From: Pelagomonas calceolata
Taxonomy: Eukaryota
Direction of reading: 5' to 3'
Assembly (NCBI GenBank): GCA_918797485.1
Contig: CAKKNE010000004.1
Location: 2,294,001-2,358,000, forward strand
Length of the DNA: 64,000 nt
A program made the translations under genes and the position numbers. Below the pieces are notes generated by a model. That model worked only from the letters and a program-made list of their open reading frames with translations, searched no databases and was not told where the DNA came from. This document shows, one piece after another, positions 1 to 64,000 of this stretch; positions within the stretch are counted from its first letter, which is position 1, and every line of letters begins with the position of its first letter.

Positions 1-1458
1 TTCAGCTGCCGGTGGTTCCACTGCCGACGCTGGGGCTTCCGCGCCGGACGCCTCTTCGGCGGCGGGCGCCTCCGCGACGGCCGGCAGCGCCGCGTCGCCG
101 GGCCGCACGCGCGCCGCGAAGGCGTCGTCCGGCGTGGACGCGGGCACGACGACCGTGTCCCCGGGCGTCACCACGGGCGGCATGCCGGCGGCGCGCGTCT
201 TCTCCGCCGGCGGCGCGGGCGCGGGCACGGCCGGCGTCACGGCGGCCGCCGCCGGCGCGACGGCCGGCGTCGGCGCAGCTGCCGCGGCCGGCGCGACCGC
301 GGGCGTCGGCGCGGCCGGACGCACGACGACGGCCGGCGTCGGCGCGGGCGTCGACTCCCAGGGCCGCTCGCCGTCGTGCTCCGGCAGCACGACGCCCTCG
401 TCCTCATCGTCCTGCTGGTCGCCACCTTCGTCGTCCGAGGACTCGGCGAAGTAGCCCGCGGGCCGCTCGCGCCGCGGCGGCGGGGCGGCCGCGGGCGGCG
501 CGGGCGCGCGCGGCGGCGGCGGCAGGACGCCGCGGAGGACGAGCCGCGCCATCTCCTCTCTCAACCTCTCGTTCTCCGCGCGCAACCTATCTGTTTCCGT
601 CGACATCTGCTCGCCGACGACGACGGCCAGCGCGCCCAGGGCCTTGGACTGGGGCACCGGCCGGTCCGGGTCGGCCGGCGGCGGCGGCCTCGGTTGCGGT
701 TTTTGCGCCTCGGCCTTCTTCGCCGTGCGCAGCGCCAGGACCTGGCCCTCGAGCGCGCCGACTCGAGATAGCAACGCCGCGACGTCGTCCTGCTTCTGAA
801 GAGGCGGCTCCTGCTTCGGCTTCACGACTTTGTCCAGGGGCTTCGACGCGGGCCCGACGTTGCTCCGCAACACTTGCGCGACGCGGCCGCCGCCCGCCGC
901 CAGCACCGTCGAGTCCAACAAAGCGTCGTGGCGCTTCCGCAATGCATCTAAATCAGCTTGTAAACGTTGGGCCTTCGCGTCCTTGGCGCGCGCCAACTCG
1001 GCCGCCGCCGCGGCGTCGCCCCGCGTCCGCGTCGTGCGCTCGCGGACGCGAGAGGCTTCTGCTCTAGCAGAAGCCGCCCTAGCTTCCGCAGCGGCCCGGC
1101 CCGCGTCGGCGGCCACGGACCGCGCGCGCGCGTCCGCCATGCGGTTGCTCGCGTCTTTGAGTGCTGCCCTGAGCGCCTCGGCGTCCCGCAGCGCCGCGAT
1201 GGTCTCGTCGCGCTCGACCTCGACCTGCTTGCGCAGCCGCTCGTTGTCCCGCATCGCCGCGGCTGCCTCGCGCTCCAACCGATCGATCTTCTCCGCTTGC
1301 GAATGTTGGATGTCCTCGGGGGCCCATCGAAAGGCCGCCTCCTGGCGGTCGTTCTCGTCGCCCTTGACGGGGACAGCCTTGGGCACCTTGGCCTGCGACT
1401 CCGCGACGGCGCCATCGATGACGTCGGCCACGATTTCGCCGGTCGCTAGGTCCGCCAT
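1..1458 (-). CDS. Coiled-coil / Pro-Ala-rich protein of unknown function, 3'-partial (runs off the window)
   Basis: ATG at 1458 (MADLATGEIVADVIDG...). The frame reads open to position 1, so it is absent from the ORF track. Long E/R/A-rich helical stretch, then an acidic patch and APTPAV repeats. Confidence 0.75.
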   Translation of the reverse strand, partial: MADLATGEIVADVIDGAVAESQAKVPKAVPVKGDENDRQEAAFRWAPEDIQHSQAEKIDRLEREAAAAMRDNERLRKQVEVERDETIAALRDAEALRAALKDASNRMADARARSVAADAGRAAAEARAASARAEASRVRERTTRTRGDAAAAAELARAKDAKAQRLQADLDALRKRHDALLDSTVLAAGGGRVAQVLRSNVGPASKPLDKVVKPKQEPPLQKQDDVAALLSRVGALEGQVLALRTAKKAEAQKPQPRPPPPADPDRPVPQSKALGALAVVVGEQMSTETDRLRAENERLREEMARLVLRGVLPPPPRAPAPPAAAPPPRRERPAGYFAESSDDEGGDQQDDEDEGVVLPEHDGERPWESTPAPTPAVVVRPAAPTPAVAPAAAAAPTPAVAPAAAAVTPAVPAPAPPAEKTRAAGMPPVVTPGDTVVVPASTPDDAFAARVRPGDAALPAVAEAPAAEEASGAEAPASAVEPPAAE

Positions 1459-1640
1459 GGTCCTCGCTGCCTGTTGGGTTGCCCTCCAGCCCAGCGGCGA
1501 ACGGGCAGCCCTTCGCAAACGACACACCTTGAGCCCAACCGTGTCCTCTAGCGCTCGACTTGTCGCTGGATTTGTCCCAGCAGTCCGTTCACTGGCATGT
1601 AGTGCGTGGGGGACCGGCGGGTGAGGAGGCGCTGCGCTTG

Positions 1641-1662
1641 CTAGTGTCTTACAGGCCGCTAG
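1641..1662 (-). promoter_or_regulatory. CTAG-bracketed upstream motif copy
   Basis: CTAGTGTCTTACAGGCCGCTAG, between two divergent genes. Confidence 0.7.
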
Positions 1663-1870
1663 ATAGCTCCAAATAATGCTCAGTCCGCGCGGGCCAAACA
1701 CTAGGCGCATTCATTCGGACAGGAGACGCATTCACCCGAGGAGGACGCGCTTTGACGAGTTCCTCCCCGGCCGGCCTCACGCGGACTCAGCCGGACCGGA
1801 GGCGCGCCACACAAGTGCGCAGCTCAGCAGCACTCTTCCGGCGCCCGCACCAGCGGCCGACGCGACAGCC

Positions 1871-2158
1871 ATGTCGGCCCGCGAGCGCCTCGCGGCCCAG
1901 GACGCGCAGCTCGAGCGCCTCGGCGCCGGCGTCGACCGCATCCGGAACCTCGGCGAGACGATGCATGACGAGACCCGCCAACAACTGGGCTTGCTGGATC
2001 AGTTGGAGGGCGACGTCGACAAGACGACGTCCGGCATCCGCGAGGAAACGAAGCACGCGGAAGACGTCGCCGTGAGCGGCCAGACCTTCTACATGTACGT
2101 CTGCATCGCGATCCTGATCCTGGTCATGGTCCTCGAGCTCATCATCGGCCTGCAGTAG
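1871..2158 (+). CDS. Small Qc-type SNARE (syntaxin-8/6/Bet1-like)
   Basis: QDAQLERL...MHDETRQQLGLLDQLEGDVD SNARE heptads followed by a C-terminal TM helix; ATG at 1871. Confidence 0.85.
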   Translation: MSARERLAAQDAQLERLGAGVDRIRNLGETMHDETRQQLGLLDQLEGDVDKTTSGIREETKHAEDVAVSGQTFYMYVCIAILILVMVLELIIGLQ

Positions 2159-2193
2159 GTAGTAGGCCACCCCTGTTCGTTAAATCTTGATAG

Positions 2194-2532
2194 TTACGTT
2201 AGTCTTGTTCGCCAGAAGTGTTTCGAGGGGCCGTTGAAGTGCAAAAGGCACGCCGTCGAGCCGCCGGCGAGGAGCGAGTCCTCCGGGGCGTCCTTACGGC
2301 GCGCCGACGGCGTTAAGCGAAACGCGTTCGTCACAAGCTCGGCGCAGTAGTCGAGCGTGAGGCGTGACTCTCCCGCGACGCCGCGCGTGAAGTAGGTCGT
2401 GAACTTGCCTTGGTCGGTGCGGCCCGACGTTTTTTGTGAGGTCAACGCGGTCTGCGTCATGCGCAAGAGGTCCGCGACCCGGCCGCCAAAGACGCCGGTG
2501 TTCGCGTAGCGTAGGCGCGGCGGATCTGCGCA
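2194..2532 (-). pseudogene. 5'-truncated PLOD/procollagen-galactosyltransferase-like GT fragment
   Basis: Frame reads RYANTGVFGGRVADLL...DQGKFT...LTLD...LHFNGPSK, resembling PLOD GT-domain motifs. An in-frame TAA lies immediately upstream and there is no room for the N-terminal half before the next gene. Confidence 0.55.
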
Positions 2533-2577
2533 TTATCCTCTAAGCCGACAGAGTTTAGTGCACTAGTGAGCCCCGAG

Positions 2578-2599
2578 CTAGCGGCATGTAAGGCACTAG
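2578..2599 (+). promoter_or_regulatory. CTAG-bracketed upstream motif copy
   Basis: CTAGCGGCATGTAAGGCACTAG followed by CAAG. Confidence 0.7.
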
Positions 2600-2734
2600 C
2601 AAGCTTCCTCCTTTGAATGGCAAGTCCTGCCCAAACGCTGCGCACGGCCTGCGATACGTTTCGGTCCGATCTCTATTCTTCTCCACTCGGCGACTCCACC
2701 TCTTTGGTTGCAACCGGTGCAGCAGTGCGGCAGC

Positions 2735-3574
2735 ATGGACTCCTTGCTAAGTGGCAGCCTAGCCGGCATCGTCGCGGACGTCGCCACGCACCCGCTCGGC
2801 ACGGTGAAGACAAGGCTCCAGGTGCAGGGCGCCTCGGCATCATCGCTCACGCGCTACGGCGGCGTCGCGCAGGGCCTGACGCGAATCTTAACAAAAGAAG
2901 GCGTCGGCGCGCTCTACAAGGGCGTCGGCGTCGTCGTGGCGACCGCGGCACCAGCCCAGGGCCTGTTCTTCCTGGGGAACGACACGGCGCGCGAGGCGCT
3001 GCGGCCGCACCTGCCCGCGGCGGCCGCCAGTTTCGCGGCTGGCTGCGTCGCGCAGCTCTGCGGGTCCTTGTGCTGGGTGCCGATGGATACGGTGAAGGAA
3101 CGGCTGCAAGTAGAAGGGCAGCTCAAGCGCGGGTCCAAGGCCGAGCTCGGCGGCTCCTGGAACGCGGTCCGAACGATCCTGCGGCGGGAAGGGTTGCGGG
3201 GATTCTACCCGGCGTATTGGGTCCACCAGGCGACCTGGGCCCCGTTTAACGGCCTGTTCTTCGCCATCTACGAGGCATGCAAGGACGCCGGTGTCCACGG
3301 CCTGGGCAGCGGCGTGGTCGCTGGCGTTGCGGCGGGCTTTTTAACAAACCCGATGGACCTGGTGAAGACGCGGCTGCAGGTGGCCCGAACCGACCCCAGT
3401 ACGTTTGCCTACGCCGGCGCGTTCGACTGCGTGGGGCAGATCCTGCGCCGGGAAGGGCCCCGCGCGTTCCTCGACGGGGCGATCGCGCGCTGCGCGACCG
3501 TCGCCCCCAGATTGACGATCTGCGTCCTCGTGAAGGACGCGATCGCGCCGGGCGTCAAGGAGGTGCTCGGCTAG
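2735..3574 (+). CDS. Mitochondrial carrier (SLC25 family)
   Basis: Three Px[D/E]xx[K/R]xR-type signatures (PLGTVKTRLQ, PMDTVKERLQ, PMDLVKTRLQ) with EGxxxLYKG/FY segments. Confidence 0.95.
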   Translation: MDSLLSGSLAGIVADVATHPLGTVKTRLQVQGASASSLTRYGGVAQGLTRILTKEGVGALYKGVGVVVATAAPAQGLFFLGNDTAREALRPHLPAAAASFAAGCVAQLCGSLCWVPMDTVKERLQVEGQLKRGSKAELGGSWNAVRTILRREGLRGFYPAYWVHQATWAPFNGLFFAIYEACKDAGVHGLGSGVVAGVAAGFLTNPMDLVKTRLQVARTDPSTFAYAGAFDCVGQILRREGPRAFLDGAIARCATVAPRLTICVLVKDAIAPGVKEVLG

Positions 3575-3641
3575 TTTTGTTGTTTATAAGTATATACACG
3601 TGTACTTGGGGCGGGGGGGTCGCGATCGCGCGCGGGGCCTA

Positions 3642-4018
3642 CTACTTCGGGATCGAGCGCGTCGGGATGTAGTAGAACCACAAGTACGCAATGACCGCCG
3701 GGTAGACCACGAAGAAGATGCCGAGGCGCAGCGCGACGAGGCAGTTGCACGGCTCGGGCGTCGGCTTCGTCTCGGGCGTGACCGGCTCCGGCGCCTTCGA
3801 GAAGTAGCCCGTCAGGCGCTTGAAGGGGCTCGCCCCCGTCGCTTCCTTGCCGCAGGAGCCGGGCACGCGCCCGAAGGGGCTCGCCTCCGTCGCGTCCGTG
3901 GCGGACGGCGTGGGCGTGGCGCTCAGGCCGCCCTCCTCGATGCGGCGCGCTATTTCATCCTTTTTTATCGTGAGATATCTAGCCCTGGGTTTTCCAATGT
4001 CGGCGGTCGGAGGCGTTT
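3642..4018 (-). CDS. Small C-terminally membrane-anchored hypothetical protein (start unresolved)
   Basis: Open frame ...DEIARRIEEGG...LGIFFVVYPAVIAYLWFYY. No in-frame ATG before an upstream stop, so it needs an intron or is a remnant. Confidence 0.4.
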
Positions 4019-4267
4019 CTTACGGCTTCAGAGAAGTATTATCCCAGGCAGACGGGCGCTTTGAGATGCGGACAGACGCAAGCTCGCGCCGCGGGCGTGG
4101 TTTCTACGAGGTACGGTATGGTGGTACCGTAGGTACCTTATATGGTATACCTGGTATACCTTGCCATTATTATTGGCATTACCGCAGTAACCTCGCCGGG
4201 ATAAACTAGATTATCACTCTGGTCGGCACGCGGCAGACACGGTACTAGCGAATAAAACTTACAAAAA

Positions 4268-6277
4268 TTAAGACGTCTCCACCGCCTGCCCCCGTCGCTT
4301 CCGCGCCAGCAGCATGCGGAACTTCGGTCTAATGACTTTCGCCGCGACCTGCCTTACCAATAGATCGTAGGACCGCTTCGCCGCCGCGGTCGCCGCCGTC
4401 CGGAATATAGCATACTCCTCCACAATATGCAGGAGGTCCGCGAGGGGCACGAAGTAGACCTGGGAGTGGCTCTTCGCGCTGCACCCGTAGAGCCACACCT
4501 TGGCCGACGTATGGAGGCAGCAGTCGTCTCCAATCGCGTCGTTGTTCCCGCAGAACACTAATAACTTCGGCCAGGGCGTCGCGCGCTGGAAGGTGAACAA
4601 CCGACCGTCCGCCACCACCCGCAGCCCGTCCGCGGGCGCGCCTTGATCAAAAACGTGGTCGCCGGGGCCGTGGAGCTCATCCCTCATACAGCGCGCCACC
4701 GCTAACAAGGCCATGGTCTTCTTGGCCGGGGCGAACGTACGACATCTCCCCAAAACCTGGACGCGCGCCGCCGCCTCGACGTGCGTCCTCAAGCGCGGCG
4801 GTAGCTTCGCCAACAACCCCGTGTACTTGGCCGTCAGTAATCGATTATGCATGAAGATTAAATGAGCTCGTGCCTTCGTTCGAGCCTCCTGGGGCACGGC
4901 GTGGCGCTCCAAGTACCTATCAAGCACCTTGAGCTGGGCCTTCTTGTCGGGGTCGTCAGAACTGATCTCTTCCATGACGGCCTTGACCTGGCCGATGATG
5001 ATCGCGATAAAAGCAATGGCCACGATCTTCACCCCAATCAGAAAGACGGACTGCAGGAGGTTCGGCCTCGCGGTTGGATGGAACAAAAACGCCGAGGCTC
5101 GCTCCAGCACGGCCCAGTGCAGCGCGAACAGGATCTGCCGCCCGACGGACGCGTCCTTGAGCGCTTCGGGCGGGGCGAAGCGCCGGTGCATCGCGACACT
5201 ACCACCCCAGTCGTTCTCCGTCCTACTGGCGACGCCCCAGAATGCGCACCCAATGAAGTGCATGGCAAGAAAATAAATAAAAACAATAGAAAGCATCTTC
5301 GAGGTCCCAGGGGTCAACCACCCTAAGTCAATCGTCTCGTCGACGACGTCCCTGACCCTTAACATCTTGAGCATGCGGAACACTTTACAAATCTTCAGCA
5401 TCTGGATGAACTTGCAGATCTTCGCAATGCATAGTTGGTCGTCCCCAAACAATACAGACAAAGTATCCAAAGGTATCGAGGCAATAAAGTCGACCCAGAA
5501 CCACCCTCTCAGGTAGTTCAGCGCGATCAGCCTCAAGTCCATGACTACTTCTGCTCCTCTTCTATATCCAGTCACAAAGCCCAGTCCCAAGTCCACCACA
5601 AAGCATAATTCTACAACGACGTTGATCGACTTGAGTGATCCAGGAACCTTCCTGTTGGAGTAAAAAGCCATCTCGATCGGAGCGACGACCATGGTGTAGC
5701 AAACCAGCAAAAAAATAATCGTCGTCCAGGCCGCGTGCTCCTTCGATTGCGGATCAAACACCCATTCGCTCGAGGTGTTGTACTCCTCCTGCTTGGCCGT
5801 CATTTCCAGGATCGCTTGGCTCGCGTTCTCGCCGTGCATGATCGACGTCGGTTGCACTTTGACTCTTCGACGTTTCTTCTTTTTGCAGCACCAGCTTTCG
5901 AAGTCGTGGCGGTGTCTATCCAACGTTTTTAGTGCCGAGTGCACGGCGGGGCTTCTACCCTCTTCATGAGCGTCTGCCACGAGCCGTAATTTGGACTGGA
6001 AGTTCAGAGACCGCGAGAGGTGCCGGTGCGACTTATTGGCCGACGCCTGCTGCTGCCAAGACGCCATGCGCTCGCGTCGCGTCTGTGGCGTCGGCGGTTC
6101 ACTCATTGTTGTCTGTGGCGTGGCCGGGACGTCCGAGCCCTGCGTTTTCCGCTTCGCTTCATTTAACCGCTGCCGCTGCGCGGGCGTCAGGCTGCCACAG
6201 CTTTCCAAAGCTCGCACGGAGGCGGCGAAGCTCGCGGCGGCCGCCTCGACCAAGGCTAGCGACGCGTCGACGTCCAT
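4268..6277 (-). CDS. Voltage-gated, cyclic-nucleotide-binding-domain cation channel (KCNH/CNG/HCN-like) with atypical pore
   Basis: FDP..W, DLGLGFVTGY, NYLRGWFWVDFIASIPLD, K/R-periodic S4, HFIGCAFW, C-linker and CNBD (PGDHVFDQG...GRL). Confidence 0.88.
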   Translation of the reverse strand: MDVDASLALVEAAAASFAASVRALESCGSLTPAQRQRLNEAKRKTQGSDVPATPQTTMSEPPTPQTRRERMASWQQQASANKSHRHLSRSLNFQSKLRLVADAHEEGRSPAVHSALKTLDRHRHDFESWCCKKKKRRRVKVQPTSIMHGENASQAILEMTAKQEEYNTSSEWVFDPQSKEHAAWTTIIFLLVCYTMVVAPIEMAFYSNRKVPGSLKSINVVVELCFVVDLGLGFVTGYRRGAEVVMDLRLIALNYLRGWFWVDFIASIPLDTLSVLFGDDQLCIAKICKFIQMLKICKVFRMLKMLRVRDVVDETIDLGWLTPGTSKMLSIVFIYFLAMHFIGCAFWGVASRTENDWGGSVAMHRRFAPPEALKDASVGRQILFALHWAVLERASAFLFHPTARPNLLQSVFLIGVKIVAIAFIAIIIGQVKAVMEEISSDDPDKKAQLKVLDRYLERHAVPQEARTKARAHLIFMHNRLLTAKYTGLLAKLPPRLRTHVEAAARVQVLGRCRTFAPAKKTMALLAVARCMRDELHGPGDHVFDQGAPADGLRVVADGRLFTFQRATPWPKLLVFCGNNDAIGDDCCLHTSAKVWLYGCSAKSHSQVYFVPLADLLHIVEEYAIFRTAATAAAKRSYDLLVRQVAAKVIRPKFRMLLARKRRGQAVETS

Positions 6278-6378
6278 CCTGGGCTGCCCTCCTGGCTGCC
6301 CCTAGGCTGCTGGCAACCTCTGCGCAGTGCACGCGGCGCTGACGTGCGCGTAACGCCGAGCTCGTCGAACAAAAATTG

Positions 6379-6400
6379 CTAGTATGTTACCGGCCGCTAG
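6379..6400 (-). promoter_or_regulatory. CTAG-bracketed upstream motif copy
   Basis: CTAGTATGTTACCGGCCGCTAG, between divergent genes. Confidence 0.65.
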
Positions 6401-6503
6401 CGTGGCGCGACGCGCAAAAAAACGCCGTGCGCGGCGCGGAAGCGCTCGAAAAATTAGCGGGGCAGCCTCCGGCTGCACCCTTCGCAGCCATGCGCCGGAA
6501 CCG

Positions 6504-7655
6504 ATGATGAATAGAGGCATAGCATGGGCCCTGCTGGCCGCCGCCGCCCGCGCCGCGTCGACGACGCAGCCCGTGGACCTCTTCTTCGCCATCGACGCGC
6601 CCTACTACCTGGCCATGGTGGCCTGCGCCATGCGGGCGGCGTACGAGCGCACGAACGCAAGTTACCGCTTCTTCGTCCTCCACCGCCATCCATTAACCTC
6701 GAAGCAGATCTGCGCCGCGTCGAAACTCGCGCTCGGGTCGCACTTCGAGGGCTGTTCAACCTTCACGCATGAGCGGGAAGAGACGTCTTGTGAAATAGGC
6801 AAAAAAAACCTCGCCACGGTCAACACCATCGAACTGGTGAAATCGCCGCGCGTGCTCGACGAGATCTACCGGCTTACCGAACTAGATTTCAAGTCGCGGA
6901 AACATGGAGACTGCACGAACCGCGGGGATCTGGTGAACCTGTTTAATCTCGCGCCGGACGCCATCGACCAGTTCCTGTTGCCGCTAGGCGTGACGCGAGC
7001 GGTCTACCTGGACGCGGACGCCTGGCCGGATTCGGATTTTGGGAAGTTTTACGACGCAGCGTCAGAAAAATATACGGCGGTCGCGTTGGCGCGGCGGCGG
7101 AAGCGCTGTGTCCAAGCGGGCGCGACGAAGTGGGAGCGCAAGATGGGGTTAAGTGGCGCGAACTGGAGCGAGGGCTTCCGCCAGGACCTGCCTTATGTTT
7201 ATGAACGATTAGGTAAAACTCTGTACGACCTGGATCAGCGACGGTGGCGCGCCGACTGCTTCCACGTGCCCTCATTAAAACGGTACTGCGAGCTTGGTGT
7301 GGCGGACAGAGTCGTCGACGCGCTGAAGCGCCAGACGCGGGGCGACGGCTCGAAATTGTGGACCTGCGGCCTCCAGCAGCCTCCCTTGTTACTCGCGCTC
7401 GCGAACCGGACGGCGATCCTGCGGCGCGACGATCTGGAGATAGTCGACCCCGCGAAGGGCATCGAGGCCTGCGCCGAGCGGAACCCGAAAATTTCGGTGC
7501 ATTCCGAGAACAAGAACAGCCTGCGGACGCGCGCGATGCGAAGGGAGGGAGGCGACCGCGACGCGGCGCTGGGGGCGCTCCTGAAGCGCCTCGAAAGCGG
7601 CGACGCGGAGGCGTGCGGCGCGCGGCCGTGGCGCGAGAAGAAGGGCTCTGAGTAA
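6504..7655 (+). CDS. Secreted/Golgi glycosyltransferase, GT8-like
   Basis: Signal peptide (MMNRGIAWALLAAAARA), LFFAIDAPY, DxD motif RAVYLDAD, QPPLLL. Confidence 0.6.
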   Translation: MMNRGIAWALLAAAARAASTTQPVDLFFAIDAPYYLAMVACAMRAAYERTNASYRFFVLHRHPLTSKQICAASKLALGSHFEGCSTFTHEREETSCEIGKKNLATVNTIELVKSPRVLDEIYRLTELDFKSRKHGDCTNRGDLVNLFNLAPDAIDQFLLPLGVTRAVYLDADAWPDSDFGKFYDAASEKYTAVALARRRKRCVQAGATKWERKMGLSGANWSEGFRQDLPYVYERLGKTLYDLDQRRWRADCFHVPSLKRYCELGVADRVVDALKRQTRGDGSKLWTCGLQQPPLLLALANRTAILRRDDLEIVDPAKGIEACAERNPKISVHSENKNSLRTRAMRREGGDRDAALGALLKRLESGDAEACGARPWREKKGSE

Positions 7656-7807
7656 TGTGTGCGGTTGTGTAGTGCGATGCGGTCAAACGCGAGCGGCCGC
7701 GGCGCGCGTAAACCTCTCGTATCCGCACGGGGGGGCGTGCTTATGGCGTTTGCGATGGCTTTGCATCGCGAAGACGACTGTAAAGAGATATCGCGCGAAT
7801 TACCTCG

Positions 7808-7829
7808 CTAGTGTCTTACCGAGCGCTAG
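7808..7829 (-). promoter_or_regulatory. CTAG-bracketed upstream motif copy
   Basis: CTAGTGTCTTACCGAGCGCTAG, about 210 bp upstream of ATG 8039. Confidence 0.7.
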
Positions 7830-8038
7830 CTCGGCTGTGACTTGTGGCGGCGGGGCTTTTAGAGGCCGTGCGCTGCCCGATAACGCCAACCAGTCTTTGT
7901 GCGAAGCACTCCCCGGCTGTGAACGAGCCCTCGTCGAGCGCTGAGGCCACACCGACGGCCTAAAGGGGAAGTGCACTAGTGCATTGCAATCGTCGCCGCG
8001 CGCGCGCACGCGACCGCAGCGATAGTGAAGCCGCAGTG

Positions 8039-10714
8039 ATGGGCGCCCTCGCCGCCCTCGTCGGCCTCGACGCCGAGCCGGAACCGGCGGCGCCCAAGTT
8101 CGCCGACGCGCAAGCGTTCCTCGACGCGGTCAAGGAACGCTACCCGAAAGGAACAAGAATATACGAGCACTTCAAAATCGCCATGGCGGCCTACGGTGCG
8201 GGGCCTAAAACTACGGCGGCGAAGGAATTGCTCGTGCGCGAGGTGTCGTGCTGCTTCATCACGAGCCCGGACCTGGCGGTGGCCTTCGACGAATTTTATG
8301 GAGCGGCGCTGGGCATGAGCGCGGTGCGCCGGCCGCCGCGCGTCGAGCGGGCCACGTCGCCTATCCAGAGAATTGGAGCAGGGCGCCACGAAATGGGGTC
8401 GCGGTCGAACTCGCCGCGGCCGACGGACGGGTGGGAGCTGGACGCGGAGACGGCGGCGCTCTGCGCCCGCCGGAAGCAGCCGCCGCCCGCGTCCATCCGC
8501 CACCTGGCGGCCGTGGAGAACCGACCGTCGAAGCTCGCGACGGCGATGCGCGTGGCCCTCGGCACGCCCCAGGGCGACTACGAGCGGCCCCGGGCGATCG
8601 CGGCGGCGATGGCCGAGCTCCCTTCTTGTACACCCGCGGCGAAGAACGAGTTGTTTCTCTTGGCGGCGGAGCTGGCCCGGGGCGCGCGGATCGTTACGGC
8701 GCGCTACGACGCGCCGTTTGACCGCGACGACCTCGATCTGAAGAGCGACGAGCGGCTCAAGGTGACGCTCGAAGCCCGGACGTGCCGCTTTCAGTTGGTG
8801 CGCGCCGTCCAGAAGCTGAACGGCTGCGACTGTGGCTCGCTCTCGATGGTGTGTTCGATCGGCCACCAGGGGCAGCCGTTCCTGCTCTTCAAGATCGGCG
8901 GCGGCGACCACAAGGAACCTTCTTCTTACGAGGCGGCGAGCCGGAAAATAACTTTACTGATGACGCGCCTCGGCCTAAAGAGCGCGCGGCACGTCGACCT
9001 GCTGGCCGTGATCCTGGCCGTCGCCGACCCGACGTGCCTCGCGTGGCGCGGGCAGAAGAACTACTTCCGCCCAACCACTCAGTACATCGTGGGCGCCTTC
9101 GTGCGCCTCGGCGCGCTGGAGCCCCTTCACCCAAATGCAGACGAGTGGCTCCTCCAGGCGCTCCACAAGCACGGGGGCGAGGACTGGGACGCGGTCGTCC
9201 GGGACCCGGCCTTCGATGCATTACGACGGGGCCGGAACGTGCCTACGTTGAAAGCGGCGCTCGCGCGGCTCGTGGGCGCGGACCTCGACGTGGCGAAGCC
9301 CCGAACAGCTCCGGCGCCGGCGCCGCCGCCGGCGCCTCTGGTGAATCCGGCCGAGTGGGCCCAGTGCTCGCGGTGCGAGAAGTGGCGCTTGTTGCCCAAG
9401 GGCGTCGCCGCGGCGTCGCTGCCGGATGATTGGAGGTGCGGCGCTCTCAACGTCTCCTGTGAAAAGCCGCAGTGTTCGTTCGAAGAGGACGAGACGTGCC
9501 CCTGCCATACAAGTACAGAGGATATTAGTGTCGTCCTGGTGACGCACGATAATAAAGTGGCGCGCACGTACTGCTCGCCCAATTCAGCAGGTATAGTGTA
9601 CGGTCTCTCCCCCGCGGCCACGCGCGAGTGGTGCCTCGCGGCCAAAGCTACGGGGCGGACGGCTACGTTATGTTTTGCGAAGGACCGACGGCTACTCAGT
9701 AATCCGGTCGACGCGGATTCTAATAGAGTGTGGGCCCTCTTCGAGACGCAAGGGACCGCAGTCCAGAAGTGGTGGGGCGCCACAGTACTAAAAGAGACCG
9801 GCGGCTACGGCGACCAGCGCAAGTACGACGTCGTTTATGACGACGGCTCGCGCGCGACGATCCTGGCGAACACGCTCTTCGCCGCGCCGCCGCCGGGCGT
9901 CCAGATCAAGACGAAGCAGCCGAACCCCAAGGCCGCCAAGCTCCTCAAGCGGCTCAACGCCTGGCACGGGGTCCGCGAGAAGAACGCCGCGAAGAAGGCC
10001 TCGGGGCCGCCCCGCGAGGTCCGCGAGACGCTGGACCGGGTCGTGGCCCACGTCTCGTCTCCTGATGAAGCGCCGTCGGCCGCGGCCGTGGCCTGGAAGG
10101 GGCCGCGCGCCATCTCGCGCCTCGGCGTCGACATGGTCGCCAAGGTGGTGAATGGGGCGCGGCCCGCGGCCAAGCGCGCCGCGCCGCTGGCGCCGGCGCC
10201 AAAGCCGCACGTCGCGTCTGAGACCTCGGCGTGGCTCGCAGTCTGCACCGATCTACTCGCCGCCGTCGGGGGATCGCGGAACGGCATCATGGGCATGCGC
10301 GGCCGGCTCGTGGGTGCCGGCTTCCGCTGCGGCAATCCGGTGGCGGGAAAGTCGTACTACGACATCTCGGTGCCGCTGACCTTTCCCTGCTACTACGACG
10401 TCGCCGGCAAGAACTACACGTCGATGCAGGACGTGATACGATCGAAGCCACAACTCACCAAGTACTTTCAGGGCTGCCTGGCACTGGCTCAAGCCGGTGG
10501 AGCGTACCGCACGGAGTCCGACCGCGAGGGCGAGGCGAGGGCTCCGCCCTCGCGGCGCGTTGGGGTAACACCCAAGCCGACGGCCTGCATCGTCGCGGCG
10601 AGTTTCACGCAGCCGGCCGCGACGCGCTCGAAGCGCAAGGCGACGCCGGAGCCGACGCCTGTCGCGAAGGTCCACAAGGTGACGCCTGTTGAGGCTGCCT
10701 CTTCCTCGCTCTGA
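8039..10714 (+). CDS. Chromatin-reader protein: PAH-like, CHD-type HTH, zf-CW and Tudor-like domains
   Basis: DAQAFLDAVKERY (PAH); DEWLLQALHKHGGEDWDAVVRDP; WAQCSRCEKWRLLP...WRC...SCEKPQ (zf-CW); WWGATV...YDVVYDDG (Tudor-like). Confidence 0.75.
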   Translation: MGALAALVGLDAEPEPAAPKFADAQAFLDAVKERYPKGTRIYEHFKIAMAAYGAGPKTTAAKELLVREVSCCFITSPDLAVAFDEFYGAALGMSAVRRPPRVERATSPIQRIGAGRHEMGSRSNSPRPTDGWELDAETAALCARRKQPPPASIRHLAAVENRPSKLATAMRVALGTPQGDYERPRAIAAAMAELPSCTPAAKNELFLLAAELARGARIVTARYDAPFDRDDLDLKSDERLKVTLEARTCRFQLVRAVQKLNGCDCGSLSMVCSIGHQGQPFLLFKIGGGDHKEPSSYEAASRKITLLMTRLGLKSARHVDLLAVILAVADPTCLAWRGQKNYFRPTTQYIVGAFVRLGALEPLHPNADEWLLQALHKHGGEDWDAVVRDPAFDALRRGRNVPTLKAALARLVGADLDVAKPRTAPAPAPPPAPLVNPAEWAQCSRCEKWRLLPKGVAAASLPDDWRCGALNVSCEKPQCSFEEDETCPCHTSTEDISVVLVTHDNKVARTYCSPNSAGIVYGLSPAATREWCLAAKATGRTATLCFAKDRRLLSNPVDADSNRVWALFETQGTAVQKWWGATVLKETGGYGDQRKYDVVYDDGSRATILANTLFAAPPPGVQIKTKQPNPKAAKLLKRLNAWHGVREKNAAKKASGPPREVRETLDRVVAHVSSPDEAPSAAAVAWKGPRAISRLGVDMVAKVVNGARPAAKRAAPLAPAPKPHVASETSAWLAVCTDLLAAVGGSRNGIMGMRGRLVGAGFRCGNPVAGKSYYDISVPLTFPCYYDVAGKNYTSMQDVIRSKPQLTKYFQGCLALAQAGGAYRTESDREGEARAPPSRRVGVTPKPTACIVAASFTQPAATRSKRKATPEPTPVAKVHKVTPVEAASSSL

Positions 10715-11016
10715 CGAAGGTCGCGCGGCGGGGTTGACGCCGGACTGAGGGGCCCTCCTCCTCTCGCCAGGTAGTATCTGTGCCATAAGATTGTGCCATT
10801 ATAATGGATGAGTGCCGGTGGTATAGCGGAGATGCGAGCACAGCGCGGAGCTTGCGGGTTTTTCACGCTTTTGCGACTTTTGAGCGCGCGCATACGTACC
10901 TTACGGTGGGCGTGAGACGTTGAATCGTCGTTGACAAACGCGACCGCGCAAACGACCTCAATCGGCGGCGTTTACAACTCGTATTGTGCTCGGCGGTTTT
11001 GTGCCAATTGAAAATT

Positions 11017-12189
11017 ATGGAGGCGCTAGAGGCGCTAGGCGGCGAGCCGATGGCGCGGGACCCCGATCGGCGCGTCAGCATCGCGCCGCAGACATCTCGC
11101 TCATTATCAGACTCGACGGCCGAGCTACCACCGCCCGTGACCGTGCTCCCGGCCGTGAGGCGGAGCCGCATCGTGAGCCCGGCGCCTCCGCGCACGCCGC
11201 GGCCTGAAAAGAGCAGCACCACCGGCGATTTCATCGCGACGCTCAAGGCGCGGTACCCCAAGGGCACCGTCGCGCACTCGCGCTTCACGAAGGCACTATC
11301 CATCTACGCGGCGAGCTCCCGCGACGCGGCGGCCGCGCAACTGCTCTCGCAGGAGGTCGGAGACATTTTCGTGGACGAGCCGGGCCTCGCCCGGGCCTTC
11401 CAGTCGTTCTTCGATGAGCCGGGCGCCGACCCGAGGCGCATGTCGCTCGACACCCCGGTCAAGTCGCCGACCCTGCTGGACGTGCTCAACGCCGCGCCGC
11501 CGCCCCTGGGCGCGCGCGTCAACGGCAAAGGCGAGACGGTCGTCCGCTTAAAGGCACCGCCCAAGGCCAAGCCGCCCCAAGACAAGCACAACCTCGTCGG
11601 CCGCGAGGTGCGCAAGCCCTACTCGGAGTGGTGCTATTCCGAATGGCACTTCGGCGACGTCGTGCGCTGCAGCAGGCCGGGCCACTACGTCATCGCCTGG
11701 GACGAGCGGACCGGCCCCGAGACGTACGACACACGTCAAGTCATCACGATGCTCTCGCCCGATAGTGATGAGATCACCGACGCAGTACAATACCGCGAGA
11801 AGTACGAGGCGTTTCCGGTCGGGACGCGCGTCGAGGTCTGGTGGAGCGAGTCCGGCAACCCCGAGGATGGTGGGTGGTGGGACGCCGTCGTCTCATACGC
11901 CGGCGACGTCTACGAGGTCGAGTGGATCGACGACCCGGGCGTCTTCCACCGCGCGGACTTTCAGGCCGTCCGGGCGCCGGGATCGTCCCCCGCCCGCGGT
12001 GCCGCGCCGAAGAAGGCCCCCGTATGGTCGCCCAACGCGCGCGCCGCGCCGGCGGCCTCCTACGCCATGCTCGGGTTCGGTCAGCCCGCGGCACCCGAGC
12101 AGAATTCCGAGCAGGCGCCGCCGCCGGCGACCGGCTCCGGCCGCGCGGCCAAGCAAGAGGCGGCGCGGCGCATCCGCGAGCAGTCGTAG
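11017..12189 (+). CDS. PAH-like plus tandem Tudor-like domain protein
   Basis: FIATLKARYPKGT...LARAFQSFF matches the neighbour's PAH-like segment; LVGREVRK..HFGDV..YVIAWDE and FPVGTRVEVWW..WWDAVV..YEVEW. Confidence 0.7.
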   Translation: MEALEALGGEPMARDPDRRVSIAPQTSRSLSDSTAELPPPVTVLPAVRRSRIVSPAPPRTPRPEKSSTTGDFIATLKARYPKGTVAHSRFTKALSIYAASSRDAAAAQLLSQEVGDIFVDEPGLARAFQSFFDEPGADPRRMSLDTPVKSPTLLDVLNAAPPPLGARVNGKGETVVRLKAPPKAKPPQDKHNLVGREVRKPYSEWCYSEWHFGDVVRCSRPGHYVIAWDERTGPETYDTRQVITMLSPDSDEITDAVQYREKYEAFPVGTRVEVWWSESGNPEDGGWWDAVVSYAGDVYEVEWIDDPGVFHRADFQAVRAPGSSPARGAAPKKAPVWSPNARAAPAASYAMLGFGQPAAPEQNSEQAPPPATGSGRAAKQEAARRIREQS

Positions 12190-12249
12190 GAAGATACTGT
12201 ATACTACTTACTATAATAGATATGGCGCCTCGCCTCCCGATATATCTCC

Positions 12250-15090
12250 TCACTCACTGGAGATGGCCTCGGGCTTCACTGGGACCGGTACCGGCGGCAT
12301 CGTGGCGTCGGCGTCGTCCGCGCCGACGTCGACGACGTCGCCGCGCGCCTCGGCGAGGCGCTCGCGCTCCCGGAGGAGCTCCTCGGCGGACTTCTGCGGG
12401 CCGATCTCGAGGTCGTCCGCCTCGGCATTCGCCGTCCTATACTCCTCGAGCGCCTTCGAGAGTGCGGCCGCGACCGACGCCGCGTCGGGCGCCGCCTCGG
12501 CGCCGACCTCGTCTAGTGGGTCGCCCGACGCCATGACGCGCTCGTTCACGGCGCGCTTCCGCGCCGCCAGGTCCAGGATGTCCCTATCGACCGTTCCCTC
12601 CGCGACGAGGCGGTACACGTCGACGGGCTTCGTCTGTCCTATGCGGTGCGCTCTGTCTTCGGCCTGGCGGTCGATCTCCGGATTAAAGTCGACGTCGTGG
12701 ATCACGACGGCGTCGGCGCCCGTCAGGTTGATGCCCAGGCCGCCCGCGCGCGTCGAGAGCAGGAATATCTTCGCGGACGACGTGCCGTCGTTGAACGCGG
12801 CGACCATGCCCTGGCGCTCCGCGATGGGCGTGTTGCCGTCCAGCCGACACGTGCCCAGGTCCAGATCATTACATAATTCGACCATCAAATCCAGCAGCCG
12901 CGTCCACTGCGAGAACAGCAGCACGCGCCGGCCCTGCGTCCGCACCAAATCGGGCAGCAACGTCCTCAATTCCTTGAACTTCGCCGACTCGTACAAGACT
13001 TCAGGCTTCAGGCACAGGTCCCTTAACCCCGGCATCGACGCCTCCGCACAAATGCAGTGGATGCTGAAGTCATCGTAACTCTCAAGTTCGCTCGTGACGC
13101 GGCTCAGGTCGGCCTGGGCCCCGAAGAAGCCCGCGTAGACGCACTCCCGGGCGACGCGAGCGCGCTGCTCGTCCGTGTACTTGTCGAGCTTGAGTAATAA
13201 CGGATGGTTCGCCGCCTTGCGCAGCGCCGTGAACAGGTGCTGGTCGCTGCCGTACTCCTTCGTCTTCCCGACGACGCTGAGGTAGGCCTTGCGCTGTTTC
13301 GAATCGAGCTCGACCGACCTGATGTGCGACGTCTTCGGCGGCAGCGACTGCAGCACGTCCTGCTTCACCCGCCGCAGACAAAACGGCGCCAGCAGCTCCC
13401 TTAGTTTCTTCACGCCTCCGACCGAGTCCATGGCCGCGATGACCTCCTCGAGCCGGTCCGTCACGCGGCAGTCTCGAAATAGATCGGGCATCAGGAATAG
13501 TAGTAAAGAGAGTAGATCGAGCGGCCGGTTCATGATCGGCGTGCCCGATAATACGGTCCGCGACCGCGCCCCTAACCGACGTAAGTGGCGGCTCCGCGAC
13601 GCGTCCGGGTTCCTTAGGTTGTGACCCTCATCTAATACGACGTGGGCCCAGGGCGCGTTACTACGAAAAAAGGCTCGGTCCTCCTCGCAGGCCTCGCGCT
13701 CCCACCACGTGTAGGTCGTGAGGATGACGTGCGCGTTTCGCACGTCGCGGTCCGCCCGCAAGTGTGCTCTTTCTTGCTGCGAGCCGTGGTAGACGACGAC
13801 GCGCTTCTCGTAGGGCGCCCATCTTGAAAACTCGCGCTGCCAGTTTCCTAAAGTAGACGCCGGCACCACGACGACGTCCCGGCCGTCGTAGCCCGGGTCC
13901 TGCGCCAGTTTTCTCGCCCTTGACGCCGCCAAATAAGCGATGGTCTGGATCGTCTTGCCCAGGCCCATGTCGTCGGCCAGGACGCCGTTCGCGCCGACGC
14001 GCTCCAGTAATAACAACCAGTTCACGCCGACGATCTGGTGCGGCCGTAGCTTCAGGTCCGGCCCGCAGCACCGTTTTACCTCATTCTGGTCCAGCGGCTT
14101 AAAATCTGTGGAACTAGTGGAGGAGACCATCTCGCCGGCACACAACGCGCCGTGCCGCGTCGACGACGCTAGACCGGCCGACCTCAGCTCCGTGATCAGC
14201 TTCGCCGCGTACGCGCCGCACTCACTTAATAATCTTTCAGCCCTTTTGTGCGCCGCGTCGTCGTCCTCCTCTTCATCATCCGACGTCCGGTGACCGTCGC
14301 TCAAATCCCCCGCGAGGTCTACATGCTGCTCGCGCTCCACATCAATAATCGGCTCGCGCTCGACGTCGATAATCTCGGGCGACACGCGCGGCGGCTGGAC
14401 CACGACGCGCGGCGTCCGCTCCCGGGGCTTGCCCGCGCGCTTGCGCGCCGCGAGAGCGTCCAGCTTCGACTTCCTATCATCAGCAACGACCTCGACGTCA
14501 GAACCCGAGTCGCTCGGCAGCGACTGCATCTCGTCCTCCTCGGAATCGTCGTCCGTGTCGCCCAGGTACTCCGCTTCTTCTTCCTCTTCCTCCTCGCTCT
14601 CCTCGGCGAAGGCGCCGCGCCGCTTCTTCGGCGGGGGCTTTTTGGTTTTCGAGGCCTTCTCCCGGGCCAGGTGCGCCGCGCCCTTCCGCGCGTTGCGCCG
14701 CACTTCGGCGTCGGTCTTTGGCTTGCTCATCCACGGCGTGGGTTCCTCTTCCTCCTCCTGGTACGCGAACTTCGCGAACGGCGCGACGTTGCTCTTCTTG
14801 TTGCCCGTCGCCTCGGGGATCAGCGAGTCGCGGCCGCCGTCGTCGTCGTCGTCGCTGCTCTCTTCAATAATGCGGCGCTTCTTCTTCGGCTGGTTCTTCT
14901 CTCGCTCCAGCCGCTCGGCCTCTTCTAGCCGCGCCTGGGCTTGTTTGTAGCGCGCCTCGATGTCCCGCTTCTCGAGGAGGTCCGCCGTCGCGAGACCCGC
15001 GCTGCGAATGACCTCCTTCATGGTCTTGATGGAGACCTTGGTGGGCTCCGTCTCCATCGCTGTCGGCGGGTGCGGCGCCGCGGGTTCCAT
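12250..15090 (-). CDS. SMARCAD1: SNF2-family chromatin remodeller, SMARCAD1/Fun30/ETL1-like
   Basis: GVLADDMGLGKTIQ, DEGH, LSGTPIMN, LRKAANHPLL, FSQWT, LLSTRAGGLGINL, DRQAEDRAHRIGQ. Confidence 0.85.
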   Translation of the reverse strand: MEPAAPHPPTAMETEPTKVSIKTMKEVIRSAGLATADLLEKRDIEARYKQAQARLEEAERLEREKNQPKKKRRIIEESSDDDDDGGRDSLIPEATGNKKSNVAPFAKFAYQEEEEEPTPWMSKPKTDAEVRRNARKGAAHLAREKASKTKKPPPKKRRGAFAEESEEEEEEEAEYLGDTDDDSEEDEMQSLPSDSGSDVEVVADDRKSKLDALAARKRAGKPRERTPRVVVQPPRVSPEIIDVEREPIIDVEREQHVDLAGDLSDGHRTSDDEEEDDDAAHKRAERLLSECGAYAAKLITELRSAGLASSTRHGALCAGEMVSSTSSTDFKPLDQNEVKRCCGPDLKLRPHQIVGVNWLLLLERVGANGVLADDMGLGKTIQTIAYLAASRARKLAQDPGYDGRDVVVVPASTLGNWQREFSRWAPYEKRVVVYHGSQQERAHLRADRDVRNAHVILTTYTWWEREACEEDRAFFRSNAPWAHVVLDEGHNLRNPDASRSRHLRRLGARSRTVLSGTPIMNRPLDLLSLLLFLMPDLFRDCRVTDRLEEVIAAMDSVGGVKKLRELLAPFCLRRVKQDVLQSLPPKTSHIRSVELDSKQRKAYLSVVGKTKEYGSDQHLFTALRKAANHPLLLKLDKYTDEQRARVARECVYAGFFGAQADLSRVTSELESYDDFSIHCICAEASMPGLRDLCLKPEVLYESAKFKELRTLLPDLVRTQGRRVLLFSQWTRLLDLMVELCNDLDLGTCRLDGNTPIAERQGMVAAFNDGTSSAKIFLLSTRAGGLGINLTGADAVVIHDVDFNPEIDRQAEDRAHRIGQTKPVDVYRLVAEGTVDRDILDLAARKRAVNERVMASGDPLDEVGAEAAPDAASVAAALSKALEEYRTANAEADDLEIGPQKSAEELLRERERLAEARGDVVDVGADDADATMPPVPVPVKPEAISSE

Positions 15091-15273
15091 CGCTGCGGCG
15101 CGCGTACGCGGCGAGGCGAATGCGCTTGAGACCGGTCCTCCTGGACACTGAGCGCTGCGGTTACGCACGCGCAGCGCGACAGCAATGCAGCGCAGCACTT
15201 TGCTGTGCTCAGCCACCTCCACAGCGCACCGATGGGCGAGCTAAAGCGACTGACAAGACGCGCCAAATTAACT

Positions 15274-15293
15274 CTAGCGCCGTAAGACACTAG
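15274..15293 (+). promoter_or_regulatory. CTAG-bracketed upstream motif copy
   Basis: CTAGCGCCGTAAGACACTAG, between divergent SNF2 and cyclase genes. Confidence 0.7.
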
Positions 15294-15573
15294 CAGTTTG
15301 AACGCGATGGTCCAAAGGCGTAGAAATTGCGTTCATAGCCGTCACGCCGCGCCGCGAGGCCAAGCACGCCCTCCCGAACAACCGTGCGGGGCGAGCTTGC
15401 TACAAGGTACATGTGATCAGGGAGACGCCTTGCATTCGACGCGCACGGCTGCCCACCGCAGCGCCGGTTGCAGCGCGCGTGGTCCCGACGGCGCGCGCCC
15501 GCCCGCGCGCAGCGCCGACGCCGCGCGGACGCGCCCGCGACGACTGAACACCACAGGAGGGACATAGGCAAAG

Positions 15574-18494
15574 ATGATGCGCGCGACGCTGACGCGCAAG
15601 AGTCAAAAGGCCGAGGCGCGGCGCCGCTCCTCGAAGATCTGGAGCGACCTCGAAACATTAAGAGAGGAGCGGCGCCAGTCCAAGGCCGCGCCGACGACGA
15701 AGAGAGAACGCGTCCTCGAGCAACTACGAGCGAGGTCCCTGGCGGTCTGCGAATCCTCAAAATTCATGACCTTCATGACCGTGCTGACGCTCTACGCTTT
15801 ATTTGGGGACGACGCGAAGCTGTGTCTGGCCGATAGCACCGCGGACGATGCCTTCGTCGTGGCCGCAATCATGTGCATCATCTTCTTCGGCGTCGAGATC
15901 GTGCTGCAGTGCTTCGCCTACGCGTGGTACTTCCGGGGCTTTTATTTTTGGGTGGACCTCGCTTCCACTCTCAGTATCCTTACTGAGATTCCCGCGGTGA
16001 TGGCGGAGGTCGCCATACTAGTCGGTGGGAGCGGCGGCGAGAGCGCCGAGATGCTCAAGGCGGGCAAGGTCTTGCGCGGCGTCCTCGTGCGATCTTCTGA
16101 CCTTTCTGCGACGTTCGTTCGATTCCGGGGCCGTTCGGACCGCGCCGCGATGCCGTCGCCGCGACGCCTCGACGTCGTCGCACGGCATTCCCGTCACTCC
16201 GCGGCCGTTAGAGAGTGTACAAGAGCCTCGGATCGAAGCCTCACGCGTCACCCACGCAGGCTGGAAGGGTCGGTACCAAAGCGACAAAAATAATTAGGAT
16301 CGTACGTTTAGTAAGGATGGTCCGCGTCGTCAAATTATACAGGATGACGGGCGACGTCGACGAGCTACGCAGAGATGATTCTTCATTGGAGCCTTCTTCT
16401 GTCGGCAAAAAATTAACTGAGAGACAAACCGTAAGGTTAATAAGCATGATGCTGTCCATGATATTGGTGCTGCCCTGGTTGTATACGGATTCGTTATTGG
16501 ACAACGCGCACAACTTCCAGCACGACTTCCTCAAGCATCTCCACCAGTACCCGCAGGCATACAACTTTAGTGGAGGTATTTCTGTGGAAGACTTCCGGGA
16601 GCAGGTCCGGTTCTATGGAAGGGAGTCGTACGAATTGGGCTATCCTCTAGCCTACCTCGAAGTGTGCGAACCCCAACCTTCAGATGGTAGATGGTCGTCG
16701 TGCCGGAGCAACGGTCATATAAATGTATTTGAACACTCTGAGCTGAGAAGCTGGTTAACCGAAGGTGATCAGAAATGGAGTTCATTAGTGACGAACCCCG
16801 TCAATGGGCTTGACAAGCCGGGGGTCAGCGGCGCGAGAAGGCGAGCGCGGAACGTGTTATTGAAGCGCCTGAAGCATAGAGATATGGAGTACTTTGTAGC
16901 AAGTGTTGTCGGTTGTTATAATGCCTCAGCACAGATCATGGATGGTTTCCTTACGAGAGAACCGACGAAGATATCCGAATCAACAGCAGGCGGCGCGTTG
17001 GGCCGCGGCGCGCGATGTGATGTGCATGGGAACTGCAAGAAACCGGCCGAGAAGTTTGATGATTATCGTTCAAAAATGGAGCAGCCCACTTGTGTCAGTA
17101 CGGCGGCTTTCTCCTTACGGTCGCAAACTAGACTGTTGGCTGGTCTGCAATTAGTGAAGACCTTTGTGATTATGCTCCTCATTGTGGGTGGCAGTGTAGC
17201 CTTCAACGCCGACGCCCAGGTCTATGTCATCGGTCCCATCGAGCGGATGATGGCTCTCGTCGAGAAACTGTCAGAAAATCCATTAGGTGCTACACACCTA
17301 GACCTCACCTATGATGACGACAAAAAGGTGAGGGACCAAGGCTACGAGACCGTATTGTTGGAACAGACGCTGGAGCGAGTCGGCGAGTTATTACAAGTGG
17401 GGTTTGGGGCCGCCGGAGCCGAAATCATCGGGAAGAACATGGCCGTGCACTCGTCCTTGAATCCGATGGTGCCGGGTAAAAAAATAACGGCCATCTACGG
17501 CTTTTGTGACATTCGGCGGTTCACGGACACGACGGAGTGCCTGCAGGAGGACGTCATGGCCTACGTGAATCGACTTGGTAGTTTAGTGCACGGCTCTGCT
17601 CACAGTTATTTCGGTGCCGCGAACAAAAATGTCGGCGACGCCTTCTTGGTGTCGTGGAAATTGTGCGATGGCGAACTAAGTGGTTTTTCGTCCTTTGACG
17701 ATCAAGCGTCGGAAGAACAGAGATTGAAGGCTAATCAAGATATAAAGTGCTCGATCGGCAAGGGGCGGAAAGTGTCTCCATCTCAATTGGCCGACGCGGC
17801 CATCTGTTCATTTTTAAGATGCCAATTAGATTTGGAAGAGGCGAATCGCGAGGGCGAGCTCCGGGAGTACTCTCAACGGCCGTCCGTGCAACAACGGTTC
17901 GGGAATGGGTTCGCCGTCAAAATGGGCTTCGGCATGCACGTGGGCTGGGCCGTCGAGGGCGCTATTGGTTCGTCTTTGAAGATTGATGCCACTTATCTAA
18001 GTCCGCATGTGGAGATGAGTGATCGGCTCGAGGCCGCGTCGAAGGTCTTTGGCACGCCCCTCAATTTGTCGCATTGGCTGCGGAACTTGGCCTCACCGTC
18101 ATTATCTGCCGTAACTAGACCGGTGGCGCGCTTAAAAGCCGACGGCGTGTCCTCTCCCTTCGACGTGTTTGCGTTAGATGTTACCGACAGGGTGTCGAAC
18201 TTTGGGCGCCAGTTCTGCGACGCCGAAGATTCGAAGGGCGACTTCGTGGACTGGGCCCACGCCGACGTCTTGAAGGTGCAGGCGTCGCTCCACCCCTTGT
18301 TCCGGTCGACGTGGAAGCAGGGCTACGAGGCGTTTTTGAAAGGCGACTGGGCTCTGGCGCGAAAGATGTTTGCGGAGGCGGCCCGCCTCAAGCCGGGCGA
18401 CGGGCCCGCCGCCTACCTCCTGTCTGTCATGGCGCGTTACAACAACGCGCCGCCGGCCGGCTGGGACGGCGCGCACGTCCTCGACGGCTTCTAG
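15574..18494 (+). CDS. Ion-channel-fused class III adenylyl cyclase (protist AC-alpha type), 2 exons (15574-16068, 16260-18494)
   Basis: TM S1-S4 with IRIVRLVRMVRVVKLY; FCDIRRFT, NKNVGDAF, GFGMHVGWAVEGAIGS..KID; C-terminal TPR-like helix. GT-AG intron 16069-16259 joins the frames (AGK|AGR). Confidence 0.88.
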
Positions 18495-18719
18495 AACAAC
18501 ATATCCCCTCCCCCTGTTCCTCCCCTTGTAGACCCCTGTGCCTCGTCTAAGATGTGTCTGCTATCTTGCTTGTGCGGCTTTTTTTCAGCCTGCGCGGACC
18601 AGGCCTACCACCGAGGTATGAGGTACTTTACCGATACCTTACCGGGCCGCGGGCGCAGCTTAAAAACGCGAGCTTAGAAATCGCTGCCTTGAGCGCATCG
18701 CTGCGTCTTCGGACCCGCG

Positions 18720-18835
18720 CTTGCAAGGACGCGGCCAGCATAACGCCATCGACGCGTCGCCGCAGCATCTCAGATTTCTGCCTTGCAGAGAAGTGGCCAG
18801 CAAAACGCCATCGACGCGCCGCGGCAGCAATCAGA
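18720..18835 (+). repeat. Tandem 62-bp duplication in a 5' leader
   Basis: ggccagcataacgccatcgacgcgtcgccgcagca (18733) versus ggccagcaaaacgccatcgacgcgccgcggcagca (18795). Confidence 0.8.
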
Positions 18836-18852
18836 CCACCACCAGCCTTGCG

Positions 18853-19068
18853 ATGCCGGACGCCGAGGCCATCCGCCGGCGTTTTGACAAAATAAACTAC
18901 GAGGAGCCCAAGACGGCCGAAGACCACCCTTATGTAGCGGCGTGCCTCCTCTTCGTTTTTGTCTTCTTCTTCGTCTCGGTGCTGAGCACGTTCCTGAACT
19001 CGTCGGCGCAGTACCAGAAAGAGCTCGCCGCGGCGGAGGCCAGGAAGAAGGCGAAGAAGGACGAGTGA
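18853..19068 (+). CDS. 71-aa single-pass membrane protein
   Basis: ATG 18853; hydrophobic YVAACLLFVFVFFFVSVL; basic tail; typical GC3-rich codons. Confidence 0.6.
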   Translation: MPDAEAIRRRFDKINYEEPKTAEDHPYVAACLLFVFVFFFVSVLSTFLNSSAQYQKELAAAEARKKAKKDE

Positions 19069-19076
19069 GCCCACTG

Positions 19077-19784
19077 ATGCGTCTTCCGCTGATGCTGATG
19101 GCGTTGGCCGCGTCGGCGCTGCGGCCTTACCCGAACCCCAGGCCGCGCGCATCGTCGCGGCGCGCCGCGACGTCATCGCTGGGCTACGACCTCTCGCGCG
19201 CCGTCGAGGATGACCTCGGCGCGCTGCCGCCGCTCTCGCGCGACGTTCTTGCCGGCGGCACGGAGCCGGCGAACCAGGGCGAGACCGCGTGCGGCCTCTA
19301 CTTCGAGCAGCTGCGGCCAATTTTCCGCGAGAAACGACCGGCGATCTTCGCGACGGCGCTGGGAGGCCTGCCCGTGTTTTCATCTGAGGACGCATTGGAC
19401 CTGACCTCGGGCTGGCCCGCGTTCCGGCGACCGATCGCGCCGGACCACGTCGTATTAAAACCGGACGGCGACACAGCCTTCGAGTGCCTCTGCGCTCGGT
19501 CCGGAGCCCACCTCGGCCACCGCGTGTCGGAAGACTACTACTGCATCAACGCCGCGGCGCTGGTCGTGCTGCAGCCCGGCGATGCGTTGCCAATCGGCGC
19601 GGTGCCGGGCGCGCGCGTGGAGGAGTTGCCGCCGGTGCTGGCGGCGGTGCTGGGGGGTAGCGACGACCCGGCGGACTGCGGCGTCAAGGGCCACGCCGTG
19701 ATCGTCCACAAGGGCGGCAACCCGACCAGCGACGACCCGTCGGAGGCGCCCGGGGTGCGCGTCGGCTGCTGCGTCCTCGCGTGA
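19077..19784 (+). CDS. msrB: Signal-peptide-bearing MsrB/SelR-like methionine-R-sulfoxide reductase with a Cu/Zn-SOD-like C-terminal tail
   Basis: GTEP, SGWPAF, GAHLGH, YCINAAAL; N-terminal MRLPLMLMALAASA. Confidence 0.75.
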   Translation: MRLPLMLMALAASALRPYPNPRPRASSRRAATSSLGYDLSRAVEDDLGALPPLSRDVLAGGTEPANQGETACGLYFEQLRPIFREKRPAIFATALGGLPVFSSEDALDLTSGWPAFRRPIAPDHVVLKPDGDTAFECLCARSGAHLGHRVSEDYYCINAAALVVLQPGDALPIGAVPGARVEELPPVLAAVLGGSDDPADCGVKGHAVIVHKGGNPTSDDPSEAPGVRVGCCVLA

Positions 19785-19876
19785 GGGGTCGCCTACCACA
19801 AGCCTGTCGCTCCTCCCCTGTATCCCTCCTTCCCGTCTGGGTAGAGTCGAGCCCTGATTGATCACATAGTCTGTTA

Positions 19877-20464
19877 CTACCAGAGGCTCCGCGACGACTG
19901 GGCGAGCCCCTGGGCGAGCGCGGGCGGGTCCGCCATGTGGCTGTTGTGGTGCCACTGCGTCGCGCCATCCAAGCCGCCGCGCAGCGGCGCGTAGCGCGTC
20001 TCAAGTTGCTTCTGGACGTGGGCCGTCTCGCGGCAGCAGCGGCGGCCCCTCCCCAACCACGCGCGCGCCGCCCGCGACTGGAGTAATTCCGGAGGCGGCG
20101 GCGTGATCGGGCGTACTGGCGAGAACCAGGGCCTCCCGTACTGTGAAGACGCCGTCGGTGCCGGGCCGAACTGGCGCGGCGCGACTATTCTCGTATGCCG
20201 CCCCATGCACTCCTTCATGAGTTTGTGCGACGTGAAGTCGTTGCCACGTACTGAAGGAGGCGGCGTTTGTGTCCGCGTGTGGTCTCGAAAAAGATGGGCG
20301 TACGTCGACGTGTGCAGCATGCGGCCGCGGTCGGCCGCGAGGCGCCGCCTCTGTCTCACGACGCCGTGGGCCGCGGCCTCGACGACGCGCGCCGCCTCCC
20401 GTAATTCGTGCTTGCGCGCGGCGCCGGAGTGCGTCGGGACGGGCACGTGGTAGGCGAGGTTCAT
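19877..20464 (-). CDS. Hypothetical protein
   Basis: 195-aa ATG-initiated ORF filling the gap; no recognised domain. Confidence 0.5.
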   Translation of the reverse strand: MNLAYHVPVPTHSGAARKHELREAARVVEAAAHGVVRQRRRLAADRGRMLHTSTYAHLFRDHTRTQTPPPSVRGNDFTSHKLMKECMGRHTRIVAPRQFGPAPTASSQYGRPWFSPVRPITPPPPELLQSRAARAWLGRGRRCCRETAHVQKQLETRYAPLRGGLDGATQWHHNSHMADPPALAQGLAQSSRSLW

Positions 20465-20544
20465 GCTTGTCGCGCGATGCCGGATTCCTCGCGGCTCGTC
20501 GATGGCGTGGGGCTGCCCGCTCTCGGTTTTGCCTCCTGAGCACC

Positions 20545-20596
20545 GGCGCTACGCGTCGAGGGCGCTACGCGTCGAGGGCGCTACGCGTCGAGGGCG
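20545..20596. repeat. 16-bp tandem repeat x3 (GGCGCTACGCGTCGAG)
   Basis: Three exact consecutive copies plus a partial fourth. Confidence 0.95.
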
Positions 20597-20931
20597 GCTC
20601 GGGGGCGCTCTGGCTGCTCTCCCGCGCGTTGCCGTCCGGACGGGGCCAGTTTGGGCTGCCTTTCAAGGACGCTCTCAGAGAGCGCTGTGGCACACCCCGC
20701 ACTGCATTCAAAGCGCCGCGGCGCCGCAGATGTATCGAAGCGTGGGGCTCCGCGCACTAGTCCTCGAGCACCGCAACAACAAATGCGACCGACGACAGCG
20801 TCGCAACACGGCCGCGGCTCCCGCGCGAGACGCGTAGACTCTCTGATGATCACGAAGAGGGCGACATGACGGACCCGTGCGCTAGCACACGGGCGGAGGA
20901 GAAGAAGACACGAAGTCCACAACACAACTGC

Positions 20932-22839
20932 TTACCCCTCGGAGCCCGACGAGCGCGCCCTGAGCAACGGGTCCGGCGACAACGGCTCGACTGGAGGGGG
21001 AGACACCTCGACGCCCTCCTCGACAGCTTCGGCCGGCGGCCGCCGCAACCTCCTCAATCTTTTAGGGAGCACTGAGCGAAAGTCCTTCACGAAGTCGTCG
21101 ATGGCCAAGTTATCGGCGACGGACGCGTGCAGATGGACGGGGACATAATCAGGCTGCCACTCGTCGGCGCCGAAGATGTGGGCATGTGCCAAAGCCGCCA
21201 GGAACATTTCCACACAAACGAGAAAATTCTGGAACGCGAGAGCTGCACTTCTATCAGACAAGTTCGTACTACTGCCAAGGACGTCGAACCTAACGGCTAA
21301 TTGGATGGCCACGCCCTGGAACCACGTCATGAACACCACGCCTTTCACCGCAAGGAACTTCGGCCACGGCCGATAAGCTCTTAACCTCGGACTGAGATGG
21401 GTGGCGTGGAAGAATTTTAGTAGAGCGGTCAACGCTACTGACACGGAGACATTCAGTAAAACTAAAATCCAGAAGGACGCCGTTCGATAATCGATGAGTT
21501 CGGAGCCGTCATCTAGTAAATAGTCGAGCAGAGATAGGACAGGTTTTGCTACCACGAATTGGAGCGTGCCGAGCTTGCACTGTTCGAGGAACGTCCTACC
21601 GGGTACTCGTAATCGCCCACATAGAGAACAGGGAGCTTCCAAGGTAGCCGGTAACTCATCAAGAGCGGCAGCCTCGCCATGACCGTTCCCCAGCACCGCC
21701 ACTAAAAATGAAAAAAACATGTGGACGCAATAGGCCTCATAAACACTGCTGACGAGTAGTATTTTCGTAGCGGCATTAGGCAAGACAATCGCCATCCAAC
21801 TACACAGCGCGTAGATGGGAACCATCCAGAGGATAGCTAGTACTTTCCTTTGCGCGTCCGGCCGCGCCATCTGCGTCGCATGAGCATACACATGTCGTAA
21901 TGTGAGGATGGTGGCGAACAACGCGAAGAAACCCGAAATCCAGACCCTCAACAACGTGTTCTGGTGCATGAATCTAGAGTCATTTCTTTCTTCGTTTCTC
22001 TTCACCTCAGCCTCCGAAGCGGCCACGCGAGCTGTTATCGTCTGCGCCGCCGTCTCCAAGTCCTTGGTCGACTGGGCCAGTCGTATTTCGTGGCGTTTTT
22101 CCTCTTCGTTCAACTGATGAATGGCCTTGAGGGCCGTGCGGTTTATGGATTCGTACAGACCTTTTTCTAAACGTGATGCGAGCTTATCAGCTTTATCAGC
22201 GGCCGCTTGCAACCTTAGAGCCGCCTTGGCGGAGCTCTGGGAAGCGCTCTCAGACGCGTTCTGGGCCCTTTGGGCTTTGATCAGTGCGGAAGTGGCGGCG
22301 TCGGCGATTAACGCGATTGATGACTGCGTAGCTTGTTGTGAGGCGGCGAGCATCTCCCTCTGCGCGGTATCCAATGATAAATTGAACTGCTGTGCCCGCT
22401 GTATCCAATCAGTGTTATGCCGCTCAATTATCAGAGATGTTTTTTGTTCATCAGCAGCAGTCTGCCGATCGACGTCCGCGTGGACCGTTCTCACGAGTAA
22501 TTCGGCGGTCGCGTTCTGCCTAGCTTCGCTCGCCTTCGTAGTTTTGGCCACCACGTCGAGCGCGCGGCGCACCTCTTCTTGTAATGACTCGTCCGTCACG
22601 ACGATCGCGTGCTGCTCCCGATAGGCCTCAAATGCTTTCGTCGTCTCCTCCAACTTATGCTTCGTCCGGTCCAGTTCGCGCTGCGTCGCCGCGGCCCGCC
22701 GTTCGAGCGCGTCCAACCGAGATGAAGACGACCGCGCGCCGATCATGACGGCCAGCCCGATCAATACGGCGCCCGCGGCGGCGTAGAGGCCCATCCTTTT
22801 ACGCTCGCGCGGCGGCTCGCTTTGTACAGGCGCCATCAT
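20932..22839 (-). CDS. TMEM184/OST-alpha family protein with long coiled-coil N-terminal region
   Basis: ILWMVPIYA, YEAY, KLGTLQFVVAKP, PWPKFLAVKGVVFMTWFQG, QNFLVCVEM. Confidence 0.9.
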   Translation of the reverse strand: MMAPVQSEPPRERKRMGLYAAAGAVLIGLAVMIGARSSSSRLDALERRAAATQRELDRTKHKLEETTKAFEAYREQHAIVVTDESLQEEVRRALDVVAKTTKASEARQNATAELLVRTVHADVDRQTAADEQKTSLIIERHNTDWIQRAQQFNLSLDTAQREMLAASQQATQSSIALIADAATSALIKAQRAQNASESASQSSAKAALRLQAAADKADKLASRLEKGLYESINRTALKAIHQLNEEEKRHEIRLAQSTKDLETAAQTITARVAASEAEVKRNEERNDSRFMHQNTLLRVWISGFFALFATILTLRHVYAHATQMARPDAQRKVLAILWMVPIYALCSWMAIVLPNAATKILLVSSVYEAYCVHMFFSFLVAVLGNGHGEAAALDELPATLEAPCSLCGRLRVPGRTFLEQCKLGTLQFVVAKPVLSLLDYLLDDGSELIDYRTASFWILVLLNVSVSVALTALLKFFHATHLSPRLRAYRPWPKFLAVKGVVFMTWFQGVAIQLAVRFDVLGSSTNLSDRSAALAFQNFLVCVEMFLAALAHAHIFGADEWQPDYVPVHLHASVADNLAIDDFVKDFRSVLPKRLRRLRRPPAEAVEEGVEVSPPPVEPLSPDPLLRARSSGSEG

Positions 22840-23113
22840 CGGTGTCTTGGCGGACCGGCGGCGCGGCGACGCTTGGCCTTCCAAACGTTCGCGCCGCGCC
22901 GGGGCCTCGACGGCGGGCGGCGGCGGCGAGTACTTCGCCGTCTCGCACAGCGCACGTTGGGCTGTTAGCCTCTGTACGCGTTGACGGGGTCTCGCGCTGG
23001 CCCTAGGACACCTCAGTCGTGTAAGGCACCGACGCGTTGACAAATTACGTCACGCGCACGTGTTTTTAAGGCGCAATGAGGCCCTAAAGCGGCGGATGCG
23101 CAACGACCCGCAG

Positions 23114-23134
23114 CTAGCGGCCGTAACACACTAG
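23114..23134 (+). promoter_or_regulatory. CTAG-bracketed upstream motif copy
   Basis: CTAGCGGCCGTAACACACTAG followed by CAAG, between divergent genes. Confidence 0.7.
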
Positions 23135-23322
23135 CAAGCAAAAGCCCAGGACAAATTTCGCCAAATTGATCCAGTTTGGCGGCACACGAAGGCCAGCGAC
23201 AGCATCTATCGCTTCCCAACAAACTACGAGCGGCGCTGCGTCGGATTCTCGCATCGCGCAGCACCAAAGCACCAGCAAGCAGCCATCCAGCCGCCGCGCC
23301 GCCGCCGCGCTGCACGCCAGCG

Positions 23323-24378
23323 ATGCCTTTATACGGCGCCGTCGTCGTCGGCCCGCCCGGCGCGGGCAAGTCGACCTTCTGCGCGGGCCTGTGCCGCTAC
23401 TTGTCGTTAGCGGAGCGGCCCTGCGCGCTCGTCAACTTGGATCCCGCGTGTGAAGGCGAAGGATTAACGAAGTTCGCTATTGATGTAAGGGACTTCGTGA
23501 GTGTTGATGCTGTGATGAAAGACCAGAAGCTGGGCCCGAATGGTGCCTTGCGGTATTGTCTAGAACAGCTGTGGAAGAGCAATTGGTTGAAGGATCAAAT
23601 TACAAGTTTGGAGGAGGACGACTGCTTTCCTTATGTGGTGTTTGACTGTCCGGGGCAGACGGAACTCTACGTCCACGACCATTCACTAAGAGGCATCCTC
23701 GATGATGTCAGAAGAGAATTCGACGCGCGGTTCACGGCGGCCCACTTGGTGGACGTCGCCCAGTGCGCCGTGCCTACTTCTTATGTTGCTGCCTGTTTAC
23801 TCTCATTGACGGCGATGCTGCGGTTGGAACTACCGCATATCAATATCTTGACCAAGATGGACATGGCTAATAGATATGACCTGGCCATGCCCCTCGAATT
23901 TTTTAGAGAGGCCCAGGAGCTGCATCGCATCGCGCCGTTCTGCGGCGTGCAGCCTTGTAGCCTAGATGAGGATAATGTCGAAGAGGAACCGTCAGCTTAT
24001 GCTCGACAACTGCAAAAACTCTCAGGGAAGATCTGCGAGTTGGTCGATGACTTCTCGTTGGTGTGTTATGAACCTCTAGATGTGTCCGACGGGGAGTCCG
24101 TCGCGAAAGTGGTGCGATTACTAGATAAGTGCAACGGCCACCCGTGCGGCGTCCACGCGCCTCAATCACTTATAGAGGACGCTACCGAATTGTTCTTGTT
24201 ACATCGGGGCGGCACGGACGGTCCTTCAATAAGTGTGGACGGCGACAATAGGGGCGCGGCGGGGAGGGATCGGGAGCCTCGACGAGCGCCGCGGACAGTG
24301 CGGACTCATAACATCGGGGCGCCGCCGCCCGACGTCGGTCAGCGCGGGCCGGGGTCGTTCTCGTGGTACGCTTCGTAA
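23323..24378 (+). CDS. GPN2: GPN-loop GTPase 2
   Basis: GPPGAGKSTFC, NLDPA, LGPNGAL, FDCPGQTELY, LELPHINILTKMD. Confidence 0.9.
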   Translation: MPLYGAVVVGPPGAGKSTFCAGLCRYLSLAERPCALVNLDPACEGEGLTKFAIDVRDFVSVDAVMKDQKLGPNGALRYCLEQLWKSNWLKDQITSLEEDDCFPYVVFDCPGQTELYVHDHSLRGILDDVRREFDARFTAAHLVDVAQCAVPTSYVAACLLSLTAMLRLELPHINILTKMDMANRYDLAMPLEFFREAQELHRIAPFCGVQPCSLDEDNVEEEPSAYARQLQKLSGKICELVDDFSLVCYEPLDVSDGESVAKVVRLLDKCNGHPCGVHAPQSLIEDATELFLLHRGGTDGPSISVDGDNRGAAGRDREPRRAPRTVRTHNIGAPPPDVGQRGPGSFSWYAS

Positions 24379-24579
24379 TAGTCTCTGTGTTTTTCTTTTT
24401 TTTAGCGGTGGCCCGCGCGTACGTCGATCGGCTGGCGGGCGTGTGCGCCGACGAGATCGCCGGCAAGCGGTTCCGGAGGGTTCGCTCGACGACGCGGCCA
24501 GAGCGGAGATTACCGGTTGAACTTCACTATTCGGGGGTCAGTCGGAGAGGTCTGTTTTCAAAAGCCATCCGCCAAGGCC

Positions 24580-24634
24580 TGTATACATGTATACTATATA
24601 TATTTATATATACATACATATATATATATATATA
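24580..24634. repeat. (TA)n-rich microsatellite
   Basis: tatacatgtatactatatatatttatatatacatacatatatatatatatatac. Confidence 0.95.
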
Positions 24635-24641
24635 CGGATTC

Positions 24642-24661
24642 CTAGTGTGTCGATACGCTAG
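24642..24661 (-). promoter_or_regulatory. Variant CTAG-bracketed motif (16 nt shared with 26265-26280)
   Basis: CTAGTGTGTCGATACGCTAG. Confidence 0.45.
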
Positions 24662-26258
24662 ATCACTAGGTCTTGCGGCTCGCCAAAATACACCAGCGAT
24701 TGACGCCGCCTTCTACCGTCCAAATGGTACATCATATCAACTCCAGCCCAGTTTTCATACACAATCGACGGAACCGGAGCCGACGGCCCGCGCTCGGAGG
24801 GCGGGAGAAGAATTCTACTAGACAACTCTCGCGTTTATGTTCGTTTCCTTCCGTTTGTTGATGGGAGAGTCCATTTAGGCCGGATGAACACGTACTCATC
24901 TACATTAGGGGCTCCGTTAGAGCCTCGCGATTCGTCATCTTCGCGACCACACGTTTGTACCAAAACGAGCTAGAATCCTGAATCTGCGAGTATCAGCGAC
25001 GACACCATCCAGATGGACCATAACGCCGTTGTTCTATTCACGATCGACCGACTTGCCCGTTCTCCGCGGACGACGGTGCGTACGCGGGGCACTGAATTGG
25101 CCCCAGACCGGTGAGTTGTGAAATAAATTCGCGTTTCAGGCGGTTCGGTTATGGGACGGGCCATCCTACCGGGATGAACATGTACTACATTGAATTATCT
25201 CTTCCGAAGGCTCCCGGCGGCTCGGCCACTGCGCGCCCCAAGATCTCGCTCAGATGGATTTTTTGCCTGGACCTACGACCATCAGCCCGTGTACCTTCAC
25301 CATGGACCATAACGCGATCATTTGTTTCATGATCGACGGACTTACGCGAGGTCCAGATAAAGATGTTCACGTCCCGAGCGCGGGCAGCCAAAAGTACCCT
25401 TCTTATAATGTAGATGGCATATACTTGTAATTGACTATCGGTGGGGTAGTATGGGACCCACCGAGACCGCTACGGCGACTACTGGGGGCCCTCGGGTAAT
25501 TGCGTATTTGACGGTGACGGGGTGCCATCGGGCCCAAATAATTTACTTTTTTCGGATGCAGATCGGCTCGCGGACTCTCTCTGGGATAGGTCTAGGGTCG
25601 GGTAGTCGCCTAGACCGCATGCGCCGGTTCTTGGGGCTCTCCGGAGAGCTCTGGATCCAAAACATTGGAGACTTGGGCTGGAGACAGATGTGTGGCTGAG
25701 GACCTGTACTGATATGTATCCACCGATGGAAGCGCCCGCGTACGCGGCGTAGGCGATTGCACGCGACTAACACCGACCCTAGGCGACCCCAGGGAGACCT
25801 GCTGGCCGCAAATCGACTGGATTCCATCGACGCGACGGTCATGGCGGGACCGTCAATATCGCGAATTAAAAAAATTAATTTTTTCGCCCCTCAGTAAGTG
25901 TCCCATTGACCTCTTTGGACCATGAGCGAACCGAACGATACTCATACGACTGCATGGCGCTTCGTTCGCCGAAGACAGGCCCGTGGCTCGCCGCCGCGCC
26001 GCCGCGCGACCGCGCGTTATAGGAGGGAGTGCAAGCCCCCGGAGCCCTGAGTTTTTTCAAAAACCCTTCCCGGTTTTCAAAAGCTTTTCAATAGTTTACT
26101 ATGCCAGAATAGTCAAATCTCCCTTAATCTCCGCTCTGGCCGCCGTGGGCGCGCCCGGCGTCGACAGCATCTACCGCCCCCCGCCGGCGAGCGCTCCGGG
26201 GAGAGCTCAGGCTCAGGCTAATTACGTCGCGGGGTCCCACGTACCCCTCCCGCTCGTA

Positions 26259-26280
26259 CTAGTATGTGTCGATACGCTAG
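26259..26280 (-). promoter_or_regulatory. Variant CTAG-bracketed motif upstream of PRIM1
   Basis: CTAGTATGTGTCGATACGCTAG. Confidence 0.5.
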
Positions 26281-26489
26281 GTTTAACTGGGATTAGTCGA
26301 GTTTGAAAAGCGGGACCGGTTCCGCTCGCCACTCTCGCCCGCGCTCGACGCAGCGAGCCTGCATTGTATAGCTGCGCAGCGCTCCGACGCCGCGCCGCGC
26401 ATCCGCGCCGCGAAACGCGCCCTACGCCCCGCATTCACAACTGTGCCGCGCTCAGCCCACAGACGCCGCAGCAGCGCGCAAAACCGAAA

Positions 26490-27921
26490 ATGTCCGCCAT
26501 GGACCTCGATCAACCGGGCGCCGGCTGGGCCTCGGGCCCCCAGTTCGACCCCGACTTATTACGATTGTACTACGCGCGCCTCTTCCCGTACGACCAGTGG
26601 TGTAAGTGGATGGCGTACAACAGCGACGAGCCGGGCACGGGCTCCCAACTAGCGCGAAGGGAGCTCTCGCTCACGTTGGCCGACGACGTCTACATCCGCT
26701 ACCAGTGCTTCACGAACGCGAAGGAAATGAAGACGTTGATGACGAAGCGCCAGCCGCACAAGATCGACATCGGCGCCGTGTTTAACTGCGTGCCCCGAGA
26801 TCATTTGAGCGTGAAGAACTTCCGGCCCGAATCGAGGGAGTTGGTCTTCGACATTGACCTGTCGGATTACGACGACGTGCGGACGTGCTGCCAGGTCGGC
26901 GACGCGGCGTGGAAAGGCGCTTCAATCTGGTGCTTACGCCGTCGACGCGCTTCGATTTTGAGCCGTTCCGGACCGCGGCGCGTCGGAGAGAGAGAAAGCG
27001 CGCGGTCGCGACGGCGTCCGTGCCACACAGGGCGCTACCGTATGTAAAAAATGCTGGCAGTACATGACCTGCGCCGTCAAGGTCTGCGAGAGTGCGTTGC
27101 GGGAGGATTTTGGATTTGAGCACATTGTGTGGATCTACTCGGGTCGCAGAGGTGTCCATTGCTGGGTCTGCGACGAGACGGCTCGCGAGTTGACGAACGA
27201 CGCTCGTCTAGCGATCATCAAGTACTTTTCTGTGGTCTCAGGAAATGAAAATCAAGCGAAGAAGACGCAGTTATCTTCCCCTTTGCACCCTTCCCTGGAA
27301 CGCGCCTACAGATTGCTTGAGCCGTTGTTCGTGGAGCACGTCATCGGTGAGAACGGTCAAGGTTTACTTGCTTCATCAGAGAGATGGGAGACGCTACTCA
27401 AGACTCTACCCGAAGAGATCGGCGGCCAAATCTCGAAGCATTGGGAAAAAAATGGAAATGACACCTCTCCGCTCGAGAAGTGGGAGGCCTTGAAAGGATT
27501 ATGCGTCTCGGAGAAACCTAATCAAGCGAAGAAGCAGAAGCGCACGTCTGTTCCCGAACTCTGGAAGTACGAGACCGTTTTTAGTCAGTGCTATCCCCGC
27601 TTAGACGAGAACGTGTCCAAACATAGAAACCACTTGCTGAAGAGCCCCTTCGCGGCGCACCCGAAGACCGGGCGGGTTTGTGTGCCCTTTGATGCTAAGA
27701 AGGTGTCTACGTTCGATCCTACGACTGTGGTCACACTAAGGCAGCTCGCTTATGAACTAGATCAGCACTCCGGCGATGACGTACTGGACCTGGACAAGAC
27801 GTCCCTGGCGCACTCGGTACGCTTCTTCGAGAAGGACTTCTTACATCCGATGATGAGGGCGTGGGGGCGCGCGCGGCGCGACGACGCCGAGTACGCGGCG
27901 GCGCTCAAGGGCGACTTCTAG
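26490..27921 (+). CDS. PRIM1: DNA primase small (catalytic) subunit, 2 exons (26490-26894, 27031-27921)
   Basis: YYARLFP, KIDIGAV, RELVFDID, SGRRGVHCWV, YPRLD, HLLKSPF.AHPKTGRVCVP. GT-AG intron 26895-27030 restores the Zn motif RTCCQ|GATVCKKCW. Confidence 0.97.
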
Positions 27922-28058
27922 GGGCTTGCTTATCCTTGGGTAAGGTGTCGTCTTAGTTATCTTGTCGTCTTCGCGCTCTTGCTTCACTTGCAGCAGGCTG
28001 GTGCCATTTGTTCTCCCAGCGCTCGCGCAAAACCACAACGATCTCCGCCTCCTCAACC

Positions 28059-28802
28059 ATGTCTCAGACGTCGACAATTGTCCATTCTGTCTCTTCGACA
28101 CAAAAGAGCGCCCCGGCGCCCGCCTCGACGGCGAAAAACCTCTCCCTAGCTCTAGCTGTGCTACTCAGCATCGCCGTCATCGGCGCGCCCAAGTCTCCCC
28201 AGGGGTGCCTGGCGCCGACGGCCGCGCCGACGCTGGCTCCGACGATCAGCGGCCTCCGCAAGCCCACCGCGGTGCCTACGAGCGACCGCGCGCCGACGGC
28301 CGTGCCGACTACTCAGGACCTCAAGACGCCCACGGCCGTGCCCACCGCGGAGCTCAAGCCTACGGCCGTGCCCACGACGGATCTCAAGCCCACGGGAGTC
28401 CCGACCTCGGAGCTCGCCCCGACGGCGGTGCCGACTATTGAGGCCAAGCCCACGGCGGTACCCACCGCGGAGTGCAAGCCCACGGCGGTGCCCACTACTA
28501 CGGAGCTCAAGCCCACGGGAGTCCCGACCTCGGGGCGCGCCCCGACGGCGGTGCCGACTATCGAGGCCAAGCCCACGGCGGTGCCCACCACGGAGTGCAA
28601 GCCCACCGGCGTGCCCACTACGGCCGTGCCCACTACTACGGAGCTCAAGCCCACGGGAGTCCCGACCTCGGAGCGCGTCCCGACGGCGGTGCCGACTACT
28701 GAGGCCAAGCCCACGGCGGTGCCCACCACGGAGCTCAAGCCCACGGGAGTCCCGACCTCGGAGCGCAAGCCGACGGCCGCGCCGACGACGCAGGAGCTGT
28801 AA
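28059..28802 (+). CDS. Membrane-anchored/secreted mucin-like PT-repeat protein
   Basis: Hydrophobic segment LSLALAVLLSIAVIG, then about 19 KPT(A/G)VPTxE repeats (30-33 nt units). Confidence 0.75.
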   Translation: MSQTSTIVHSVSSTQKSAPAPASTAKNLSLALAVLLSIAVIGAPKSPQGCLAPTAAPTLAPTISGLRKPTAVPTSDRAPTAVPTTQDLKTPTAVPTAELKPTAVPTTDLKPTGVPTSELAPTAVPTIEAKPTAVPTAECKPTAVPTTTELKPTGVPTSGRAPTAVPTIEAKPTAVPTTECKPTGVPTTAVPTTTELKPTGVPTSERVPTAVPTTEAKPTAVPTTELKPTGVPTSERKPTAAPTTQEL

Positions 28803-28938
28803 TAGGCTCCGCGCGCCGGCGAGTCGCGCGCCTCTCGCGCCTCGCGAAGAACCCCACGCCCTCCGCCTGGACGGAGTTCCCCGCTCATATGATGCTTCCC
28901 GCGTATAATTTCTCATAGATATTTCGGACTGCCTTGCG

Positions 28939-28959
28939 CTAGCGGCCGTAAGACACTAG
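28939..28959 (+). promoter_or_regulatory. CTAG-bracketed upstream motif copy (near consensus)
   Basis: CTAGCGGCCGTAAGACACTAG followed by CAAG. Confidence 0.75.
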
Positions 28960-29154
28960 CAAGCTGCCAGACTGGTGTGGCTGGCTTGCATCAGTATACA
29001 GTGCAAGGTTGCGGTCGTTTTGGGGTCGCTTCAATCAGCATAGCTCGCTGGGGACGACGCCGGCAAACCACACGAACGCTACGTGCGCATTGCACACCAC
29101 ACACTAAGCGCTGCAAGGCAGTGCTGCAAAAGACAAGAGCAAGCTACGCCATCG

Positions 29155-29940
29155 ATGCGACGCGCGCTCACATTACTCACCAAGCGCGGCATGGCAGCGA
29201 CGAAGACGCACTACGACCGCGTCGCGGCGAGCTACCACGACGCCTACTTCTACAGCGACGCTTATGAAATGTGGCAGCGCGACGAGGTGCTGCAGCGCTT
29301 GGAACTGCGGCCGCACCACCGCGTCGCCGACGTTGGCGGCGGCACGGGTCGCTTCGTCGGCCTCCTCAAGGACGCCGCGGGGCTTTCTACAAAACCGATA
29401 TGTGTGGACCCGAGCGCTGCGATGCTCGAAGCTTGTGAACGCAAAGACGTCGCCTTTGTGCAGAGCGACGCCCGCGCCTACGTCGACGGCCTGCCACCGA
29501 AGGCGCTGGACCGCGTTTTACTGAAGGAGGTCGTCCACCACTTTGGTGATGACGAGCTCGCGTCGATCTGCGCCGGGCTCCACAAAGCCTTGGATGGGAA
29601 CGGCCGCGTGGTCGTCTGCACGCGGCCGCGCGACGACGTCGAGTACCCGTTCTTCGAGGCCGCGCGCGACGTCTGGCGTGCGGCGCAGCCGTCCGCGGAC
29701 CACTTCGTCGACGCCTTCGAGAAGCACGGGTTTTCATGCCGCGTGGACGTCGCGGCTTATCCAGCGGTGATTGACCGGGAGGTCTGGCTCGGGATGATGC
29801 GGAATAGGTTTTGGTCGACCTTCGCCGGCTTCTCCGACGGGGAGCTGGCCGCGGGCGTCGCCGAGGTCGCGGCGGCGCATCCGCCGGGGCCCACCGCCTT
29901 CGAGGAGCGGGTCGTGTTCATCGTGGCGGACGCCGTGTGA
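29155..29940 (+). CDS. Class I SAM-dependent methyltransferase (start 29155 or 29191)
   Basis: VADVGGGTG motif I, CVDPSAAML, DRVLLKEVVHH. Confidence 0.9.
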   Translation: MRRALTLLTKRGMAATKTHYDRVAASYHDAYFYSDAYEMWQRDEVLQRLELRPHHRVADVGGGTGRFVGLLKDAAGLSTKPICVDPSAAMLEACERKDVAFVQSDARAYVDGLPPKALDRVLLKEVVHHFGDDELASICAGLHKALDGNGRVVVCTRPRDDVEYPFFEAARDVWRAAQPSADHFVDAFEKHGFSCRVDVAAYPAVIDREVWLGMMRNRFWSTFAGFSDGELAAGVAEVAAAHPPGPTAFEERVVFIVADAV

Positions 29941-30028
29941 TCTCTGTTGTGCGTGTAAGAGGGCATGTTACGCTATGGACACAGAGAAGGAGGGGGGTCG
30001 GCCTTCGTGCCGATCTAAGGATGGGAGC

Positions 30029-30975
30029 CTAGCACGCCGGATAGCACTTGCAGCACGTCGTCGTATGAGGCGCGTTGGGGAACTTCTGGCACAGGTCCGT
30101 GCAGTCCGTGAGGCCGTTGATCCCCTTCGCGCAGCGAGCCTTGGGGACCTGCGCGCAAATCAACCCGTGAGTCGGGCCACGTAAAATTTTGATTTCCACA
30201 CACAGTTGGGGACGGGAATCGGAGGCTGGCCCGGCGGGGAGTAAAACGCCCGCGGCCGCCCGGTCATACCCCCTTCGCCACACTTCGCGCACGGGTCGTC
30301 CGGGCACGTGATGCCACCTTTCGCGGTGGACCCGGTCTGGGGGCAGCCGCCGCCGCCGCAGCTGATCGAACCGTCCGCGGTGATGCCCGTCTGAATGCAA
30401 TCCCCTCCCGAGCACGTGACCGATCCCGTCGTGACAGTATTGCTCTGGTCGCCTGTGAACCGACCGGTGAGTTCCGTCTACGTAAAAATAGGACACTGGC
30501 GACGCGCAGCCTCCATTGGGGCACTCGATGTCGTCCGGGTTCTTAAGCCGCAGACCGGGCGGTACTCTCTCGTGCACGGCTTCGTGCACGGTCCTTCCGT
30601 GTACGTCGCCCCCGCCTTGTCCGCGTAGCACTTGTTCACGTATTCGACGCCGTCGGAGCCGCAGACCGGCATGAACTCCCTGGTACACGGCGTGGTCTGA
30701 GCCTGAGCGTCCGGAGAGCATTCGCCATCCGTGAACGGCATTCTCGCGCCCTGCGCCTGGCAAGCGTTCCCGTACGTCTTCCCGTTCTCGCCGCAGACGG
30801 GCGCCCATATCATGGGGCACATGAAAAGGTTCGCGCCCGGGAGCCGGTTGACGCTTACGGCCGCCGACGCGCCGACGACGAGGGCGACCGCGGCGACCGC
30901 GGCGATGATTCTGCGCCCTACTAGCTTCTTCGGCGTCGCGGCGGAGCGTTCGTCGATGGTGCCATAGCTCTCCAT
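30029..30975 (-). CDS. Cys-rich surface protein: Kazal-type repeats plus CxGGxC repeats; two small introns and one apparent frameshift
   Basis: TM/signal segment, then PVCGENGKTYGNAC and PVCGSDGVEYVNKC (Kazal). Introns at 30453-30507 (GC-AG) and 30149-30213 (GT-AG); frame break near 30545. Confidence 0.65.
30149..30205 (-). mobile_element. Introner MITE (57 bp) with 8-bp TSD
   Basis: TTGGGGAC at 30141-30148 and 30206-30213; ends ctgcgcgcaaatcaa / ttgatttccacacacag; excision restores IP|VPKARC. Confidence 0.9.
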
Positions 30976-31168
30976 TCTACAGCTGCTTGGCCTGAGAGTT
31001 AATTCTACCGGCGGAGTCGGAAGACGGTAAGCTGGTGACGGCTGGAAATGATGAGGCCCAGGACTCGTCGCCAACTATTCTCTTAGCGCCTATGCTCGGC
31101 GTCTGCGCACGGAAAAAGTGTGAAAAAACCCGTCAGTTCCAGTACTCTTAGTACAAATTACACACACA

Positions 31169-33098
31169 CTACGAGGACTCTTCAACCCCCGTCGCCGCCA
31201 CGACCTCCACGAAAAGCTCCCGCAGCAGCGTCGTCGCGTACGCCCCCGACGGCAGCTCGAAGTCCAACGTGAAACCGTCCTCGACGTGTGCGAAGGAAAA
31301 CGCCCCGGCCGTCACAACAGCCTCCCGCGTCGCGCCCTTGACGCCGAGGCGCCGGAAGGACTCGCTGTCGAGGCCGTCCGCGCGGAGCTGGGCCCGCATC
31401 GCGCGGCCCGCCGGCGTGGATTCGTCCGGCGCGTCGACGGCCGAGCCAATCAAAGGCAGCGCGGCCGGCACGTCGCCGGCGCCGCACGCCGCCGCGGCGC
31501 CTTGATTGAACAGGAACGCCTGGTACGCGTGCGCCCACATCGTCCGCGCGGCGTGCGGCGCCGCTTTGATTGCCTTGGCGGCGTCGCCGGTGCGCACGTA
31601 GGCCTGGGCCACGTCCCGCGCCGGGGACGAGCGCGGGAGCGCGTTGGAGAGCTTCTTCGCGGCAGCTCTAGCGAAATTATCAGTTGAGATGCCCTGGACG
31701 ACGTCCCTTAGATTTTCGTTCGTGGCGAAGTCGGACAAAGCCGACGCGCAGACGACGCGGAAGGCCTCCGCCGCGTCGCCCTGTAACAGGGCCCGCCCGA
31801 TCTTCCAGGTCGCCGGCGGCGTTCCTTCCTGAGCGTCGTCGCGGCCGACGCGCTGCGGGCCGAAGACGTTGAGGCACCGCGGGGCCGCGGCGAAGCGTTT
31901 CAGGGACTGATCTCGGGCGTCATCGGAGACAACGCGGAGCCGGAAGGCGTTGCCCCGCAGCCGGCCGGCGTTGAGCGCCCGCTCGGTGACAGATAACGGC
32001 CAGAGCGTCGCGTCGTCCACTCGGAGACCGCCGCCGTCCGCAACGACGCGCGCCAGGACGCGGCACGCCGTCGCGTCGCGCGACTTGCCCAAATCCACGG
32101 TCAGGAACTGGCGCGTCACCGCGCGGCGGTCCTTGACGCCGGCCGTCGCGAGCGCGCCCGCCGGCAGGCCGAGGCGGCGGCCGGCGGCCCGGATGACGGC
32201 AAAGGCCTCGGCGTTGCGCTTTTCCAGGACGCACCGCACGACGAGCGGCCAGCGCGGGCCGTCGCGCCGCCGCTTCCGGCCGCCGCGCCAGCGCGCCGAG
32301 ATCGTGCCCCCGTCGAGCCTGTGTGGATATCAAATTTCGGGCGCCCCACGCCATCGACGCGACGTCGTCCCCGTGACCGCGCCTGCTCGATGGCGTAGAA
32401 CCTAACTCACTGGTTGACTTCCACACAGCGTCGAGCGTCTTCGTCTCGCAGGCGCGGAACGCCGCGGCCAGCGTCGTGTGCACGGCGCGCCGCGCGTCCT
32501 TGTCGGCGGGGGCCTCAATAGTTGCGGTGGCCTTGTTGCCGCGCGTCCGCCCGAAGCGCTGGAGCCGCTCGACGTCTTCTGCGAAGAGGATCGTCGCGAG
32601 GGGCTTCAGGCGCAGATCCGCCTCCACGACACCGCTCTCGAGCCGGACCCGCGTCCAGGGGAACCCCGTTTCCAGCGCGAGGCGGAGGTTCAGGCGGTTG
32701 CCGCCGTCCGGCAGCGCCACGGATATTGGGGAGGCTCCCACGCCGTCGCGCAGGACCTGGTCCTTTGCGGCGGCGTCGAAGGCCCGGAGCGCGTCTAGTG
32801 TCGCCTCGCCTAGCGTCGCGAGCGCGTCCTCACCATCGCTCTCGTTCGCCTCCGCGGCCGGTTGTTGCTGCCGACTGTCGAGCTTTGCGGCGAGGTCTTC
32901 CAGCGCCGGCTTCAGCGTCGCCTCGGGCGCCCGCGTCATGGCCTCGGACGCCCGCTGGCCGTCCTCGTCGACCTCGTCGACGACGAAATCTTCGGCGCGC
33001 CGCTTGATCGTGCAGCGCGGCAAGAGCTCGTCTAGGCTCGCGTCGGCGCGGCCCCGGAAGGCGAGGCGCGCCTGGTCCGGGAGGCCGGCGGCAGCCAT
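31169..33098 (-). CDS. PUS7: TruD/PUS7-family pseudouridine synthase, 2 exons (33098-32437, 32318-31169)
   Basis: IKRRAEDFVVDEV, AGVKDRRAVTRQ, GRLRGNAF, NVFGPQRVG, HAYQAFLFN, FELPSGAYAT. Confidence 0.9.
32319..32428 (-). mobile_element. Introner MITE (110 bp) with 8-bp TSD forming GC-AG intron 32319-32436
   Basis: CGTCGAGC at 32311-32318 and 32429-32436; TIRs ctgtgtggatatcaa / ttgacttccacacag; excision restores KTLDGGTISARW. Confidence 0.93.
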
Positions 33099-33313
33099 TT
33101 TATGCTTGTTTGTTGTCGACCGCTGCGTTGCACGGCGTGCAGCGTGCGTGCAGCCCCTGCAGCCTGCAGTGCTCTCTGGGTGACTGGCAATAATTGCCGT
33201 TTGCTCTGCCAGTGCCAGCAGCGGCTTTGCTACTATCAATGCGTATTTCTACGGTACGAGCGGTGCAAATAGTGCGAGTTATCAGAGCCTCGTCGCCTGC
33301 TAGCTCAGGATGC

Positions 33314-33334
33314 CTAGTGTCTTACAGCCGCTAG
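33314..33334 (-). promoter_or_regulatory. CTAG-bracketed upstream motif copy
   Basis: CTAGTGTCTTACAGCCGCTAG, between divergent PUS7 and RPLP2. Confidence 0.7.
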
Positions 33335-33793
33335 GGTCAGACACAAAAACACACGGAGACGCTCCCATCGCATCGGGAGGCATCGGTTTATGACTCTTAG
33401 CGGGCCAACGGAGCTCGCGCACAACCCCGCACGCTTGACAGCGAGGCTCACCAAAACTTGACTTTTTGTGCGCCCCAGCGTCGTCGCTACATCCTGTGAG
33501 CAGCCGGTGCTCTCAGTATCGTTTCCTTCGAGCCGTGTGCAGCCTTGGTGCGAAGCTCAGCCGCTCGCTCGCCGTATAAAGCCCTCTGGACGCCATCGAG
33601 CGGAGAGGGGCTAAAAGCAGCGCGAGCGGCAGACGGCACTCACCGTCGGCCCGCCGAGACGCCTCGCCGAGACGCCATCGCCGCGACCGCACACGCTCAC
33701 CGTCGCTTCGCAACGCAGGTCCGTCACCGGCTTAAACACGTTTGGCTCCGCGCGACGGGACCAGACCGCCACCGACGTAGCTACGCGGAGACG

Positions 33794-33994
33794 ATGAAGT
33801 ACGTGTCGACCTATCTGATGCTCGTCATGGGCGGCAACGACAGCCCGTCGGCCGCCGACGTGACGGCGGCCCTCGAGAAGGTCGGCGTTGATGTGGATGC
33901 GGCGGACCTCAAGAGGTTCCTGGCCGGCGTCGAGGGCAAGGACCTCGCGGAGCTCATGGCCGCGGGCAAGGAGAAGCTCGCGAAGTTCGGCGGC

Positions 33995-34025
<31 letters not shown>

Positions 34026-34144
34026 GCGGCGACGCCGCGGAGGAGAAGGAGGAGGAGAAGAAGGAGGAGGAAGAGGAGGAGGAGATCGACATGGCCGGCG
34101 GCATGGACATGTTCGGCGGCGACGGCGGTGGCGACGACTATTGA
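33794..34144 (+). CDS. RPLP2: 60S acidic ribosomal protein P2
   Basis: MKYVSTYLMLVMGGNDSPSAADV...GKDLAELMAAGKEKL, Gly hinge, acidic tail ending DMFGG..DDY. Confidence 0.95.
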
Positions 34145-34422
34145 GTAAAGAGTGTTCCGTTATGTGCCGCGACGACTGGTTTGTTGTGCCGTCGTGCAGC
34201 CAGGCCTCTTCGGGAGGAGTGCTCGGAAGGTCCGCCGAGCCACGCCGAGCAATGGTCCTGCGGATTTTCATCACAATCTCACAACTTGGGCATCTCGCAC
34301 TGTCCCAGGCACTGACATTAATCAGTTTCCGGCATCGCTGTGCCGTGCAGAGCATCGCAGGCACCACATTAATCGAACCAGCACGCGTTGACGCTGCCTC
34401 GCAACAGCACAACCACCACAAG

Positions 34423-35995
34423 ATGGCCAGCCTAGCCGCATCCGCTGCACGAAAGTCGGCCCATGTTGCTCCCTCTTCCCGGCCGCTACCACCCGCCTCA
34501 AGCACCGACGCTTGCCCACCTGCGGCACCAGACAACGACGAGGGCGAGGAGGAGGAGGAGGAGGAGGAGGAGGAGGAGGAGCTTAGCCTCGAGGACCTGC
34601 GGCGGAAGCTCCAGCGGCGCGAGGTCCTCCTCGACGGAGCGGGAGTGCCTGGCGAAGTGCGTGCTCGGCTGTTCTTCCAACAGGAAGCAAGTGCGAGCTC
34701 TGGCAGGCGTAACAGTCGGTGTGGAAATCAACCAGTGAAACGCACGGGGCGCCTGATTTGATTTCCACACAGGTAAGGGCCGGCTCTAGGATGTACCTGC
34801 TCAACATCCAGAAGCGCGAAGCGCGAGGGCCCCTCATTGCGTTGGGGGCCGCCGGCAAGAACCTAGTCCGCGGCGCCTTCGGCGGCCGCTTCGACTTGCA
34901 CGTGCAGTTCCAGAAAACTGCGAAGCCGCCGGTCGTCTGGGTCTGCGGCGCCGACGACGCGCTGCCGGCGGTCGGGCCGTGGACGCCGCCGCAGCTGCGG
35001 GCGGACGACGCGCGGGCGGCGGCGCGGCGCGCGCGCGAGGACGAGGCGCGGGCGCGGGAGCGCCAGTTGTTGGACGACGCCGCGGCGCAACAGCAAGCGC
35101 GCGCCGCGGCCCGCCAGGCGGCGCGCGCGAAGATCGCGGCCGAGCGCGAGGAGCGCGAGCGCCGCGAGCGCGCGGACGCCGCGGCCAAGGCCGAAGCAAA
35201 GCGGGCGCGCGATGCGAAGCGCGCTGCAACGCGGCGCGATCTTGCTGCGGCGCGGCTAGCGGAGGCGCGGACGGCCCTCGAGCGGCGCAATGAGCCGAGC
35301 CGCATCGTGATCGACGTGGCGAACGTGGGCCACTGGAACGCATCGTCCGACAGTGGGGTCACGTTCAACTGGGACCAGGTCGCGGAGGTTTTTCAGTATT
35401 ATAAAAGAAAGGGCCTCAGACCGAGCGGATTTCTGTCGGTTCATACCAATAACCGCAACCCCATGCCTCGGAACTGGCCGTTCAAGGACTGCGTCGCCGT
35501 CGCGGCCGGCCGCGACGGCGAGCGCGACGTCGACGACCGCTTCCTGCTCCACCAGTCGAAGGAGCACCACTGCTCGATCCAGTGCACAAATCAAATCTCG
35601 CGACGGCGCACCCGACTCACTGATTGATTTGCACACAGGCTCGATCGTGACGAACGACAATTTCAGGGGTTGGGAGGAGCGGCTCCCCGACGAGGACGCC
35701 GCGTTCCTCGAGCGCTTCCGGAACGAGCTGCACGTCAACTACGTCTTCGTCGGCCCACGGAGGGGATCGCGTGAAACCTCGTCCCACGCGCTTTCCGCGA
35801 GTGGACGATGCTTAAGAGAACTTTGCGCTCCAGCGAAAACGAGACCGACGGCGTACTTCAGGTTAAATCTATGCGCCGTAGGAGCCGTGCGACCCGCTCG
35901 ACGAGCTGTGCAAGGCGAACTACGAGAACGAGAGCGACGACGCGTGGCTGGCGCAGATCTCGGGGATCATTGCGGATTCGTCTTCGGAGGAGTAA
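34423..35995 (+). CDS. DCD domain + coiled coil + Zc3h12a/Regnase-like NYN (PIN) RNase; multi-exon
   Basis: TERECL..LG..Q|VRAGSRMYLLN..RGP..G.NL..AFGGRF (DCD); IVIDVANV, DDRFLL, IVTNDNFR (NYN). Introns 34691-34772 and 35572-35638, and probably one ending at 35881. 5' frame junction unresolved. Confidence 0.7.
34717..34772 (+). mobile_element. Introner MITE (diverged TSD) within intron 34691-34772
   Basis: gtgtggaaatcaa...ttgatttccacacag; flanking gtgcgagc / gtaagggc both encode V-R-A. Confidence 0.8.
35580..35638 (+). mobile_element. Introner MITE (59 bp) with 8-bp TSD forming GC-AG intron 35572-35638
   Basis: GCTCGATC at 35572-35579 and 35639-35646; ends cagtgcacaaatcaa / ttgatttgcacacag; excision restores EHHCSIVTNDNFR. 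Confidence 0.92.
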
Positions 35996-36039
35996 GCTTA
36001 CTTAAACCGTCGCTTTCAGGGCTCGTGGAGAAATGCGGG

Positions 36040-36060
36040 CTAGCGGCTGTAAGACACTAG
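36040..36060 (+). promoter_or_regulatory. CTAG-bracketed upstream motif copy
   Basis: CTAGCGGCTGTAAGACACTAG followed by CAAG. Confidence 0.7.
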
Positions 36061-36247
36061 CAAGACAAGTGCCCATTTTTTACACCGCGCGCCGGGCGCC
36101 CGAGCGCGCATATCGACTCAGAGCGACCACCGCTACACACGTCTCAAAGCGCGAGTGAACGTCGCATCTCTGGGCGTAAACAAAAAGCCTCTCAGTGGCA
36201 AGTTAAAACAAGGCCATCCGCCCGCGCCAAGCGCCGTCGACGACGAT

Positions 36248-36454
36248 ATGTCCTACGGCGCGCCCGTCGACGGCTGGACTCCCGACAGACGCTCGGCGCT
36301 CGGCCTCGCCGCGGCCGAACACTCGCCCGCCGCGTTCGAGACCGTCGACTTTGCGGAGCAGCTGGACAACTTAGAGAACGACCTGCTCGTCGAGCGGCAG
36401 CAGCAGCGACGCCACGAGGAGCAGGAGGAGAAGGAGGAGATGATTACTAGGTAA
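36248..36454 (+). CDS. Small hypothetical ORF whose 3' end resembles the RPLP2 3' end
   Basis: 68-aa ORF downstream of a motif copy; see finding at 36420. Confidence 0.4.
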   Translation: MSYGAPVDGWTPDRRSALGLAAAEHSPAAFETVDFAEQLDNLENDLLVERQQQRRHEEQEEKEEMITR

Positions 36455-36533
36455 GAGTTGTTCCGTTATTCTGCGTTGCTCGCTGGGTGGGATACTGCTG
36501 TATATCGATAATCGTGAGGCTGAGGCTCGTGAG

Positions 36534-36584
36534 GCTGAGGCTGAGGCTAGTTACGTCGCAGGGTTCCCCGTACCCCTCCCGCTC
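36534..36584. repeat. Dispersed 51-bp repeat shared with 26205-26255
   Basis: 45/51 identity by manual ungapped alignment. Confidence 0.85.
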
Positions 36585-36779
36585 CCCCCGGGCCCACCCG
36601 TCCGGCTGGACTAGGACGCAAGGGCTGAGTCACAGGGACTCGCACGCCCCCCCTTCTTTTGGGACGACCCCCGTCAGGATGTGGAACTGGCCACTGGCTC
36701 CTCTTTTACGACGAGCCGGAAATCAAGTGGTGAGAGAGATGCCCTCGCACACCAGGCCGAGCAATCCTGAAGCGTGCGG

Positions 36780-36800
36780 CTAGTGTCTTACTCACGCTAG
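36780..36800 (-). promoter_or_regulatory. CTAG-bracketed upstream motif copy
   Basis: CTAGTGTCTTACTCACGCTAG. Confidence 0.65.
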
Positions 36801-36894
36801 CTAACAGTAGCGCTTGCTCTCTGATCCATTCGCAGCCGCCTTACAGCCGTGCAAACGCGCAACGCTCCTCCCGCAGCCTCATTTGCTCTCACAA

Positions 36895-37434
36895 ATGAAG
36901 CTGCTCCTCGTGCTCCTCACAACAAGCTACGCCGAGACGCTCGTCGAACAGGCGTCCAACCCCCACATCCAAGACGCGACGTGCGCCGAGGGTGCGTTCG
37001 CCGACCTGCTGGAGCGACCATACCTCTCACCGCTCAAGACCCAAGGCGACACCTTGCAGGGCGTAACGTCCGCGAGGACGCCGGGCGGCGCCCGCGTCAC
37101 GCTGTACGGTTTCAAGCAGCCGAAGCGGTTATCGGCGGCCGAGCTGCCGTTCTCCGTGGCGCCGGTCCAGTGGCCGAGGAATGACCCGCGGCTGCTCGTC
37201 GATGCGGCGGCACCTCATCCTGACTCGTGGTTCGAGGGCTACGCCTGGCGCGTCGTCGGCGCGTCGACGCCGTGCGGCGTCGTCCACCTCGGCTGGCTTT
37301 ACTCGGACGGGTCGACGGAGTTCCTCGCGCTCATCGCGCGGCCCGCGACGGACGGCGAGGCCGTCTGGAGCGTCGGCAACCCGGCGCACGCGGCGCTCGC
37401 GGCGCTGCTCGTCGCATCCGCTGGGAGAACCTAA
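36895..37434 (+). CDS. Secreted stand-alone CULT (cereblon-like) domain protein
   Basis: Signal peptide MKLLLVLLTTSYA; TPGG..VTLYGF; SWFEGYAW; HLGWLY; FLALI. Confidence 0.7.
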   Translation: MKLLLVLLTTSYAETLVEQASNPHIQDATCAEGAFADLLERPYLSPLKTQGDTLQGVTSARTPGGARVTLYGFKQPKRLSAAELPFSVAPVQWPRNDPRLLVDAAAPHPDSWFEGYAWRVVGASTPCGVVHLGWLYSDGSTEFLALIARPATDGEAVWSVGNPAHAALAALLVASAGRT

Positions 37435-37446
37435 TCTGTGTTGAAT

Positions 37447-38220
37447 TTAAAACCCCACGACCTCACGCGCTCGCTCGCGCCAGGCGGCGAGCCACTCGTG
37501 GCCCGGCGCGGCGCGGCGCTTGCCCGGCGCCGTCCGGACGTACTCGTCCCGCAGCCGCAGCAGCTTCTCGTCGCAGTGCTCCGCCACCTCGCGCGCGATA
37601 TTTAACGACCCGCGTACCCCTCGCTCTCGCGCGTACGCCGCGCAGCGCTCGAGGCCGCGCACGCCGATGGCGTCGATCTTATCGGCGTCAGAGACGCAAT
37701 GCCGCAACACCTGGTAATGTTGTGGCAGCGCGGCCCAGGCCGGCACCTCACCGCGTGCGAGCGCCTTGGCCTCGCGCGAGTACGACACGGCGCCCATTAT
37801 TTGTACGACGGCGGCCGCGTCTGATGCCGACAAGGTCTCCGCCAGGAAGCGGTCTCGTCTCTCAATACACGCGCGGCCCGCGTCCGTCGCCGGGTCGACG
37901 TACTTGTGGTCGCAGACGTCGTGGAGGAGCGCGGCGACCTCGACGACGCGCGCGTCGTCGCCGCCGAGCTCAGCATAGATCGCGAGCGCCAGCGCGCGGA
38001 CCCGTTTCGCGTGCGCCAGGCCGTGGCTCTCGCCGCGCGCCTCGAGTTCCGACCGCGCGAACGCCAGCGTCCGCGGGCACGGGTCCGCCGAGGCGGGGTC
38101 GGCGGCCGGCGACGGCAGACCTTCGAACAGCGCGGCCGCGGCGGCGTCTGATGAGCGCTTCAGCGGTTGACTCGCGTCCATGGTCTCGTTCTCGCTGAGT
38201 GCGCGGCGCGTCGTCGGCAT
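37447..38220 (-). CDS. HD-domain metal-dependent phosphohydrolase
   Basis: SHGLAHAKRV, ALLHDVCDHKY, VSDADKIDAIG. Confidence 0.9.
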   Translation of the reverse strand: MPTTRRALSENETMDASQPLKRSSDAAAAALFEGLPSPAADPASADPCPRTLAFARSELEARGESHGLAHAKRVRALALAIYAELGGDDARVVEVAALLHDVCDHKYVDPATDAGRACIERRDRFLAETLSASDAAAVVQIMGAVSYSREAKALARGEVPAWAALPQHYQVLRHCVSDADKIDAIGVRGLERCAAYARERGVRGSLNIAREVAEHCDEKLLRLRDEYVRTAPGKRRAAPGHEWLAAWRERAREVVGF

Positions 38221-38605
38221 CAGTATCTGGGCTGCTGCCCTGGACCGCAATTTGGTGCGCGCCGCGTGCCGCGAAGTGTTAAGTTGGCGCAACGTCGCTC
38301 GTGAGAGTCGTGCTTCGTCTTCAAAAAGAAAAGGCAGTCCGCGGGCGTGGGCGCGCCGCGGTGTGAGCTGAGGAGCAATTTGCGGCAAAGTGAGCATTTT
38401 GCGCAGGGTCCAAACAGGCCGCTGGCTCACTTTTGCGCGCCGAAAAGAAAGCAGCAGCGCTTCACAGCCCCTGTCACGCGCTTAGACGAGCCAGAAGCTC
38501 GAACGGTCGGCGCGCCCGACAACACAGCCACGACCAGAGCAAGCGCCAGTTGGCCTCCGCAAACGAATTCCCGCCGCGCGACGCACGCAACAAACACCAG
38601 CAACC

Positions 38606-39784
38606 ATGGGCCAGGCCGCCTCCGCCGAACTACGAACGGCCCAGGCCACCATCTCCACCTTAACGAAGGACCTCGCCGCGGCGCGGTCGACGCTCGCCGC
38701 GACCGAGGCCACGGTGCAGCAGGCCAAGAGCGAAGCGGTCGTGCGCGGCGCGCAGAGTGTTGGTTCTCAATTAGTGGACGGCGTGATCGCGCGCCAGGCC
38801 CTCGAGCGCGAACTCGAGGAGGCGAAGCGCTCGGCGAGAGTACGGGCCGGCGAGCTCGAGCGGGCGCAGCTAGAGTTGAAGAAAGCGAGGGACGACATGA
38901 TCAAGAAGACGGGCGACGCTAAACTGAAAGCGCTCGAGTCGGAACCGCGCGGCGCGCGAGGTGGCGACGCCATCGACGCCGCGCAGTTGGTGAGGACCGC
39001 GTCGCAGACGTTGCTCGAGGACGAATCCGGCATGGAGGACCCCGTGTTCGGGCGGTTGCTGCTGTCTACTCCCGCACAACGCGTGTATCGGGCGGACCCG
39101 CGGACGCTCTGGGCCGGCACGAGACTGTGGGAGAAGCAGCGCGCCTTCCGGGAAGCCAGAGCGGCCGAGATCGCCGCCTACAAGAAGAAGCACCCCGAGG
39201 GGGGCTGGCCCGGCGTCGTGACCGTCGTCCAGGATGAAGGTGTAGGCGCCGTGGTGGACGGCCAGCATAGGCTGGGCGCGGCTTGGTTACTATCCAAGGA
39301 AGATTCGTTACCAGAAGCCTTGCAGGGCATTCTGGTCGACGTGCGGCCGTCCACATCCGACGACGACGCTAAAAAACTGTTCGCGGAGATTAATTTGAGC
39401 GAGCCGGTGCCGCTAGTTGATTTGCCGACCGAAGACGGCGCGTCGGAGGATTTGAGGCAGCGGTTGGATCAGGCGGCGGAGGCTTTGGCCCAGAAGTGGC
39501 CGGCCATGTTCCGGCCGTCGCGGTCGTGCCGGCCGCCCCACTTGAACATCGACCTGCTGCGGGACGAGTTGTTTAGGAGCGGTGTTGTGGTTGATGGGGA
39601 TTTGACGGCGTGGTTAATGACTCAAAACGACGCGCTGGGTGCGCGCGACGACAAATGGTGGGCCTCGTCATCAGTACGGTGCCGCGCGGCCTCCAAGTCC
39701 GCGCGGGCGAACGCGCTGGCGAAGGCCCGCGACGCGGGCTTCTACCTGGGGCTGACCTGGGACTGGCTCGCCGCGGCCGAGTGA
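38606..39784 (+). CDS. Coiled-coil + DGQHR (ParB/Srx-like) domain protein
   Basis: GVVTVV..AVVDGQHRL, LFAEIN..EPV, RPPHLNID; N-terminal MGQAAS (possible myristoylation). Confidence 0.7.
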   Translation: MGQAASAELRTAQATISTLTKDLAAARSTLAATEATVQQAKSEAVVRGAQSVGSQLVDGVIARQALERELEEAKRSARVRAGELERAQLELKKARDDMIKKTGDAKLKALESEPRGARGGDAIDAAQLVRTASQTLLEDESGMEDPVFGRLLLSTPAQRVYRADPRTLWAGTRLWEKQRAFREARAAEIAAYKKKHPEGGWPGVVTVVQDEGVGAVVDGQHRLGAAWLLSKEDSLPEALQGILVDVRPSTSDDDAKKLFAEINLSEPVPLVDLPTEDGASEDLRQRLDQAAEALAQKWPAMFRPSRSCRPPHLNIDLLRDELFRSGVVVDGDLTAWLMTQNDALGARDDKWWASSSVRCRAASKSARANALAKARDAGFYLGLTWDWLAAAE

Positions 39785-39852
39785 GTAACCTCCGATTGCT
39801 TGTGGATCTTCATGTGCACGTTTCTTACGCACGGGTCGCGTGGAAGCGTCTG

Positions 39853-39874
39853 CTAGTGTCTTACGGCGCGCTAG
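39853..39874 (-). promoter_or_regulatory. CTAG-bracketed upstream motif copy
   Basis: CTAGTGTCTTACGGCGCGCTAG. Confidence 0.7.
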
Positions 39875-40056
39875 CGCCGAGATTTCAGACGCGCTCGCGT
39901 TTTCAGCCGCTCAGCGCCTCAGCGCAACGAGCAGCGCGCAAGGCTGCTATACAACGCGTAGCGCGAGACGCCTTCGACGCGGCGGCATCGCTGCGACGGA
40001 ACCGAGCTCGACCCATCTAGAGAGCAAAACCAGGCACCAGCCCAGTAGCCCAAACG

Positions 40057-41391
40057 ATGGAGAAAGAGCCAATCGCAGTGCAAGGCATCAAGATCACGGG
40101 CCTCCGCCGCTACCCGCAGTCCTTAGTGCAGCAAGAGCTCAAAAAAGTACATCAGGCGCAGACCTTCGGCGCGCTGCTGGAAGAAATAGACGCCGCGACT
40201 CAAAATCTGAACCAGACGGACCTGTTCGATGACGTAAAAACGAGCATCGGCGGCGCCGACGCGCAGGGCGTACATGTAACGATCCACCTGAGCGAGAAGA
40301 AGCCGTACAAGCTGAAGGTCGGCGCCACCACCTCCGGCGCCGCCGACGAGGTGCGCTACGAGGCGGCGGGCACGCTGCGCGGCTTCCTACGCATGGGAGA
40401 GCTCGCGACGGCGACGGTCACGAAGTCGCCGAAGCACGGTCTGGAGCTCGCGTTCGGGCTGCGGCGGCCCGTCGCGACGCCGCTCGCAGTACTAGGCCTG
40501 GCCGAATCCATCGTATCCGTCGACGTCGAGGTGGGCGGCCGCGAGGCGCCGTGGGCGCCGGCCACCTCATCGACACCGGGCCGCCGCGTCGACGGCCGGG
40601 CCGTGCGCTGCGCGTGCGCGGCGCGCGACGGCAGCCGGCGGCTGGTGGTGGAGGTCGCGCGGCGTGTTGGTGTGGATGATGACGCCTTCTCCGAGTCGAC
40701 GAAGTGCGCCCTCTCCTATGCTCTCAGAGCGGACGGCCGCGACGCCGCGGCGGCGCCGACGGACGGCGCCTGCGCTGACGCCAGCGTGGAGGTCGCGGGC
40801 TTGGGCGACGCGGGCGACGCGCGCTTCGTCAAGGCGGAGGGCGCCCTCCAGAACCACATCCGTGTGACAAAACTACAAAACGGCTTCGTGGCCTTGGGCG
40901 GCGTCGCGCGCGTCGGCGCGGCCCTGCCGCTGTTCGGGAATGGTGTGTTGGACCTCGCCATGCCGGACCGGTTTTACCTGGGCGGGCCGCTGCGATTGCG
41001 GGCCTTCGAGCGCTGCGGCGTCGGCGCGCGGTCGCCGCGGGCGCGCGGCGCCCCGTTGCTCGCGGGCGACGCGACGGCGTTACCGGCCGTCGGCGGCGCG
41101 CTGCTCTGGGCGGCGTCGCTCATATTAAGCGCGCCGGTCCCGGGCGACCTCGGGAGGCACGGCCTGCGAGCTTTAGCGTTCCTCGACGCGGGCGGGCTCC
41201 TCGCGCCCGGCGCGCGCGCTTCACTCACATCGCTGATGGCCGAGACGCGGCTCTCCTGCGGATTGGGCCTAGCCCTCGCGCCGGCGGCGTTCGCGCGCCT
41301 CGAGCTGAACTACGGCTGGGTGCTCCGCGCGCGGCCGGGCGACGTCGCCAAGGGGCTCCAGTTCGGCGTGTCGGCGGCGTTCGGGAGCTGA
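40057..41391 (+). CDS. SAMM50: Omp85-family mitochondrial sorting and assembly machinery subunit Sam50
   Basis: POTRA (IKITGLRR..LFDDV), DRFYLGGPLRLRAF, ARLELNY, terminal LQFGVSAAF. Confidence 0.85.
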   Translation: MEKEPIAVQGIKITGLRRYPQSLVQQELKKVHQAQTFGALLEEIDAATQNLNQTDLFDDVKTSIGGADAQGVHVTIHLSEKKPYKLKVGATTSGAADEVRYEAAGTLRGFLRMGELATATVTKSPKHGLELAFGLRRPVATPLAVLGLAESIVSVDVEVGGREAPWAPATSSTPGRRVDGRAVRCACAARDGSRRLVVEVARRVGVDDDAFSESTKCALSYALRADGRDAAAAPTDGACADASVEVAGLGDAGDARFVKAEGALQNHIRVTKLQNGFVALGGVARVGAALPLFGNGVLDLAMPDRFYLGGPLRLRAFERCGVGARSPRARGAPLLAGDATALPAVGGALLWAASLILSAPVPGDLGRHGLRALAFLDAGGLLAPGARASLTSLMAETRLSCGLGLALAPAAFARLELNYGWVLRARPGDVAKGLQFGVSAAFGS

Positions 41392-41410
41392 GTACTTATA
41401 AGTTGTATTA

Positions 41411-42460
41411 TTAGCCGAACCGGAGGTGCTGGGCGAGGACGCTGCGGATGTCCTCGAGGTCTAGCTCTTCGGAGGAAATGAGATACTGCTCATGGTCGCG
41501 CGTATTCGTCGGTTCTTGCCGGAAAAGGTCGCCAGAGAACGACATGAAGATGGAACGAATCTCGACCTGCCCTTTCGTAACGACCACGGTGGGCGGCTTT
41601 CCGGTGCCCGCGCCGTAGAGAGTGGGTACCCTGTCATTGCCCGGGCTGTCGGCGTCGGTCCCAACAAATACAGCGGTAGAGATTTCAAAATAGTTGTCTC
41701 GTTTACGAGTATCACGCCAGCCGATACCTGCACCACTGCCCCGTACGTACGGCGTAAAGCTGTTGAAAAGTTCGCAGTTCATAGGGAGCATTCCGCGTAG
41801 CGAGGGATACTGAGGAAAGCACTTGAAGTATCCCTCACCTATCGGCGCGCCCCCAGAGAGTGTTCCAAAGGTAGAGTCCCTACCGAGAATGGCCACGCGT
41901 CCGTCGCTCTTGCGGATCACGTAGTACGTGACCCCGAGCCGTGAGGCTTCCGGCGGAAACATATCGTCGTCGGAGCAATCGACCGCACAACGCAGGCCCT
42001 CGATGAGTATGCCGTCCTGCTCGTGATACTCAGTCACGCCGCTGCGGAACACGTCCCGCGCCTCGCGCGCCACCGAGCAGATGGAGCGGCCCTTCTGGCG
42101 GATCTCGACGTGCACAAGGTGGTCGTCGAGGTCCAGCAGCGGCCGCGGCGAATAGCAATCGAGGTACTTGTGGATAAAGTAGTCCCGCGGATGGCGCATC
42201 ATCACCGCCTTCCGGAGCGCCTCCGACGACGCGACGGCCGGCCACTGCTGCTCGCAGAGCATGAGCCAAAGCTCCCGCGAGCACGCCCTCACCTTAGAAT
42301 TGAGGCTGCATTCCCCGACTAGCTCGACCTCTCTCAGCGCAAGGTAGCTCATTGCTCGGGCACAGCAGCTGTCGGGCAGCGCCTGCAAGGTGCCGCTGCT
42401 CCCTTTACTTGTGTACCTTAGCTTGCCTCTATGCATTACCATCGTCGCTTCACTCTGCAT
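41411..42460 (-). CDS. F-box-like protein
   Basis: LQALPD..AMSYL...ELWLMLCEQQWP; remainder unrecognised. Confidence 0.55.
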   Translation of the reverse strand: MQSEATMVMHRGKLRYTSKGSSGTLQALPDSCCARAMSYLALREVELVGECSLNSKVRACSRELWLMLCEQQWPAVASSEALRKAVMMRHPRDYFIHKYLDCYSPRPLLDLDDHLVHVEIRQKGRSICSVAREARDVFRSGVTEYHEQDGILIEGLRCAVDCSDDDMFPPEASRLGVTYYVIRKSDGRVAILGRDSTFGTLSGGAPIGEGYFKCFPQYPSLRGMLPMNCELFNSFTPYVRGSGAGIGWRDTRKRDNYFEISTAVFVGTDADSPGNDRVPTLYGAGTGKPPTVVVTKGQVEIRSIFMSFSGDLFRQEPTNTRDHEQYLISSEELDLEDIRSVLAQHLRFG

Positions 42461-42679
42461 TTTGATGCTGTCCCCGCCGCGAATGGACGAACCAAATTTT
42501 GAGGCTGCGCAATGGACAGAGTCCCTTTTGAGGCAAGCGCAATGGACCGGGACTCAATTTTGATGCTGCCCCACTCAAACCGACTGGGCGCGAGAGCGAC
42601 GCCCCGCACCCGAGGTTCACGGGACGCGTATGCGTGGGTCCAAGAGGGCAGCTTTCTGAAGAGCACTACTCATCGAAAC

Positions 42680-42713
42680 CTAGCGGCATGTAGACACTAG
42701 GGATGCCTAGCAA
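42680..42713 (+). promoter_or_regulatory. CTAG-bracketed motif with extra GGATGC-CTAG module
   Basis: CTAGCGGCATGTAGACACTAG GGATGC CTAG CAA. Confidence 0.7.
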
Positions 42714-42890
42714 GCGAGCCTGTCGACAAAATCGATCGACGTCGCGAGCGCTGCACACTTGCACCAGTCGAATTGCTAGTGCAATCCATACGCCGTCGAG
42801 CTACAACACAGCTCGTTGCACGAAGCGTGTCGTGCGTACAAGCAGGTAACTCCTTGCAGAGGCAGCAAGCCACACCTCATACCATACAAG

Positions 42891-44111
42891 ATGCCGCCCA
42901 AAGCAAAGGGTAAAGGCGAGGTCAACGAGGCCGGCCAGGCCGGCGCCTCGAAGTGGGGCCGCGTGAAGACCAATTTAAAGATGGGCGTCGTGGGCCTGCC
43001 CAACGTCGGCAAGTCGTCTTTATTTAACTTACTGACGGAGCAGGGCGCGGCCGCCGAGAACTTCCCGTTCTGCACCATCGACCCGAACGAGGCGCAGTGC
43101 GGCGTGCCTGATCAGCGCTTCAAGTGGCTCTGTGATCTCTACAAGCCTCCTTCGAAGGTCCCGGCCAAGTTACTGGTGACTGATATTGCTGGGCTCATAA
43201 AGGGCGCTTCAGAAGGTGCTGGATTGGGCAATGCGTTCTTGTCACACATCCAGGCCGTCGACGGCATCTACCATTGCGTTCGCGCGTTCGAGTCTGACGA
43301 AGTGATTCACGTCGACGATAGCGTGGATCCCGTGCGCGATCTCGAGACTATCCAGTCGGAGTTGTGCAAGAAGGACTTGGCCTACGTCAAGAAACAAATC
43401 ACAGCGCATGAAACGGCAAAGCAAGGCCAGAAGGCTCCCAAACTATCAGAAAGTTATATCTCAGCGAGGGATAAAATAGTAGCTCACTTGGAAGAGGACA
43501 AGCCGGCGTTCATGGCGGGGTTCACGGATAGCGAGATCGCCGACTTCAAGGTCTGCGCTCCGGCCTTGATAACGACGAAACCCATCATCTACTTAGTAAA
43601 CCTCTCGAAGAAAAACTTCATCGCCAAAAAATCGAAATGGTTACCTAGAATTGCGGACTGGGTCACCAGTCATGGTGGCGGCACGGTCATTCCCTTTTCG
43701 GTGGAATACGAGGAGGAGGTGTTTGGCGCCTTCCAGGCGGGCGGTGCCGCGGCGAAGCAGGAAGTCATTGCCGCGCACCAGGGCACGAAGTCCGTCCTAC
43801 CTCGGATCATCAAGTGCGGCTACAAGGAACTGAATTTGATCTACTTCTTCACGGCGGGCGAGAAGGAAGTGCGGGCCTGGAACATCTACAACGGCTCATT
43901 AGCACCGCAGGCCGCGGGCGCCATCCATTCGGACTTCGAGCGCGGCTTCATCAAGGCCGAGCTCTGCGCCTACGACGACTTCAAGGAGCACTGCGGCGGC
44001 AAGGCGTCCATGGCCAATTTGAAATCTCTGGGCAAGTACCGCCAGGAGGGCAAGAACTACGTCGTGAAAGATGGCGACATCATCGAGTTCAAATTTAACG
44101 TTAGCAAATAA
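42891..44111 (+). CDS. OLA1: Obg-like ATPase 1 (YchF/OLA1)
   Basis: GVVGLPNVGKSS, AENFPFCTIDPN, DIAGL..GAGLGNAFL, APQAAGAIHSDFERGFI, EGKNYVVKDGDII. Confidence 0.97.
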   Translation: MPPKAKGKGEVNEAGQAGASKWGRVKTNLKMGVVGLPNVGKSSLFNLLTEQGAAAENFPFCTIDPNEAQCGVPDQRFKWLCDLYKPPSKVPAKLLVTDIAGLIKGASEGAGLGNAFLSHIQAVDGIYHCVRAFESDEVIHVDDSVDPVRDLETIQSELCKKDLAYVKKQITAHETAKQGQKAPKLSESYISARDKIVAHLEEDKPAFMAGFTDSEIADFKVCAPALITTKPIIYLVNLSKKNFIAKKSKWLPRIADWVTSHGGGTVIPFSVEYEEEVFGAFQAGGAAAKQEVIAAHQGTKSVLPRIIKCGYKELNLIYFFTAGEKEVRAWNIYNGSLAPQAAGAIHSDFERGFIKAELCAYDDFKEHCGGKASMANLKSLGKYRQEGKNYVVKDGDIIEFKFNVSK

Positions 44112-44145
44112 CCTAGTTCTTATGGGGGGGGCGCGGCTCTAGGGC

Positions 44146-44342
44146 CGCGGCGACGGCGTCTAGGCGGCGAACGCGGGCGAACGCCGGCCGGCGCATCGCG
44201 GCGATGGCATCTAGGCGGCGAACGCCGGCGCATCGCGGCGATGGCATCTAGGCGGCGAACGCCGGCGCATCGCGGCGATGGCGTTAGGCGGCGAACGCCG
44301 GCGCATGGCACCGATGGCGTCTACGCGTGAAACGCCGGCGCG
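44146..44342. repeat. 37-bp minisatellite (about 5 copies) between convergent genes
   Basis: Unit CTAGGCGGCGAACGCCGGCGCATCGCGGCGATGGCAT at 44211 and 44248; variants at about 44160, 44284 and 44321. Confidence 0.9.
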
Positions 44343-45526
44343 AGCCGCCCCTCGAGCTCGTCCAGGTCCGGGGCGGGCTCGAGGACGAGGTGCCCCAGCG
44401 CCGCCGGCGCTGCTTCAGGCGACGCGTCGTGCGCGCCGAGCACCAACTCGCCGCGCGCCCAGGCCTCCATGCCCCAGGTCGCCGCGTCGCCCGTCGCCGA
44501 TTTTCCACTCTTCGCGTCCCGCACGACGAGCAATTGCCCCGCGCCCCGCGCCGTCCGCGTCGCCACGACGCCGAGGGGGAGCTGCCGTCTCCCTTTGAGT
44601 GACCCAAACGCGAAGGGCCAGCGGCTCCGCGCGACGGGGCGATACGTGCACGGTACGACTCGGCGGAGGACGCCGGGTTCTAACAGAGGCAGCGGCAGCG
44701 AGAAGCGCCAGCCCGCGGGAGACGGGGGAAAGAGCGGCAGCGCGGCCGCGGCCATTGGTATCTGCTCGTCCAGCTCGAGGGTATCGTGGTGGAGCATATC
44801 CTCGGAAGGAGACGCCTCGACCGGGCAGACTCGTGGAGGCGCCCCTATTTCAATGAGGACGAGGCCGCCAGGGCCCCGCGCTTGCTCAAGCCCGCGGGGC
44901 ACGCCGACGGCGTGGCATTGATAAATGCGCATCCGGCACCGCGGGAGCTTGCTGAATAGGACCGCCGTGGCGCGCGCGGCGCGTTGCAACACCGGATGGC
45001 TCGGGTGCGCCGCGGCGAGCCGTTGCGTCGCCTTTTGTAGTACCGCACAATCAATAAGCACCACGTCGCCGTCCTTGAAGGGCAACCGCGCGAAGCGCTT
45101 CGCGGCGGCGGCAGTCGCCTGGAAAGCGCAGGGCGCCAAATGGACGCCGTTGACGAGCGGGTGCACGCGGGCGTCCCTTAGTAAATGCGTCTCGTCCACG
45201 AACCGCCGCCGCTCGCGGGCCAGTATAGGAGAGACGAAGCCGCGCCAGCTCCGGCAGACGCGCGCGCAGTCCCTCAGGCAGCTCTCGCGCACCTCCGTCG
45301 CCGCGTCTTGCAGCGTGCTGCGGCGCGGGTCCGCGGAGTAGGCGAAGCTGTGCCAGCCGAGGACGTGCGTCCTCAAGCAATCGGTGAGCCGCGCGTCCTG
45401 CGACATGGCTGGCGCCGTGGCGGGCCGCTGCGGCGCCGGCGCGCTGCCCGCGGGCGTGGCGGTAGGCCGCTGCGGCGGCCGCGGGCTGCCCGATGCAGCC
45501 CTCGCGTCGCACGCCGCTGGTTTCAT
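44321..45526 (-). CDS. Hypothetical protein (weak F-box-like segment)
   Basis: 401-aa ATG-initiated ORF; LRDCARVCRSWRGFV. Confidence 0.55.
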   Translation of the reverse strand: MKPAACDARAASGSPRPPQRPTATPAGSAPAPQRPATAPAMSQDARLTDCLRTHVLGWHSFAYSADPRRSTLQDAATEVRESCLRDCARVCRSWRGFVSPILARERRRFVDETHLLRDARVHPLVNGVHLAPCAFQATAAAAKRFARLPFKDGDVVLIDCAVLQKATQRLAAAHPSHPVLQRAARATAVLFSKLPRCRMRIYQCHAVGVPRGLEQARGPGGLVLIEIGAPPRVCPVEASPSEDMLHHDTLELDEQIPMAAAALPLFPPSPAGWRFSLPLPLLEPGVLRRVVPCTYRPVARSRWPFAFGSLKGRRQLPLGVVATRTARGAGQLLVVRDAKSGKSATGDAATWGMEAWARGELVLGAHDASPEAAPAALGHLVLEPAPDLDELEGRLAPAFHA

Positions 45527-45779
45527 AGAACCAACGAGTCGGCGTGTGAGTTCCAGACGCGAGTTTCCAGGCTAGTGGGCTCGCTGCCAGCGAAGAGTGG
45601 GGGAGGAGCGCAGCGCGTCCTAGTTCGTCGCCGGCTGCGTGGGCTGGTACTTTTGCGAGTTTCGACCACGCCTCCCAAGCCTCCCAAGCCACGCGCTAAT
45701 TTCTCGGAGGAGCCGATCGTTCGAACGGCCGGCGGCCGCGGTGGAAGAATTCTCTAATTATGGTCAAGTTAAAGGGCCG

Positions 45780-47159
45780 TCAGACGCTCCGCCGCCGCAG
45801 CGCCGCGGCCCGCCGCCGGAACTGGGGCCGCGCCGGCGAGCCGGGCGGCAGCGACCGCCGCCGCGCCGTCTCGCGCGAGACCGCGTCCGCATCCAACAAA
45901 GGGTCCCCGTTGACGTCGACGAGGAGCGGCGCGTCCTCGTCGATCGGTAGTAACCGCTGGTTGCCGAGGGCGTTCGACGGAAATTGAGAGAACAAGGGAA
46001 AGACCTTGACCGGCGCGTTCACCTTAAACGTCGCCGCGAGCTGGGGCGGCGGCGCCGCGAAGGGGTCGTCGTCACCGGACGTCATGTCGTCGAGCGCGTC
46101 GTCGGCCTTGTTGAGGGGCGGACTCGCGACGCGGTCGTCATCGTCGTCCGAGTCGTCGGGCGCCGCCTGCTCCTCCATAAAATCATAACGCCAGCTCCAG
46201 TCGGTGTTGTTCGAGGGCGTCTCGCCGCGGAAGGTCAGCTCGGCCTCATCTTCCTCAGTGGAGGCGCAGTCATCGTCCTCGAGCCGCACGGTATCCTCAC
46301 AATCCTCCTCCAAATACTCGAGGAGCTTCGTGCGCGTCACGCAGCGCATCATCGCCGGCTCGAAGAGCGCGTCAACCTCGGGCGACGCCTCCTTGGCGGA
46401 CGCAGATAACACTGAAGGCGACGTCTGCGGCGAGACGACGGTCGGGCTTCTTGGAGTGGGCATGGGCGACGGGTCCAGGATGGTCAGTTCCTCGGGACTC
46501 GACCCGGTCTGGGGCGTGTCGTTGATGATCGGCGTGGCGTCGTTGATCAGCGGCAGCTGGTGGGGCGTCGCGGCGGGCGCGACGGCCGCCGTGCGCCTTA
46601 GTGTGCGCTTGAGGCGCTCGTCCGAGCCCGGCGTGAGTGATGTTAATACCAAGGCGCCGTCGTGCCTCCCGGAATTCGAGTAGGGCGCGGACCGCGGCGC
46701 CCTCCTGGACCGCCGGTTCGGCGTGCCCTCGAATTCGGGCGAGGGCGTCACGGTCTGTGGATCAAGCTTCTTCCCGATGTCGGGCGACGCGAAATCCCAC
46801 GCGTTCGACCGGCGGTTGAGCTTCCTCGCTTTCCGTCTCGCTCTTCTCTTCTGCGCCGGCGACGGCTGCTTCAGCTCGACGTGCTGCGCTTCCAAGGTCG
46901 ACTCCGGCGAGATCGTCGCTATTCGTACGCGCCGCCTCCTCAAATTCGGCGGCGCCGCGCCCGTGTCGGGCCTTTTCATGGGTTTGTGCTTCGGCTTCGG
47001 CGGCCGCTTCTTCCTCTCTGATGACCACTTCTGAGTAGTATTCGTGCGGTCGCGCAGGGGCTCGCGCTTCTGCGACGAGGGCAGCCGCGGCAGCGCCTCC
47101 GCACCAAACAGCGTCCGCCGCGGGCCCAGGTCCCGCAGCGCGTCGATGGGCTGGGCCAT
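45780..47159 (-). CDS. Hypothetical low-complexity (basic N-terminal, acidic C-terminal) protein
   Basis: Long ORF with coding-like codon usage; REPLRDRTN resembles a D-box. Confidence 0.6.
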   Translation of the reverse strand: MAQPIDALRDLGPRRTLFGAEALPRLPSSQKREPLRDRTNTTQKWSSERKKRPPKPKHKPMKRPDTGAAPPNLRRRRVRIATISPESTLEAQHVELKQPSPAQKRRARRKARKLNRRSNAWDFASPDIGKKLDPQTVTPSPEFEGTPNRRSRRAPRSAPYSNSGRHDGALVLTSLTPGSDERLKRTLRRTAAVAPAATPHQLPLINDATPIINDTPQTGSSPEELTILDPSPMPTPRSPTVVSPQTSPSVLSASAKEASPEVDALFEPAMMRCVTRTKLLEYLEEDCEDTVRLEDDDCASTEEDEAELTFRGETPSNNTDWSWRYDFMEEQAAPDDSDDDDDRVASPPLNKADDALDDMTSGDDDPFAAPPPQLAATFKVNAPVKVFPLFSQFPSNALGNQRLLPIDEDAPLLVDVNGDPLLDADAVSRETARRRSLPPGSPARPQFRRRAAALRRRSV

Positions 47160-47523
47160 CCGACTCCGCGTCGCCCGGGGCAACGGGCCGCGCAGCTGGT
47201 GCGCCAGGGCCGCGCCGTCGAGGCCGGCGTCTCGGCGCACTGCCGCACTCGTCTTGACGCTGCGGCTGGCGGCACGCCGGCCGCGGAGGCTGCCCCTGGG
47301 GTGCTCGTGGGCGGCTCCACCAGCTGTGGGTTGGCCTCGTGCACGGTGTGATGTTCACTGGTCGCAAATGTCCAGCAAGACCAGTCCACCAAGACCTAAC
47401 CGGTTTCACTGCACCATGGGCGCGGCGGATCCGGATCTCTCCAGGGCCTCTCGCAGCCCGCTGGGCGTGTATCCTCATCCTCCGTACCCGTCCCGGAGGT
47501 CTTCGTAGGAAATAAAATGCTTG

Positions 47524-47546
47524 CTAGTATCTTTACAGGCCGCTAG
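47524..47546 (-). promoter_or_regulatory. CTAG-bracketed upstream motif copy
   Basis: CTAGTATCTTTACAGGCCGCTAG, between divergent genes. Confidence 0.65.
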
Positions 47547-47713
47547 CTGCGTTTTGTGCGCGTAGGCGTAGTGAGTGCAACCCCCCCGTAGGCGGCCTCT
47601 CGGCACAATTACGACACTGCACGCAGTTGGTCAACCGCTGCTGCGCGAGGAGATCGCTGGCGTTTGTGCCACACAGCGCAGCAGCTCTGCGGCAGCTCGC
47701 ACTGCTGCCCAGG

Positions 47714-49579
47714 ATGGCCACGACGCGCCTCCACGTTGCCGGCCTCGCGCCTAACACGAGCGCTGACGACCTCCGCCAATTGTTTTCCGGCGTGGCGCGC
47801 GTCGCCAAGGCGACGATCCCGCCGCCGCGGGACCCGCAGCTGCCGCGCGGCTACGCGTTCGTAGAAGTGAACGCCGCGGACGCCGACGCCTGCGTCGCGG
47901 CCTACGACAACGCGACGTGGCGGGGCGGCCGCAAGCTCGCCGTCGCGCGGGCGCGGCCCGACTTCAAGCGACGGCGCGAGCTCGAGCGTGACGACGAGGA
48001 GGCGGCGCTGGCAAAGTCCGCCGACGCGCGGGCCGACCGGTTGCGGCGGCGCCGCGTCGTCGTGCGGCCGCCGCCGGCGCGCCGCGCGCCCTGCTTCCGC
48101 GGGCGTGTGTCGACGCGCTTCGCTAATATAGAGCCGGCGCCGCTCGCGGCCCTCGACTGGGGCGCCGTGCCGCGGCCGGTGCCACGGGCGCGGTCGCCGC
48201 GGACGGTCACGTCAACACCGCTTCCGCCGGAGGAGTCCGAGTCCGAGTCGGACGGCGGCGCGGCGACCGCGCTCGCGGCGCCGGCGTCGCCGGCGTCGCC
48301 GGAGGCGCCGGAATCCTCCGAGTCGGAGTCTGACGGCGGCGCGCCGGCGCTGCGCGCTTCCCCGCCAGCGCCGGCGCCGCGGGCGGATTCGGACGACGAC
48401 GGCGGCCCAGTCGACTTCGAGGCCGAACGGCGCCAGGCGCAGCGCATCTTCGAAGAGCTCCTGGCGCCCGCGGCGCCCGCAGCGCCCGACGATGTCGCAG
48501 CGCTGCGAGCGCGCGTCGAGGCTGAGCGACGCCGCGTGACCGCGCTTCGCGAGGCCGACGACGGTGACAGCTCGGAGAGCGAGAGCTCCGAGAGCGACGG
48601 CGATGGCGCGGGGCCCGATGCCGTCGCGGCGCTGCGCGCACGCGTCGAGGAGGAGCGGCGCCGCGTGGCTGCTCTCCGCGAGGACGAGGACAGCTCCGAG
48701 AGTGAGAGCTCGGAGAGCGACGGCGACGCTGCTCGCGAATCTGACCCTCTGGAGACGGAGAGCGAGAGCGACGACGGCGCGGCTCGTGAAGCTGATGCCC
48801 CGGCAGCGATGGAAGAGAGCGAAAGCGAAAGCAGCGGCGCGGCGCCGGCACCTCCATACGCACGCTCGGCGGCCGCGGCAGCAAGACTTGCGAGGAGAGG
48901 CGAGGAGCGCGACAGCGACACGGACGAGTCCGACGCGCCCCCGGAACGGGCCGAGAGCGAGAGCGGCGACGGCGCGGTCGCCACGGCCGACGACGCCGCC
49001 TGGGAAGATGCCCTCACCGCCGCCGCGGCGCCACCGCCCATGCGTGCCGCGAGCGCGAGCGACGACGACGACGCTGCCGACGAAGACGAGGAGCCCGCCG
49101 AGCCGCCCGCCGCCGCCCCCGCACCGAGCACGTTCAGCTTCGGCTTCGGGCAAGCGGAAGAGCCCGCACAGCCCTCGGATGGCGGGACCGTCCTGCCGGG
49201 CACGGCGTCGTGGCGCGCCTTGCGCGACATCTTCTCGAGCACGAAGAAGAAGGAGTTCGTCGGGTCGGACGGAACGTCCGTCGCGCTGCCCTTCGCGGCG
49301 GCCGGCGGCGCGGTCGCGCATAGCTTCGGGTTCGACGCCGAGGTAGAGGCGGTGGCGGAGGAGGAGGCGCCGGCGCCGGCGACCAAGGGCACGACGGGCC
49401 TCTGGGCCGGACTCGACAAAGCGCAGGCGTTGTCGCTGGCGTCGCTCCGCGCGGCCCAGGCCGATTCCGCAAAATTAGATGCGGCCTGGGAGGCCGAGAA
49501 GGACGGCCTGCAGCAGGCCTACAAGAAGGCCCACAAGAAGGCGGCCGCGCGGAAGCGGCGGCGACTAGGCGAGAAATAA
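47714..49579 (+). CDS. N-terminal RRM nucleolar protein, NOL8-like
   Basis: RLHVAGL, RGYAFVE, WRGGRKLAVARARPDF; acidic SESE repeats; C-terminal W...YKKAHKKAAARKRR. Confidence 0.65.
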   Translation: MATTRLHVAGLAPNTSADDLRQLFSGVARVAKATIPPPRDPQLPRGYAFVEVNAADADACVAAYDNATWRGGRKLAVARARPDFKRRRELERDDEEAALAKSADARADRLRRRRVVVRPPPARRAPCFRGRVSTRFANIEPAPLAALDWGAVPRPVPRARSPRTVTSTPLPPEESESESDGGAATALAAPASPASPEAPESSESESDGGAPALRASPPAPAPRADSDDDGGPVDFEAERRQAQRIFEELLAPAAPAAPDDVAALRARVEAERRRVTALREADDGDSSESESSESDGDGAGPDAVAALRARVEEERRRVAALREDEDSSESESSESDGDAARESDPLETESESDDGAAREADAPAAMEESESESSGAAPAPPYARSAAAAARLARRGEERDSDTDESDAPPERAESESGDGAVATADDAAWEDALTAAAAPPPMRAASASDDDDAADEDEEPAEPPAAAPAPSTFSFGFGQAEEPAQPSDGGTVLPGTASWRALRDIFSSTKKKEFVGSDGTSVALPFAAAGGAVAHSFGFDAEVEAVAEEEAPAPATKGTTGLWAGLDKAQALSLASLRAAQADSAKLDAAWEAEKDGLQQAYKKAHKKAAARKRRRLGEK

Positions 49580-49593
49580 TAAGGTGATGAGTG

Positions 49594-51882
49594 TTAGCAC
49601 CCGATCTCCCGAGGCGACGCGGGCCGCTCGGGCGACTGCGGCTTCGTGCAAACTCTGGAGGCTCTGGAGGGTGACGACGTGGTGGCCGCGTCGACGATGA
49701 TCTGCGTCGGCGGACTCGAGCGCGACGCGGGCGTGCCGGGCCGCGCCGGCGGCTGGACGGCACACAACGCCGCGACCGACTTGAGCCGTCCCCTTAAATC
49801 CAGATTCTCGGAACGCAGCCTTTCTAACCTAGTTTGCAAACGACGGTACTCCCACTCCAATTGTCTATAAGAAGGTGAATCCCGGTGGACCTCCGTCGTC
49901 GAAAAAGCCACCTTCCGCCGCTCCGGACTGCCGTCGTCGTGCCCCACGCCGTGGACGTCCCGGCCTATAGCTGAATTCGGCAAATTGTTCTCCGGAGCGA
50001 GTGCACCCAGGTCCCCGAAGGACCGTCGTCGTTCCGCACGCAGCGTCGCCCAGCAGTCGGCCAAACAAGACTCGAGCCGCACCATGCGCGTGATGCGGCA
50101 GACGTGGGGCCATAAAGCTCGCTTCCCGCCTCTTAAGTAGTGCTTCATGTCCGCGACGCTCGGGTTGCAAATCACTTTAAATCCGACGCTCTCGCCGAAG
50201 GTGAAGCGCGGAGACACCGTGACGTCGCCGTGGTACTTCTGCGAGAAGACTTTTCGCACGGAATTGCCATATAAAGTGGGCATCAGTCCCAATTGGGAAA
50301 GCATCGTCGCGCGCATCCTCACCGACAGTTCGGCGGCGCCGGTCCACCTTTCATAGTGCCTAGCTAACGACGGCACGGCCCAGTGCTCTTCGACTCGAGC
50401 GCTATCGTCCACAATAGGCTTGACGTGGAAGTTCACTTGCGCGACGACGAAGTTCGAGACGTTGAAGAGGGTCGCCATGCGCTTGAACGGGACATCTGCT
50501 TGGATACTACCATCAATCCACGACACGCCGTCGACCTCAAAAGGCCTTACGTTTCCTTGGTCGTCCTTCGCTTCGAGGCGCTGCGGCCGCATGATGCCCG
50601 GCAATGCACAAGATGCGGCCACCGCTGAACTCAGAGTGACGTGCGGCGTCGTCACGTGGTTCATGAGCAGTCTTTGCGCCGAACCGGCCCCTAAAACCCT
50701 CTGAGCTTGGACAGATATACATAAAACCTTCTTCGTGCGGTTGTAGGCCTCCTCGAAGGTGATCGTGCCCCAGTAAAAATCACAAACACGCTTGAACTGG
50801 TCCCGATCAACTAAAACTCTTTTCGAGGCGAACGTGACCAACTGTCTGAAGAGAGGAGGAAAGAAGTGCAATCCCTCGGACTTTTGCGTACCATCTCGCT
50901 TGTAGTCCGTCGACACGTGGGGCACCAAGATGTCCCGCAACAGCTCTTTGCGGGTCTTGCAGCCGAACATCGCCGCCATGATGGCACCACCGGAAGTGCC
51001 ACTAACAACATGTATATGTTCGTACAAACCGGCCTCGATCAACCCCAGGATGTGGCCGCCGTGGTACATGGTCACGGCGCCGCCCCCTGACAAGCATAAC
51101 GCCGTGACGCCGACGGTCCTCCTCACTTGATCGAAGAACCGAGCCTTCTCATCTACAGGTACACTTTGTGTGGCGGCGACCTTCTCCAGCGACGAACAGA
51201 CCTCGTCCAAGTAAGCATCCACAAGTCTTTTCGTCCGCAACGGCGACCGCGCGGGGTACCACTGCCGGTCCTCGATACCGAGGTGGTTTCGCTTCACGCA
51301 GCCCGACAGCGCGAACCGCAACGTCCGGAACCCGTCTCGCGACGAGGCGTCCCGGGCCGCCGCCAAATCGTCGATCGCTCGCCTTAAAAGAGCCGCGGCG
51401 GGCATGTCGCTCTCGTCGTCGACCCAATCATCTTCCGTTATTTCCGACGCGTTCCTTTCATATTCAGACCAGTTGTCCGCCGTCTGCAGCGCTTCTAACC
51501 GTCGCCGCCACGGCGGCTGGCGGTACCACAGCTTTGTTATCAAAGTGTACGCGTTCTTCGCGACCCGCAACAATATCAACAGTGATAGCGACAGCGCGAT
51601 CATCACCAATTGATAGACGACATAGACGCCCTGGATGCACGCCAGCACGAAGGACAGGCCCACCCAGAGCGCGGCTAAGGGCACTCTGACAAATAGCCCC
51701 GGCGCGAGGAGTAATATTAATGTAACGCAACTGACGGTCGCGGCGTTCCAGTACTTGTTCAGGGGCGCCGGCGTGTATTCATTCATGAGATCGTGGCGGT
51801 TCAGATGCTGGAGCTGCTGGGCGCGCTCCCCGATGAAATGCGCCGTCTGGTTCAGGAGGCGCTGTCCGGGGAACGACGGCAT
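49594..51882 (-). CDS. Patatin-like triacylglycerol lipase (SDP1/TGL3-5 family)
   Basis: ALCLSGGGA, VSGTSGG (GxSxG), SAVAASCALPG, WIDGS, LFNVSNFVVAQVN; N-terminal TMs. Confidence 0.92.
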   Translation of the reverse strand: MPSFPGQRLLNQTAHFIGERAQQLQHLNRHDLMNEYTPAPLNKYWNAATVSCVTLILLLAPGLFVRVPLAALWVGLSFVLACIQGVYVVYQLVMIALSLSLLILLRVAKNAYTLITKLWYRQPPWRRRLEALQTADNWSEYERNASEITEDDWVDDESDMPAAALLRRAIDDLAAARDASSRDGFRTLRFALSGCVKRNHLGIEDRQWYPARSPLRTKRLVDAYLDEVCSSLEKVAATQSVPVDEKARFFDQVRRTVGVTALCLSGGGAVTMYHGGHILGLIEAGLYEHIHVVSGTSGGAIMAAMFGCKTRKELLRDILVPHVSTDYKRDGTQKSEGLHFFPPLFRQLVTFASKRVLVDRDQFKRVCDFYWGTITFEEAYNRTKKVLCISVQAQRVLGAGSAQRLLMNHVTTPHVTLSSAVAASCALPGIMRPQRLEAKDDQGNVRPFEVDGVSWIDGSIQADVPFKRMATLFNVSNFVVAQVNFHVKPIVDDSARVEEHWAVPSLARHYERWTGAAELSVRMRATMLSQLGLMPTLYGNSVRKVFSQKYHGDVTVSPRFTFGESVGFKVICNPSVADMKHYLRGGKRALWPHVCRITRMVRLESCLADCWATLRAERRRSFGDLGALAPENNLPNSAIGRDVHGVGHDDGSPERRKVAFSTTEVHRDSPSYRQLEWEYRRLQTRLERLRSENLDLRGRLKSVAALCAVQPPARPGTPASRSSPPTQIIVDAATTSSPSRASRVCTKPQSPERPASPREIGC

Positions 51883-52067
51883 CGCTGCGCACCGCTGTTC
51901 CTCTCTGGCGAGATGATGGTGCTCTCCCTACTCCGCAACGCGCGCACCAATGGATGCAGCACGTTTCTTGAGCACTCGGCCGACAACTGTAGCTTCCGCG
52001 AAGCTAGCCTAGGCCGGAGGTGCCTCGCACGCGGCCCAGATCGGTGAGCGCACTAATGCAAAGGGGG

Positions 52068-52089
52068 CTAGCGGCCTGTAAGACACTAG
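52068..52089 (+). promoter_or_regulatory. CTAG-bracketed upstream motif copy
   Basis: CTAGCGGCCTGTAAGACACTAG, about 190 bp upstream of the lipase ATG. Confidence 0.75.
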
Positions 52090-52183
52090 CAAAAGCAAGA
52101 TTAAAACGCATCACGTCTATGAGGCCTCTCGAGAGGTGTACCTGGATCGATGTGCCAGAGAAATCACATCTATGCGGCACCTC

Positions 52184-53989
52184 TTAGCGCCGTGCTTTGC
52201 CGCTATGGGGGGCAAAAACGACATCATAAAATTCGAAATTAAATACTCGTCCACGAAGACTCGGAACTCGTGATTGGACGGTTCCTTCCAAAAAGTACAA
52301 TCGCGAAGCGACGAGCCGCGGGCCCGCGTCGCGGCCCTCACGGTTCCCGGCCGAGCATTTCGCCAGCGCCGCGTCGCCGCGAAGATCCGCGTTGAACGGA
52401 GGCGGGCTCGACGTCACGTCCACTGCCCTCGATCGCTCCGTGAGCATCGAGCGGAACTTCGCCAACGGGTCGCTGCACGCGCTCAGCGCGCTTGCAAAGA
52501 CGACCATGACCTTCTCGCGCGCGACGCGCGCCATTTTCGTCCGCGGGACGTACGAAGCGTCCTGCTCTCTGTCTAGGCGCTTTAGCGAGTCCGAGCGGAC
52601 GCCGGCGACGAGCGAGACCAGGGACCAGCTCCTTTCATGGCGCGCCTCGTCGTCGCGTAGCAGACACGCGCACAATGCCAACGCGTGATCGGGGCCGATC
52701 TGGGTGCCTTCGAGGCTAAACGTAACAACACGGAGCGAGGCGTTGGCGTAGTTCGTCCTCACTTTTTCGAGGGAGTACCACCCGGCCCCGCAGGCAGATT
52801 GACAGACGAACTCGTACGAGCAACCATCAACTGAGGCCGCGCAGCAGTCGCTGTGGTCCACAGTGTCCGCGACGCAGTCGGGGTCCGTCGCGGCCACCGC
52901 CGCGGCCGTCACCTCGGCGGGCACGCCTCTCACGCAGATGCATTCGACGACGTTCAGTCTTCGGAGCTCGTCGTACACGTCGCGCTCGGTGCTGGTCCAG
53001 GCGTCACCAGTGGAGTCGCAGCCCTCGCGGCAGATGACGACACCTTTGGCACCGCACCTCAAGCGCGCGATAACTTCCCCGCAGACGACGGCCATCAACG
53101 AGCCGCGGTCCTGTTTCCGGCGCTTTTCGTCGTTGGCCGGCACATTCTTGCGGACCTTCGGGTGAATCGGGTCATGAAAAATGTGCGGCACCACTTTGTC
53201 GGCGCCTCGCACCATGCGCCCGCCGTCGATGGCGAGGCGCACACCGCAGAGTTGCGCGATTTTGTCGCCGGACTGGTACACCTTCGCCATGTACCCAGGA
53301 ATCTCGGCCGGCTTCGAGCTGGGCCGCGTGTCAGCTAAATTGATCTCCCCTACGAGGCGGAGTCTTCCAAACAACTTCTCGAGGTCCCGCCGCCGTGACT
53401 CGGCGGGGGCCCGGCGCAGCTCCGCGTCGCCGCCGAAGGGCGCGTAGCGTTCAGGCCGCGGCGCCTCGCCGCCGCCGAACGGCGCGCCGCCCCCGGGCCG
53501 CTCGCCGCGCGACAGCGCGTGCGCCTCGAGGTCGTCGTCGACGCGCGGGCGCCGCGGCGCGGGCGGCGGCGGCGGCGGCGCGCCGTCGTCCGAGTCGAGC
53601 GCGTCGACGTCGATGGGCGTCTCCGGCGGCGCGCGCGGCGACGGCGGCGTCGGCGCGGGCGCGTCGTCGTCGACGTCGACGTCGATCGGTGCTTCGGCGT
53701 CGACGTCGATGGTTTCGGCTTTGGGGGGCTTCTTGCGCGGCGGCGGCGGCGCCGGGGCGGCGGCCTCGTCGTCCGACGAGTCCGAGGAGACGTCGTGCTT
53801 GCGCCGCTTCGGCCGCGGCGCGGGCGCCGGCGGGGGTTCGTCGTCGGACGAGGCCTCCGCGAAGCGCAGCTCGCCGTCCGACGACGCCGACTCGAAGAGC
53901 AGCTCGTCGTCGTTGTCTGGCGGCGGCAGCACGTTGGTGGGAGTCCCGTCGCCATTGTCGTCGGTCACCATCGATGCCATAGCGCTCAT
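52184..53989 (-). CDS. Hypothetical protein (acidic/Pro-rich N-terminus, globular C-terminus)
   Basis: 601-aa ORF; repeated IDVD (SIM-like) motifs. Confidence 0.65.
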   Translation of the reverse strand: MSAMASMVTDDNGDGTPTNVLPPPDNDDELLFESASSDGELRFAEASSDDEPPPAPAPRPKRRKHDVSSDSSDDEAAAPAPPPPRKKPPKAETIDVDAEAPIDVDVDDDAPAPTPPSPRAPPETPIDVDALDSDDGAPPPPPPAPRRPRVDDDLEAHALSRGERPGGGAPFGGGEAPRPERYAPFGGDAELRRAPAESRRRDLEKLFGRLRLVGEINLADTRPSSKPAEIPGYMAKVYQSGDKIAQLCGVRLAIDGGRMVRGADKVVPHIFHDPIHPKVRKNVPANDEKRRKQDRGSLMAVVCGEVIARLRCGAKGVVICREGCDSTGDAWTSTERDVYDELRRLNVVECICVRGVPAEVTAAAVAATDPDCVADTVDHSDCCAASVDGCSYEFVCQSACGAGWYSLEKVRTNYANASLRVVTFSLEGTQIGPDHALALCACLLRDDEARHERSWSLVSLVAGVRSDSLKRLDREQDASYVPRTKMARVAREKVMVVFASALSACSDPLAKFRSMLTERSRAVDVTSSPPPFNADLRGDAALAKCSAGNREGRDAGPRLVASRLYFLEGTVQSRVPSLRGRVFNFEFYDVVFAPHSGKARR

Positions 53990-54498
53990 GACAAAGCGCG
54001 TCGTCCGCGCTCGATTTGAATACTCAGCTCTCCTCTCAGCAGTCTAGTTTTTGGGTTGCTCCTGTCTCAGGAGCGGCGCCGCTGCTTCGAGACCACCAAA
54101 TCGGCAATAGCGCTGCTCGCGTGCTCCTTTCGCGTTCCTGAGAGCGCCCTCTACGCGCGGTGCTGATTCCGTCCACCAGCCTTGTGCCTTGCAATTGCCC
54201 AGTCCAGCTATCGACTTTGGAGGGAGCGGCTTACGCAACCCGCACGCGACCTAAGGGAAGGAAGGGAGGGCTCGAAAGAACTGCTCTTGAGGCCGGAACA
54301 CACCTCGGACTGGCTCAGATTTCAGGCGATACCCGCACGTTAACACAGCGCCCATCCTGCCGTCCTGTGGGCCGTGGGCGCGTCCGCGCGGCAAAAATAG
54401 AGGATGCGGAACCCGTCATTTGCGCGAGCTAAGCGCGCTTAGTTGAAAACTCGGCTGCCGGGGGCTGCCGGCCGGCCCAGACAGTAAGGGGTCCAGCC

Positions 54499-55933
54499 AT
54501 GGCCACACTTGAGGAGCGCAAGGCGAAGCGACGCGAGCAGAAGAAGTTGTACAAGCGAGAGGAAAGAGCACGGGAAAACGCTGAGAAAGCCAAGACGCAC
54601 GCTCGGATCCTGCATTTACGCGCCAACTACTCGAAAAAACGACCGCGCGCCGACGCCGACGACGCCGAGGACGCGCAGCCTGCCGCGGCGCCCCGGGCGC
54701 CGGCCGTGCGGCCCGTGGTCCCGCCGGCACGACCGCTGACGGCGACCCCGTCGCGGCGCCGGCGCACTCCTTCGCGAGACGAGGTTGTGGATGGGAGGCC
54801 ATCGCTGCCGCCGCAGCCGGCGCTCACTGCACCCGTGGAGCGCACGGAAGCTAGGCCGCCGTCCCCAGAGCCCACGGCGGTCCACGCCGTTCCTCCCGAG
54901 CCCGGGCCAAACGACACTGTCAGACTGCAATATACAAGGTCGGCTTGCATGGAAGCTGGGGACGATCCAGTGCAGGCGGGCACATACATGGGCATCGTCG
55001 TGGAGACAAAGGGCGCCAAGGCCAAAGTGTACTGGTACGAAGTCGACGGCGAGCCTTATCCTGGCGATTTGGACAACCCTTCGTGGGAGCTGATAGAAGG
55101 GCTGGAAGTGGTGAGCGTAGGGGACCACAGCTCTCGCTTCAGGAAGCCCACCGCCTTTTTGCACGAAAATGCTGCCGTTGTCAGCGACAACGAATCGGAC
55201 GACGACGATGACGACAACACGCGCGGTCGAAGGGCGAACTCCTCGAAGATTACGGCGGCCGCCAAGGCTGCCGGATTGGTCGTAGTGACACTCGAGCACC
55301 ACGGCAACAATTCTCACCGGAGGCGCACGCTGGGGCCGGGCGGATTTAAGCCTGATGCTGGAGATGCCAAGGCCATACGCTGCGTGCCTCTGTCAACGAG
55401 CCTACCACTTCTCGCGCACAGAGGACTGCCATTACATCGAGCACCCTACCCATGCGACGCCGCGTCATCAAAATTCGTGACACTTCGCTTCGTACGTCGA
55501 GCGCCAACCGTCGCCTCGCACGCAGGTCGAGGTCCCGCGCGAGACCGCCGCCGCGGTGGTCGTCGTGATCGACTCCCATGCCTTGGAGGACATCCCTGGT
55601 AAATCTCAGTACGCCACCAACCTCTGCAAGGCAGCTGGGACGCGCGGCGTGCCGAACTACCTCTTCCTCGTCCTCCCACAGGACGGGTCGTTCAATTTCC
55701 TCATGAACGAGCCGAACTACATGATCAACATCCCGCAATACCTCTTGCTGAACGTGCTCGCGAAACGGGCCGGCAAGAAGCTCTACAAGAAAAACGTAGG
55801 TTGCAAGTGGGACGCCGAGGACCTGAAGATCGCCGAGAAGGGCATGTGCGACGCCGAGGACCTCGTGAAGACGATCGCGCCGTACGCGCGCGCGCACGCG
55901 GAGAAGCTCGCCCAGGCCGTATCGCGCGAGTAG
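54499..55933 (+). CDS. Hypothetical nuclear protein with Tudor-like segment, 2 exons (54499-55383, 55526-55933)
   Basis: GT-AG intron 55384-55525 joins the two ORFs in phase (AIRC|VEVP); YMGIVV..KVYWYE..SWE. Confidence 0.6.
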
Positions 55934-55952
55934 CGGTGAGTAAGGACTACCT

Positions 55953-56075
55953 ACGAATAACGAATTCGGCCGCGACGAAGAACGAATTACGAATTTTTTG
56001 GCAGCGAGTTCCGAGAAACGAATTTCCTCAATTACGACTCCCGAGTCTTGCTCGACGAATTCTTATGACGAATTT
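55953..56075. repeat. Cluster of 7 ACGAAT(T) motifs
   Basis: ACGAAT at 55953, 55960, 55982, 55989, 56018, 56055 and 56068. Confidence 0.85.
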
Positions 56076-56098
56076 ATGATGTCGGTTTTGCCCCCTAG

Positions 56099-56133
56099 CT
56101 AGCGGCCTGCAAGACACTAGGGATGCCTAGCAA
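56099..56133 (+). promoter_or_regulatory. CTAG-bracketed motif with extra GGATGC-CTAG module
   Basis: CTAGCGGCCTGCAAGACACTAG GGATGC CTAG CAA. Confidence 0.7.
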
Positions 56134-56369
56134 CAAGTGCAGCTGCAACACAGGCCGCAAAGCAGAGCGCAAGCGGCAGTTTTAGAGCCGACGACCTATC
56201 ACGCACACCCATTCATTCACATATATCGACGCGCTGCAAGTGCTGAGCCACCGAGCCGCGCGGAACTAGCTCCGCTGCCAGCGAACTCTTCGGTGCCGCA
56301 AGAACTCGCTTGCGCCGCGAAGCCATCGCCGCGGGACAAACAAGACGCCTCGCCGCACGTAGCCGCACT

Positions 56370-57989
56370 ATGCCGCACCCGTACGCCATCGTAGCGCTAC
56401 TATCTACAGCCTCGGCGCTGCTGCCGCGCCTCGCGCCGCGACAGCAACGACGGGCACCCGTCCGCTTGGTTCTTGCAGGCCGGCAGCGCTGGAGCGACCG
56501 CCGGACGAACCAAGCGATCGTCAGCAAGTGGCGCCGATCGCCGGAGCCCGAGATTGTGTATGAGGTCGACCGCAAGTGCGTCGCGAAGCATTTACCGCGC
56601 GGCGCCGACGCGGCGTACCTCCGCGACGTGCTCAGCGACGCGTTCGGGCCCCTGGCGTCGGTCGAGGTCGCGCCCGGCGACGTCGCCTACGTCGTCTTCG
56701 AGCGCAGCGAGGACGCCGCCGCGGCCACAAAAACAAGCGTGCGCGTGCGGAGCGGCGCCGGCGAGCGGACGCTCGACTGCGAGCCCTACGTCCAGAGGCG
56801 CGACGCGCCGCGGGGCGCGTCGACGCACCTGGTCGTGGGCAACGTGCCCTACGCCTGCGGCGACGATTTATTAAGGCGCGTCTTCGCCGACGCGGGCTGT
56901 CCCCCGCTGCAGCTGCGGCGGCCGAAGGACGGCGTCGCGTTTTTGGACTTCAAGGACCGCGCGACGGCGGCGCGCGCCGCGCGGCTCCACGGCACGCGCG
57001 TGCTGGGGCGGGCGCTCCGCGTCGACTGGGACGTCGTCCCGGAGGCGCCGCGGCCGCGGGACCGCCCCCCGAAGAACGCGACGTCGCTCGCGTCGCACCG
57101 GCGGCCCCGGGCGCCGAAGCGCGCGGCGCCGAAGGCGGCCGACCCGCCTTCGGTGAAGAAGCGCCCCGCCGCGACGCGCCGCGCCGCGTCGGCCGAGGCG
57201 CGCGTCGGCGCCGCGCTGGCGCACGCCGAGACCGCCCGGGACCTCGCCGAGACGTCCGGGGAGACGGCGGCGCGCGCCGCGGCGGCGGCGGCCGCCGCAG
57301 CCTGGCAGGAGGCCGACGCGCTGCGCACCGAGAACCGGCGGCTGCGGAGCCGGCTGCCGCGGCGGGCCACGTGGCAGCCGGCGCCCTTCGAGGTCGTGCT
57401 CGGGCCGGGCGCGCGGCCGCGCGACGTCGTGCGCGCGCGCGTCGACAACGAGCGCGACGTCGAGATCGTCGTGCCCGACGGCGCCGGCGCGGGCTGCGTC
57501 CTGCGCGTGCGCGGCGCGCTGCGGTGCGAGGTGCCGCGCGGGTCCTACGTCGGCGCGCCCGTCGCCGTGCCGCTGCCGGAGGCGGACTCGCAGCTGCGGG
57601 TCGTCGTGGCCGTGCCGCCGGGCCGCGGCCCCGGCGACGCGCTCTACGTCGCCTGGCCGGTCGACGTCGTGAGCGTGCCCGGGGACCGGTCGCTCCTGCC
57701 GCCGCCGGCCGTGGCGCTGCCGCCGCCCCTCTCGGACGACCCGCCGCGCCTCGCGCCGCCGGCGGCGCACCAGGCGCTCGTGGCCGCGACGCCGGACCCG
57801 CTGTTGGACGAGGCGGCCGCGCTCCGCGACGAGAACGCGGACCTGAGGAGACAGCTCCTCGCGATGCGCCGCTTGCTGCGGACGACGTCGGAGCTGTTCT
57901 TGGCGTCGCAGGCGTCTGGAACGGACATGCCGCTGGCGCTCGGGGAGGGGGACGAGACGTGGGACGAGCCGGAGGAGGACTCGGCCTAA
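56370..57989 (+). CDS. Two-RRM RNA-binding protein with bipartite (signal + transit-like) leader, possibly plastid-targeted
   Basis: MPHPYAIVALLSTASA-L; VAYVVF; LVVGNVPY; VAFLDF..LHGTRVLGRALRVDW. Confidence 0.75.
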   Translation: MPHPYAIVALLSTASALLPRLAPRQQRRAPVRLVLAGRQRWSDRRTNQAIVSKWRRSPEPEIVYEVDRKCVAKHLPRGADAAYLRDVLSDAFGPLASVEVAPGDVAYVVFERSEDAAAATKTSVRVRSGAGERTLDCEPYVQRRDAPRGASTHLVVGNVPYACGDDLLRRVFADAGCPPLQLRRPKDGVAFLDFKDRATAARAARLHGTRVLGRALRVDWDVVPEAPRPRDRPPKNATSLASHRRPRAPKRAAPKAADPPSVKKRPAATRRAASAEARVGAALAHAETARDLAETSGETAARAAAAAAAAAWQEADALRTENRRLRSRLPRRATWQPAPFEVVLGPGARPRDVVRARVDNERDVEIVVPDGAGAGCVLRVRGALRCEVPRGSYVGAPVAVPLPEADSQLRVVVAVPPGRGPGDALYVAWPVDVVSVPGDRSLLPPPAVALPPPLSDDPPRLAPPAAHQALVAATPDPLLDEAAALRDENADLRRQLLAMRRLLRTTSELFLASQASGTDMPLALGEGDETWDEPEEDSA

Positions 57990-58100
57990 TTGATGTTTTG
58001 TTGAACTTGAAACTTGGCCCGGGGCGTGCGGTCACGCAGGGAGGCGCCGGCTCCGCAGCTAGGCTGCCTAGCTCTAAGCAAAGCAAAAACTTGACAAAAC

Positions 58101-58904
58101 TTAACACAAAAACAGCATGACTAGACGGAAGAGACCCTCCGGGAGCCCAGGTCTCGAAGGCTCGGCGCCGTCGCCCTCGAGCAGGAACGCGGCGAGCGCC
58201 AGGGTCTCCGGCTCGACGCAGAAGACGGGCCTTGCGCGATTCTGCGCCACGAGCCACCGTAGCTCGACGAACGGCAGCCGCGCCTCCCTCACGAGGACGC
58301 GAATGCCGCCTCCGGCCCGGACGCGCCTCAAGTAGGCCGCGACCGCGGCGGCATCCCTTGCTTCTGACTGCTCGGCGAGGTCCCCGGGCTTCTGGCCGTC
58401 GCGCGTGATGCGGTCGAGGTGTTCGAGATCCGCTCCCTTCCGCACAAGGTACTCCGTCACCGCGAGCCTTCCCTCCATCGCCGCGTCGTGGAGCGGCGTC
58501 CAGCCGAGCTCGTCCTCGGCGTGCAGGAATTCGGGCACGAGGCGCAGGATCGTGCGCAGCGCCTCGACGTTGCCCCGCCGCGCGGCGACGTGTGCGAGCG
58601 TTGCGCTGTGCAGCCCCGGCGCCCGCGCCAGCGCCTCGCCGCCCGCCCGGAGCATGTGCGCGCACAGCCGCTCGTGGCCGAGGTCCAGGGCCCGGTGCAG
58701 CAGCGTCGGCGTCCGGAAGTCGTCGTACGGCTGCCGGAAGTCGACGTCGCCCAGCGCTTCGATGCCTCGCACATCTCCTGCATCGATGAGGCTGCGCAGC
58801 GGGTCGGGGACGACGACATTGCTCGCATGAGTGCTTGCGGCGGTGGCGGGCTGCAATTCGTCGAGGGAGAGGGCTGGCAGCGATGTGGCAAGGTCTGGCT
58901 GCAT
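58101..58904 (-). CDS. Ankyrin-repeat protein
   Basis: TLLHRA, TLAHVAARRGN, GWTPLHDAAMEG..YLVRKGAD. Confidence 0.9.
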   Translation of the reverse strand: MQPDLATSLPALSLDELQPATAASTHASNVVVPDPLRSLIDAGDVRGIEALGDVDFRQPYDDFRTPTLLHRALDLGHERLCAHMLRAGGEALARAPGLHSATLAHVAARRGNVEALRTILRLVPEFLHAEDELGWTPLHDAAMEGRLAVTEYLVRKGADLEHLDRITRDGQKPGDLAEQSEARDAAAVAAYLRRVRAGGGIRVLVREARLPFVELRWLVAQNRARPVFCVEPETLALAAFLLEGDGAEPSRPGLPEGLFRLVMLFLC

Positions 58905-59001
58905 TTTTACTGTAGAGAGAGGCTTGATGATGCTAATTGGACATTCCAAGACGTAAAAGTAGTCCAGTTTATAATAAAATGCATCCCTCTCTTGGCGCCG
59001 G

Positions 59002-59023
59002 CTAGTGGCCTACACGACGCTAG
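59002..59023. promoter_or_regulatory. Degenerate CTAG-bracketed motif copy
   Basis: CTAGTGGCCTACACGACGCTAG, between divergent genes. Confidence 0.4.
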
Positions 59024-59287
59024 AGTGAGAGAGCGACGGTCTTTTTTTGCATTTTATCCAGCACCAACTGACCCATTTATACGTAGTACATTCCTGAAAG
59101 GACCTAACGTAAACCGCTTCTCAGTGCCAGTCGCAAAAATCGCAGTCATTTGGTGGCCAGCTTTTTTGCCTCCAAGTGCAGACGAGAGCAAAACCAGCGC
59201 AAACGCCAAGAAGCGCTACACACGCAGCGCACGCCTGGGCTGCGCCATACCTGCATTAGCTGCGCACGCCTCATAACACGAGAAACG

Positions 59288-60121
59288 ATGGCCGCCGCCG
59301 CCCGCGCCACGCTCATCGGCCGCGACGACGCCCACTTCCGCGACCTGCTCGCGCGCCTGCCCGCGCACCTCGTCGCGCCGCCGGACCTCGACGAGGCCGC
59401 CGCCGAGAAGTTCTACAAGAACAAGGGCCAGAAGGCGCCCGAGGCCGAGCGCCGGGCCGCGTCGAAGCAGCGCCGGGCCGAGGCCAAGGCGCAGCGCGAC
59501 GCGAAGCGGCGCGGCGCGGGCGCCGCGCCGGCCGCCGACTTCGACGGACTGGGCGACGCCGAGGACGATCCGGCGCCGGCCGTCGAGCGGACGGGCGAGG
59601 CGATGGCCGACGTGCGGCAGCGGCTCCAGGCGCGGATCGCGGGCCTCAAGGGCACGCGCGGCGCGGGCGAGAAGAAGAAGAAACGCAAGGAGAAGACGAA
59701 GGCGGACGAGCGCCCTGCGAAGCACGCACGCACGGACGCGCCGGAGGATACGAAGGTTGGCGCGCTGCGCGACGCGCGGGCGGACCGGCCGACGCCCAAG
59801 ATGGTCCAGGGCGCTCCTGGGTCTAAAACCCGAAAGCTCAAGGGACTACTGAAGCAGGCCGAGCGCGACGCGGCGGAGGTCCGGCACCTGCGCGCGAGCG
59901 GCCAGGACGCGGCGGCCGACGACCGCCAGTGGGACGAGGCGCTCCGCGTCGCGTCGGGCGAGCGCGCCGCCGTCGACCCGGCGAAGGTGAAGAAGGCCCT
60001 GAAGCTGCGCGAGAAGAAGAAAAAGAAGTCGGCGAAGGAGTGGGCCGCGCGCGGGCGGGCGTCGGCGCGCGCGGTCGCGGCGAAGAAGGTACCCTCGGGG
60101 AAGAGAGTATATGACGACTAA
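59288..60121 (+). CDS. SURF6: Surfeit locus protein 6 / RRP14-like nucleolar protein
   Basis: FRDLLARLPA, RQRLQARIA, WDEAL..ASGE..DP.KVKKALK.REKKKKKSAKEW. Confidence 0.8.
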   Translation: MAAAARATLIGRDDAHFRDLLARLPAHLVAPPDLDEAAAEKFYKNKGQKAPEAERRAASKQRRAEAKAQRDAKRRGAGAAPAADFDGLGDAEDDPAPAVERTGEAMADVRQRLQARIAGLKGTRGAGEKKKKRKEKTKADERPAKHARTDAPEDTKVGALRDARADRPTPKMVQGAPGSKTRKLKGLLKQAERDAAEVRHLRASGQDAAADDRQWDEALRVASGERAAVDPAKVKKALKLREKKKKKSAKEWAARGRASARAVAAKKVPSGKRVYDD

Positions 60122-61099
60122 GACCTGTGGTGACTAAGAGCGTCGTCGTTTTGTGGATTTGGGGTAGTAGAAGCTTACTCGGTTTTGGGGACGCTAGCCT
60201 AGTCCCGGGGGGATGGACGCACTAGAACCAAGCCTCTAAAGGCCCGGATCCGGCGTCACGTCGTCACCGTCAGGTCTGGGAGCAGGGCCTGCCGAGCAAT
60301 GCACGAAACTTTACACGCGCGGTCCGCCGCGCGCGCTGCGGCGTCACCATCACCAGCCGTAGGAGTCCTGGTCCTCCCGCTCATCTATGGACGCCCAGCT
60401 GGGCGCAGCAGAGGCGTGTGATCTCTACAATCAACAACATCTCGAAGCACGCGTCCCGGCGGGCGGCGCGGCGGCGACGCCGGCTTAATTCGGTCGCGTA
60501 GACCTTTCTACGTGCTAGGCGAGCCCGGCGATCCGCCGTGGCGAGCGGTGAGCCGACAAAAAGGCTGTGATGTCAATATTGACCAACTCGCTACTCGTCC
60601 AGACAAGCCCCGGCGCTAACAAGGACTCCTCTCGAGGAGTAAGAAGCGTCCCTATGGGTCGCTGATAACTGCGTAAAGGAGCAGGCTCCAAAACACGGGT
60701 TTTCACCGCATTTAGAATAAGTATAAGCCAGCCTCCGTTCACCGAACTCGTCATTAATAGAAGTTGATCTCTATAAATGCGACGCCTGTGCCGCCCCATT
60801 GGCCCACGACACGCCTAAATGTGTGCAAAAATGTGACTGCAAATGCCTGTGGCATTGATGATCTTCGGACGACGACAACTAGGCGCGTCCTTTCCCCTCT
60901 TCCATATCAACACGTTCACTCCTATCCCCCTCCTTCCCTCTCGTGATAAGCACATTGTAGTATATTTCTGACTTGCGAACGGCCGTCGGACGCGAGTAAT
61001 GGCGTCTTTCTTGGGACGGCGTGTGATTAATATGAGGGCCGGGGACGGGACGGGGCTAGGCGCCTAGTAAAGAAAAGCATACAAATATTATGAGCCCGC

Positions 61100-61240
61100 T
61101 CAGTGGTCCTTCCGCAGCACCTGGTTGATATCTTCCCGCAGGCCCTGGACCTCCAGCAGCAGCCGCGCGTTCGCCGACCGCTGCGCGAGGTAGAGCCAGA
61201 GGAAGCCCGCGGCGACGGCCCACGGCAGGTACGATGGGTG

Positions 61241-61276
<36 letters not shown>

Positions 61277-62518
61277 CCTTTCGGACGACGGCGCCGCGGC
61301 GAGGTGCGCCCGCGCAGCCGCCGCGTAGGCGTCGTAGTAGGCCTGCAGGTCGCTCCGCGACGAGCTCTCGATCTTCCGCTTGAAGATCGTGGACTTGCTC
61401 CACTTGACCTCGAACTCGAACGCGACGTCGACGCCGTCATCCCGCGGCGTCACGACCCACCGATCATGAATCGCGAAGCAGTCTCGGTACGGAATGTCCT
61501 CCATGGACAGCACGCCGTGCAGCACGAGGCCGTGGCGGCCGAAGGCCCGGCACCGTTGGATTTTGGTGGTGCGCGCGCTCTTCGGGCCCATCGGGTTGTT
61601 CAGGAGCCGCCGGAATCTCAACTCGCGGTCGTGTTCCCCGTCGGACGACGCCCACGGCGTGCACGCGACCTCCAAATCACCTTGGTCGACATGAAATTTT
61701 GTGAGCGGAAACCCACACCCATCGGCCAAAAAATGCGCGAAGAATTCGTCGACACTCACTGGCAGTTGACACGTATGCAACGTCTCCGCGAGCTTCGTGG
61801 CGTGCACTTCCGCACCAAACGCCTTGGCCGTGCTCCGCGCGTGCTCGGGCGTGTCCGCGACGTCCGGCGTTGACGGCCGCTCCTGGACGTCGGGCCCGGC
61901 GATGCCCTCGATGCGCTTCAGGAGGTCCTGCTGGGGGAGGGACTCCTGCCGGGCGACGGGCGTCTCGACGTGCGTCTCGAACTTCTCCGCCTCCTCCTTG
62001 GACTCCTGTTGCTGGGTCTCCTCCTCTTCCACGTGGCTCGACGCCGGTTCCAATACCGTTCTATACATCTCGTGGTAGGCCCTCAATAAGTTAAAGCAGT
62101 CGTCCCGGTCCCAGAAGCTCCGGAACACGTACTCTTTTCTTGCGGTAATTACTGCAATGGCATTCGGGATGAACACCGCCGTGTTCTCCTTCGTAACACA
62201 GGTCACGTGCGAATAGGGGATCTTGATCTTCTTCTCGAAGCCGAATAAGTTGGAATAGAAGCAGATGAACCGCTCCGTGACGTAGAGTCTACCGTGCAAC
62301 AGTATTTTCCTTTCGATGGCGCACGAGAAGTCCCTCCGAATGGCCCCGACGTCCCCAAATATGGTCCTGACGATCTCGTCGCGCCACGCCGCCGGGTCCT
62401 GCTTGTCCTCCTCGGTGTCTATCTCTATTTCTTTCGAGCTCGCGCGGCACGCGGGCGTCTTTATTGACGCGCTGTTCTTCCGCCCGAAGCGGTCGCTCGC
62501 GCTGGGGATCTGGCTCAT
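61100..62518 (-). CDS. GRAM + VASt (Aster/GRAMD1/VAD1-like) sterol-transfer protein with C-terminal TM
   Basis: DFSCAIERKILLHGRLYVT..ICFYSNLFG..IPNAI (GRAM); DIPYRDCF..RW (VASt); TM LPWAVAAGFLWLYL. Confidence 0.92.
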
Positions 62519-62713
62519 GGCTGTTATGCAGCGGCGCGCGTCGGCGGAGTAGCGCGCTCTGGCACACTCTTTTTGGGTCAGGCTTTTCAGTTCTCTCCTT
62601 GCGCGGCACGACGCGCGGCGGCTGGGTGGCGCGCTGGGAGAGGACTGTGGCAGTGGTTCTTACGCACGTCGCTAGAGGAGAAAAGCCAGCGCGCACTTTT
62701 CACTCGTGCCAGG

Positions 62714-62840
62714 CTAGTGCATTAATGCCGCTAGCTCACTTGGACATGTAAGCCGGCGAGATGCGTCCGCGGCTCAAATTCGGCACGGCCGTATACGATC
62801 AACGAGCCCGCGGACTGCTCTAGCGAATTACGCACACTAG
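62714..62840. promoter_or_regulatory. Two degenerate, oppositely oriented CTAG-bracketed motif copies (62714-62734, 62820-62840)
   Basis: CTAGTGCATTAATGCCGCTAG and CTAGCGAATTACGCACACTAG, between divergent genes. Confidence 0.5.
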
Positions 62841-63048
62841 CCTTCTGCTCTGCGCTTTGCCAGAGAGCTTGTCTTTTGGGCAGCCGGGAGAGCGCCGCCA
62901 TGGATCGACGTTGAGCCGCAAGCAGGAGCGGGGCAGCCTCTCTCCGCGGGGCAGTGGCCGCTGCAGCCTCCCGCGCCGTCGACGCGTCCGTGTGTGGGCA
63001 AAGGCAGGGCAGTGGCCGCTGCAGACTCGACGCATCCGTGTGGGCAAC

Positions 63049-63588
63049 ATGGGCTTTAGCAGGGGCATCAACTACAGGGGCTCGCAAGGCCTGAAGCGCG
63101 TGGCGACCAAGCACAAGGACCACGCCCACCGCCTGCGCGCCAAGAAGGCGCACCTCACGAGCGGCTTCGCAAAGCATTTGGATTCCCTCCGGAGCTCTTC
63201 TCGGAAATTGCTCAAGAAGCTCAAGGGCGCGAAGGTCGAGCCCGAGGAGCCCCTCGAGCCGAGCTTCGACGAGAAGCTCGATATTCTCTTTACGCGCTAC
63301 GACGCGGACCACTCGGGCGAGATCGACGCCGAGGAGCTCGTGAAGCTGCTCTGGGACCTGACGCCGCCGCGGGAGCGGCCCTTCGTCAAGCCGAACCTCG
63401 GGGACGCGAACTTCATCATGGAGCAGTGCAACGACAACGGCAACGTCGCCTACCTGTCGCGCGACGAGCTGAAGGACGCCGTGCTGCTCTGGCGGCGCAT
63501 CGAGAAGTCGACGCGGCCCTCGCCGACGGACCGGTCGCGGACGGGCCGGCAGCTCGGCGCGTGCTGCCTTAAGTTGTGTTGTGGGTAG
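63049..63588 (+). CDS. EF-hand calcium-binding protein with Cys-rich (lipidation-like) C-terminus
   Basis: FTRYDADHSGEIDAEEL; degenerate second EF-hand; ends CCLKLCCG. Confidence 0.8.
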   Translation: MGFSRGINYRGSQGLKRVATKHKDHAHRLRAKKAHLTSGFAKHLDSLRSSSRKLLKKLKGAKVEPEEPLEPSFDEKLDILFTRYDADHSGEIDAEELVKLLWDLTPPRERPFVKPNLGDANFIMEQCNDNGNVAYLSRDELKDAVLLWRRIEKSTRPSPTDRSRTGRQLGACCLKLCCG

Positions 63589-63613
63589 GCGCTCTTACTA
63601 CAGGAATAGGATC

Positions 63614-64000
63614 CTAGAAGATCTTCTGCGTGGAAGAAGGGCGCGCCTTGAGCGCGTCGAGCTTCGCACGCGTCGCCGCGTCGACGTCCTTGTCGAGGCC
63701 GAGCTCGGCGCGCACCCAGTCCGTGTGCGGGACCGGTTGAGGGGCCACTTTGCACCCCTTCTCCACGTGGGCCTCGCTGAAGGGCAGGAGGCACTTCGCC
63801 GAGACCCAGCCCTCGCCGCCCTCCGCCTCGACGCGGACGCGGCGCTCGTCCGCCGTCGCGTCGACGACCTCGACGAGCGCGTCCTGGGCGAGGACCGCGA
63901 CCTCGCGCGAGTCGAGCGCCGGGCCGGCGCGCACCGTCGCGCCGTTCGGCGCCGCGACGCGGAAGGCCTTGCCGACGCGCGACGCCGCGGGGCTCCAGTC
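63614..64000 (-). CDS. 5'-partial protein with SH3b-like domain
   Basis: ATVRAGPALDSREVAVL..VEVV..RVRV..GWVS. Confidence 0.6.
   Translation of the reverse strand, partial: DWSPAASRVGKAFRVAAPNGATVRAGPALDSREVAVLAQDALVEVVDATADERRVRVEAEGGEGWVSAKCLLPFSEAHVEKGCKVAPQPVPHTDWVRAELGLDKDVDAATRAKLDALKARPSSTQKIF

Follow-up and report, generated by a model that had tools for sequence, protein, structure and literature searches.

Short introns in three Pelagomonas calceolata genes are probably eroded copies of ~203-bp introner transposons

Four short introns (E1–E4) in the window, the whole 64,000-nt stretch of Pelagomonas calceolata contig CAKKNE010000004.1 analyzed here, each consist of one copy of an 8-bp target-site duplication (TSD) plus an element bounded by terminal inverted repeats (TIRs), and these elements are very probably deleted forms of ~203-bp introners that a hAT-like transposase would have moved in trans. 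Eight base pairs are duplicated on insertion, and the upstream TSD copy begins with the GT or GC that serves as the donor; because both TIRs end in CTG..CAG, whichever end lies downstream provides the AG. Splicing takes out the element and one TSD, and the coding sequence keeps its original length. The observation is real but already known, since the mechanism and the introners of this species have both been published. Introners are a main known source of new introns. Three things here are of some use: the local decay series from E2 to E5, hints of parallel gains at the population level, and the question of the transposase; cultures and RNA data exist for this globally abundant alga, so each can be tested.

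Table 1. Host genes, elements and splice features in the window (joints are given with the contig runs, X4, X9 and X12, that contain them).
Feature	Position	Strand	Description
Gene A	30064..30975	-	Kazal repeats, then Cys-rich segment; lower end approximate
E1	30149..30205	-	57-bp introner remnant in gene A; ends match subfamily S1
E1 exonic TSD copy	30141-30148	-	
E1 intronic TSD copy	30206..30213	-	GTCCCCAA in gene sense; gives donor
E1 intron	30149-30213	-	65 nt, GT..AG; joint 30140->30206, 65 nt skipped (X4, X9)
E5	30453..30507	-	55-nt GC-AG intron, from contig joint and alignment; joint 30449->30505 (X4, X9)
Gene B	31169..33098	-	TruD-family tRNA pseudouridine synthase; TruD PF01142
E2	32319..32428	-	110-bp remnant of subfamily S2, flipped polarity; in TruD gene
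E2 exonic TSD copy	32311-32318	-	
E2 intronic TSD copy	32429..32436	-	GCTCGACG; gives GC donor
E2 intron	32319-32436	-	118 nt, GC..AG; joint 32310->32429 (X4, X9, X12)
Gene C	34423..35947	+	Acidic N-terminus, DCD-like segment, coiled region, NYN RNase domain; ends approximate
E3 intron	34709..34772	+	64 nt, GT..AG; flipped polarity; DCD-like segment of gene C; joint 34708->34773 (X4, X9; 2 of 4 contig runs)
E3 decayed TSD	34709-34716	+	
E3 remnant	34717-34772	+	56 bp
E4 intron	35572..35638	+	67 nt, GC..AG; NYN/Zc3h12a-like RNase domain of gene C; joint also in X4, X9, X12
E4 TSD	35572-35579	+	GCTCGATC
E4 remnant	35580-35638	+	59 bp

The four related elements lie where the original prediction had placed them. 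Seven of the window's eight matches to the TIR 15-mer (at up to three mismatches; 0.47 expected, and none of 100 shuffles reached eight) fall inside E1–E4. Three of them have the exact 8-bp TSDs claimed (TTGGGGAC on both flanks of E1, whose right TIR has an extra CA; CGTCGAGC for E2; and that of E4), and the flanks of E3, GTAACAGT and GTAAGGGC, match at 5/8 positions. RNA-type contigs for all four introns bear out the TSD-derived donor, the TIR-derived AG and the removal of the element plus 8 nt. Each of the five joints (E1–E5) was present in two or three of the three RNA-type contig runs, which represent three studies, and none was present in the one DNA-type run; the RNA type of X4, X9 and X12 is an automated guess, backed by a ribosomal-protein depth peak. 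The junctions predicted for E1, E2 and E4 are all contig joints, and that of E4 also appears in four of four raw stranded RNA runs from one sample (16, 17, 11, and 10 reads, on one strand only). Among the matches listed, E4 is the element with a raw-read junction, and splicing of E1–E3 and E5 is read from contigs; hundreds of raw RNA reads from other copies pile onto the window TIRs. For E3, the predicted junction (34691-34772) gives way to the contig joint in Table 1, so the decayed left TSD serves here too as donor, and the contig joints rule out the candidates 34687-34772 and 34707-34789. Internal ACTCAC polarity in gene sense is, as predicted, sense in two elements (E1, E4) and flipped in two (E2, E3), and all are spliced.

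A fifth spliced intron, E5, was absent from the original prediction. Its TSD matches at 4/8 positions and its TIRs are decayed, yet it retains both subterminal motifs of the introner family; it falls below the end-profile threshold, and a hand-read alignment is the sole basis for regarding it as a likely eroded family member.

Without E1, the Cys-rich frame of gene A is open through to its stop. The TruD open reading frame has 603 aa with E2 spliced out and 392 aa unspliced, and removal of E3 restores RALAG-VRAGSRMYLL, where homologs have RALAGVTAGSKMYLL. The RNase domain of gene C matches PF11977, and at the E4 site the annotated P0009 has HHCSIVTNDNFR. Homologs align without indels at the E2 and E3 sites; in particular, the E2 site is crossed without residue gain or loss by a TruD homolog of 90% identity (P0027) and by four of 72–74% identity on contigs of up to 32 kb (P0028, P0033, P0035, and P0036). 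Presence/absence variation, which the original prediction had raised, was thus found for E2 at the protein level (P0027 and the P0028 cluster lack it, and may be orthologs or paralogs alike) and for two metagenome sites at the DNA level, where loci L103 and L025 are empty versions of L002 and L110. The uninterrupted TruD homologs and the empty DNA loci both favor insertion over an ancient intron as the origin of these elements.

The metagenome sample comprised 121 loci, mostly short, from 2 of the 64 parts of the collection, and was biased toward copies with one perfect TIR. It yielded 73 paired elements at 70 loci, i.e., similar repeats at unrelated sites, after one of 74 pairs (L015; GC 0.51, TSD 1/8) was removed as a chance pair; among 51 unpaired TIR matches, 15 belonged to the family by profile (cut short by the contig end, or left with a partner that has decayed) and the rest were chance-like. 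Short and non-coding, with TIRs and a TSD, the elements have the features of MITEs. Exact flank duplication was found at k = 8 in 31 of 73 elements and in at most one of 73 at any other k from 4 to 12, and every one of these 31 TSDs started with GY or ended with RC, a pattern present in 34.8% of the flanking 8-mers (binomial p = 6e-15). Direction, inferred from TSDs, was unambiguous in 53 of the 73 copies; their polarity (26 vs. 25, with two ties), together with 2:2 in the window, agrees with the predicted splicing in either orientation, and 52 of the 53 have the 3' AG. Donors had no consensus beyond GT/GC. Forty loci allowed a test of the reading frame: with the element and one TSD removed, 36 had an open frame on the predicted strand and 18 on the opposite one, and 10 were open when left unspliced. 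RNA evidence, the 73 metagenome copies and the literature agree on an Aureococcus-type mechanism, which had been presented from the outset as not new.

The occurrence of copies as introns with frame-preserving ends would suit a spread by reverse splicing of RNA instead of DNA transposition, but this is hardly conceivable given the 8-bp TSDs, the TIRs, a conserved unit that omits the donor-bearing 8 bp, and equal numbers in both transcript orientations, the 26:25 polarity contradicting it. It also appears unlikely that the transposase prefers a GYnnnnRC target, in which case the donor would stem from target choice and not from later selection: the GY/RC pattern of 31/31 exact TSDs, nine of them with both ends, speaks for such a preference, but 9/31 is not above the 20% expected with one end constrained (p = 0.16; low power, intergenic copies pooled), and a palindromic target preference is not supported. 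Under DNA transposition, the reading we favor, selection would spare only those insertions whose target starts with GT or GC on the gene strand.

The elements had been described as a very short family, which the metagenome copies do not support. Their lengths (n = 73) run continuously from 54 to 207 bp with a single peak at 203 bp (17/73), they include three ~203-bp subfamilies whose interiors are dissimilar, and against these the window copies align as internal deletions (for E2 against S2, nhmmer E = 1e-19). A distinct very short family is unsupported; the window copies likely derive from ~203-bp non-autonomous transposons and are ageing forms that have lost part of the interior. We consider it very improbable that the 56–59-bp forms are a separate mini-MITE family, still mobile and transposed at that size. 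Three of the four window copies are indeed 56–59 bp, E3 shares 84% identity with a 54-bp copy elsewhere, and an 88/90-bp pair is 89% identical (the maximum pairwise identity among 34 short copies); however, interiors and best long parents differ among E1, E3, and E4, the length distribution has its lone peak at 203 bp, and TSDs are more decayed in short copies (at least 7/8 matching in 12 of 30 short vs. 34 of 43 long copies, Fisher p = 0.0012). Stepwise internal loss is also visible at one site: P0004, P0007, and P0010 look like a single insertion whose interior is shorter by 0, 4, and 6 codons, respectively. According to the internal-deletion reading, the interior would be deleted after insertion and the TSD and TIRs would erode (E2 > E1, E4 > E3 > E5), with an ordinary short intron as the probable endpoint.

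Introner elements (IEs) of Aureococcus anophagefferens were reportedly described by Huff, Zilberman and Roy in 2016. In the openly available text on that species, one splice site is carried and the other comes from the TSD, in either orientation, giving ~210-bp introns (10.1101/2020.10.14.339549; PMC10228655). The Pelagomonas elements likewise are repeats with GY-AG splicing, a TSD donor and a TIR acceptor, no net mRNA change, both orientations and presence/absence variation; the splice-site scheme is alike, although Aureococcus is a different pelagophyte genus and the likeness is one of mechanism. Classes 6, 8, and 10 of the ILEs of the dinoflagellate Polarella glacialis, as described in open text, also use an 8-nt TSD as donor and the element end as acceptor in either orientation (10.1101/2020.10.14.339549), but their donors include GA and they show a one-orientation bias, in contrast to the 26:25 of the Pelagomonas sample. 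For P. calceolata itself, the accessible part of the introner catalog lists fam2 as the largest family (340 copies, 202 bp, TIR, "co-opt 5′ carry 3′," donors gt:281 and gc:42), classed as TIR DNA/hAT via a RepBase match to hATv-2N1_EHux, and gives fam3 and fam39 as 203 bp with TIRs (Gozashti et al., 2025, PMC12130899). Our elements agree with fam2 in species, length, mechanism and donor mix, a likeness by description, and the TIR 8-mer did not occur in the published files searched; the fam2 row, in that accessible part, has no TSD value, and the window copies are remnants of 47–110 bp. The open text of an earlier survey reports 956 putative IEs with GT/GC donors, AG acceptors and a conserved TIR, and an intron length peak at ~210 bp (Guerin et al., 2022, PMC9481584), which corresponds to 203 + 8. 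Since the catalog already lists introners of this species under a hAT label, our finding confirms rather than discovers; in the open literature passages covered, we found no description of three 203-bp subfamilies or of parallel gains in Pelagomonas.

The hAT-like label of the original prediction is in keeping with the 8-bp TSD of the metagenome copies and with the class of fam2 in the accessible catalog, although an 8-bp TSD fits hAT but is shared by other superfamilies and so is not diagnostic. TIRs of hAT elements typically start with YARNG; the TIR consensus here starts with CTGTG, not YARNG, and the left end of E4 with CAGTG. No autonomous or transposase-bearing copy occurred among the 121 mostly short metagenome loci (2/64 parts of the collection), and no hAT term among the P. 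calceolata annotation-table rows listed. L024, the most promising low-GC locus for an autonomous copy, contains phage-like structural genes. In viral contigs, 53 loci had single TIR matches and 0/53 were paired, so these are chance matches and a viral carrier is not indicated. Locus L102 has a family-like end on very little DNA.

As for the suggested local clustering, four elements do lie within 5.5 kb, but the corresponding probability for four uniform points in 64 kb (p = 0.002) is post hoc, because the window was chosen for this cluster. Searched with the end profiles, the 64 kb gave no further clear copy, the one additional match being weak and unpaired (E 0.65). The P. calceolata genome is ~32 Mb. 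Metagenome flanks held nine extra copies in 147 kb, or 1 per 16 kb, which is ∼2 times the density that 956 IEs would give in such a genome; the definitions of copy and IE differ, and clustering is therefore not established.

There are signs of parallel intron gains in wild populations. Independent insertions of different elements lie 5 nt apart in one gene, and two element types occur at the E4 site; from these two cases comes the idea that populations gain introners repeatedly at the same hot spots. It forms part of a joint reading that we offer tentatively and regard as rather doubtful, in which Pelagomonas introners would splice by structure and not by donor consensus, the TIR supplying branch point, AG and a hairpin to keep a weak donor beside the acceptor, and a length rule, possibly nucleosome spacing, would hold the three subfamilies at 203 bp. 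The structural idea draws on donors that share no bases after GT/GC. The TTGAT of the TIR, ~12 nt before the AG, may be a branch point in either orientation, and a putative TIR hairpin may hold a poor donor near the acceptor. If the structure and hot-spot reading were true, the birth, parallel gain and decay of introns could be tested directly in this abundant, culturable alga. The acceptor-side TIR end was intact in 52/53 directed copies vs. 47/53 for the opposite end, and position 2 was changed in 1/13 vs. 6/19, figures only suggestive of stronger conservation on the acceptor side.

Contigs from three RNA-type runs of three studies (X4, X9 and X12) and one DNA-type run were examined for splice joints across the introner elements. 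All four elements of the original prediction (E1–E4) were located at their claimed coordinates, and the proposed RNA junctions held for E1, E2 and E4, which were excised in RNA-type contigs as element plus one 8-bp target-site duplication (TSD). The flanks of these three are duplicated exactly over 8 bp, as had been claimed. E3 flanks match at five of eight positions, and its predicted junction (34691–34772) was not borne out, as X4 and X9 contigs join across 34709–34772. None of the five joints occurred in the DNA-type run, whose pieces carry E1 and E5 unspliced. E5, overlooked in the original prediction, probably belongs to this family in eroded form. In raw stranded RNA reads, where reads from other repeat copies filled the table, E4 was among the joints listed (35571 to 35639; 16, 17, 11, and 10 reads in four of four runs, one sample).

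Features located in the window
Feature	Window position	Strand	Intron	Host gene	Contigs skipping the intron
E1	30149–30205		65 nt	A (Kazal/Cys-rich)	X4, X9
E2	32319–32428		118 nt	B (TruD pseudouridine synthase)	X4, X9, X12
E3	34717–34772		34709–34772, 64 nt	C (DCD-like + NYN RNase)	X4, X9
E4	35580–35638		67 nt, GC..AG	C	X4, X9, X12 (also raw reads)
E5 (likely eroded member)	30453–30507	−	55 nt, GC-AG	A	X4, X9
Leader intron	33496–33718	+	223 nt, GT-AG
ACGCCATCGACGCGAC-like motif	32345–32400
ACGCCATCGACGCGAC-like motif, alone and weaker	29144–29169; 18743–18822; 33672–33687
CTAGTGTCTTACAGCCGCTAG-like repeat, 30 nt	28930–28959; 33314–33343; ~36040–36065
Tandem coding repeat, 30 nt	28212–28847
Gene A register break	~30540–30560	−
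Gene C register break	~34620–34640	+

Insertion duplicates 8 bp, the upstream copy providing the donor and the downstream terminal inverted repeat (TIR) the AG; splicing works in either orientation and leaves coding length unchanged. Every intron is as long as its element plus 8 bp, and since no intron length is divisible by three, retention would cause a frameshift. The TruD protein is 603 aa spliced vs. 392 aa unspliced, and in gene A the Cys-rich frame is recovered on splicing. The prediction that splicing restores conserved motifs was confirmed at E4, whose removal regains the NYN-domain motif HHCSIVTNDNFR of annotated protein P0009 (100% identity over the aligned part; source organism named as Pelagomonas calceolata). 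At the E3 site, homologs lacking the intron have RALAGVTAGSKMYLL, and VTAG is retained by some relatives that carry E3; from these protein comparisons the target likely encoded VTA, with mainly the exonic TSD copy changed in this genome.

Eight matches to the TIR 15-mer (≤3 mismatches) were found in the window vs. 0.47 expected, seven of them inside E1–E4. A generic TIR-plus-TSD scan returned E2, E4 and five unrelated matches, and a profile search of the window with the family ends gave no additional clear copy. In metagenome contigs, an exact TIR scan covering 2 of 64 parts yielded at least 121 loci, the estimated total being about 6000 stretches. Seventy-one of those loci held 74 TIR pairs, one of which was dropped as a chance pair, leaving 73 elements of 54–207 bp, 17 of exactly 203 bp; no TIR pair was present in 53 viral loci. 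Flanks were exactly duplicated at 8 bp in 31 of the 73 elements; for each of the other lengths between 4 and 12, no more than one element had such a duplication. The 28 copies of 195–210 bp form three groups (11, 15, and 2 copies) that share TIRs, each include 203-bp members, and have interiors 55–57% alike between groups by permissive global alignment. E1 and E4 align to group S1, E5 weakly so; E3 aligns best to group S2, against which E2 shows a clean double deletion. TSDs are more decayed in short copies than in long ones, and among 34 short copies no near-identical twin was found (best pair 89%). After insertion, deletion and erosion may convert elements into ordinary short introns.

All 31 exact TSDs offer GT or GC on one strand, vs. 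a 34.8% background; selection may retain targets with such starts. The direction of metagenomic elements was inferred from the TSD rather than from RNA, and an open-frame test agrees with it (36 of 40, vs. 18 and 10; predicted strand vs. other strand, unspliced). The 53 elements with a single possible direction have a polarity of 26:25, 37 GT and 16 GC donors, and AG at the 3′ end in 52; donor position 3 is most commonly C (26 of 53) and positions 4–8 lack consensus. TTGAT, which lies in the TIR about 12 nt upstream of AG in E1–E4, could be a branch point that works in either orientation, and the TIR hairpins predicted for E1–E4 might help weak donors be used. Mobilization would be by a cut-and-paste transposase acting in trans; no autonomous partner was found in the 121 metagenome loci, most of them short, and the portion of the species' annotation table that was covered has no hAT entry. 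We consider it less likely than not that donors without a consensus are spliced with the help of structure, that element length follows a 203-bp rule and that hot spots gain introns repeatedly.

At the protein level, P0027 (90% identity to spliced TruD over 262 residues) appears to lack E2 and to read into an S1-type element ~36 codons downstream, and the P0028 cluster appears intron-free throughout. By the same protein-level inference, five relatives read through a window-type element at the E4 site, and P0004, P0007, P0010 and five cluster members read a different element there, in three lengths. At the DNA level, two metagenome sites have empty homologs, and in two other loci, L074 (1030–1122) and L084 (301–438), homologous genes of 94% identity carry distinct introners at insertion points 5 nt from each other, likely a parallel intron gain.

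The original prediction was correct and well read, and the system is already known. Its Aureococcus-type mechanism agrees with the available portions of published accounts, where one of the two splice sites is brought along and the other comes from the TSD, in Aureococcus (10.1101/2020.10.14.339549, PMC10228655) and Polarella classes 6, 8, and 10 (10.1101/2020.10.14.339549). For P. calceolata, the accessible parts of Guerin et al. (PMC9481584) describe 956 putative introners whose donors are GT or GC and whose acceptors are AG, with TIRs that are conserved and intron lengths peaking at ~210 bp, and those of Gozashti et al. 2025 (PMC12130899) describe 11 families, the largest (340 copies, 202 bp; 5′ site co-opted, 3′ site carried) classed as hAT. 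Gozashti et al. 2022, as available, list Pelagomonas MAG families averaging 80–186 bp, with TSD/TIR undetermined there. The window elements were compared with catalogued Pelagomonas families by published description rather than by sequence.

The palindromic ACGCCATCGACGCGAC-like motif is internal and common to S1 and S2, and draws hundreds of RNA reads originating at other loci. The leader intron is an ordinary one lacking the family TIR; it interrupts the 5′ leader of a gene with very high expression, whose product by sequence resembles an acidic ribosomal P protein. The intergenic CTAGTGTCTTACAGCCGCTAG-like inverted/direct repeat is unrelated to the introner TIR and is possibly another small repeat family. 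Gene A is frameshifted or chimeric: its Kazal frame and the Cys-rich frame downstream of it do not match in register and have no intron separating them, which an RNA-type contig shows too, and the ORF from the first ATG stops at 218 aa. Gene C seems to fuse a DCD-like segment with an NYN RNase domain; its acidic poly-E frame (ATG 34423) is out of register with the DCD-like/NYN frame, and in the spliced RNA an ORF of 100 aa overlaps with a second, long frame. The tandem coding repeat encodes a PTxVP/PTAAP-type mucin-like linker.
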